Of a DNA stretch of 64,000 bases, positions 1 to 64,000 are shown piece by piece. The stretch comes from Eledone cirrhosa (taxonomy: Eukaryota), in the NCBI GenBank assembly GCA_964016885.1, contig OZ024746.1, positions 88,412,001 to 88,476,000 of the forward strand, written 5' to 3'. The notes below the pieces were generated by a model, which had not been told where the DNA came from, searched no databases, and was given only the letters and a program-made list of their open reading frames with translations. How positions within the stretch are numbered: the first letter of the stretch is position 1; each line of letters opens with the position of its first letter. Both the position numbers and the translations under genes were made by a program.

Positions 1-2352
1 AACTGAGCGGGATGAAGCACTAGACCGGGCAAAGGGCGGAGGAACTCAACAAAGTCAACGGCTATCCAAATAGTATATTTTTTTCTTTCACCTGATAGTA
101 AAAGGCCCCCAGTTGTTGTCACAACACCCTTCTAGGATAGGAAAACACTGAAAATAATCCTGCTGCTTCGGAACCATCCGATGATGTTGAGCAGTTCTCC
201 CTATTGGGTAGTGTTTTCGATGCTCAAAGAGTGGGATTGGTCCAGTGCAAGGTCTTTCCCCACTTAAAAATCCTTCAAAGCACAGGCGTTGCTTGTTTAT
301 TATATGTTATAAGTTGATGTTGCTGGCCGTAGTCTAAGAAAGCCCCGAACTCTAAAATCTGACAAGCGATAGCAATATTCTTAGCAGAGTTGGCAGCCAT
401 CAGTGTGTTTGAGAGAGGGAGCAAGTGAGAAAGAGAGTCGTTGTGTATAGTTACAAATGGACATACTATTTCAAAACAATCAAAGTTTCTATTCTAGTGA
501 AAAATTTGTGGAGCTATCTGACAGAAGTATACTGTAACATTTTCATTTTTCACTCACATGAAACAGATATTTATATATGTCGTGCATAATGTTGTGTTTT
601 GAATTATTTTTTTTTCAAAGGAGAAATGTTTATCTACGCCCACCATTATATATGATTTCAAGTGGTTTGGAGGTACTTGAATTTCTTATTTCAGTATCAG
701 GAATCCATTGAAAGGTAAAATGCTTTAGAAAAAACATTTATATAAATATCAACTATATATTTCTATATGAAAATAAAAAAAGAACATTTATCAATTTTTG
801 TATTCTTCAAAATCAATTTATCAATTTTTGTATTCTTCCAAAGCATTTCGTCCTCTAGAGGGATATATACCACTTGATTTTGCTGAAGAAAATGGCTGTT
901 AGGAAATTGAGGATAGCAGAGGTCTCAACAGCTACCAACATGAAAATGAAGCTCTTGTGCTTGATTTGTTCTTCTATTCTGTGACGTGTGGCTGCATACG
1001 TATATGTATACAGGTATATGTATGGATATGTTTGTGCTGAGATGATTTGTTAAAAATATAATCACGAAGACTTCATTTCGGTTTCAGATATTTCAATATA
1101 TATTCAATAATATGATTATATACATTAGTTTAAAGAACCAACATGTAGAAATACATATAAATACATTGAACATATGTCAACTATAACAAAAGAAAACTTT
1201 CATTAGTCCTTTGGTATATATCTATGTGTGAATGGTGTAGTGCTTCTACAAATCGGTTAATTCAATTGAGTATATAAAACTAGTATATATTATTTTCTCC
1301 TACCTGTGTATAGAAATGAGGTTGTACACCCATTGGTGCCAATTCACATTTTTTTAAAGTCGATATTTCTACTTTTTTTCAGTACAATATTTTCTGTGAA
1401 TATGGCTTGTAATCCATTTGCCCACTTTCCCTATATCAATAAAATAATATTTAGAATTCCACAGCAAATATTGCTTACATTAATATCTACTCTGCATAAG
1501 AAAACAACTCTCGTAAGACTGCTGAGAGAAGCATTATTTTATAACATCGTGACATATGTTAAGTAAGACGTAGTTTTATTTTAAGTATTCTGTAATTTTA
1601 TTAACGTATTTTCGTTTCATACGGCATCTGATTTAAATGTTCTCCATATCCCCCTAGTGGGTTTTGTCTTCTGGTGAGGCGGCTTATGCGTTCCGTAAAT
1701 CTGAGAGAACGTTGCCATCTCGAGCTTTGCTCATGGTTTGGCGACTCTATTGGGGGCTGTGTACTGCGGAGCTTCCTGACCATCGATGATCCACTGCGCA
1801 TCGGCTTGCAACCAAGATGGCAGCTCCATTATCCGACTATTCTGCAGAGGGCCAAGAACCCACCCGGTAAACCCTCTAGCTTTTAAGAATACCAACCAGA
1901 ATAAAACTCACTGACCCATATCCAGTAATATACGTTGTGTTCTAACAAACAATTAGTATTTTTTAATTATGTAACTTAATTATATCCAAACACAAATATC
2001 CATGCAATATCTAATCAAAATAAATTAGTGTAGACAATTTCTCGTGAATTACGCTTGGAAACAGCAGCCGTTGCTATGAGGAATTGAACTCAATACCTCT
2101 CTGTTACCGGTAGTGTAATATATTAAATATATTCCGGAGTATGCATTCCAAACTTGTTTTAAATATATCCCTTCTTGTCGTATGGTTTATTGCTGAAATG
2201 TAAGATACTATTGTTTCACATGATTTGTCTAAGCTGTAGCAATTTACATAGCACTTCCTCGTTATTGCTTTGAAATATTTCCATACATTCCAGAATGACT
2301 CTTCACCTCTAAATTCCACAATTGAATCTTTATTATTGTAATCTATTTAACA

Positions 2353-3277
2353 CTAGCAGCAGTACCCAGCGTTGCCTGGGTAGGTAAATTATTATCTGCT
2401 ATGATGAAATGGGGTTGATCTTAGCGACTGCGAGTTTCTTGAAAATCGGTCGTAAGGTGTAGCAAATGGCGAAATGTTGATTGAAATATATGGAATATGT
2501 GCGAGGTGGAACAAATTGTATTTGAAGAGTTAAACGTCTACCACGCCGTCCCTTAACAAAAAATACAAAGTGTAAAGCTAATATAAGATCTGTAATGATA
2601 GGTTCTATCGTAGTATACAAGTGGAACCAAATAAATTGATTTATGTGTGAGGTTGAGCCGAAGTTTCGAATTTGAATGCAATCGGTTGAAAAATGTGGGT
2701 GCTAGAGCCGAGAAGGTGGAAATTTGAGCGAAAAGGAGATATTTTCGAATATTTAAGCGGCTGCCATGCGGTTCCTGAACAAAAAATCCCAAATGTAAAG
2801 CTACTTTAAGACGTAAAATAATCAGATCTAGCGTAGTGTAAAATTTGAACAAAGTAGGTTGATTAATGTGGGAGCTAGAGCTGAAAATGTGCGTCTAAAA
2901 TTTGTATTTTTGAATATTTAAGCGGCTGCCACGCCGTCCCTGGACAACAAATGCAAAAGATAAAGATATTACAGGAGGTGCAGTGATAAATTCTATTTTG
3001 CCTTAAAATTTGAACGAAATCGGTGACGAAATCCGGGAGCTAGAGACACAAATCTTATTTTTCAATACCTAAAAAAAGGTGACCCCCCTATCGATTTTTA
3101 TCTGCAGAATGACTCCGGAATAAAAATAATGATAAGCTGATATATAGAAAACACTCCCCGATGATGATGCTATGAGCCTGTAAAGTTTCATGAAAATCGG
3201 TCGTAAGATGTAGGCCCCTATAGGTAATACACAGACACACACACACACACGCATACTTAATTTTATATATATACAGA
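2353..3277 (-). mobile_element. Non-autonomous Helitron-like element
   Basis: On the minus strand it starts TCTGTATATATATAAAA (3277) and ends with the hairpin CCCAG-GCAACG-CTGGG followed by CTAG (2353). It sits between A and T, has internal sub-repeats (tttaagcggctgcca) and no RepHel ORF. Confidence 0.75.
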
Positions 3278-5282
3278 TTTCTGTGTCGCGCATTGTAAAT
3301 CATCCGACAAGACTTGAATTAACGATTTCAAGTATATAATAAACATATCTTTATCATGCGTGCCATGTATAACATTATAGATCTTATTTTTATTACTTCC
3401 AGTTATTTATTCTATTTTTCTTTGCTATTAGGATTATTGTTGCTGTAGTTGTTATATGCGGCATAATAACAGGTGAAAATTATAATGTACTCTTCCTAAA
3501 TACTATGAAAATTTGCAATAACTTTGAATTTAATTGAAAATCTGAAATTTAAGAAATGAAATATTTTTCATGGGATCTTTACTATTGTTATTTAAGTTAA
3601 TACCATCATTCTTCCATTACTTCGATCATTCATTAACCTTTAAATCCCATATTACAACCTATACTTTGAGCTTGAGATTTTTTAATTAAATATTATGATC
3701 GAAGATATTCCAACTACTTTAATTCCGTCAATGATTGGCTGTTATTTCTAGTGGTAACATGTAGATTCGTCTTTATTTTAAATTTAACATTATTTCTTTC
3801 ATTTAAGAACATCATTTTAAACCCAGCTTAAGGCAGTGCTACTCTTAACATTCCCTGATATTATTGTATATTGCAGGGGGGTTTATCATTTCCATATATC
3901 ACAGGTCACTGTTAAGCAAGGAGATTGTGATATTTTAAAGACAATCAACAACTGAATTCTTCATAATATTTTGAGAATGAAGTGGACAAAACTATTGAAA
4001 GTAATTGCTAAATGCTTATTTTTATCTGCGCATTCAGTTTATATATATATATATATATGATTTCCAGATACATTTTTATTAAATTATTTGAAGAAATTCA
4101 ATAGCTCAATTTTTCTAGTCGGAATTCATTTCGTTAGATATACAAATTTGCTCAAGATTGTGCAATGTAAATATAAAAGGAAATGTGTGCGAACCGTTGA
4201 TTAAACCGATTACAATATTGTGCTGTGTTTAAATATTAATTTTTAATTTGAGACATTTTTTTAAAACCTTATCTCAAATGTGATTTCAGAATGTATAGAA
4301 ATTGTGCTCGGAAACTAGAACCAAAATTATACAAGGAAAAATATCAATGCTGAATATTTTAAACTGGAAAAAAATAAAATTATTTATGTTTACATAATCC
4401 ATAATGAGTAATTGATTAAACCCCCATGATATACACACATTTTTAAGGCGCTAACTAAATAATAAGAGCCATAATTCAATCTGAATAAACTTATTCATTT
4501 ATGCTATAGTTATTGATTTTCTACACATGCACAAGGCAATACATTTGAATACGTATAACGTAGTTGATGAGAAATCCCACCTTAATCAATATAGAAGCTC
4601 AGTAAACTGTGAAACGCATTTTCTTCGAAGCATTTGACTTTCTTGTGAAACTTTGATATCATAGTTGGATTCTAGACAACAGAGAAAATTATTGATAACA
4701 TTAATATAATCTACTAAATAAAATATGATTTCAGAATAACGAAAATACTTGCTGCATTATATACCCATATCTATTATGAGACGTGAGAGCATGTGTTGAG
4801 TATGTATACATATTCTACTTGTGTTGTAAAATATTGTTTTCTCTTTTTTTCTATGAAATTTTAATTTCATGAATTTCCACCCAATACTGATGCATATTTA
4901 GGGACAAATAGTTACCAATATCCATATCTATATGAAACATAACATTGAAATCTTCAACAGCGTAATTGAAATATACTGATCTAACACTCTATGTAATTAA
5001 CCAGCCAAAGAAAAAGTACCGCAAATGTACCACAAAAATTGGCAAAACCAAGAAGGGCAGCGCTCCATAATACATTCTGAGATATATATTATGCATACAT
5101 TATAAGCGTCATAAGACAATCATATGTATCCAGGATCAAATCCAACAGGAATTGGATATACGAATCAAAATGTTTGCCTAGTATTATTTTATCCTCATAC
5201 CCTGCTAGCGTGGAAGATGGACGTTAAACGAAGATGATATATATACATGTATATATATATTCATTTATATATACATACATAC

Positions 5283-5383
<101 letters not shown>

Positions 5384-5845
5384 TATTAGGATTTGTGCCG
5401 TGAAATAGCGATGTATAGTATATCCTTTTTAAAATCAGCTTCTCTTGCCAAAAAAAGAAGTAAGTGACATAGTCACTACTTTACAAATGATAGAGCAATG
5501 TCTTCAAAATATTTTTAATTAAACATACGGTATATTGCCAAATATACTATACATACATTCGTGTATACATCGCTATTTCAGAGCACCAATCCTAATTTCT
5601 AATTTTTGCTGGACCGGAAATCGCTCTGTAACATCAGTTCCTGATTATTACTGGAATTCTATAAGAATCCAGCTTCTATATGTTTTGGCAAATGCGGGAA
5701 GTACGATGTTCTGAGGCTCGTCAATAGCGTGAAACAGAACCTGTCAACTTCTCTCCCTTCTTTTGCCGAAAAATGATAGCGCAATGTCTCCAAAATGTTT
5801 TTCATCAAACATACGGTATATCGCCAAATATACTATACACACATT
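5384..5845 (+). mobile_element. HHR-bearing non-coding partial-tandem element (family B, degenerate copy) with 5' inverted segment
   Basis: Direct repeat aaatgatag.gcaatgtct.caaaat at ~5506 and ~5772. 5384-5415 is inverted relative to 5565-5597. Homologous to 48838-49229. Degenerate HHR gtt-CTGAGG..GAAA-cagaacctg-TC-aac at 5708-5748. Flanked by (TA)n/(GA)n. Confidence 0.6.
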
Positions 5846-5921
<76 letters not shown>

Positions 5922-6140
5922 TATATATATTTGACCTCTATAACGTATGTTAATTGCTCTGGTCTTATTTTAGTCCATTGAGCGCTTGCCGCATATCTCG
6001 AAAATTGCGTTTCGCTTTAATTTGGACCACACCCGAAATACGATCTCGCTGAAATGATATATATATATATATATACATACATATATATATATATAGTGAC
6101 GAAACATAAGTCAATTGCATGAACTCATAATCCTTTATTT

Positions 6141-6196
6141 ACTGTTATATATGTTTCGATGATAGCCATTGAATGGATATGAGCTCATCAGGCAGT
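6141..6196 (-). ncRNA. Type I hammerhead ribozyme motif
   Basis: Minus strand: actgc-CTGATGA-gctcatatccattcaatggctatcatc-GAAA-catata-TA-acagt. Stem I actg/cagt. Lies in a ~170-bp island between (TA)n tracts. Confidence 0.65.
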
Positions 6197-6254
6197 TAGT
6201 CAGTTCTTAGATACGCCAGCTCTGTTATAGTGTTGATGGTATCAGAGCCTTGGA

Positions 6255-6345
<91 letters not shown>

Positions 6346-9019
6346 TATTACACCAGAATCGTTTTCTCTATTATAATGAATCTTGCGTCCAGAATCGAAT
6401 ATACATTATAGTCTGAATGATTCAGTGGGGAACGCCACATTGCCACCGATATAAGATACGGCTGTATATATTTCATTTCTCCATTTCAAAATGATTCAGA
6501 TATAAAGCTTTGAATGTGACATACCTTAGGGACGGATAATCCTATTTTTTTTTATATAAGAAGGCATGTTGTGTCACATTGTCAATACACGTTTTCAAGT
6601 TAAACGTTACCAATTCAAAAACAGCACAGGTGCACAAACGCACATATACTGTATCTCCCTCTCTCTCCCTCTCTCTCTCTCTCTCACTCTCTATCTCTCT
6701 CTCTCTCTCTCTCTCCCTCTCTCTCTCTCTCTCCCTCTCTCACATGTGAGGATAGATCGAATACAATAAATAGATAAATAGATAGATTGATATGTGTGCA
6801 CATATTCTAAATTATTGAAGCCGTGGGTGGATGCCTCCATGTTTCGAATAATAGAGTAATACATCTAATTACAAATACGTTTCCATAATACAGCTGCAAT
6901 CGATATTGGAGACGGAGTCTGTACAATTTTTCTGAACAAATGGTCAGAAAACAATATGCCACAACAGGAAATATACGAATAAAGTTAATGCTATATACAA
7001 TTATATATTACTACTACAAAGGCTAACACCAGGTCATTTATTTTGTAGATTAAGAATGATAATTCAGTTTTAAATATACCATTCCTAATTAGAAATGGAT
7101 TGCAAACCCAACTGTTGATATATCTAAATTATCAGACAACAATGAAGGATTCCATTCACTGAGACCTACATAAAGAACCACGGAGATTCTAATTTAAGTT
7201 GATATTTATATAGATTATACATAAGGAAAGTTACTGATGAGCTATATATATATATATACATAGGGAGTATTGAAATCACATAAGACTGTTTAAATCAAAC
7301 CAATCGACTGCATTTAGCTAATTCAGGCATCAAAATGGTCATGTATTCTGCGAGAAATATCAAATATATATTTTTCAGAACCACTGTCTGCCTCTGAAAA
7401 TAGAAACCAAACCTTTAGGAAATACAAGCCTTGATATTGAAAAATATATGGGACAATGTCGTGTGGAAGAATTTTGTTTTATCATATCTCATCTTGATTT
7501 AAATTGACGTAGGATGAATTATGTTTCAGGAAAGAGAAATCTGATTATATCTGACGGTAGTCTACACAAATATAACTCATAATTCAAATTGAACATTCCT
7601 TTTCAAATTAACTATCCTCCTTTTCAAACTAACAATCCAACTAAGTATTATAAATCTCAAAGATCATAAGTGAAATGGCTGAAAATGTTTGAAATATTTA
7701 GTTCATTCGTTTTATTTTCCTTCCTTACTAACGGGGTCGATAACAATATACAAACCAATTATTTTTGTCTAATTAATCAAACATATATCACTACTAAAAT
7801 TGTACTCCGTGCCACAATTTGACTGTTCTGAATTCGATGAACATCAGCACAATATAATGGACGCCGTGTAAAAATGGTAGATCTCATATATGGCTATCCA
7901 TTGCGCTATTCACACGCATATTTGCACTCTCATAATGTAGTGACAAGAAGTTAATTCTGGTGAATGCTTCTATCAAAGTGCATATATTGCATGCGGTTGT
8001 ATGGCATCTTAAAGGTTCATACTGCCAATCATCTATTAGAAAAATAATAATGATGCCATTCTTAACATATTCAGCTTTACTAGAGTAAAATCTAGAAAGT
8101 GTAGAAAATATATCATAAGTCAAACCATATACGAAAATGTTATATTCGGATGCAAATGTAATACATATGTCCTATTCATTATGTTTGATGCAAAAAGCAA
8201 TGAAATACGCCACAATGTGTTAACGTATTGGTTCAGTGGACTCTTTAATGTTAAGTAATATTGGCAAATAAGAATTTCATTGCACGCCACATGACACATG
8301 CACACCCAAAACTCGACTGATAGTCTAACAATGTATTGACTGACCTATATGCAACACAAATAAATCATATACTACTCCAAAGAACACAAATACAAAAAAG
8401 AAATAAAATAAAATGAGGCTATCAAATGTGATGAGACAAATCAATTATATAACTAAGAATATAAGATACATCGTCTGCCACACTAAAATCATTCAAAAAA
8501 CGTAATTGGATTTCGTGAGATGTGAATCAGGCCAATAAGCCATAAGCTTATTGACAGAAATGATGTTGTCGTTTTGCATTATTTCTGATGCTATTGCAAT
8601 GGCATCTACGGATGCTGCTACATTGAAAATTCTTGCTGCTATTGCTGTGTAATTAATCGAAAACATCCAAGTAGTCAATAAACCATGAATGTTCAATGCC
8701 ACCGCAAGGGAACGGAAAATACGCTAAGCTAGCAAATGACTGCATATAACAGGCTGCTATATTAGGAACAAAGCGAAATGGAACTACTGGATACGTTATG
8801 CTTCTCAGTTGATTCAACAGGGAACATATTTTCCAATTATATTTCAACTTGAAATTTATAATAAACCATTATGCAGTAATTGTGATTTATGTGTACACAT
8901 TGTGTCACACAGAGACGTGCATGCAAAACATGTGTTTAATGCATAAACATACGCACACAGACACACAGACACAAACACACACACATACATATAAACATAT
9001 ATATGTATGTAGGTGTGTG

Positions 9020-9936
<917 letters not shown>

Positions 9937-9940
<4 letters not shown>

Positions 9941-10060
9941 TAAGATCAAAAGATGGTTAAATGAGTAAATAACACAAATGTTATTGCATGATGATATTTG
10001 TTTTTGAAATGCTCATAATAAAATACATGGAACTCATTTAAACATCTTTTGATCTTATAT
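9937..10060. repeat. Short fold-back element (~28-bp inverted arms)
   Basis: tataagatcaaaagatggttaaatgagt ... actcatttaaacatcttttgatcttata. The adjoining 10060-10150 is the reverse complement of ~29038-29130. Confidence 0.65.
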
Positions 10061-10829
10061 ATTATGTATACTCCAGTTCCACAAACTGTAGAGTGCTTCT
10101 TATCCGATATCTGCATTGCTTTATTGTACTACAATAAAACTCACCTCCTACATATATATATATTTATATATATATATATATATATACGTTTAAATTTCAT
10201 GTTTACAACGACGTAGAGTTTGTCATTCTGCAATGTTAATCAAGACCTTATATGAGAAACGCACTAGACGTTATGCAACTCATATATCTTCAATTTTGAA
10301 TCATGTTGGTTGTGCGTAAATGAGTAAATGTGTTATAAAATCAAATGACAGGAGGACAAATATGTTCACTTTCATTAAGTCTATATTACAGTAAGCACTA
10401 TGCACATTTCGGTAGCCAGGTTTGCGTGAGAACTCGGTGACCGCATCGGGTGTAAATTACGTAATATTTGTATACCAACGGAATGATGGTAAGTTTTAAG
10501 GAAACAAGCCAAAAAAAAAAAGTCAAGCAGGAAAAAGTGTGCCCTATGCTTTTGACCCAGAGACAGACGTAGTAGCATGCGGTCACGTTGCTCGCCCGTG
10601 TCTGTGTGAGGTTATTTTTAACAAATCCTCCCTGCTAGTTTGTTAGCGGGATGTACAGTTTACTTGGCGAATCAATACTACCCCGCAGCTCCCGCAGCCT
10701 TCGGACAGCAGGCCAGGAAGGGGGAGGATATCCTGTTGCAGACTGGTAATTCGCCCTGGTCAAGCTAAGGTCTATGCACTAACGAACATCATACAGCATT
10801 CAGTGAATTGGCTGGAAACCAATTTTGTT

Positions 10830-10952
<123 letters not shown>

Positions 10953-12091
10953 ATACTTGGGGAGGGTCATATTTGTGTAATATTGACAGAATTAATAACA
11001 GAACACACACAGTTTGGTTGGTTTTCGCTTTTCGCTTCTGTGTCTTTTATATCGGTAATCTAATTTACTCGGTCCTCAATGTTGCTATTGACTGACCAAC
11101 GGTCAAAAATAATACAGATACAATATAGACAATATAGATAAAATAAAATAAACAAATAAATAAATATATAAACAGACTAAATAAAAATGGCGTAGAAAAT
11201 ACAATGTAACGGGAGGAAACAATAGCACAACTGACGATGTTGCAGATGTGCAACGAAATAACTTTGATAAACTATATATATGTGTTTGTGTATATATTAA
11301 TTATTAATATTCGGTTTGTTTGCAATCAAATAGTCTCATAAATGCTACATGTGCAGTGATAGCGTCATCCTCTTGATCCATCCGTAGCTTAGAGAAAACA
11401 TTCTACAATGAGTTCTGAGTGTTTTGCTTCTTATCAACATTGTGAATTCTCTGCGTTGCTACCCACTGGGACTGCTGATAATACATATTCGCAAATGTAT
11501 ATGTCGGCTGATTTCCCTCTTTCGTATACCAAGGAATTTTACGGCCGGCTTTGCCAAAGAATTCGGGAACAAATTTTGGTTTCGTTCTTATGATGGTGAA
11601 TAACTAAATGTATTCGTGAAGGAATAAAAATGATATTATAATTCAATCATTATATTATTAATATTGAGTCTGTTTTCAAACACACCTCCTCATAAACGCC
11701 AAGTGTTAGATGACATCATCCTTTTCTTCTAGTTGTACCTGCGACAATTGTTTCGGTGTATTGATTCACTCACGAATAGATTTAGTTATCGATTTTAAGA
11801 CTTCGTCCACCCAAGCCATAATCTATCTATTTTGCTTTTCGAGCACCCTTTTCTGCTGCTCCGCTAGGCGTATAGTTGCTTTCCTTATTCTATTATCAAC
11901 AAGGCTGTTTTATCATTGTTTTCTTCTGGTTTATTTCGCCTGTTTTGCTATTATTTTTGTTACATTTGGGAGTCTATCTTGTAGCTGCTCTTCACATTAT
12001 TACACAAGTTTAAACATAATTGGTCCACTGTTTTTTAAGTGCATATATATGTATAAATATAAATATATATATATATATATATATACACACG

Positions 12092-12128
<37 letters not shown>

Positions 12129-12155
12129 ACTTACACACACACTCACACATACTCT

Positions 12156-12192
<37 letters not shown>

Positions 12193-12194
12193 CA

Positions 12195-12420
12195 ACCAGA
12201 GAATGTCTTCTGTCCATTAGACTCCCTAAAACTTGTTTTCAACCTTTACACAAGTAATACTTATGGTCAAAGCACTAGGGACCGCATTAGGCGATTTAGC
12301 GATCTTTCTCTATACTCCTTAGTCTCTCGTTTTAGATAGATACATAGCTACGCCGTCGTGCCCTTATAATATATGTATGTTATGTCTGGCTGTGTGCAGT
12401 ACGACATCATGACGCTAACT
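12195..12420 (+). mobile_element. Internal fragment of the Helitron-like family at 59378-60312
   Basis: ctagggaccgcattaggcgatttagcgat...tagatagatacata matches the reverse complement of ~60020-60160. Confidence 0.55.
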
Positions 12421-12737
12421 CTGTGTGTGTATATATGTATATATATAGTGTGTATATATATATATATAGTGTGTAACGTTTTTCGAAATATTTACTTCTG
12501 CGTTCACAGATTAATTATTTCAGTTTCAGAAGATCCCGTTAAAGGTGAAAGCAGCGATTCTTTGCTTAAACTTTAGTCTGTTATTTTAATATATATATAT
12601 ATATATATATATGTATAATTATATATTCGTGTACAGATATTTTTGCTTACACAATAACAACATATATACAAATGTACTTATTTCACGAGGCTCGATAAGG
12701 ATAAATATATATCAAATATATAAGAACCCTAGAGCAA

Positions 12738-12766
12738 ACCCGGGCAACGCCGGGCCATTCTGCTAG
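12738..12766 (+). mobile_element. Helitron 3' terminus
   Basis: CCCGG-GCAACG-CCGGG hairpin followed by CTAG then T, the same signature as the 3' end at 2353. Confidence 0.6.
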
Positions 12767-13959
12767 TATATATATATAATTTGGTGTGGGATGCTTAAAG
12801 CGTCCGTATGTTGTAGGCCATTTGAGCACTCGATGCTCCTCACGTAAGAAACTGAGAATCAATGTTGCGACGAATTAACATTTATGAGACATATTACAAT
12901 CGTTACTCTGGCGACCAGCTCGAGGCACGATCGATGCAAGGATCGAACTGACTCTGAAATCGCAAGATCCTCAGATACATCTCGATCTGTCGAAGCAGTT
13001 TCCAATATATATATACATATATTGAAGGTATATGTTCATATATATATATATATATAAGTAGAAACACATATATGTGTTGTGACCATCCTTCACCAGGTTT
13101 TATGTGTTATATAAATAATTACTTAATCAGTAAATTATATGAGAAGAGAAATTAGACAAAATTATACCTAATTTTTCTGCAAATCGCGATTAATAAAATA
13201 TCAGGCAAAAGACTAAAAAATAGAGAATAGTTGCAGATATGAATAACTTATCGCATTATATAGCACGTCAACAGAACATGAACTCAGATGTGTTACAAAT
13301 ATTATATGTTTTTTGACAGAATACTAACATTCCGATTATGAATTCATAATCGGAAAGTTGCTATTTTTTCAGAAACATCTAATTATTATAACAGAGCTTC
13401 TGTTCTGTTGACTTGCTATATAATTCGATAAGTTATTCATATCATCCATTATCGTTTATTTTTGAGTATTTTGGCATATTATATTAGTTGAATTTCATTT
13501 TAATAAACTCTCATGATTCCTAGGGTTAGTACTAAATAACATCGGTCTTTGTGGTTGGAGCGGTGTTATTCACACTGATAAACATTGGGAAAATCCTGGA
13601 AACGTTGTGGTTGTTGCTGCTATTACTGTTGTCATTCCCTTTCAGAATTTGGTATGTTCCATCTATGGTTACCTCACCATTCCGTTTTGAGGACGCAACA
13701 TCTTTGTTCATCATCTTTTATTTTTCTTAGAAAGTAGAGGCGTGTGTTTGAAAGACAAACGCACGTTTAGCCCCTAATGATTTCAAGTAGAGATAAACTA
13801 CACATCTCACTAAGATATTGGATCAAAACAATAACATTTCAAGGAAAGATGTTTCAATAACTGGGAAAACATAACTTGCACGAATGATTTAAACCTTGTC
13901 TTGAATGATTGAACAAACATAAGAGCTACATGAACATCAACATTAACATAATGCAGCAG

Positions 13960-14172
13960 CAGAAAAAGAAGAAGAAGAAGAAGAAGAAGAAGAAGAAGAA
14001 GAAGAAGAAGAAGAAGAAGAAGAAGAAGAAGAAGAAGAAGAAGCAGAAGAAGAAGCAGAAGCAGAAGCAGAACAACAACAACAACAACAACAACAACAGC
14101 AACAACAACAACAACAACAACAACATAAACAGAAGCCAATGTAGTCACCCACACAACAACAACAACAACAAC
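13960..14172. repeat. Compound (AAG)n/(AAC)n microsatellite
   Basis: Runs of aag, aagcag and aac. Confidence 0.95.
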
Positions 14173-14199
14173 ACCTATATTAATAATAATAATTGTTAC

Positions 14200-14390
14200 T
14201 AATTTAGTCACATACCAGCAATTTTGGGGTAGGGGAAAGTCGCTTAAATCGCCACCAGTGCATTTATCCCACTCAATTCCTGGTGTTTTATTTTACCGCC
14301 CCCGGCGGGTTTTGAACTCAGAACGTAAAGCGCCATAACTTTATGCGGCGAAGCATGGCCTCCGACTCTCTACCGATATTACCAATCCAT
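14200..14390 (-). mobile_element. tRNA-derived SINE, diverged copy
   Basis: Reverse complement contains the A-box-like ttggtaatatcggtaga, the B box gagttcaaaacccg and the family tail. Confidence 0.6.
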
Positions 14391-15930
14391 CAGTCGGTGA
14401 ACAATTTTTGTCTTGGGAATTGTATTTTATATTATCGACTCCGGATTTATGAATGGAAGCCTGTTCTCGGCAGTATTGAAATCCAAACATTAAAGCCCAC
14501 AAAACATACCCCATGAGGTATTTTGTTTGACGCTTTTATAATTTGTTTTCAATTTTACGATCTGTTTGATCTCGGCGCCATTTGAATTTAAAGTGCCATA
14601 ATCCATTAAACATAACCCATGCCAGTCTATCCAGCACTATAATGTCTGTTAATTCGTCGCCTGGTTTCTAATTATTCGTTGTAATATTAGGTTTTGGGGG
14701 AGCGGGAAAAAAGAATAACTTCAGGGACTATATTTTATTGACACCGGATGGAAGAAAGACAAAGTTGACATTAGCCGGATGTTAACCCTCAAACAGAAGA
14801 TTGGAACAAAAAAGGTGAACCTTTTGTTAGACGCTGTAAAATTAAAAATGTTTTGTCTGCACAAGATAATTTAGTTACTCTTTGAATCTTTGTCCTTGGA
14901 AGTGTGGAAAGATTTGACAATTAAATTAATTTCTGCTTGAAAATTTCACAATATTTGTTTTCTTTTCTTCCCTCATTCCTTCATATTCATTCAAATTTTA
15001 CTAATTAGAGAATTGTTAGCGAACACTTTGTCTGCAATTCTCTTATCTAACTGAGAGCAAATGTCTTTAAAATACCATCATCAATATCTATAATCTTTAG
15101 GAATTGTCTTAAAATTTGAAACAAAATAAACTGTGACTAATATTTCGAGAAAAAAAAAATATCTGGTATATGAAAGGACATTTCTTTGTGTGCGTGTCAG
15201 TGTTTGTGTAGGTGTATGTGTGCGCGTGGATATATAGTGACACATGAATAACGTCAAAGAGAAAAAAAAATACAGAAACATTGGATCACTTTCTCACACT
15301 TCATCGAGAGACTAAACTGAAACGACAACATAAACAATTATCTGAAAATATAGCAAGAAGATATGCCAAGAATGCAAAGTGCCAACATTATTAGATACAT
15401 CAATAACGATATAAAATATGAAATGAAACACGCAATTAAATACAAACATTACAAAACATAATAGCAAACGACCGTGTTATGATATATATAATATAAAAGT
15501 TTGTGTCAAGAAGAAATTACAATTATAATAAACAAAGTCAATAACAAGATTGATATAAATGTAATACGCCAATTAAATACATAAAACAAAACAGAAAAAA
15601 TAACTCCCATAACAACATCATTAGAAGTTTAGGAATTAAAGATTCAAGCTTTCTGTCGTTACAGATAGGTGAAACGATGAAGATATATTTCTGTTTATGG
15701 ACAAATACAGATCCTTCCTTGATGAAGTCATTGCATCGTCTAAATGTAGTTAAGTCTGATGGTAGACATCAATGAAAACGTAGAAATTGACCATTTCACA
15801 TGGAAAGGATTGATAGGCTGGAACGGTGAGCCCGATCGAAATTCGAATGGAGATACATTAGATTCTGTTCTAACAATGGACTCTCTATTATGAACACATA
15901 CACATCAATAAATATGCATTGTATATATAT

Positions 15931-16457
15931 ACATACTACTGTATGTCTGTATACATATATGTATGTACGTGTACATACTTATATTTAAGTAACAGCCGTA
16001 CTAAGTGTGGGAAATGAAATTTCGTTCCATTTTTTCTATTTATCGTTTTCAGTGCACCCGGCCGATTAACCCACTCGATATGCAAATTGGGCTGCTCAGC
16101 CGTTAATGTGCATAAGGTAAGTATATACGTTCAACAATCTGGCAGGAAGGTATACGTTGCTGACGATAGCTAATAAGCTTGAAACTAGTAGAGCGTTCCT
16201 TTGTCAGTGTTGAACAAACGAGCAACGATAGTTGCTGGACACTACGGTTTAATACGGGATGTTTGTTTACAAACACACCGAGCATTATAATAAATGTTCG
16301 GTGAATCCATACGTACATATATATATATGTGCATGTATGTATATATATATACATACTACTGTACGTATGTATACATATATGTATGTACGTGTACATACTT
16401 ATATTTAAGTAACAGCCGTACTAATGGAGGAAACGAAATTTAGCTTCATTTTTTTCC

Positions 16458-16460
<3 letters not shown>
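15931..16460 (+). mobile_element. Retrozyme-like non-coding element, family A copy 1 (~1.25 x 420-nt monomer)
   Basis: cagccgtactaa repeats at ~15993 and ~16413. Contains an HHR, has no credible ORF and ends in (TA)n. Confidence 0.75.
16154..16196 (+). ncRNA. Minimal type I hammerhead ribozyme (family A)
   Basis: acgttg-CTGACGA-tagctaataagctt-GAAA-ctag-TA-gagcgt. Palindromic stem III ACTAGT, GUA cleavage triplet. Confidence 0.85.
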
Positions 16461-16494
<34 letters not shown>

Positions 16495-16500
<6 letters not shown>

Positions 16501-17098
16501 TATGTATATATTTATATATATATAAGTATGTATACGTACATATATATATGTATACAGTAGTATGTATATATATACATACATGTACACATATATACATGTA
16601 CGCATGGATTCACCGAACATTGATTATAATGCTCGGTGTGTTTGTAAACAAACATCCCGAATTAAGCCGTACAGTGTCTAGCAACCATCGTTGCTCATTT
16701 GTTCAACACTGACAAAGGAACGCTGTACTAGTTTCATGCTTATTAGCTATCGTCAGTAACGAATACCTTCCTGCCAGATGATTGAACGTCTGAATGTATA
16801 TACTTTTCTTATGCATATTAACGGCTGAGCAGCCTAATTTGCATATCGAGTAAGCTAATCGGCCGGGGTCCCGAAAACAATAAACGGAAAAAATGAAACG
16901 AAATTTCATTTCTCACTCTTAGTACAGCAGTTACTTAAATATAAGTATGTATACGTACATACATATATCTATACAGACGTACAGTAGTATATATATATAT
17001 ATATATACATACATGTACACATATATACATGTACGCATGGATTCACCGAACATTTATTATAATGCTCGGTGTGTTTGTAAACAAACATCCCGAATTAA

Positions 17099-17105
<7 letters not shown>
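16495..17105 (-). mobile_element. Retrozyme-like element, family A copy 2 (~1.4 monomers), HHR at 16720-16762
   Basis: Reverse complement of copies 1 and 3. cgcatggattcaccgaacat repeats at ~16601 and ~17034. Minus-strand CTGACGA..GAAACTAGTA-cagcgt. Confidence 0.75.
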
Positions 17106-17673
<568 letters not shown>

Positions 17674-18209
17674 GTGCAGAAGTGTGTGTGTTACACATAT
17701 TTTGGTGTGTGTGTATGTGTTTGGATATGTGAGTGTTATTCAATAAAAGAGTTGAAAACAAGAAGTAGATGCTAGGGAAAATGCACTAATATTTCTCATG
17801 GCGAAGAAATTGCTACGTTGACTCAGCGTTTGTACAATCGATACAACCGCAGCATAGCAATTATTGGGTTGATAAAATGATATTGTTTATCGCAAGTTAA
17901 CGATCTGAACTGAATTAAACGGGCCTGACCCATCAAATACAAATTCCCATCTTCAGAACATAATATCTAAACCCTCGCCATAACTTCATCTTCATAACAT
18001 AACAAAATATATGAATAATCTGCTACATAAGAATACTCTGTCTAGGCAAGCACAAAATACAATCGATGACAGATTTTTATATTATGTTTCAAAGATATTT
18101 CCTTACCGTCCTTTTCATCTTACTCTCGGTTTCAAATATATTTTTAACATTTGTTTAGTGACCGATGTCATTTGATTGTCCTTTGTGGTATTATATTGCA
18201 AGAACTAAT

Positions 18210-18500
18210 ATTCATCTTCCTCTTCTGGTTCTTTTTCTTCATCTATTTATTCCTTGTAGAGTCGTCGGGGAAGACTCTCAAACACTCCTTCCAGGGTGCC
18301 CTGTCAGAAGCAATGGTCTCCAACGGATCTGGCGGGATCGTCTTGCGAGACGAGCAATGCACATGGATGTTATCCAAACATCTTGCTCGTGGTCTATCAC
18401 AGGGTCTCCAGTCATTTATTTTTTTCCAGTAAAATCTCTCCAGCGATTTTTCCTGAGACATTCTAATCACATGGCCATAATATATCAGCTGTGATCTCTC
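18210..18500 (-). mobile_element. RTE-clade LINE 3' remnant
   Basis: Translation IRM..RPCDRPRARCLDNI..LETIASDRAPWKE resembles the RTE C-terminus (GRP..W.D....A.DR..W). It is followed by a GAA-rich tail. Confidence 0.6.
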
Positions 18501-18840
18501 AATTCGTAGAAGTAGCTACTATATTTGGAGGAACAACTTATCTAGCATGAGTAATTATGAAAGTTTCAGATCTATATTTCTTCGACAAGTGACTTTATAT
18601 GAGACTGCGTGTTGAAACTGAAACAATTATGTCGGTAAATACATTTAAATATATTTGTTTTGCAAGGTTTTTGATATGAAATCGTGTGTCGATACAAATA
18701 TTGTTATATTTATGATCCTCTCCAAGTATAAAATTTCAATATAAATGTATCCTTTACATACCTTGAGTTTTATCCGCTATCATCAAGTGACAACATATTT
18801 CAATTTGCGACATTCTCAAACATACTACTACTAATACAAT

Positions 18841-18875
<35 letters not shown>

Positions 18876-19224
18876 ATTCTTCGTTTGGCAGTTTCAGGCT
18901 CGTCCACAACACAACCTCTTCCACAAAAGCCACCAGGCACTGGAAAACAGCCAGCCCTTTCCGGCCCCCAAAATACGTCAGGCTGATCTTCACTATGGAC
19001 GCGATCAATCACCAGATCTGTCCCACACGCGATAAGAATTGTTCGACTACATCAACAAGTCAATATCATAGTCAGGTTCGATTAATTCTGTGATATCATA
19101 CTCTGCTTTATGAGAGCCCGAGTGCTCAAGCGGCCTGTCGCAAACGGACGCCCTAAGCATCCAACACCAATTATATATATATATAAGGGGGTGTTAAAGT
19201 TTGCTTGAAGCATTGTGAAATATG

Positions 19225-19554
19225 TAAAATATGTAGTTTAGAAAGCCACAACAATGCAGATGGGAAATCTCGAGGTAGGAAGTGAATGAGAAATAGGAGA
19301 AAAGTGAAAATTGAGAGAAACGGAAAAACAACTTTCTCCGGCTTAGCCTGTACCCCCCCCCCCCCTTTTGGAACTTTCCCCCCGTTGATGGGCGTGAGCC
19401 CGAAATATTGGGATTAAATCTCCACTACGGTAACCCTTCTACCTTTGTTTTGTTTTCGTTTTTTCGTTTCTCTCAATTTTCACTTTTCTCCTATTTCTCA
19501 CTCACTTCCTACCTCGAGATTTCCCATCTGCATTGTTGTGGCTTTCTAAACTAC

Positions 19555-19562
<8 letters not shown>
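19225..19562. repeat. Fold-back element: ~105-bp near-perfect inverted arms around a ~120-bp spacer with a degenerate HHR (19377-19413)
   Basis: aaaatatgtagtttagaaagccacaacaatgcagatggg... versus ...cccatctgcattgttgtggctttctaaactacatatttt. The spacer has TTGAT-GGGC-GTGA-GCCC-GAAA-TATT-GGGA. Confidence 0.75.
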
Positions 19563-19595
<33 letters not shown>

Positions 19596-19841
19596 TACAA
19601 AGTGAGGTTTTTTTTTAAAAATGAAAAAAAAAACGAGGTGTCCTACACGAGTGGAAGTATAAGGAGAAAAGATGAAATCGAAAATGCAACTGGAGTCTTT
19701 TTTTTAAATATATATATATATTTATTTTGTTTCTTTACCGGTTTCGCAGTTTTTTCAAAAGTAGAATAGCGATGGAGGGTTTGTGGTTTTTCTCACATCA
19801 TTATATATATCTATATAATACAATGATCATTACAACGATCA

Positions 19842-19882
<41 letters not shown>

Positions 19883-20372
19883 GTATAGGATTATCCAAGA
19901 TGTAGTGATGGTTAATTACTACACTGGATATGGTTGACGTACGGTAAGAGGTTACTCTACGAGTTATGGAAGAATTGTTCAAGAAACTTAGTTCCTGATC
20001 CTTCAGTATTCCGGAGTGTATATAAAGAATGAATAATAACAGGTAGACATCATAAAAAGGTAGTTTATTCCGTGTGCTTACAAGTGTTTCCACGGTGGTA
20101 CTGCAGCCTAGTTCCGCTACGTGCAAATTCACAAGTATTTGCAGAACTCGAATATCCAATGCTGTGACCACTGTTTCCTCAGAGCAGAATGGTAAATATA
20201 CAATGTAAAAACCCTTAAGTGGGGTTGTTGGGGAAGATAGAGTGGAACAGGAAGAGAGAAAAAAGTAGGGAAGAAGGAGAGAGAAGGAAAGATATGCAGG
20301 GGTTGGAGAAGTAGGAGAGAGTGGCTTGTAGATACCTTAATCAAAATGTTATGGTAGGGGTAAAATGAGGTA

Positions 20373-20460
20373 TCCTCTTGATAAGTCGGCAGACCTCGCA
20401 AGGACTCTATATCTTTGATATATTGTTTTTGTTTATGCCACGAAACTACGTAGTCGAGGA
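20373..20460 (+). ncRNA. Type I hammerhead ribozyme, U3-A8 core variant (PLE pseudo-LTR)
   Basis: tcctc-TTGATAA-gtcggca...tgccac-GAAA-ctacgtag-TC-gagga. Perfect 5-bp stem I, palindromic stem III ACTACGTAGT, GUC triplet. Second copy at 56801. Confidence 0.8.
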
Positions 20461-20691
20461 ATTTAGGAACAGTTTAGGTATGATACATTTTATTACTAAT
20501 TATATCTAAATGTTTCTTCTCTCTTCAGAATGTATTTTTAACTCTGATACTGGTTCAGTCTGGTTCAAACTGAATTGGTCTGTCCCAGTCATTCATTGAG
20601 CAACATCGGTGAAGTTGGCACCCTTAACTCACAGTTGGGTGCGGATGCATTCATGTATATATGTGTGTGTCCGCATGTATCTGTGTGTTTC

Positions 20692-20728
<37 letters not shown>

Positions 20729-20860
20729 TTTTGCTCCACCGTTCTTATATATTTGATATATAGTTATCCTTATCGAGCCCTCTTTAGATTGTAGTCTTCA
20801 AATATATTATTATTACTATTATTATTATATATATATATATATGCGCGCACACACACACAC

Positions 20861-20907
<47 letters not shown>

Positions 20908-20908
20908 G

Positions 20909-20944
<36 letters not shown>

Positions 20945-21085
20945 CGTTAGAATATGTGTAATAAGGCCAAGACAATGCAGATATGGACATAGAAAAAGAA
21001 TGCAATAGTGAGAGATATTGATGAGAATTCGTCTTATAACCTCCTATAACCTCCTATAACCTCCTCCTCCTATAACCTCCTCCTC

Positions 21086-21165
<80 letters not shown>

Positions 21166-22842
21166 TGATCAATGTAATGATCATTGTATCATTCTTTATA
21201 TGTTATGTAACGTACAAGAACGTATATGAGTGTTTGGGGAGGTGTAGTGTACCTGAGTGTGTGGGAGTGTATGGATCTTTACAAAACTAACATATTTGTA
21301 TGATTAGGAAGACATGTTTACCGGTATAAGTTTAGATGTAAACATATAGTGTGAAATAGCACATTACAGAACATACTAACGACTGGTTTATTTTATATGT
21401 GAAGCAAATGTTATTTATTCAATACAAAGTTGTTGATATTTATTTATTTTTCTTCTCATGAAGTGTTATTCCCTTTAGTAACCAAAGAGAAAAATGTCAA
21501 CTTAACAAAATTGGATTTGAATTGACTAATTTACTCGCAATAAGAATGAAGATAATTTATTTGATTAATGAGATTAAGACTCCAGGAACACCAAGGCCGC
21601 AGCTACACTAGTCAGTGTGAATATTCCATGTTGGTTATGTTATCTCAACTGGAATAACATCGTACATATGTTTCGTTAGACGATAGTCAACATTGATAAA
21701 TTTTAACTATATATCACAGCTGGATTTGACCTACCTGTCTGTGTATGTTGGCATATAACAGAGTATGGTTGCAGTGTCATAATCTGAAACATATTCAGCT
21801 GTTTGTTTTTACTACAAATTTCTGGTGGAAATTCGTTATTCTTGCATAACCTTAATTATATGAAAAGAGATATTTATCATCTCTGTGGATAATAGTAGTT
21901 TTTTACTAAGACTGGGCATCCACTTACGATCGGGTTATTGGTATAATAACGACTCCACATAATTTGCAGTAACTGTATTTTTAGCCCTTTCTGCTGGGGA
22001 GACCATTAAAGTGTGCTGCAATTAGAAATTCATCAAACTCGGATATTACTCCAGAGGTTCTTTACCAGATTATTTTTAAATGTTGTGTATCGACTTCCTC
22101 CCCTCCCAGTATGTTTCACCTATTGGTAATGTATAGGTATACTTAACATAGATTCGTATAGCAATCTGTAGATGTATTTATTTAAAATTTGAATATATAT
22201 CATTATCGCAGTTTCTGTGGCATTTTCTTCTGTGATTTTATAATTGTTTCCTGTGTTTAAGGTAGGTATTAGCTTTCTACTTTAGATGTTTGGTGATGTA
22301 TCCGAAATGTAGTCATTAGATTTTTTTTTTTTTCTGTTGTTCTGCTGGATTTTTTAATGCCTAGTTCAGAATGTTGACATGTAGCTTATTAACAGAATTG
22401 CTAGGTTATTGGTATGTATTACTTTATTTTCTGCATTTATTTCCGTATAAGTGTGTAATCGAACTCGTCAATTATATTGATTTCTAATCAGCTGGTACCA
22501 ATGAGTGTTTAGACGCATTCCTCATTGTACCATATGTGTTTGTACGTACGTGCTTTGTCAATTTCTCATACTTAAATTACTTTATCTAGCCTGCTATTAG
22601 AGTTTTCACTAATTATCGTCTCCTCAGAGGCTAGATCCAGTTTGAATATCTTACAAATCCATTACAACCGGAGTAGCGAAATATCATGAAGTAACAAACG
22701 ACTGGATGCTGAAACACGTTGACAAATACGTTGACAAACTCGAGTGGGAATAAACAGATTCATTCGAACGTCAAAGAGAGCAAAATATGTGCATCTTTTC
22801 TAACAACTAATATCCAGGCTGAGGCTGGAAACACCATAGGAA

Positions 22843-23035
22843 CTGTGGCAATCGTTGTTGCAAAGCAAATAACATTCGGACGCCATGCTTTCCAGCATAG
22901 TTACGTCCGTTTACGATCTGAGTTCAAATCCCGCCGAGGTTGATTTTGCCTTTCATCCTTACGAGGTCGATAAAATAAAGTACCAATAATGCACTGGGTA
23001 ATTGCTGGCCTTTTGCCTAAAGTAGAAACAATTAT
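22843..23035 (+). mobile_element. tRNA-derived SINE (short subtype)
   Basis: B box gagttcaaatccc, core gcctttcatccttacgaggtcgataaaataaagtacc, tail gcctaaagtagaaacaatt. Confidence 0.85.
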
Positions 23036-23059
23036 TAGCTAATTAATAGTATAAGGTCA

Positions 23060-23480
23060 TGAGCAACTGCCATTGAGGTGTGAGCAGAAAACTCTGCAAG
23101 ACAATTATGTGGCCCGTAGCAAACAATCTGATGTGTGCTGATAACCAGAATCACACCCATCTGTGGCTACGTAACTTAGAGATAAATACAGAGAATGAAT
23201 GCCTCATCCTAAGTGTTGAAGATCAACGCTTATTAACTCAGAAATATCAGGACAATGTGATGAGTAATAGATTAGATCTAAATGGCCGATTCTGCAATGA
23301 TGAGATTGAAACAGTTGACTACTTAATTTCTGAATGCATATTTTCTACCAGTTGAATATAAATCAAAGCTTGAGACAGCTGGCCAATATCTACTCTGTTT
23401 AATAGGTCAGCATTATGAGATGAAAGTTAATGGTTTAAGCATCGCCTTGATGATGTTGTAGCTGAAGGGAAAAACATGCC
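23060..23480 (+). mobile_element. R4/Dong-clade LINE remnant (CCHC region)
   Basis: LWLRNLEINTENECLILSVEDQRLLTQKYQ..RFCNDEIETVDYLISEC matches the WL..ETEG.I.AAQDQ.L.T..Y..CR.C...ETVDH++SGC pattern. Has stops and frameshifts. Confidence 0.7.
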
Positions 23481-23571
23481 GACACTTTCCTGAACATAGG
23501 GAAGAATAGTTTCGCCGGGATTTGAAATGAAAACGTTAATAGCTGCCTAGTTATAATAGCCTAGCAATACA

Positions 23572-23573
<2 letters not shown>

Positions 23574-23627
<54 letters not shown>
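23574..23627. repeat. (TAG)n microsatellite
   Basis: About 17 tandem tag/agt units. Confidence 0.95.
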
Positions 23628-24402
23628 ATACAAAGCAAGCGTTATCCTGTTAGACATCATTCCATTGTGAAACCTGTGCGTGAAATGGTTTTGAAAATCA
23701 TTCAATTAATTCCGTGTAATTTTACAGGACATGTGTGTTTCTTTAGTTAACTGTATGAAGTTAGGAGCAATCCATCTTCCCAAACCTTTATTTGTCTGTA
23801 TTAACAATCAGCCATGAACTTTATTTCTTAGTACACGTGGACCAAATCATACAATAGTGGACAAGATGATTTGAAGTATAACATATATAATATATCATGG
23901 TAGATATTATTCAATGCTTGTCAAATTAATCCTAACCAATGCAGTGATCGTTGTTTTATTTATAACTGTAGAGGTGCAGTCACACTTCATCACTTGTCTC
24001 TAATGCACATGATATATCAAGAATCTGGACAACAGTATTCTTTGTTTTAGTCATTGCATATTTAAACAGTTTATATTACATGGATTTATTGAAAAGACTG
24101 TATGGTGGAATATGAGACGGTTTCGGCCAATAGGTACCATATGACGAATACAAACAGAGAAACAGTTACTACTTGGCTCCGAGAAGAAAAAATGCTACTA
24201 TTTTATAAAAGCCGTCAGATATATTTCAGTGGCGTGCAACAGTCTGGAATGGACAACTCTTTTACTATGTGCAACTAGTCTTATGGAAATAGCAATACAC
24301 GTATATTAGAGAAACATACGTACAGTAATATCAGATGTAGAAACAGAAAAAAGGAATACTATATACACAGACACAAATACACAAACACAGACACACATAC
24401 AA

Positions 24403-24442
<40 letters not shown>

Positions 24443-24487
24443 GTATATGCATATACATACACACAAACACACACACACACACACATA

Positions 24488-24531
<44 letters not shown>

Positions 24532-24670
24532 TTGCGAGGTTTCCGATATAAAGTCGTATGTCGAAACAAATATTGTTATACTCGGGGTGGGTCATATTGT
24601 TGTAATAATATTGTATATTTATAAAACCATATTTTTTCTATTATATATATTTCAAGGGTACCAGAATATG

Positions 24671-24709
<39 letters not shown>

Positions 24710-24710
24710 C

Positions 24711-24749
24711 CACCTACGTACGTTTCGCCCAGTTGGGCTTCTCAAGGGC
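24711..24749 (-). ncRNA. Minimal type I hammerhead ribozyme, U3-A8 core variant
   Basis: Minus strand: gccc-TTGAGAA-gccc-aact-gggc-GAAA-cgtacg-TA-ggtg. Perfect stem II, palindromic stem III ACGTACGT, weak stem I. Adjacent to (TA)n. Confidence 0.7.
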
Positions 24750-25082
24750 ATAAATAAACAAAAGTGTTCCTTACATTGCTCGGAAAGAGTTGTTCGGGTT
24801 ATATTTCACCTCAAGATTCATTGCTCGCAAAAATAGCGTGTTTTGATTTTGAAGCAGGTCCAGGGAGGTAATTATGGCCGGTGTTAGGGCAGTCTTTCCC
24901 GGTAACATTTTTTATCCGTTATAATATGTTGTTACAACCTTACCATTATCGATACGCACAGTGTCATGTAATCAACGCATGTAAATAAACTTTGGCATAC
25001 GCTACTTGGCAAATAACTAGATGTATACCCAATCCTCCATTTTTTCTCTCTCTCGATACGTAAATACTGTATATATATATAT

Positions 25083-25767
25083 ATAATCAAGGTTTAGCAA
25101 ATAAGATAAAGTTTCAAAAATAAATTTTTAAAAATTAACTGTACTTACTATGGTTACCTTTACCGATTCGGTTTCGATTCTCAAAAATAAACGGAGTCCA
25201 TACGGCCTTCGTTGCAAAGAAAGAATCTCGTCAGAAGGTTCTTTTCATTCGGAGAAAATAAAATTCTCGAATTCAAATTACGAACTGGCGCTATTCAAAA
25301 TTGTTCCCGAGATGAGAGTAAATGAAGTGGAATCAATTTTTTCAAGGGCCGAGTGTAAAGATAAAGGCAGAGGCAGAGAGGTCAGATGGCTACTGCTATA
25401 ACTAGCAGCAGTCAGAACGACCAAATTTTTCTCAACATAGAGGAGGTAATAATAATAGGATATGTGTTCCTACACGCACAAGGCGCTAAGGGACACATGT
25501 ATCGTCCAACCATATGCCAATGTGCTTCAATGGCAGGTTAATAAATTAACGAGCCAGAACATATATAATCAAGATTTAGCAAATAAGATAAAGTTTCAAA
25601 ATAAATTTTAAAAAATTATTTTGAAACTTTATCTTATTTGCTAAACCTTGATTATATATGTTCTGGCTCGTTAATTTATTAACCTGCCATTGAACCACAT
25701 TGCCATATGGTTGGACGATACATGTGTCCCTTAGCGCCTTGTGCGTGTAGGAACACATATCCTATTA

Positions 25768-25768
<1 letters not shown>
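25083..25768 (-). mobile_element. Retrozyme-like element, family C (~482-nt monomer) with ~315-bp terminal palindrome
   Basis: tttagcaaataagataaagtttcaaaa recurs at ~25093 and ~25575. 25452-25768 is a near-perfect palindrome centred ~25610. Contains a canonical HHR and is flanked by (TA)n. Confidence 0.75.
25156..25239 (-). ncRNA. Canonical type I hammerhead ribozyme (family C)
   Basis: Minus strand: acctt-CTGACGA-gattct...agaatc-GAAA-ccgaatcgg-TA-aaggt. All three stems pair, GUA triplet. Confidence 0.9.
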
Positions 25769-25807
<39 letters not shown>

Positions 25808-26023
25808 TTTAAATAGAGGTGTGACACACGAGATGTGATATATTATTAAAACGGAAGAGAAAATGCAAACACATTTTCCCAGTGAAAGATAGTTTAATTG
25901 GGAATAAGTATAAATTAGCATTAAGTATTATTTAGTATTCAGTTTTAGTTTTAAGTTTTTACGGTTTGCGCATTTCTTATGCTTTCCAAAATTGATTTTG
26001 AGATAGAATGCTCGTGACTTTTG

Positions 26024-26102
<79 letters not shown>

Positions 26103-26109
26103 TTAATTC

Positions 26110-26300
26110 AAATAACAGATTAAAGTTTAAGCAAAGATTCGCTGCTTTCACCCTTATCGGGATCTTCTGAATTTCAGAAGATCCCGTTAAGTGTGAAAGC
26201 AGCGATTCTTTGCTTAAACTTTAATCTGTTATTTTAATAATTATTAGCTCTACGGTTCTTATATATTTGAAATATAGTTATGCTTATCGAGCCCTCTTTT
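26110..26300. repeat. Family E palindromic element with HHR-like motif
   Basis: ~125-bp palindrome centred on ttctgaa|tttcagaa (~26171). Each arm has CAGAAGA-tccc-gttaa-gggt-GAAA. Related copies at ~12520-12735, ~20725-20790 and ~42930-43120. Confidence 0.7.
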
Positions 26301-26684
26301 GATTATTACTATATATATGTATATATATATGTGTGTGACCTGTCGCTTTCAATTCCCTTACTACTATCCTTTTTCTCTCTCCGCCGCCTTCACTCTCCTT
26401 CTCCCTCATACTTTCATTCACCACCTCTGCTAGTCACCCTCTCTCGGCTAGCCTATTCCTCACACTTGGACTCAATCACTTGCTGTTACTCACCACTCGT
26501 GTTTGTTTACCTGTATCTCTTTCCCACCGAATTCTTTTCATCCCAATAACTTATTTTAGTTATTGTTTGCGCTAGTCTGAGGCATCTGATCTTTAATGCT
26601 AGAAATACGTATGACGGCTAGTAGACCACTGATGATGGATAGTCCTGGCTTCTATTTCTAATTCTTCATTTTAGTTTGTATATA

Positions 26685-26792
<108 letters not shown>

Positions 26793-26919
26793 AGAAGTTT
26801 ACATACACACAAACTAGACTGAGCCATAGATATATATATATGCATATGTTTTTGGCAACCATTCACAGTGTGGCTCAATGACGAATTAATTAATTAAATA
26901 ATCAACAATCAGAACAATA

Positions 26920-27455
26920 TATAAGAAAGTAAGTCCATAGAATCATTAGATAAAATATATACAGTATTTCTTCTCCCAATTAGCATAGTCAACCATACAA
27001 AAAATCATTTAAACGAAGCTATAAGTTTAAAATATATGTAGAAATAATAGATAAATAAATGATAGCTTTTTATCTGCGACACATAGCCACAGAAAATGTA
27101 CCTAGTATTTCTGATAGCCTGTAGAAATTGACTAACATATATACATAACCATACATAATTAGGTACAAAACCCAAGTTAGATGAAAAAATGTACATAAAC
27201 ACCAAAATTATCAAAATATATCTCTAGCCCCCGGAGGTTTCATTCGGTTTTTGGACATAATCGATCTTGGATAAATCTAACGAGTTTTGAAATCATCAGG
27301 AGACAAACTATCATTTATTTATCTATTATTTCTTCATAGGTATATTTTGAACTTATAGCCTCGTTTAAATGATTTTTGAATGGTTTATTATGCTGATTGG
27401 GAGAAGAAATACTGTATATATTTTATCTAATGATTCTATGGACTTACGTTCATAT
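26920..27455 (-). mobile_element. Family D fold-back element: ~145-bp inverted arms enclosing an HHR (27221-27303)
   Basis: Arms 26920-27066 and 27308-27455 are reverse complements. Minus strand tctc-CTGATGA-tttc...gaat-GAAA-cctccggggg(c)-TA-gaga. Another arm copy at ~49322-49432. Confidence 0.7.
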
Positions 27456-27461
27456 ATATAT

Positions 27462-27498
<37 letters not shown>

Positions 27499-27838
27499 AG
27501 GAAATTAGAAGATGGCTAGAAAATTCCACGTATTTTATTATGCGAATTTCAAAAACAAATATCATCATGGGACGATATTTGCGTTTTCATCAGATAAAAT
27601 AGGGAGACATGATATGATGTCTAAAAAACAGTTGTGAACAAGGTAGTGTCTACTCAACATATGATAAATAAATTTAAAAGGATATAGAAGATTGGAAAAA
27701 AGAGGGGAGGAAGAGGAAAAAGGAAGGAAGATGATGAAAGGTAAAAAGAAGGAGAGGATAGTGTAGGAAGAATATAAGAAGGAAGGAGGAGAGAGGAGAG
27801 AGATAGGAGATAGATAGAGAGAGAGAGAGGGAGAGAGC

Positions 27839-29498
<1,660 letters not shown>

Positions 29499-29499
29499 T

Positions 29500-30320
29500 C
29501 GAACTAAAGAACACCAGACTACGATCTCTAACTGGATTGTCGTGGATTATGTGAAAGGCATATAATCGAAATATACACTCCCTTGACCATGAAAATGCCG
29601 AAGTACATGAATTACTTGACATCCCTGCGTTGTGCATCTCCAATACTTATAACACTTTTAATGCTTGCACTATCTTTAATACTTATAATATTTCTCCACA
29701 CACAGACTACATCAATCATATAAAGACTTTGCCACCAGATCTACCAACCTAACACTCTTATTTACCTACCTAAGTGCCTCTACCACACATATCTCTCTGC
29801 CACACTATATAAACAAGACGCACATGCGTGCCACACATATAACATTTGCACTATATAACCACTTATCTTCATGTTGTACTTTAACCTATATCTTTGATTT
29901 TTGATTGTACCTATTAATATAAATGTAATCTCGAAGTGTGTACTGCCACTCTAAATTTTGTAATGAATGTTGACCCACAATGTTTGAATATGTATCAATG
30001 TTTGAATATGTATTGGTATGTCTCTCGGCTGAAAAGGAGGTCATATAACTGTCCATGCATTAATAAATTGCTCCGAAGAATCCAAACCTCGGTTTGGAGG
30101 AAACAGCTGTAAGCACAATAATGTTTTGAACAGTTCTTTGATTCTTATATTTCATATAACTGCTCTGTAAATCATCTGATGTTTTTACATTGAGCTACTT
30201 AACTTACTGGTAATAAGGTAGTAATACATTACTGCCTACCACTATTTAGGGTGTGTGTAGAATACTTACAACTGCTTAAGGTTTTGTGTTTACATAACCA
30301 TAAATAGTATAACTAATACT
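29500..30320 (+). mobile_element. 5'-truncated PLE 3' end (endonuclease tail remnant plus pseudo-LTR)
   Basis: Remnant peptides RTKEHQ and CERHIIEIYTPL resemble the GIY-YIG tail. HHR at 30069-30115. Ends in (TA)n. Confidence 0.55.
30069..30115 (+). ncRNA. Type I hammerhead ribozyme motif (U4C substitution)
   Basis: tgct-CCGAAGA-a-tccaaac-ctcg-gtttgga-g-GAAA-cagctg-TA-agca. Palindromic stem III ACAGCTGT. Confidence 0.75.
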
Positions 30321-30332
30321 ATATATATATAT

Positions 30333-30367
<35 letters not shown>

Positions 30368-30368
30368 C

Positions 30369-30401
<33 letters not shown>

Positions 30402-30402
30402 C

Positions 30403-30495
<93 letters not shown>

Positions 30496-30526
30496 CATAT
30501 ATACATATATATATGTATATATATAC

Positions 30527-30680
<154 letters not shown>

Positions 30681-31224
30681 GAAAAGTGTAATTTTCTACA
30701 CAAAACGAAGGTTATAGAGAAAATTGAGGTTGGTAATGGCACATGGAATATATAAGAGACAGAATACTTTTTTGTGAAAAAACATAATTTTATAAGGTAA
30801 GGAAATAATAAAGGGTATAAAAAATGACCGGTTTCGATGGGTCTGCAAAAGCCATCTTTTCAAATGTTGATTAATATTAAGAAAAATTAATAATACGAAG
30901 AGTTAAAATTTGAGACTTGAAAATTCAAGTATAAAATTCATTGTGGGATTTCATAGCAGTTTTCATCTAGGTAGCAACAACAGGTTGACTGCTGTGTCCC
31001 TTTCTGGTAGTGAATGAGAAGTTATTTGGGGTGTGGGTTATTTTATAAAGGTCAGATTTAGCAATCACCAACTGGCCAGCTGCTGGTCAGTGAGGGGGTG
31101 GAAGCAATATACATACACATATCTTCCTGTGGTGGGTAGGAGAGTGGAGCGTGATAGAAAGGGATTTAGTGCACTTACACCTATATATACACACATACCT
31201 TCATCCACACATACATACATATAC

Positions 31225-31261
<37 letters not shown>

Positions 31262-31326
31262 CACACATACATACACACACACATACATATACATACACAC
31301 ATACACACACACACATATATACACAT

Positions 31327-31373
<47 letters not shown>

Positions 31374-31440
31374 TATATATACATACACATACATCCAGAT
31401 ACACACATACATACACACACACACACACACATATATATAT

Positions 31441-31484
<44 letters not shown>

Positions 31485-31588
31485 CCACACATACATACAC
31501 GCACACACACATATATATATATACATACACACATACAAACATACACACACAGACACATATATATACACACATACACACACATATATAT

Positions 31589-31623
<35 letters not shown>

Positions 31624-31648
31624 CACATACGCATACATCCAGATACCC

Positions 31649-31691
<43 letters not shown>

Positions 31692-31739
31692 CAATACATA
31701 CATCCACATGCACACACATACACACACACACACATATAC

Positions 31740-32738
31740 ATGATAAACAACATAGATAATAACATACAATTCACAATGGAATCCAATCCTAAGGAATTAG
31801 CCTTCTTGGATATTCTCATCTCTGTAATAGACGGGAAATTAGATACAGATATATTCTATAAACCCACAGATTCCAAGCAATACCTCTTTTTCACATCAAG
31901 TCACCCAAAACATACAAAACTTAACATTCCTTACAATTTGGCCAAACGTATATGTACCATAGTATCAGATCCACCTAAACGGGAGCAAAGACTAAAGGAA
32001 CTAAAAGACACCCTTATCTTAAGAGCCTTTCCACTTGAAATAATCAACAATGGAATAGACAGAGCAAAACACCTAAATCCCCATCAACTTAACAATCCAA
32101 AACAGAAAACCACACTCAACACCCTGCCATATGTATCCACTTTCAACCCCAGAAATACCGAAATGTTTGATCACCTACACAAAAACCTCCCCATCCTACT
32201 TAAAGATGTAAAAATGAAGTCTATTCTTGAAACACACAAGATCCTTAAAAGTAAAAGACAACCCAAATCACTTAAACGCATTCTCACTGGACCAAATATA
32301 CCCAAACCAATCCTCAACCCTACAGTTACCAAATGTGGTAGAACAAACTGTGGAACGTGCCTCTACCTCACTGAAGGACAAACATTTACATTCAAAGATG
32401 GCCAAACATTTACAGTAAAAAACAATTTCACCTGCAACTCGGAGAACTTGATTTACGCAATAACTTGCGGTGGGTGCAAACACAACTACATAGGACAGAC
32501 GGGCACCTCATTACGCAAAAGAATGACCATCCACCGCCAACAAATCCGGGACGCTAACACAAGAAAAATCCCCTTGAGCAGCCATATTGCGAACTGCGCA
32601 GGAATGACACTACCCAACTTTAAAATCTTCCCCTTCTACAAGTGCTCAGATTCGTTCACACAGCAACAAAGAATAAACAAAGAAAATCTATTCCTTAACA
32701 AATTTAAACCAAAACTAAACGGGTTATCACCCCAATAG
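31740..32738 (+). CDS. PLE polyprotein C-terminal half: RT motif 7/thumb, Cys-rich linker and GIY-YIG endonuclease (no YxDD centre)
   Basis: IQFTME..LAFLDI..TDIFYKPTDSKQYLFFTSSHPKHTKLNIPYNLAKRICTI (PLE RT C-terminus); CGRTNCGTC linker; NLIYAITCGGCKHNYIGQTG..RKRMTIH..SSH..KENLFLNKFKPKLN (GIY-YIG with CCHH). Uninterrupted 332 aa. Confidence 0.9.
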   Translation: MINNIDNNIQFTMESNPKELAFLDILISVIDGKLDTDIFYKPTDSKQYLFFTSSHPKHTKLNIPYNLAKRICTIVSDPPKREQRLKELKDTLILRAFPLEIINNGIDRAKHLNPHQLNNPKQKTTLNTLPYVSTFNPRNTEMFDHLHKNLPILLKDVKMKSILETHKILKSKRQPKSLKRILTGPNIPKPILNPTVTKCGRTNCGTCLYLTEGQTFTFKDGQTFTVKNNFTCNSENLIYAITCGGCKHNYIGQTGTSLRKRMTIHRQQIRDANTRKIPLSSHIANCAGMTLPNFKIFPFYKCSDSFTQQQRINKENLFLNKFKPKLNGLSPQ

Positions 32739-33269
32739 AATTGTCATAAAATATAAACACACATACGCACGGAATCACTACTATTAAAGACCAGAGACCA
32801 ATTCTGTAGAATCAGGTTTATTCATTGACAGACCATGCCTTTGTGTGACCAACACATCCATGTTAAACCCTGCACGTGCACACACATATATCTATATATA
32901 TATGCGCACACAGAATTCACCACTGTCGGTTGCGGGGCCCAATCTACATGAAGAACTCAATGTGATCAGAATGACTTGTATTTTAATTTCACTGCCCCAA
33001 CTTCTTATATTATGGAAAAAATATATGTGTCTGTATGTATATATATATATATATATTTGAAGGCCATTTCTCTGTGTGTGGGTGTATGTATGTGTATATG
33101 TGTGTGTGTGTGTATGTGTGTGCATGTGGATGTATGTATTGTGTGTGCGTGTGTGTGTGTGTGTGTGTGTATGTATGTGGGTATCTGGATGTATGCGTAT
33201 GTGTATATATATATGTGTGTGTGTGTGTGTGTATGTATGTGTGTATCTGGATGTATGTGTATGTATATA

Positions 33270-33326
<57 letters not shown>

Positions 33327-33782
33327 ATGTGTATATATGTGTGTGTGTGTATGTGTGTATGTATATGTATGTGTGTGTGTATGTATGTGTGTATATGTAT
33401 ATATATATATATATATATATGTATATGTATATGTATGTATGTGTGGATGAAGGTATGTGTGTATATATAGGTGTAAGTGCACTAAATCCCTTTCTATCAC
33501 GCTCCACTCTCCTACCCACCACAGGAAGATATGTGTATGTATATTGCTTCCACCCCCTCACTGACCAGCAGCTGGCCAGTTGGTGATTGCTAAATCTGAC
33601 CTTTATAAAATAACCCACACCCCAAATAACTTCTCATTCACTACCAGAAAGGGACACAGCAGTCAACCTGTTGTTGCTACCTAGATGAAAACTGCTATGA
33701 AATCCCACAATGAATTTTATACTTGAATTTTCAAGTCTCAAATTTTAACTCTTCGTATTATTAATTTTTCTTAATATTAATC

Positions 33783-33830
33783 AACATTTGAAAAGATGGC
33801 TTTTGCAGACCCATCGAAACCGGTCATTTT
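33783..33830 (+). ncRNA. Type I hammerhead ribozyme, U3-A8 variant, in Neptune pseudo-LTR
   Basis: aacat-TTGAAAA-gatgg-cttttgcagac-ccatc-GAAA-ccgg-TC-atttt. Palindromic stem III ACCGGT. Mirrored at 30821-30868. Confidence 0.7.
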
Positions 33831-33934
33831 TTATACCCTTTATTATTTCCTTACCTTATAAAATTATGTTTTTTCACAAAAAAGTATTCTGTCTCTTATA
33901 TATTCCATGTGCCATTACCAACCTCAATTTTCTC

Positions 33935-34022
<88 letters not shown>

Positions 34023-34045
34023 TACATATATACATATATATATAC

Positions 34046-34294
<249 letters not shown>

Positions 34295-34340
34295 TACATA
34301 TATATATACATATATACATATATATACATATCTATATATG

Positions 34341-34375
<35 letters not shown>

Positions 34376-35019
34376 ATGTGTGTGTGTGTGTTTGTAAATA
34401 CATTGTAGAGGGAAACATTGAGAAAGAGCGAGAGGGATAGGGAGAGAGGAATGGATTGCTGTATAATGCATAGTCGGAACGTTGGCAATACAAGGAGCTC
34501 TACACCCCAAATGTGACGAGGAGAGGTTGTATCGATCACGACATAGAGGAAGAATGTGTCTGATTAGCCATGAAATGACAGGTGAAGTTGCTGGAAAATA
34601 ATCTGCTGTTGGTGTTTTCGTTGTTTATTTTCTTGTTGGTGCATTTATTCGTGGGGGAATTTGTTTTAAAATTATTGTCACACTGTTGTTGTCTTTGTTC
34701 ACATTGTTTATGGTGGTGTTTGTTCTATCAATTTCTGTAACCCTCCTCTCAACTTTTACGCCGTTGTCACACGGCAGCAGACATATTGCTGTCGTGGGCT
34801 CAGCCATGTTTCTTTTTTAATTTTCAAATGTAAAATGTTCAAATATTTGGGTCAAAAGACCCCAATATTATACTTTTCCCTTCACAGGGCAAAGTCCAAG
34901 GGCTCATATCCCTTACACAACAAGAACAATTTAACAACAAATAATTATAACCGGTAAATAAAGCGACTTACTGGGAGCGAGCAAAAAGACGTCCGAACAG
35001 ACCAATAATAATAGTAATT

Positions 35020-35430
35020 AACAATTGTTTCTACTTTAGGCACAAGGCCAGCAATTACCCAGTGCATTACTGGTACTTTATTTTATCGACCCCGTAAGGA
35101 TGAAAGGCAAAGTCAACCTCGGCGGGATTTGAACTCGGATCGTAAAGGGACGTAACTATGCTGGAAAGCATGGCGTCCGACCCTCTACCGATACTACCAA
35201 TTCAAAAATAATAATAATAATTGTTTTTACTTTATGCACTACACCAGCTATTTGAATGGGAGAGGTACGTCGATTAAATCGACCCCAGTCCAGTATTGGT
35301 ACTTTATTTTATCGTACCCATAAGGATGACATGCAAAGCTAACCTCAGTGACATTTGTAGTCAGAACGTAAAATACCGTTACTCTATGCCACAATACGTT
35401 GTCCGACGCTCTACTTATAATGCCAATATA
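35020..35430 (-). mobile_element. Two adjacent tRNA-derived SINE copies (short subtype 35020-35205; long subtype ~35215-35430)
   Basis: Reverse-complement core tactggtactttattttatcgaccccgtaaggatgaaaggc and B box. Confidence 0.85.
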
Positions 35431-35951
35431 TTTTTGATAATCCTATATAAATATTGTCTCATGTACAAGCAAACTTAAATTCCTTCCAGTCAGTATATAA
35501 AATGTATCAGAACTATTAATATATACCGTAAAGAGACAAACAATTGTGATTAATTTAAATCTTCGTCGGTGATTCTACATCTAACACAGCCAATTTTCTT
35601 TGTCTCAAAATTCATGCTGAGACCAAACTAAACGTTTCCAATTACAATGTCTATGATTGTTATTATATTAACCGTTTACGTATTGACATGGAGCTTATTT
35701 CTATAAAGTTAAATGAAGACGTAGAGCACCATAGAGAAAACTATGCTGCATATACTTTTAACGCTTCACTCTCTGAGTTCAAATCCTATTGGACTATAAT
35801 TCTATTTACTGTTTATCCTTTAATACATAGTAACGACTTGGACACGTTGGAATTCCATGGGGTAGAACGTAAAGGGTGATAACTGTTTTGTCCTATATAT
35901 ATTTCATTACACTATCACTATGCCATTAATGATCATTATATATTATACCAA

Positions 35952-36165
35952 GGATTGGCAGTATCGGTAGACGGTCGGAAGCTATGCTACGTAGCATAGA
36001 GTTACGGCCTTTTTATGATCTGAGTTCAAATCCCGCCGAGGTTAACTTCGCCTTTCATCGTTACGGGGTCGATAAAATAAAGTACCAGTCATGCACTGGG
36101 GACGATTTAATGGACTTAGCCTTTCCTCCAAAAATTGCTGGTTTTGTGCCTATATAAGAAACCAT
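35952..36165 (+). mobile_element. tRNA-derived SINE (long subtype)
   Basis: A box tggcagtatcgg, B box gagttcaaatccc, core, ggggacgatttaatggac segment and tail. Confidence 0.85.
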
Positions 36166-36731
36166 ATATATTATACCAATATTTCAATACTCCTTAATGG
36201 ATTGTGTGCTTTCATTGCTTAATGGATTATGTGCTCCCATAGCCTTAGAAAGGTACTAGCTAACTTATTATCTATAGAGAGTATAACATTAATGTCCACT
36301 GGCTATGGTAAGTAAATATTTCATATATTAAATGTTTCAACCGAGGATTTATTAAATGTCATTCGATAAACCAAACTAACTGGTACCTGAGTTATTTGTA
36401 AACGGTTAAGTGTAGCAGATGACAGTTAACTGTACTAAAGCGCAGGCGTTAACATAGTTGACAATTGTATTAAAGACAACTACACCCAACACAGCCCATC
36501 ACATCCATTAGGAAATATCCCTACTCATGACGACACATTTTGTAATAGTCAGAATATCACATTTGTGCCACTATGGTACTACACATGATTCACATTGCTT
36601 GGTAAACTGTAGAGAGATGAGATATTTCATAAAAAGTTATGTCCGAAATGTGTGAGGTACACAAATGAGGGGGTTATTTACTTGATTGGTGATATTGCAA
36701 TCGTTCTATATTATTATCATAACTGTCTCAA

Positions 36732-36950
36732 GGGCGGTGGATTGGCAGTATCGGTAGAGCGTCAGGCACCATGATAGCAGCATAAAGTTATAGACCTTTA
36801 CATTCTGAGTTCAAATCCCGCCGGGGTTAACTTTGCCTTTCATCCTTATGGGGTTGATAAGATAAAGCACCAGTAACGTACTGGGGTCGATTTAATCGAG
36901 TGTCCCCTCCCAAAAAATTACTGGCATTGTGCCTATAGTAGAAATCATTA
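36732..36950 (+). mobile_element. tRNA-derived SINE (long subtype, full length)
   Basis: gggcggtggattggcagtatcggtagagc...gagttcaaatcccgcc...gcctttcatcc...ggggtcgatttaatcga...gtgcctatagtagaaatcatt. Confidence 0.9.
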
Positions 36951-37999
36951 TTATAAACGTCTCATAAACGTACTACGTACGTTTCCCATCAACAGTAAAG
37001 TAAAGTGCCTTCATGCTTTCTACCTCACACCCTTATTGCTCCATTCTTTCTCAGTCGTGCACAACCTACGTAGGTTCCACAGTTTTGTATACTTAGAACT
37101 AATATGAGTAAAATATTTTCGCAGTTCAAGTATGATAATTCGGTATCTACTATTCAACGATTCAGCGATCGAATTTTTGTTTTGTGTATGGACATAAAAA
37201 GATCATATATATTGTAGCACAACACATAATGTTGTATACTATCATCACCTGATTATGTAATTCAATTATGTAATATAAGTCATCATCTCCCTTAATGAAT
37301 ACCTTAATAAATCAAGCCTAAGTTGATTAATCCAATATTTATTATTCCATTTCCTTACAGTTCAGTTATTACTAGTGTCCACTGAACCAATTGAGGATAA
37401 CACGTTGTACAACACATACATGAAAACAAATCCAGACCTCACTCCTTCTGAATGGATCTCAATCCAAAATATTCCACTATATATTCTGCTTCAACTTTCC
37501 TTCCCAGAGCTAACATTCTTCCAGCAACGAAAGTTGGCGTAAGGCTGTGCGGAGATCAACAACAATGTCGATCTTAGCAATTTTGTAACACCTAAAAGTA
37601 AGCTGGCCAATGTCCATAATATAAGAGCTACCCCGATTGATGCTGACTTCCATCGTTTCAGAATCGATAAAATAATTGCTGGGTATATACAACGAAGAAT
37701 TATCTACATTGGAGTCGATTAATTTGCGGCATTATGCCAGTTTAATAAATCAATAGTATATAGACTGATGTTATATTTTTGTGTGTTTACAACATATGTT
37801 GTATACATGAAATGCTTAATTATCACTTCACACAGAGCAGACACTTCTGATTGAATACGAAGTATACTTTGTAATAGCTAAAACTTTTACACATAAACAT
37901 CTGACATATCACTAATTTCAAAGTTACGTTTTTATTGCGACGCATCAACAAACTGATATACGTATATGAGACAAGTAAATAAATATATACATGTATAGC

Positions 38000-38530
38000 G
38001 AAAGGAAGCCAACATTGTGGATAAGTTATATTAAACATGTGAAAAAGAAAATATAGGATGTGGTGACAAAAGGGAGAAATAGGAGGCATATCAGCAGCCA
38101 CTGCTTGCACGAAATGAATACAAGTGACGCCATGTTAACATCGGAGAAAATCATTCATTGGTAGTTATGTGGAAGCTACGACATCGGAAGTGCAGGCCAG
38201 TGGTATGAACAAAAACACAGAATGGGGTGTAGTAAATGACAACGTCAAGAATCTATGGGACTTTATGGTCCATTGTGACCATGAACTAGAACATCGCAAA
38301 CCAGATACTGTGGTGATGAACACTGCTAAAAATCAATATCTGATTATAGTTGCTGGCTGTCCCACTGACAAGAAGATGTGTGCCAAAGATTTGAAGAACG
38401 ATAACAGGAGCAGGTAAAGGGCTCACAATTGGCAAGGCCACTTGGAAATTTGAAATCCGGTACGAGATATTTAAAACCTTAAATAGTATTATCTGAATAA
38501 TTCGATGGTGCCGGTTGGCCAGGATTTCCG
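38000..38530 (+). mobile_element. R4/Dong-clade LINE remnant (restriction-like endonuclease domain)
   Basis: VVNDNVKNLWDFMVHCDHELEHRKPDTVVMNTAKNQYLIIVAGCPTD matches the ENxxxKILWDF.IQTD..HR+PDIVV...IID+A.P.D pattern. Confidence 0.75.
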
Positions 38531-38899
38531 GAAAGGCATCTAAGCTATGGCCATCGTGAGTGATTGTTCCAAATGCATAGGGATCTCCTTGTTAAGACTC
38601 CACTGTAACTTCTATGCTAAGTGTCTAGGAAACTGTTGTAGAAAGATTCTCCTGTTCAAGCTAGCTGAAGAAAAATACTTTTTTTCACCCCGGCCGCAGC
38701 CCCATCGACCAAATATTCATAATGTAGTAGGTCTTCAGGAATATGGGATTGATGATCAGCTTCTTGTTGACCTGATGTTTCGAACCGAATGCCAATCTAA
38801 GTGCTTTCGTATAGATTGGCCTAAATCGAAACCATTCATTATGGGTATATTATTTCCTGCACGGCTGCCTACTATCAACTCTCCTGTTCATTATTTTCA

Positions 38900-40900
38900 T
38901 AAGCAGGATTAACATAGAGGAGGGTTTGAAGTGGTATCGCGACTGGCATGAAGTAAAGTCAGTCGGCTGTAATTTGAAGAAGACATGTTATTTAACAGGA
39001 GAGATAATGTTGGGAAATATCTTATCAGCGAGGAGAAGTGTGTTCAGATAAAGAAGGAATGTTTACATACATATGTATCTGTAATTAACAAGCAAATGCT
39101 TAAGGCTGATTAAAGGATGAGTTAAAAGACCAGGCCCTGTTGAAGAAAATCGCAGGCCAAATTAAACGAAATTCCACTCCATAACATCTTGAAAACACAA
39201 TTCATTTATCTAAAGGAACGGTTCTGGTTAAAGAAATGGAGAATTAAGTAATGTAAAGCCAGAATTTTACTGGCTGCACTGGAGCAATGCCTTAGTACGA
39301 AGTAGAGGAAACATCATATTTTCAATGAGAATACAAAGACAAATTACCAAACCAAAGAAATGAAACAAATCTCCTTCATATATATTTGCAGAAAGCAAAT
39401 ATTGTACATTGGTATACATTATTTATTTAAGGAAAACACGAATATCTATGCGTGCAAACGAATAAAATAGAATAAAGAAATAATCCAAGATTTTCATATA
39501 ATATTAGAACACTCCATAGAAGAAAGCATGCAATTCTTGAAGATAATGATCGAGGGTAAAATCGCAACAAACAGAAAATAACGCTAGCTCAGCTAGAACG
39601 GAAATAAGTACCAGCATCATAATGCTAAATGAGGCATCCAATGTTGTCCCAAACTGCGTACTCCTCTACATCTACACAAACGGGAACAGAACATACTGCA
39701 AAATCATGATAATCAAAGATCAAAGATACGAAATTTGATAGAAAGTAACAGCTCTCTAAATCTCATAAGAAATAAATAATGCAATATGAAATAAATCGCA
39801 ATTTCAAAAAGTGCAGAAAATAAAATAAAAACAAATAATACAAAAGGAAATGGCTGAAACTAAGGTATGCCTAAAGCAAACATGCAGAAAGTCAGGCGAT
39901 ATGTTAAAAAGCAGCAATCTTCTTATTTACTAACTTTACGCCTAAGAACCAGCTAATGAAGAATAGTGTAAATAAATAAAATTTCCAGGGATTATGAACA
40001 GATCAAAACAATTGTTTTCTGTCTTTATAAGATGCCAATAAAATTCATAGCAGAATAAGAATATATGGATAAATATGTGGAAAGATAAGCCCAGTAAACA
40101 GCAACAGAAATTGAGAAAAGGGAAAAATCAAAATTAATAAAAATACCTAGAACGCTATTTTACCATAACGTGGTAAATTATAATTAGAGAAAGTGAAGAG
40201 GGAGTAATTTGACAAGCAAGATACACAAAGCTGGTAACGACGAAGTAGTGTAAAATCCGAGACTAGTATTTATAATTGCAGCGAATGAAGAAGCCTTCTC
40301 AGCAGAAACCAACCTAACTACAAGAGGAATCAGAACACAAAACGTAATTGCAGAACATGTAGTGGTGGTGAATAAATAATTACCCACATTGTTTATGACT
40401 GCTTACTTTTTTCCAAATCAGATATTATTGACATAATGAAGTTCAGATTTGAATTCCACTCACATATATGCAAATACTACGGAAAATGTTGCTTCAGATA
40501 TTCACCAGGTAAGGTTTCAGACAAAGACAAAACAGGCGTACTAAGGTATAGGAAAATACACACAAATAGATATAAAACCAACAGTTATGCAATCATCAAT
40601 ACATCGAATATTATTTCCGAGACCAAACCCCCAAAAAGAAAACTGTCATCGAGTTGAAGCATTAATTACCACAAACGACAAGGGGGAATCATATTGAACA
40701 ATTCCCGATAACTATAGATGCTCTGGGAATGACATAACACACACAAGGTATCATATAACAATGGCATTGCATACATAAAAATGTATTAACTAATCCCCGA
40801 TATGGAGTTTTGTACTAACATAATCAATATCCCTATTATTACATCCCAGGAATCTCATTACTTGGTATAGAAAATATATGTGAAAAACTTAAACAGTGCT
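38900..40900 (+). mobile_element. Highly decayed R4/Dong-like LINE pieces
   Basis: Scattered remnants: LKNGEL and ILLAALEQCLST (~39225-39300), SPG (~40500), PDNYR (~40705). A-rich sense strand. Confidence 0.35.
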
Positions 40901-42339
40901 AAATACATCCAGTTGTATCTGAGGTTTAAATTCTGTATAATAATTGTTTGTTAACAATAACGAAAACAACTATCAAATATTATTATTGATGATGTTTTCC
41001 TCCGTCAACATTTGCTTTGCTGTATCATTAATTTGTTTTAAGAATGTTTATTATTTTATGATTAGTTTTATTAAAGATATCTAATATCATTCTCAGAAAC
41101 GTAAGGGATATGTGAACTGCGGTTGATAATATATTCTAATACCAATGATTGTGAAAATCAATTAATATGAATGTCGATAGCATGGTCGTTAACACAACTT
41201 AATAATGATCACTTTCTGGTAATTTTATATGGAAACCCTATAATAAATTCTTATTGTTAAATGTCTTTGAATTGTTAAATCAAATATTTGTACATGCGTT
41301 CGTTACTGGGAAGTTTATAGCAAATTAAATTCAGTTAATTATATTGCTTCTAATTAGTTTATTAACGCGCGATGGATGAAAGATAAATACAATTCTAGTG
41401 CAATATGGACATGTTATATGAAACGAAAACTTAGCAAAGCTCTTTGAAAGCATTAATGAAATACTCTACTTCATTTATAAGAAGTTTTGATTGTCACTGG
41501 TTCTAATTCTGATCAAAGTTGCTTATATTGGGCTCGTGTTTTGCCCGGTATTTTATTACATTCACAACTGAGAGATCAAATGTAATTTTTTCCACGATGA
41601 GATTTGAACATAATACTTAGTTAAAATAAAAAAGAAATTACAGCAACGCACTCTGTACAATGCTTTACCGATTCCGTGTGCTAAATTAGAGATGCATAAC
41701 TTTGGAGTACTAAGGTTCTACGTCACCTCTTGTGATTTCATTGCAATTATCTTTATTGTTGGTATTGGTTTCTATAACGTTGAAGTAAGAGAATTGAATT
41801 ATGTCGAGGCAATGAATTACACTAATTTATTCGACATTTGTCATGGAACGATTTTTATGAAATTGTATGCACGACGTATTTCGTCGTTATGTAAAGAGTT
41901 CGTGTAAATCTATCACTATGTATGGTAGTATTTAGACAGACTGGAAGTGTTAATGGATTTCCGGTGTCTGAAGGGAAGATGTTATGAATTACAATATATT
42001 GTGAGGGAAGTATTTATGTCTTCCTGTAAAATAAAATGGCGTAAGATGAACCATTGTTTTAGACGAATACATTTAGAATGAGCATATACTTCACAATTTC
42101 CAAGTAGTATTCTTAAATACTTGCAGTAATTTATGCACATTGGCAAGATAAACGTACGTACAAATATATAAAAGAAGATACTGCACAGGAGGTTTGTTAT
42201 AGTTTGAATTAAAACATTGACTATAAACATAAATGGGGCTGAAACGCAGATACATATAATTTACGCTCTTCCATAACAATAATTGTCATATTCGCAAATG
42301 AGTGGGTCTATTCCTTATATATATATATATATATATATA

Positions 42340-42885
42340 GTGGTGGAACACTGGAAGGTAATATACGTAGTGGTAGAGCACTCAGTCAATGGGACGAGTT
42401 AGGTAGAAGTGGTTACACACCAGTTATTTCACCATACCGAGAACAATTATTTCACCTTAGCGGACCCTCAGCTCGTAATAGGCATGGTTATAGGAATAGA
42501 AAGGAGAACCGTACGAACGCGCATGCGCAGAAACCCGGTCACTCCACACAGGCAATACTAGAATGCGTGCGAGAGGTGTAAAGGAGATAACTGCGAAAGT
42601 CCGAAAAGTGTTTAGTTGATAAGAAAATGACAATGATTCAAGTTTGTAGTTATGCAATGTTGTTTGGAGACGTGTGGACAACGTGTGAACAATTCATTTC
42701 TCGTGTTTAGGCAATCACTATTGCATAATCTCTTTAGAATAGTTATTCGTTCGTCAATACATAAGACACACGTCGGATTTCTCCTGGCGTATGGCTTGGA
42801 CATAGTGATGGCTTTCCATAGAATGGAGTAGTCTATACTTGAGTCCTTGAGGGACCATACGTGGCTCGCGAGTTTCGTGGATTTA
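42340..42885 (-). mobile_element. Naiad-type PLE 3' end (endonuclease C-terminus plus pseudo-LTR with HHR)
   Basis: Minus strand STKLASHVWSLKDSSIDYSILWKAITMSKPY..TCVLCIDE..LNTRNELFTRCPH is the Naiad-like C-terminus. HHR 42435-42477: tacgag-CTGAGGG-tcc-gctaa-ggt-GAAA-taattg-TT-ctcggta. Both ends in (TA)n. Confidence 0.8.
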
Positions 42886-43603
42886 TATATATATATATAG
42901 TAATAATAATAAATGCGAAGGGTAAAAACAAAGAGGGCTCAATAAGGATAAATATATATCAAATATATAAGAACCCTAGAGCAAATATGTTTTAAAATAC
43001 AGATTAGAAGTTTAAGCAAAGAAACGTTTCTTTCACCCTTAACGGGATCTTCTGAAACTTAGAAGATGCGGTTAAGGGTGAAAACAGCGATTATTTGCTG
43101 AAACTTTAATTTCTTATTTTAATATATATAAATAACTTCAATAATTGTTTCTACTTTAGGCACAAGTCCAGCAATTACCCAGTCCATTACTGGTACTTTA
43201 TTTTATCGACCCCGTAAGCATGAAAGGCAAAGTCAACCTCGGCGTTATATATATATATATATAACTTCAATAAGGTTGGCCTATACTCCCTTACGGTAGT
43301 GTAGAAAATTGGGCTGAAAGGGTCAGCTTCTAGTAGATCTGATACACCCAAACGATGCGTCCTTTTTTTACTCTTCTTGTTAACCATAAAGCACGCATTA
43401 TTGATCCCATTAAAAGATGTAAGAAAACTTGAATTATTTTTTTCCTACATAGAGGAGTCTCCTAAGGGGGATATGAACTCAGACCTAATACTACCCTGAA
43501 ATATTAGAATATCCAAGCCACAACCTGCACGGCGAAACTACAGTTGGGATATTGAAGCCAATTGGGGATGTCTTTATCTTGCTTGCTTTTACCAAATTAT
43601 GAT

Positions 43604-43721
<118 letters not shown>

Positions 43722-43913
43722 GTATATATGTATATATATATATACATGTGTCTGTGTGTGTGTATATATATATATATAAAAACACACACATACACACACG
43801 TACCCATATATATGTATATATACGGTTTTGGATTTGTAACGTCAAGTTACATTCCATTCATTCGATATATAGTACCCATTATGTTCTTTGTACTACGCAA
43901 ATTGTAATCTTAA

Positions 43914-44545
43914 TTATAATAAAGAAAGGAGTACGGGACTGCATTCGGAATATATTTGTTTACCACATTTGTAAAATAAGTTGGATTACTTTAAATAAAT
44001 AATTGTTTCTACTTTTGGCACAAGGCCAGCAATTACCCAGTGCATTACTGGTACTTTATTTTATCGACCCCGTAAGAATGAAAGGCAAAGTTAACCTCGG
44101 CGGGATTTGAACTCAGATCATACAGGGAGGTAACTCTATGCTTCAAAGCATGGCATCCAACCCTGTAATTTCCATTCATTACTTTAAATAAATAATTTAT
44201 CTACTAAATTTCGTGACTGTTGATTAAACATATTTCATAGCTTATTTAAAGATTCTCTTTAAAATTGTCAAATATCAACACTTCCGCTTAGTAGCCGTTA
44301 TATTATAACACTTATAATCGCTTTATTTCCGTCGCTAATTTTCTCATAATGCAGTTTATATATAATATCGTCTTTTTTAAAATGTATCACGGGGTTACAT
44401 TACTGATTACAGAAGACAGTGTAACACAGTCTTCGTTCGATTTCTGTTTATATTGTCAATTATGATATTTGTGTAAAATATAATATGCTAGCAGAAAACC
44501 ACCGGAAGGTTGTTTTTTCTACTAGTATTAATAATTATGAAATAG
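43914..44545 (+). repeat. Dispersed ~450-bp duplication (second copy ~50173-50642); this copy is interrupted by a SINE
   Basis: Shared tataataaagaaaggagt.cgggac, atctactaaatttcgt, atgcagtttatatataatatcgtc and gctagcagaaaa.caccg blocks in the same order. Confidence 0.75.
44001..44178 (-). mobile_element. tRNA-derived SINE with target-site duplication
   Basis: SINE core flanked by attactttaaataaataatt at ~43985 and ~44178. Absent from the paralogous segment near 50235. Confidence 0.85.
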
Positions 44546-47067
44546 TTTAGTATATTCATTTCGTGTTTCATAAGCTCAAGCTTCGATCCTTATCATTCGG
44601 GTCCGATACTGGAATTAATATATACAGAACATTTTAAAAGTACATTTTCATTGGTTTTCCCATTGCTGATTCTATCTACCAGTCGCAACTCTGGGCAGAA
44701 TATATATATATTGATAAATTTATTTTTGAGTGGTCTGTGTGTCAGTGCTTGTGTGTTACTTTCAGTGTATAACTTTGTGTGTAACTTTCTTGTCTATGTT
44801 TTGTGATGTAGTATTATGTCCGTTTTAGGTAAGGATGATATGTGTCGGTGGTGAGGCCAAGATAGTTGACTAATGCGTGTATATATTGATTGAGTGTTGC
44901 TGTTGGATGTCGGGGCCTGTTTTGTCTATGCCGATTAAAAATGAGGGCAACAATTGAATACACCTTTCTTAGAATTTAGTTCTGTATTGATTGGTATGAA
45001 TCCCTGTACTGAATTTATGGTTTAGTTGAGGTCAACATAATCGTTTTCATTCGATGTAGCTATTTAAATCATCTAGATAAAATATTTTAAGGTAGGATAT
45101 CTTAATATATATAAACACAAATGCACCCCCCCCCCCTCACACACACATACATATATATATTATATATATATATATATATGTATATATATGTATATATATA
45201 TATGTATATAGTGAAAGAATGAAGAGTAACATGGTTGGCTGTACAACAAGGAGCTTTATTTCAGGTGTTGACAATTTTCATTGATCAGGTGAGTCTAGAG
45301 GTCGCTAATCGCTCGAAGTTGCGTCACTCGATCTCCATTACATTATTTGCCTCTGACCAACTCCTCAGAATACCATATATATATATATATATGCATAAGT
45401 GTGGTAAGATGGACCATAACGCAGCAGCGTACTCAATACTTAGGGTAGTAGAGTGGGTAATAGTGAAAAGTTTAAATATAGCGGCAGAGCTCAACACCGT
45501 TTGGACGGATATTCCAGAAATAGCCGTCAAAACGGCTTCAGTTCTGCCGTCGGGGTTAAATATGTTCCTATATATATATATTAAGTAGAATTGGTCATTC
45601 GCCAATGACGGCATATGAGAAAAGCAGTCATTCATATTTTACCTTGAATCATGTTGGTAGTGCGGTTCCGTTGTCTAATGTTTTATAAAGTAAAATGACA
45701 GTAGACCAAATAAGTTGAATCTCCTTGGCAACCTGGCCACGGAAATGTGCATAGTGTGCCTAACTTTAATGGGTTTAGTCTAGTATTGACCCTGGCCATG
45801 TCTACTGTAATAGCTTTAGCTGTGGAAATCTTTTAGAACGTAATTTTAAACTCCTTCATACTTCAAAAACCATGGCCAACTCTATTAAAGAGTTATTTTC
45901 TTGGGGATAATATCAGAGTTTTCGGAAATATGCGCGGAATTCCTTGCAGAATATACAATATAGTGTGTACATACATTTGCATACGAATAATTTTATTTTG
46001 ACTGTAAAATATACGAAGTGTTAAGGACGCCGCCGGTTAATATATTACATCGCCATTAACAGGACCGATGAGTACGACATTTCAGGGAATATTACAATAG
46101 TTTAACAAATCATATGTTGTTCGAAAAGTTGCTGGATATTGATTATGTGTGGAATAAACATTCAAGCGCTCGAACGACTCATATCGATTGCTTGGGTAAC
46201 GGAGTTGTTATCTGATAAACTTTACAATTGAAAACATTTGTCTATTGAAAATACTCATAAAATCTGTTTATTATAATCTTCGATAGATTGACGTGTTTTC
46301 TATTTTGCAATAACTTTATATAATATCTTTGGTAATTATATATAACATTCTTTAAAAAGTTGGCTAAAAGTGATACATGGTTCTAACAGCATCCATTAGA
46401 AAATCCGAAGTTATTTCCAAGTAGCTACGCAGTTTTGTTTATAACTGGAAGTAAAATCGGTTTAAAACGTCTACTTGAAGTGGATTCAGTATTCATCTTC
46501 ATGACAGCTTGAAAGAAATGAAAAGATAAATGTGCGTATATGTCACGAAATCATTCAAAACGAAACCATAAGGAACTCTTAAAGCGTCAAGTCTGTACAT
46601 ATTTATGTTGTATTGGCAGTCAGTAAAACGATGCTACGCTTTTAACATGCATCAAACTAGAACATTAGAAATCCTGCGTATAACTTGAGAACCTGCCAGA
46701 ATCTATACATATTGTGATTCCGAGTATATAGGATAGGGGTTCCTGAATAATCATTGAGAAAGCAAACGTTTAATTTTTATAGTTAGAAGAAAAAAAGAGA
46801 GGTTGAAAGACTAAATAGTCCACATATAGATATCAGGTTATCTTAACTTAACCAGAAATATGGCGCCATGCAAAATAAAGAGATATAACAGTTCTGCGGA
46901 GATACGTTGCTAAATGGAATATTTATGAGTGCAACATATGATGATAAACGAACACACACACATAAGCATACAAATACACATATATATATATATATATGTG
47001 TTTTTGTGTTATATATATATATACATATATAGATCCATTTTTGAGTGATATATATATATATATATAT

Positions 47068-47500
47068 ATAAGTATGTATATATGTATATAGACGTACATT
47101 AGTATGTATATACATACATAAATGCACATATATATATATATATATGTACGTATGAGTTTACCGAACATTCATTATAATACTTGCTTTGTTTGTAAATAAA
47201 CAGCCCGAATTATTAGCCGTAAAGTGTTCGGCAACCATCGTTGCCCTTTTGTTCAACACTGACAAAAGAACGATTAACTAGTTTCTAGCTTATTAGCTGT
47301 CATCAGCACCATATACCTCCCTGTCAGTCGATTGTACGTTTGAAAGTATATACCTTCCTTATGCATATTAACGGCTGAGCTGTCTAGTTTGCATATCGAG
47401 TGAGTTACACGGCCGGGTGTAGCGAAAACGATAAATGGAACAAAATGAAATTTCATTTCTCACTCTTACTACGGCTGATACTTAAATATAAATATATATA

Positions 47501-47581
<81 letters not shown>

Positions 47582-47633
47582 ACAGACGTACAGTAGTATG
47601 TATATCCATACATACATTCGCACACACACACAT

Positions 47634-47695
<62 letters not shown>

Positions 47696-47806
47696 GTATT
47701 GCTTTACCGAACATTCAATATAATGCTCGGTTTGTTTGTAAACAAACAGCCCGAATTATTAGCCGTACAGTGTTCTGCAACCATCGTTTCCCTTTTGTTC
47801 AACACT
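47068..47806 (-). mobile_element. Retrozyme-like element, family A copy 4 (diverged, ~1.3 monomers), HHR at 47270-47310
   Basis: ccgaacattc..aaacagcccgaattattagccgt repeats at ~47161 and ~47707. Minus strand ggtg-CTGATGA-cagctaataagcta-GAAA-ctag-TT. Confidence 0.75.
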
Positions 47807-47835
47807 TTATATATATATTTATATATATATTTATA

Positions 47836-47867
<32 letters not shown>

Positions 47868-47959
47868 GCAGAGGTTATATTTAATTTGTCGGGATTCAAG
47901 AAGCTTAAACAATTGTTATAACTGATATAAAGCACTCAACAAGTTAGTGGAGTAAATAC

Positions 47960-48837
47960 ACAATATATTAGACTGATTGCACCATCTAAATCGGACCTTG
48001 GCATACATAGCAAGAATATTCTAGATATAATCATACCACAACTTAAGGAAATATCTTATTTAAAATTTGGAAAGGGACTAATGAACTTATTGACTGATTA
48101 AAGGACATTAAATATAAACATAACAATAAATCCATTCAATTGGATATTGCTAATTATTACTCACCTATCACTCCTAATTTACTTAATAAAGCCCCTACAT
48201 ATGAATTTAAATATACTGATTTAACTAACAATGAAATGCACATTATCTTAGCTGCACGTAAAACATTAATTAAATTTAGCAACCACCTTTGGACTAGAGC
48301 AGATAGGGATAACAATTTCGATATCACTATGGGGTCATCGTACTCGTCGCAAATAACGGATCCTGTGGGGCTTTTTATTAACAATACTTTACATAAGAAA
48401 ATACCAGAGATGACCGGAGGTTTATATAGTGACGATATGCTATTACTTATTGAAAATAATAATAATTGTGAAATAAATAGGAAAAGAAAAGGAATTATAC
48501 AATTTTTTAATAGCTTTAATCTTAAAGTAGAAGTAGAGAATAATTATAAAATAGTTAATTTTTTAGATGTCACTTTAAACCTTAATACTAGTCTTTATTA
48601 TCCATTTCATAAAATCAATGAGAATTTAAACTATGTTAACTTTAATTCCAATCACCCCAGATGCGTTAAAAACACTATTGTAAATTATGTGCAGCAACTT
48701 ATTTCTAGAATTTCAGCGAATAAAAATATATGTGTAGATAAGGCACAATATTATAACGAAGCGTTAAGTAGAGCAGGCTATAGTAATAACATTAAATACA
48801 TTGATAATAAGGATGTGCCAATTAACCATAACTATTA
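47960..48837 (+). pseudogene. Naiad-type PLE reverse transcriptase fragment
   Basis: RLIAPSKSDLG..SKNILD, DIANYYSPI, FDITMGSSYSSQITDPVGL, GLYSDDML, KIVNFLDVTLNL, YVNFNSNHP and YNEALSRAGY match Naiad RT motifs. Frameshift and stop upstream of 48140. Confidence 0.85.
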
Positions 48838-49229
48838 TTTTAGAAAATTTAAAGTAAGTGAGACTGTCACTACTCTAAAACAATAGCTTAAGGTCTTCGA
48901 AATGCTTTTAATTAAGCATACAATGTATTGCAAAATACCCTATATATATATATACATTCATATATATATCGCTATTTCAAAGAACCAATTCTAAATTTCA
49001 ATTTCCGCTCGACCGGCAACCGGTCTGTATAATCAGTTCCTGATTATTACTAGAATTCTATAAGAATCAAACATTCTTAATTTTCACTAAACAGATGGAG
49101 TAGTTAGCTTTGATAAGTACCGAAAAGTACGCAACAGAGCTCTGTCAGCTTTATATCCCCTGTTTTAGAAAATTTAGAGTAAGTGAGACTGTCACTACAT
49201 TAAAACAATAGCGTAAGGTCTTCGAAATA
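48838..49229 (+). mobile_element. Retrozyme-like unit, family B (~325-nt monomer, ~1.2 copies) abutting the Naiad RT
   Basis: ttttagaaaattta.agtaagtgagactgtcactac...taaggtcttcgaaat at 48838 and ~49163. HHR 49106-49150: agct-TTGATAA-gtac-cgaaaa-gtac-GCAA-cagagctctg-TC-agct. Confidence 0.7.
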
Positions 49230-49264
49230 GTAAGAATAATAATAAATTTGAAGACTAAAATATA

Positions 49265-49323
<59 letters not shown>

Positions 49324-49432
49324 AGAAAGTACGTCCATAGAATCATTTGATAAAATATATACAGTATTTCCTCTCCCAGTCAGCATAATCAACCACACAC
49401 AAAATCAATTAAACAAGGCTATAAGATTAAAA

Positions 49433-49483
<51 letters not shown>

Positions 49484-49544
49484 GAGTGTCTTCCGTTATT
49501 ATTTCTGACAGTAGTATTACAAGGGATCATGCAAATCATAGTTG

Positions 49545-49685
49545 TCTCTACTTTGGACACAGCGCAAGCAATTACCTCACTACATTACTGTTGTTTCCTT
49601 TTATCAAACCGTAAGTGTGATAGGCAAAGTTAACCTCGGCGGGATTTGAACTCATACCATAAAGGGACGTAACGTTATGCAACTA
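49545..49685 (-). mobile_element. tRNA-derived SINE, diverged/truncated
   Basis: ggcaaagttaacctcggcgggatttgaactc core on the reverse complement. Confidence 0.7.
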
Positions 49686-51493
49686 ATAATGAGAGAACGT
49701 AATATTATATATATATATATAGCGTTAAGTTATAGGTATACATACATTTCTTTATCTGAGGCTAAGTACACAATCGACTGGTAAATCGAACGTTTGGCTT
49801 GAGAAATGCTGGAGGTCGCTTGAATCATGTACAATTTCTTGTTCTGTTGCTTGATGTTACCAACATCAAGCCCGACTATGTAAGCATTACTTTTTTATCT
49901 TCGCTACCCTTGTGATCGATCATTGTATTCACATTATATTTCATTTTATTTGACAAGTTTCCATAACAAAATTCATCTCATGTTTTCCACTAAGATATAT
50001 TTAACGAATCAATGTTCGTTTTCTACCACCTGGAAAATATCACAGGCTTATCTCAATATTTAGATGTTACAAAACACAATCTCATCAAAATGGAATTAAC
50101 TAATACAAATATTGAATTATTTTGACAGCAATGCTGTTGATATTACGTAGTTTTTATATTTTACTATGTTACGTATAATAAAGAAAGGAGTGCGGGACGG
50201 CCTCCTGTTTTATCCTGTTTGTATAATAAGTTGGATTACTTTGACTAAGTAATGAATGAATATTACATAATGTATCTACTAAATTTCGTAACTCCTGATG
50301 AATTATATGTTATTGCTTATTTAAAGATTCACTTTAAACTTTTCAAATGTCAACATTTCCGGTTAGCGATCGCTTATTTTAACATTCATATATTTCCGTC
50401 AATAATGTTTTTCCTAATGCAGTTTATATATAATATCGTCTTTTTTAAATGTATCATGGATTACTTTCCATGTTACATCAGATAGTGTAACGCAGACTTC
50501 GTTTAATTTCTGTGGATATTGTCAATTACGATTTTATTTGACATATCTATAAGCCTATATATTTGCGTATCTCAATATGCGGACTACATATGCTAGCAGA
50601 AAATCACCGTGCAGGTTGTTTTTTGCTAATACCAATAATAATTTGAAATCATTCGAGACTGATAGAAGATACTAGTTATTTTCAAAATCAGAAAACTTGT
50701 CAGCATCCTTGACAGTGAAGAAAATACAGACACGGCAAAATTATGTCAGGTGGGTTTGTGCTTTAAGGCAACGAATAAAGTATCCCAGCCATATAGATCA
50801 TAGTGTTTAATATAACAATCTATCGAATTTGACACTTTCAAAACTATGCAGCTCAATGACCTTGGACTAATTCATTGTTTTATCGTTGATGAAAGGCAAA
50901 TTTAGATGTGGTGGGATTTGCCCTCAGAGCGTGGGGAGCCAGATCAAATAGCGTAATATATTTTGTAAAAGTCTCAAATGATTGTGCAGAGTCATCGCCT
51001 ATCATAGGCTCAGGGGGAGAAAAATAATAACTTAATATTTTATGGAAATATTCTTTTGAACACGAGGAACAGTGACAAAATGGTAAATGCTGTTTGTTAT
51101 CAAAGTTTACATTCAGATGCGTCTGTCAAATAAAGCCATGTAATTATGGAGATTGCGTTCTTTTTAAGGGTAATTCATCATTATAAATATTCGTGGTAAG
51201 TGGCTTTCGATGAGAGACAACTGATCCAATTAGTTGACAGCTAGCTTTGTGAATTAAAATTGAAGATGGCTATCATGTAATATTTGTGTATATTGTTTTA
51301 TATTTGGCATTTGCTAAATAAATGTCGAACATTCATGTTCAGTGTGATGATACAAATTGTCTCTACTACGAAACATTAATACCCAGCAAGCATTTGTATT
51401 GTTCCTCGAACTACCAATGCACTCAACATACATATCTTTCTCAATTCTCACGAATTAAAGAACGCTATTTTTTCGCAAATTGATGTTGTTTAG

Positions 51494-52353
51494 ACTCCTG
51501 CCGTCTATGATGTGAATTGTTCTAACATTCACGGACTCCTGCCGTCTATGATGTGAATTGTTCTAACATTCACGGACTCCTGCCGTCTATGATGTGAATT
51601 GTTCTAACATTCACAGACTCCTGCCGCCTATGATGTGAATTGTTCTAACATTCACAGACTCCTGCCGTCTATGTTGTGAATTGTTCTAACATTCACAGAT
51701 TCCTGCCGTCTATGTTGTGAATTGTTCTAACATTCACGGACTCCTGCCGTCTATGATGTGAATTGTTCTAACATTCACAGACTCCTGCCGTCTATGTTGT
51801 GAATTGTTCTAACATTCACAGATTCCTGCCGTCTATGTTGTGAATTGTTCTAACATTCACAGACTCCTGCCGTCTATGTTGTGAATTGTTCTAACATTCA
51901 CAGATTCCTGCCGTCTATGTTGTGAATTGTTCTAACATTCACGGACTCCTGCCGTCTATGATGTGAATTGTTCTAACATTCACAGACTCCTGCCGTCTAT
52001 GTTGTGAATTGTTCTAACATTCACAGATTCCTGCCGTCTATGTTGTGAATTGTTCTAACATTCACGGACTCCTGCCGTCTATGATGTGAATTGTTCTAAC
52101 ATTCACAGACTCCTGCCGCCTATGTTGTGAATCGTTCTAACATTCACAGACTCCTGCCGCCTATGATGTGAATTGTTCTAACATTCACAGACTCCTGCCC
52201 TCTATGATGTGAATTGTTCTAACATTCACAGACTCCTGCCGTCTATGTTGTGAATCGTTCTAACATTCACAGACTCCTGCCGTCTATGATGTGAATCGTT
52301 CTAACATTCACAGACTCCTGCCGCCTATGATATATGTCGCTCTAACCTTCACA
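51494..52353. repeat. 41-bp minisatellite, ~21 copies
   Basis: Unit gactcctgccgtctatgatgtgaattgttctaacattcaca with few variant positions and no unique spacers. Confidence 0.95.
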
Positions 52354-54429
52354 ATCATTTCATGAAGATTTTTTAACGAATACATTTCCCGCATACCCTA
52401 AGTTTTTAACAATAAAACGCCCTGGATAAGGAGTGATCCGATTGACTTCTCCTTTTTGGTCCAGTGACCATCTTTGCTTTCACGTGTTAATTTTACTATA
52501 TTAAAGTGAATCATGCCTTTTGATTATTTTTCACGTGCGTAGGTCCATCATTATTTCCTCGATTTCAAGTCTTTATCTAAAACACTTTGTTTTTCATTCT
52601 TGGCATTGATAATAATTTTACCACTGATAATGTTTCAAGATCTGTTTCATAACTATATTTTGTACAATGTGTTTCGACTTTACATCGCTGAAAATGATAG
52701 TAGATTTTCACAGCCATCATAAGACAAGGAAGAGCTGATAATCTACTTGTATCTCTAATTTACTAACGGCCACTAAATTTGTCCACGCGTTTAAAGATAA
52801 GAACATAGGAACTTCAGACACATAGTACTATAACAATAGTGTAAAATGAAAAAAACACACACACAATCAACATATATTATGTTCATTGTTATCATATTGT
52901 ACACCTATGAAGCATCCAGGAAAAAAGAGCGAAGTAACATTGCAACCAAATTCAGTAGTAGATTATAACTCTTTGAATACAGACACAAAACGGGAATATT
53001 ATGAAATACGATTAAGGAAAATTGACATCATATATTACACATAAATAAAAATACTATCTCCACTATATGAGGATATTTATAATATCATATGGCCAATATA
53101 TACGTCCAATATATACGTTACTCTAGTGAGAAATGTTCAAGTTTAATATGATAATAGATAGGTAAAGGGATCAGTATCCATAAAAATATTGTATAACATC
53201 AAATCCGCTAAACCATAATATAGGTTACACATACATATTAGTCGATATGAGCAAAATACCAAATCTAGATTGATGTATATTAAAAGCGTAGTCTCATTGT
53301 ACTGACTGCCAGTACAACATAAATATATATAGACTTGACGCTGTAAGAGTTCCTTATGATTCCCTTTTGAATGATCTTGTAACATAAACGGACATTTATC
53401 TTTTTATTTCCTTCAAGCTGTGTCTGTTTGTTTATAAACATATATGTAAAGTTTCTATTTCGAATAATATACGATATGTTTACAAATATACATTTGAACA
53501 CCTTTAAATGTGAATTGTAAAGGTGCTGGCTGGCACCATCTATCTGTTTCCAAAGAGAAGCAACCTACAGCACATTCTGGCTTGGTGGCCGTCGTCAAGG
53601 ATACACATCGCTTTCCACGCCTCGTACTGGAACTCAAATAAGCCGCAAGCATATAGTTTTAAACTTCATGTCTATGGGTTGATCAGCCTCATGTGCATAC
53701 CGAGCTTTAGTCTGGTTGGCCTAAACAAGAAATCGAATCAAGTTATTCGCGTTTACATAGCTGTATACGTACATGTATCTAATGTTTGTATATAGAATAC
53801 TATAATATATGTTTGCGAATAAATATTTGAAAAACTTTAGCTATGAATTTCAAATGTATTTGGAGGAGAAGGGGTTGGCAAATGCGAATGGAGGATTTGT
53901 GTTATATTACTAATGTTTCCTAACCGGAGTTCTGTGTCTATGGTTGGGTTGTTTGGTTGAGTTTTCTGTGGTAACTTTTATAATTTGTTGGATGGAGTTA
54001 GTTATTTGCTGGATATGTGTGTATGTATGTATGATTTTCTATGTGCTTCTGTGTCTGCGCATTGATTGTCTCTGTGAGTGTGTGTGCATTTCGTTCAGAT
54101 AAAATGATCTCTGTCACGAACTAAGATTGCAGAAATCCATGGTTTTAAGGTTGTATATGAAAATTTGTATCAATATATATATATATGTATTCAATTTTTA
54201 ATAATAAACTTATTGATGCTTCGGAAAACCGTGTTCGAAGTACATCCTGATTTTAATTACTTCTCTAAATTCTGAGAGTCATCCCCACCAAGATATTTTT
54301 GAAGTTGGCAATGAGGTAGACTATGCCAATAGAAAAGGCATCTTAATTTGTTTTGTTCATGCTTTGTCATATTTTTGTCATTATATGCACTTGATATTTG
54401 CCTAAATATTTACGTTACTATAATCAGTT

Positions 54430-54537
<108 letters not shown>

Positions 54538-54727
54538 TAAGTGTGTGTGTGCGTGTATGTGCCTTTGTGCGTGTGTGTCTATATATACATATGTATATAT
54601 ATGCATTAATTTATTAAAATAACAGATATGCATAACGTTGAATATGTGTTGGTTGCTTACCAACACGTCACTATGCAGATTAGAACACTCAAGGAAGTAG
54701 ACGTCTCTCCGCCTGTTGACGTCACAC

Positions 54728-54772
54728 AGTAATGCACTGGGTAATTGCTGGGCGTGTGCCTAAAGTATAAAC

Positions 54773-54808
<36 letters not shown>

Positions 54809-54987
54809 GTTTATACTTTAGGCACAGGGCCAGCAATTATCCAGTGCATTACAGGTACTTTATTTTATCGACCCCGTAAGGATGAAAAGCAAAGTCAACC
54901 TCGGTGTGATTTGAACTCAGATCATAAAGGGACGTAACTATGCTGGAAAACATGGCGTCCGACCGTCTACCGATACTGCCAATCCAT
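54728..54987 (-). mobile_element. SINE (54804-54987, minus) plus an inverted SINE tail (54728-54776, plus) facing across one (TA)n tract
   Basis: gtaatgcactgggtaattgctgg..cctaaagtataaacaatt-(ta)n-aattgtttatactttaggcac..cagtgcattac. Confidence 0.85.
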
Positions 54988-55009
54988 TATATATATATAT
55001 ATATATAAT

Positions 55010-55320
55010 GGTACTGGACAGTGTCAGGAGCACCTTGGCTTGTGATGGAACTTCATCTGTCGAATGGGAGAAAATGGCTGAGTAGCGTGCGTGTGAAGTG
55101 GAGGCGTTTGATCAAGTCAGATAACGAACACTTTATAGTCGCCGGAGAGAAGACCTTAAGTTGAAAAGGAAGGTAAGGAAAGGAGTCTATTTGGAAGTGC
55201 CTACTGTTCAACATCATATTGTTTGCCAGCAATGTGGTCGAGTCTGCATGAGTAAAGCTGGTTTGACTAGACACGAACATAGTCATATCTTCAAAACACA
55301 ACAGAACCCTCTGTGCTCAG
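55010..55320 (+). mobile_element. RTE-clade LINE 3' remnant with C-terminal C2H2 zinc finger
   Basis: WEKMAE..; VCQQCGRVCMSKAGLTRHEHSH is the C..CGR.C.S..GL..H...H finger typical of RTE C-termini. Confidence 0.65.
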
Positions 55321-55329
55321 ATAACGTTA

Positions 55330-56240
55330 GGCCAACTGTGAGACGTGGGACAGGCTGGGACTTAGCCCAGTAGACGTCCCACCTCCCCCACCCCCATGTT
55401 GATGTCAAGTCCCCCTCCCAAAGCACTTGGGATGCCATCCAGTGCAGCCTGGCCTTAGACAATGCTCACGCGCCAGCTCGACGAGCACCGCCTTGCCTCT
55501 TTTCGTGTGACCTCCAAACACCACAGTGGTGCCTGGCTCCATGCCCTGCCATCCTTCTCCTCTTGCACGCAGCTAGACAACAATAGCCTGCGCATCGGCG
55601 TTTCCCGCAGTCTCGGCCTCCGGATCTGCAATCCACACTAATGTCGCTACGTATCCACCGTGATCTCTTTCGGCCTCCCCTCGCTTTCCTGTCGCACAGT
55701 CCCGGCCGCATTCAACGAGGTCATTAAGCGTGGCGTGGACGCTGCAGGCTTCCCTTCCCAGCTCCAGCCAGTAGGGATGGATCGAGGGGAGGGCAAAAGG
55801 CCAGATGGTATGACCCCCCCCCCCCCCGTTCCGCGGTGGCAAACCACTCGTCTGGGATGACACTTGCACCGACACTTTCTGCAACCGCAACCTGTGCAGA
55901 CTGACCCTGGTTCTGCTGCACATCGGGCTGAGGGGGCCAAACTCCTCAAATACTGGTCACTCTCCGCCAGGTTTGCGGTCGTACGCCTAGCAGCGGAGTA
56001 TTGTTGTGTCCTCTGCCCGAGGGCTACCTCCTTACTCACCACCATAGGCGCTGAGCTGGCCAGCTGCAGGTGTGAGCCCCGCGAGCGCATCTCCCTTGCG
56101 GTCGTCCGGGGAAACGCCTTCTCCAATATGTCCGCCGGGACTGTGGGTGGGCCCCTACGCGTACCATTGTAGTTGTTGTAGAAGAAACGGGTCCCACTTG
56201 TATATTGTATATATTTTTATGTAAACACTATGTGGGCAAT
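55330..56240 (+). mobile_element. CRE-clade non-LTR retrotransposon 3' remnant (zinc knuckle and restriction-like endonuclease)
   Basis: SGAWLHALP..LDNNSLRI, FNEVIKR..GFPSQLQPVG.DRGEGKRPDGMT, GKPLVWDDTCTDT, AAHRAEGAKLLKY, EPRERISLAVVRGNA. Frameshifted; GC-rich island. Confidence 0.8.
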
Positions 56241-56249
56241 CTTCTGGGC

Positions 56250-57130
56250 CTCTCAAGAAAACAATGTTAAGTACAACGTCATATCAGTAGACCTCATTTA
56301 TTATTATCTGAAAAGGAGTAAAGAATGTAGCAAGAAATGTGCTAGCATGAGAGGTCTTAAAAACACACGAGAACACACAGCCCGTACAAACTCTGGAAAT
56401 CCCCGGAGGTGCCTAAATTTGCCATATATATGCCAGAGAGTGCAAGTCTTTGGTTGGTTTGAAGAGCCACATTCGGGCCTCACATCTTTTAGCATTTTAT
56501 CAGGCGATGGCAATGCTTGAACACGCGTTTGCAGCCATCATATATACCACCTGTGTTATTCAACTAGCAGAGAACGAATGAGAACCACGGACAGAAACAT
56601 GAACTGTCCTCTCTAAACATGTATGTAAAAACTAATAATTTGTCTACGGCTTTGATATAAATACTCTCTCCGCCGCCGTGGTATTTTTTTCAGAGTTATA
56701 ATGGGCTTAGCTCTGTTTCTTGACGTTATTGACTCCCCCTCCGTTTTTCGAGATTCTATCTCGCGCATCACAGACGTGTTCTGAAACCCTTAATGAAGTA
56801 TCCTCTTGATAAGTCGGCAGAACCTCACAAAAACTCTATATCTCTATGATCTAGTGTTTTTGCATAATATACCACGAAACTACGTAGTCGGGGACTATAT
56901 AAGCAGCTCAGGTATGATATATCTTATTACTAATTATATCTAATGTTTCTTCTCTCTTCATAATGTATTATATAACTCCGATACTGAATCAGTCTAATCC
57001 ATTCGGATTGATTTGTCCCAGTTATTCATAGAGCAACATCGGTTGAGGTCGGTACTACTAACTCGGGGATATATGTGGATATATTCATGTGTATGTATGT
57101 GTCCGCACGTATCTGTGTGTTTCTCTCTAT
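56250..57130 (+). mobile_element. Degenerate Neptune-type PLE 3' end with U3-A8 HHR (56801-56894)
   Basis: SVDLIY..KECSK remnant of GIY-YIG. tcctc-TTGATAA-gtcggc...accac-GAAA-ctacgtag-TC-gggga. Pseudo-LTR homologous to 20360-20690. Confidence 0.65.
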
Positions 57131-57136
57131 ATATAT

Positions 57137-57175
<39 letters not shown>

Positions 57176-57427
57176 TAATAGAAATAATATATAAGGGAAC
57201 AAAGAATCTATATTGCATCCTATACATATTTAATTACATATTACATATGCAATTAAATATGTATATGATGTCGATCAGGTCGTGGTACGATCAATTAATG
57301 ATGATCGATATGTCTCTGGAAACTGGAGCTCCTTAAATATGTGTTCACATGTAGACGCGATCCCACGAGCATCGAGTGCTCATCATGGCATGCCGCCTAC
57401 GGACGCAATTAATTTGCACCTCTAGTA

Positions 57428-57482
<55 letters not shown>

Positions 57483-59029
57483 GTGTGTACGTGTGTGTGT
57501 TCGTGTGCGTATGTATGTGTGTCTGTGTGTGTCTGACGCAAACGGGGAAGCATGACGATCTCGCGTGAATTAAAACAAAGAAGATCCGTCGTTCTGAGAG
57601 ATTCAATCGGTGAAAGGGAAAGTCTACATAGAGCCACATAGAAACATCTATAAAAATAAGATTATAAAAAATCTGTAGTAACTGACAGTTATAGAAAATT
57701 ACATTAAGCATAAGAATCTAAAAATCAATATAACTAAAGACATTCAAAAATAATTCTAATCTTGGTATAAATATTCTGGAAAACTGCCAATCGTGTAACG
57801 TTGAATAAAAGACAAACAAACATAGAGTTGAAGGTCGAAATCTAACATTAAAACAATTCATAAAATCTAATGAAATAGAAATCATAATTCAGGCCCATTT
57901 AGAAATGCTGGGAATTACAAAATGTGGGATTGATAACTATTATTATTATTATTTGTTACATTTAAATATTTTTTAAGGGAGTAGTATTATTTGTTAAATT
58001 TAAAGAAGTTTTATTTTTGAGGGTAAAGGCACATTTTTTTGTTTTATTCTTGCTTTTTATAAGGATGACAAATTGATGAGTGTTTTACTAGTAAGACAGG
58101 AAATATAAAAGCGTTAAGAAGACAAGGCTGTGGGAGAATGTGTCAAAACAAAATGATGTTTCCTTTAAGCGCTATTCCAGCTACGCATTTCATGAAATTT
58201 CACTCATTCGTTCTCGTAAACAGCCAGGGAAATAAATAATAGAATTGGGTCACGCAGTTTTATTCTCATTAATAATTTATTCCCTTGGAAGGCTATAACA
58301 TGGATTGCTGACAAAAACGTCATCTGATTTAACACTACTTCATAGAAGTGAGATGGAGAGCCTTCTATTAAAATCATTTCGACTATGTCACCAGTTCTAA
58401 CACCTAACTAAAATACTTGGAGGCCTTGAAATGAATCATTTGCACTCCTCCTTTGTACCGGCCTAAGGCACACATAGATACATACGCATATATGATTACA
58501 CCAACACATACACACACTCACATACACACACACACGTATATATATATATACATAGCAAATTATAAAGTAAGAATAAATAATAGACACGTATATATACCTA
58601 TATGTTCTTCAATGTCCCGACTGTACAGTTTCGCTGGTCAGTATGCAACAGTCTTATATCATAGAGATGCAACAGTGTTGTGAGGTAAGCCAGCTTTTCA
58701 AGGGAACACCTCAGGGGAATAGCGCTTCCAGACACGTCCGTAGAAAGCGAGAAAATCTCAAAAAGGCGGAGGGAGATAGTATCCCGTGATACACCGGTCG
58801 CGAAAGGGGACTACATGCCTTGTAGCAGTGAAAAATATCTCAGAAGGTGGAGGGAGATATTGAGAGTCCATTTAATTATTTCGATTATCTTGTCTCTCAT
58901 AATCATAGAGCAACACTGGTTAAGGTCGACAACAGACAATCTCATATACTTGTGAGAAAATATATGTGTATATATACATGCGTATGTATGTATGCACATA
59001 TGTGGGTAACTCTCATTATTGTATATATA

Positions 59030-59293
59030 TAAAGTACCAGTAATGCACTGGATAATTGCTGGCCTTGTGCCTAAAGTAGAAACAATTATTGTATATATAA
59101 CGGGCGGTGGATTGTCAGTATCGGTAGTGGGTCGGACGCCATGCTTTGACATATAGAGTTACAGCCCTTGCCATTCTGAGTTCAAATGCCACCGACGTTA
59201 ACTTTGTATTTCAGCCTTACGGGGTCGATAAAATAAAGTACCAGCAATGCACTGGGTATTTGCTGGACGTGTGCCAAAAGTAGAAACAATTAT
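59030..59293 (+). mobile_element. SINE tail plus full SINE copy
   Basis: gggcggtggattgtcagtatcggtag..gagttcaaat..ggggtcgataaaataaagtaccag..agtagaaacaatt. Confidence 0.85.
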
Positions 59294-59377
59294 TGTATGT
59301 ATATATATATATTAAAAAAAGGAAAAGAATGACTTCACTTGTAGTGCTAAATAATTTTGATTTAATTTATAATATTA

Positions 59378-60312
59378 ATCGCAGTGGTACCCGGCGTTTC
59401 ACGGGATAAGCTATTTTGGAACGCGGGCCGCCAACAGACCTATTCGTGGAAAAACTGCATGCCAGGACAATATGTAAAGAAAATAAACCGGATATTCTGA
59501 TGGATGGATAATCTTTAATATTTTATTCGATGAAGCATGAAAAATGGAGGTTTTCACTTAATAAGGGACCTAGGGGATTAAGAAAATAATTTTTTTTAAT
59601 GTACATATGCCTTGACATTTCGGGATATTCTGTTAGACGTAACGCCTCCAAAAAGCCCTGAAAAGCTGAAAAAATGAAGTGTTTCACCTAATGCGGGCCC
59701 TAGGCCATAAAAAAAAGTTGGATTTTCTTTGCTCACGGTATGAAGAAGAGACTAACTAATACATAGTTTCGATTTCAAGGAAATCGGTCTGACGTAACGC
59801 CTCAACCCCCCCCCCCCCCCCCCCAGCATGCAGTTTTTAACCTAATGAGATCAAAAAGTTTAATTCACCTAGGAGATCAAAAAGTTGAATGTTTTCATGT
59901 ACATAACACTCCTTCAAACATCAGTAATACACATGTAAAGTTTGAAAAAATCGGTTGGGTACTTCTCAAGTTTTAGTGATTCAAACTCACAGAAACACAC
60001 ACACACAGACATCCACAGGGAAGTGACGTAATGCAGACAGCCAGACATACAGACAGATATTTAAGGGCGCGACGTTATATGTATGTATCTATCTAACAAG
60101 AGAAAGACTAAGAATTATAGAGAGATATCGCTAAATCGCCTAATGCGGTCCCTAGGGCATTGACAATTTGAAATTCTTTCTGCTTAGAACACTTCCTGAA
60201 GCATACGTATTGCATGTGTAAAGTTTGAAAACTGTCGGCTGGGTGCATCTCGAGTTTTAGGGATTCAAACTCACACACACACAGACAGACATCCTCAGTT
60301 TTATATATATAG
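59378..60312 (-). mobile_element. Non-autonomous Helitron-like element
   Basis: The minus strand starts CTATATATATAAAA. A cccg..cggg hairpin lies near 59390 with a degenerate CTAG end. Internal sub-repeats (gacgtaacgcctc, ttcacctaa). Confidence 0.55.
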
Positions 60313-60313
60313 T

Positions 60314-60483
60314 CAAGGCCAGCAAATACCCAGTACATTACTGGTACTTTATTTTATCGACCCCGTGAGGATGAAAGGCAAAGTTAACCTCGGCGGTATT
60401 TGAACTCAGACCGTAAAGGGACGTAACTCCAGGCTATGAAGCATGGTGTCCGACTCTCTACAGATTATGCCAATCCACCGCCC
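60314..60483 (-). mobile_element. tRNA-derived SINE
   Basis: Reverse-complement core and head (gccaatccaccgccc). Confidence 0.85.
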
Positions 60484-60789
60484 TAATGTCTGTACGTAAT
60501 GAGGGAGTGAGAGGGGAGAGAAAGAAAGGCAGAGGTGAAGTGACGAAGTGACTCTATTCTCCTCCTCCTCCTCATCCACCTCCTCTCCTCCTCATCCTCC
60601 TCCTCTCCTCCTCCTCCTCCATCTCCACATTCGTCACAGCGATAGAGGGGAGGAATGTTAGTGTGTTACAAAGAGAAAGAGTGAGAGTGAGAGAAACAGA
60701 CAGACTAAAAGAGAGGGATAGCTGGAGAGAGAGAGATAGCAACCACGCGCGCACGTGTTTCCACTGTCGGACAGACAGGCAGAGAAATT

Positions 60790-61699
60790 GCTGGTTATAT
60801 ATTATAAGGAGATAATATTATGAGTTGGTAGATCTAGTAAGTTCTTTGTTAACATCGGTGGAAAGAATTCTTATGACTCATGGTTAACTTTCTTGGAGAA
60901 CTTTCTCGCATTCGTCGGTTGCGATTGTCAAACTGAGATCAGGTTGTGTTGTGATGTGTGACACTATATATAAGAGTGATTTGGATGTGTCTGGGGTGTG
61001 GGGTGTGGTGATAATCAATGTTGATGAAGGTTAAGGAATCAAAGCATACACACAAATACGCGCGCGCACACAAACACACACCCGCACACACACATACATA
61101 TATACACACGGGAAATGATGAGGTTGACATCAAGATAAGTGTGTTTAAGGAAGTGTTGTAAAAATCCCCTCCTGCTGGTTTTATTTCAATAGATGACCTT
61201 TGTTGAATATAATGGCAGGATGATTTTCAAATTCGTTTCTTACAGTTAAATCAACTCTCTTAAATTCATAAAGAATATCTTCTACAAATTTCTATATCAA
61301 TGATGAATCTTGGTGCGTGTCTGGTGGTGATGGTGGTGCTGGTGGGTTTTAATGAGGTGTAAGATACACGTATTTTGATAAAAAATGGGGTGACAGTAAA
61401 AAGAGAAAAAGCAGGATAGTTTTGGAACATTTGTCAGAATTGTATGTTGTTGATATTGGTTTGGGAGAAGAGGTGTGTTGGGGGGGGGGGGCATGCTAGC
61501 TCACATATTTACTTCCCTATATTTAAATATAATTACAGTTCATATATATTGTACACATACACACACATATCTACACACATATATATATATATATGCACAC
61601 ATACCCCCAGACACATATATACATACATGTATATATACATACACATGCATACTCCCACACATACATGTACATACATACACATAAACATACCCCCCTCCC

Positions 61700-61743
<44 letters not shown>

Positions 61744-63030
61744 TATATCACACACGCACATGCATACATACACCTATATATATACACACACACATATGCA
61801 CACATAAATACACACAAGTCTGTACACATATATGTACATACATCTACTCAAGCGTTTAAGTTCACATATACATTGGTGTGTGGGAAAGGGGGGATTAATT
61901 AAATGTTAGTGTACCTCTGAGGGCTTTTCATCTCTTCAGCGTTCGAATGTGTGAAAGTACGGGTGTCATCAACTATTTTTCTCTTTCAATATGAGATTTT
62001 TTTAAAGAAAAGAGAGGGGGAGAATCCCGTTACTTGAAGATGGAATATCACTTTTTTTGTGTTCAGTAGTGGTTTGTATTTTCTAATAAAGAATTCTTCT
62101 TTATATTTTCGGAAATGTTCATTTTTCGACCATATCTTAAAGAAGAGGAACATTGTGAATTGTCCCTTTCCGCATGATGCGAAGTGTTCACTGCGCGTGG
62201 CTTTTCTGACAGAGCGGTCTCTAATTTGTTGTTTATGTACTCAAACTCATGTAGACCCCTTCCGGATTCACCAATGTAGTATTCCTTACATTGTGGGCAG
62301 TTTGCACAGTAACTCAAGTTTCTGGTTTTACAATTCATGTTTGCATTAACTGTGAAAGACTGTTTGTTTTTAAAGGAGATTTGTCCACACGGTACAATAT
62401 CTTCGAACGTTCCGCATCGAGGGTCCCCGCATTTCTTAATTTGCATTGCTTCATTATTAGACGTAAATATTGACTAGGCAAACAGTCTCTTTAGATTGGT
62501 GCTTGGCGTCTACTATATATAATTTGTGCGTCTTTGATGAGTGCATTCATTTTAGGGGACTGCTGGAGAATCTGGAGATATTGTTTAGCGGCTTTCACAA
62601 TGTTGAAGTTCCTTGGATTGTGAGTGAGGACAAAAGGGATAACTGTTTTATCTATTCTATTTTGTTGCTTGGTTTTTCTCAGTGGTGTCACTCGAAAGAT
62701 GGCTGTGTTGATGAGGTTCACCGGATATTCTTGTCTTTTAAAGAATTCTTTTAATTCATATAATCTTTTTTTCCTGTAGTGTGGGGTGTGTTACTATGGT
62801 GCAGATGCGTGTTGCCATCATTAAGGAAGTGGAAAATATCAAAACGGTCTCATTTTACAAACCAACAGACACACACCAATACTTGAATTTCCGTTCAGCA
62901 CACACATCACATACCAAAAGGAACATTCCTTTTAACATGGCAAGACGCATCTGCACCATAGTAACACCCCACACTACAGGAAAAAAGATTATATGAATTA
63001 AAAGAGTTCCTTAAAAGACAAGAATATATA
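60790..63030 (-). mobile_element. Degenerate Neptune-type PLE with inverted RT segment
   Basis: Minus strand RICTIV..IPFVLTHNPRN..RRQ..KCGDPRCG..NCKTRNLSYCANCPQCKEYYIGESG (62060-62816, frameshifted). Plus strand FYKPTDTHQYL..NIPFNMARRICTIV (62820-63026). Degenerate HHR at ~60877-60923 (minus). Confidence 0.8.
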
Positions 63031-63128
63031 TAGAGAGAGAGAGAATACGGGAAAAGGTTTGGGCTCGGCCAGGTTTCAAATATCCTACAAGCGCTGTATG
63101 ACAATACGCTTGCCTTACAACTCCCACA

Positions 63129-63199
<71 letters not shown>

Positions 63200-63492
63200 G
63201 TGTGTATGTGTGTGAGTGTCTGAGTGTTTGTGTGTGCGCATGTTTGTGCGTGTATATGTGTGGGTGTATATGTGTGGGTGTGTATGTGTGCGTGTGTGTG
63301 AGTGTAGGTGTATGTGTGACTAATTAGAGGGATATATAGATATATTTCATGATTTAACGAGTTAATATTAGACCATGAACAACGAAACAACCGACCTTTC
63401 CATATAAATGTATAATCTACAATTAATTCAAAAACTGATTGAATGTATAAGATACCTCTTTGAATTACAGTTTTGTTTTTCAGAAGGCAGTA

Positions 63493-64000
63493 GTCAAACG
63501 TAATAATTGTTTTTTATTTGGCACAAGGCCAACAATTAGTCCAGTCCATTACTGGTACTTTATTTTATGGATCCCGTAAGGAGAAAAGGCAAAGTTAACC
63601 TCGGCGGGATTTGGACTCACACCGTAATGGGACGTAACTCTATGCTGTAAAGCATGCCCTTCGACCCGCTACCGATACTGCCAATCCACCGTCAAATGTA
63701 ATAATTGTTTCTATATTTGGCACAAGGCCAGCAGATATTCCAGTGCATTACTGGTACTTTATGTTATCGACACCGTAAGGATAAAAGACAAAGTTAACCA
63801 CGACGGGATTTGAACTGAGGCCGTAAAGAGCCGTAACTCTATGCTGGAAAGCATACCGTCCGACCCGCTACCGATACTGCCAATTAACCGTCAAATGTAA
63901 TAATTGTTTCTATATTTGGCAGAAGGCCAGCAATTATCCCAATGCATTACTGGTACTTTATTTTATCGACACCGTAAGGAAGAAAGGCAAAGTTAACATC
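63493..64000 (-). repeat. Head-to-tail tandem array of SINE-containing ~198-bp units (runs off window)
   Basis: gtcaaa.gtaataattgttt precedes each SINE copy at ~63493, 63691 and 63890. Confidence 0.85.

Follow-up and report, generated by a model that had tools for sequence, protein, structure and literature searches.

The locus at 25083–25768 of a 64,000-nt stretch of Eledone cirrhosa DNA (GCA_964016885.1, contig OZ024746.1, positions 88,412,001–88,476,000; hereafter the window) carries a hammerhead ribozyme (HHR) motif next to a long palindrome. What kind of repeat is this, is its ribozyme likely to work where it lies, and how did the element come to be capped by an inverted copy of part of itself?

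The layout of the locus is given in Table 1. The element order of the original prediction for the minus strand, namely inverted(X-Y), X-Y, unique part, HHR, X and (TA)n, was right. A unit of ~482 nt had been claimed, and the two direct copies of X are indeed spaced by 482 nt, with 95% identity over 59 columns; a third copy, inverted, lies at 25602–25659. The palindrome, put beforehand at ~315 bp and near-perfect, measured 317 nt. Its arms (25452–25609 and 25611–25768) are complementary at 154 of 158 pairs, with 4 mismatches, and the spacer, expected to be almost absent, is a 1-nt centre at 25610. This centre falls in a 17-nt AT quasi-palindrome that is also found in the terminal X. TA runs adjoin both ends of the element, (TA)8 at one end and 25766–25790 followed by T20 at the other, in a window that is AT-rich throughout and has many TA microsatellites. 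The RNA fold of the palindrome was predicted at −264.6 kcal/mol (z −41.9), equalled by 0 of 100 shuffles. The HHR lies outside this hairpin region. Service of the locus as a hairpin/siRNA source is structurally possible, judging from the predicted fold. An Rfam match to MIR841 (86 bits against a cut-off of 200) merely reflects the long hairpin.

Table 1. Features of the focal locus, in window coordinates
Feature	Position	Strand	Remarks
TA run (TA)8	25070..25085	.	3' end of element; likely insertion target; last 7 nt common to X
Full 482-nt repeat unit	25079..25560	-	RNA order Y, unique part, HHR, X
X, terminal copy	25079..25137	-	Element 3' end
AT quasi-palindrome, 17 nt	25121..25137	.	Native to X; 7/8 pairs
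Type I hammerhead (HHR) motif	25156..25239	-	Stem III self-complementary, 25162-25172
Unit part occurring once at the locus	25240..25451	-	
Y	25452..25560	-	Unit part copied again in inverted arm
X, second copy	25561..25618	-	Partial tandem / pseudo-LTR; ends 23 nt short of next HHR cut-site position
Quasi-palindrome joining both arms	25602..25618	.	Centre 25610
Inverted arm	25611..25768	+	RNA-sense copy of X-Y on plus strand; 3 substitutions vs left arm outside centre
(TA)12 then T20	25766..25810	.	Other side of likely target; AT-rich microhomology with arm end

Hammerhead motif and element class

The motif has the type I features: a CUGANGA core, GAAA, an NUH triplet and three helices in type I order. 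On the minus strand the core reads CUGACGA (25234–25228), followed by GAAA and with the triplet GUA, and the cut is predicted between 25161 and 25160. Stems I to III are paired, as had been claimed, over 5 bp, 7 bp (including one G-U) and 4 bp, the last with a 3-nt loop. The ~40-nt loop described on stem II was confirmed in size (38 nt, 25183–25220) but not as an open loop, since an internal loop plus a hairpin is predicted within it. A pattern scan of 128 kb returned this as the sole type I motif. Among 200 block-wise dinucleotide shuffles of the window, none held the strict pattern and 2 the loose one. The 96-nt HHR fragment had the same stability as its shuffles (z −0.12). Rfam gave no hammerhead at gathering score in the window and none among the 31 rows at E up to 5. 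A pattern scan of metagenomes yielded 14 matches, 0 of 14 being homologous to the unit (best E 0.01).

Four of ten listed sequencing runs were compared with 24830–25560, a reference that contains one X, at 82% likeness. Three were from the host species: X1 and X2, both contigs from one sample, and X8, RAD reads from another sample and study. Records on the reference numbered 1679 of 17.1 M (X1), 1600 of 16.3 M (X2) and 2365 of 12.5 M reads (X8), and spanned all identity bands and all 30 bins. The head-to-tail joint from 25560 to 25079, a step back by 482, was found in 8 contigs of X1, 13 contigs of X2 and 18 reads with 9 starts in X8, and so in three of the four runs. Summed depth of this joint was 472 and 1156, compared to about 0–15 for letters apparently private to the focal copy, where depth in the runs is no measure of copy number. 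A total of 109 X8 reads run on into (TA)n before 25070. Of the matched material in X8, 82% continues unlike the reference (read-end pile-ups left out). Judged from these records, the 482-nt junction is plainly common to other copies, and the unit belongs to a family with many variants in the host species. In the runs the short head-to-tail unit was seen as junctions, with no full arrays. The run of another organism (B) gave 12 contigs, all only partly on the reference, with no homologous unit shown; small shares of matches were also listed for organisms B, C and D.

Two family variants touch the ribozyme itself. At 25225, in stem II, the family majority (92% of depth in X1) has another letter than the focal copy; the partner position 25178 is absent from the 40 of 187 rows displayed. 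This difference would speak against family-wide conservation of the focal HHR fold. One base is missing at 25167 or 25168 in 74 of 679 and 167 of 613 X8 reads. By our reading, its loss would make stem III a perfect palindrome.

No coding remnant of a Penelope-like element (PLE) was found in the unit. The best tblastn match to 120 PLE proteins had an E of 0.021, and a PLE protein profile gave it negative scores, while two controls from the same window reached 84 and 72 bits; the profile covers mainly the C-terminal part, and a decayed N-terminal remnant could be missed. The longest ORFs in the unit were 83 codons (antisense) and 33 codons (RNA sense), with no RT or EN similarity, and no ORF combining RT and GIY-YIG was found there. 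A sigma-70 promoter scan found 4 matches against 7.6 expected, a chance level and irrelevant to an animal.

With no PLE coding remnant, a family of many variants and a junction recurring in three of four runs (two samples), the element is very probably a non-LTR retrozyme, a 482-nt hammerhead-bearing repeat family, and the original prediction of a retrozyme is upheld. It was likely mobilised by a PLE RT/GIY-YIG enzyme. Its autonomous partner was sought among three RT/PLE remnants and other tested window repeats, with which the unit shares no DNA (BLAST, 0 of 6 targets, E up to 0.1); the neighbouring PLE remnants are therefore not shown as that partner. As in animal non-LTR retrozymes, we find a short head-to-tail unit, a GC content of 0.37 (about 37%, below the 45–50% criterion), one type I HHR, no detected coding remnant and PLE remnants in the genome. 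The available text of Cervera and de la Pena 2020 (PMC7229834) gives RNAs of 170–400 nt and repeats of 150–450 bp. The focal unit exceeds this range but lies within the 51–972 bp of retrozyme repeats in the available part of Li et al. (bioRxiv 10.64898/2026.07.22.740005), who argue there that retrozymes are non-autonomous PLE derivatives. Unlike the active retrozymes in that part of Li et al., the focal copy has one HHR only. The word 'inverted' is absent from the available text of PMC7229834. Among the papers listed in literature searches on octopus and cephalopod ribozymes, none was on such a hammerhead family.

Could the unit instead be the end (pseudo-LTR) of a long autonomous PLE rather than a stand-alone retrozyme? 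In its 5-bp stem I, 7-bp stem II and palindromic stem III, the motif resembles the PLE hammerheads in the available sections of Cervera and de la Pena 2014 (PMC4209133), and retrozymes match pLTRs in Xenopus according to the accessible part of bioRxiv 10.64898/2026.07.22.740005. Recurrence of the 482-nt junction in two samples and the lack of a coding remnant in the unit nevertheless make this unlikely. Unlike the PLE hammerheads in the same sections of PMC4209133, the focal motif has a helix III of 4 bp that makes a monomer fold possible, no extra base before stem II and a 38-nt stem II extension. The retrozyme and pseudo-LTR readings overlap if the unit is a PLE deletion derivative.

Predicted fold of the ribozyme

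The fragment 25150–25245 was predicted to fold into a hammerhead, with mean pairing probabilities of 0.72, 0.77 and 0.42 for stems I, II and III. Stem I had predicted probabilities of 0.85–0.72 in short fragments. The value dropped to 0.00 once the 3' side was longer by 10 bases, once the upstream unit was included in full, or when the RNA was modelled as a circle; the model leaves out tertiary contacts and protein help. Pairing of stem III between two copies was predicted at −13.6 kcal/mol, compared to −2.0 kcal/mol for the hairpin. HHRs with a long helix II, a short helix I and a palindromic helix III are described as dimer-type and weak in vitro in the available sections of PMC4209133.

The motif had been put forward as the best candidate for an active ribozyme here. 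This is now doubtful, because the locus has one HHR only, because native flanks are predicted to abolish the fold (stem I falling from 0.72 in 25150–25245 to 0.00) and because stem III shares its self-complementarity with dimer-type HHRs. Cleavage of the short fragment would therefore not show activity in place. Li et al. set two consecutive units with complete HHRs as their criterion of an active retrozyme, where the focal locus has a single HHR. A lone HHR cannot release a monomer or circle, and the focal copy is predicted to release neither. The available part of Li et al. reports cleavage in only one of nine tested retrozyme dimers.

Origin of the palindrome

The locus has the features of a PLE-type insertion, with a partial tandem, (TA)n flanks and, on its 5' side, an inverted piece; PLE remnants in the window have such features too. 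No empty site was seen. According to the available text of PMC8557442, PLEs insert as partial tandems, frequently accompanied by a 5'-truncated copy in inverted orientation, and show a bias to microsatellites and (TA)n. In the accessible part of PMC11167929, a purified PLE protein is shown to cleave AT-rich DNA and to extend both of its strands, with synthesis starting at internal positions of the RNA and with uncut RNA as the main template. The focal copy resembles the insertions of PLEs with a C-terminal GIY-YIG, as far as these two texts describe them, in its pseudo-LTR, its inverted 5'-side piece and its (TA)n target. From the HHR cut to its 3' end there are 76 nt, compared to 85–92 nt in the anole element (our own subtraction from the accessible part of PMC11167929). 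Unlike PLE insertions, the focal unit has no ORF and its inverted piece no spacer. The inverted piece also starts at an internal site, whereas that of the PLE at 30713–33938 starts at the element 3' end.

We consider it probable that the cap arose at insertion. It would then be the insertion scar of a retrozyme copy placed in a (TA)n run by a PLE enzyme. The unit, the repeated head-to-tail junction, the TA ends and the HHR motif are all observed. For the exact route, we see about an even chance that both target strands primed reverse transcription and that the two cDNAs joined at the short palindrome native to the unit. At 540 nt or 1.12 units, the first cDNA (25079–25618) extends past the cut site, which suggests a multimeric or circular RNA template in which the copied HHR had stayed uncut or been re-ligated. 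From the other target strand, synthesis would have begun internally, at the AT-rich site 25452, either with a second RNA as template or through strand displacement. Both cDNAs would have stopped within or close to the 17-nt quasi-palindrome, with 23 nt left to the next HHR cut site; pairing at this place and fill-in would have followed, and the arms would then have mutated separately. L1 twin priming gives rise to a 5' inversion through internal priming by the second target strand. The same internal second-strand priming is proposed here, with the difference that the focal inverted part duplicates 158 nt rather than replacing them. A literature search joining twin priming with Penelope gave no paper on PLE mechanism, judged by title.

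The original prediction had favoured a fold-back self-priming or template-switch event during reverse transcription. Inversion during reverse transcription is likely, but self-priming fold-back as the only route does not hold, given a PLE inversion elsewhere in the window. At 62040–63059, a decayed PLE on the minus strand has an inverted 5' piece that overlaps the direct piece by ~90 nt, and it ends in a short TA run. The inverted piece corresponds to residues 170–238 of P0001 and the direct piece to residues 228–475, with upstream coding sequence only in the inverted piece. Because that upstream sequence is missing from the direct piece, the first cDNA cannot have been the template of the inverted piece. 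Second-strand priming is thus supported inside the window. Among seven local inverted repeats (picked by hand from 23 rows), five have one arm running straight into a TA run. The spacers of these five are 1, 128, 209, 369 and 1864 nt; the values 209 and 369 were obtained by ungapped extension and are too large. The focal cap can be read as the spacerless extreme of such a series.

At the focal locus itself, a fold-back would have the first cDNA turn back on the quasi-palindrome, copy 150 nt of itself and jump to the (TA)n target end. This is possible, though we think it less likely than priming on both strands. The first-cDNA end, and with it the palindrome centre, is one of 5 of 511 positions, in 3 places, that would let the 3' end of a cDNA form a fold-back of 7 or more pairs. 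A 1-nt spacer is natural for this route, and the arms have private letters in common; the zero spacer and the shared private letters fit fold-back equally well. The DNA hairpin is, however, weak (−1.1 kcal/mol), the same hairpin at 25137 was passed without folding, and fold-back cannot explain the 62–63 kb inversion, so that a second mechanism would be needed. We accordingly favour second-strand priming on RNA over cDNA fold-back, a choice that one copy cannot decide.

A further role for the quasi-palindrome is conceivable, to which we attach little likelihood. The AT quasi-palindrome, 23–40 nt downstream of the HHR cut, would be a built-in joining site: the ribozyme would make the 5' end of a linear template, and cDNAs would stop and pair there. 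The family would thereby yield self-complementary caps, whose read-through would be a 158-bp hairpin that could silence its many copies. Were this true, the locus would record in DNA that linear HHR-cut RNA, and not a circle, was the insertion template.

A palindrome of this kind might also be an assembly or library chimera, which we regard as improbable. None of the seven joints listed in the four runs compared is a strand change, leaving the palindrome without read support although X1 and X2 may contain the locus. Inverted PLE structures are known to trouble assemblers, as the available text of PMC8557442 notes. Depth of the copy's own letters in X1 and X2 was low (about 0–15 at private-looking sites), with holes. 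Short-read contigs and libraries cope badly with long palindromes and the records were filtered, so the missing strand-change joints weigh little. X8 had fewer than 3 strand-change reads, compared to 18 for the tandem joint, which argues against the cap being a common family feature; it looks one-off.

The arms themselves argue against a chimera, which would mirror the left arm. Three substitutions between the arms lie away from the centre and seem to be divided over both of them. The C of the left arm at 25525 accounts for at most 46 of 100,132 depth in X1, and the family letter is found in the right arm. The terminal X matches the right arm but not the left at 25574. No majority difference was seen at 25517 among the 40 of 187 rows displayed, from which we infer that this change probably lies on the right arm. 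Both arms carry the same non-majority letters at 25503 and at the site equivalent to 25107, and polishing with family reads would erase such shared private letters. The arm also ends cleanly in the TA run, like other inverted pieces. Mismatches that apparently fall on both arms favour a real in vivo event. An origin after insertion, by replication-fork template switch at the AT quasi-palindrome, is very improbable: the centre coincides with the quasi-palindrome and there is microhomology at the distal joint, but a second switch exactly into the TA run would be needed and the same end geometry recurs at PLE remnants.

The main traits of the locus are all already in print, as both the class and the insertion architecture have been published, and the cap is an ordinary insertion scar. 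The focal locus alone is modest; its value is that it opens the way to a large hammerhead family. A genome-wide count of inversion starts and ends would bear on how PLE tandem and inverted ends form, and equally on whether the PLE template is HHR-cut linear RNA or circles.

Neighbouring elements in the window

The PLE at 30713–33938 is 5'-truncated and has an inverted copy of its own 3' end on its left, 518 bp of which is 100% identical. The ORF remnant at 31770–32735 has a GIY-YIG domain (E 3.2e-06) preceded by a CX4CxxC motif, and its best named homologues (2 of 120 rows shown) were from the octopod Argonauta hians, at 52% identity, which suggests a cephalopod host. The available text of PMC8557442 links CX4CxxC with Neptune and Nematis elements and considers a part in (TA)n targeting possible. 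Near 33785–33825 there is an HHR-like motif whose stem III is palindromic and whose core is altered. At 48098–48886, a 262-codon stop-free stretch resembles a fragment of PLE reverse transcriptase; it had no Pfam match and matched none of the 120 PLE proteins at E 1e-5.

A second hammerhead repeat family occupies 15930–17560 and 47146–47806 as a direct and inverted cluster with TA-rich ends. Its cores lie at 16160 (+), about 16760 (−), 17271 (+) and 47306 (−), and stem I looks imperfect in the copies read. The left neighbour of the focal unit, 24705–25069, is a diverged copy of another abundant repeat; it ends in (TA)16, has the same orientation as the focal unit and contains a degenerate HHR-like motif on the minus strand near 24715–24745.

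Further local inverted repeats lie at 19220–19567 and 26917–27459, which both end in TA runs, at 27873–29500, with 127-bp arms free of mismatches, and at 13191–13486. A second zero-spacer palindrome, with 66-bp arms, sits beside (TA)37 at 26106–26238. Its copy at 43003–43110 is also palindromic and a half copy lies at 12524–12586, so this looks like a family trait. A 41-bp minisatellite spans 51492–52331 (20.5 copies, 95% matches). A ~200-nt repeat with tRNA-like boxes, probably a SINE, recurs at 14300, 22876, 35016, 35952, 36731, 43133, 43994, 54808, 59032, 60314 and 63493–63997, in tandem at the last of these sites.
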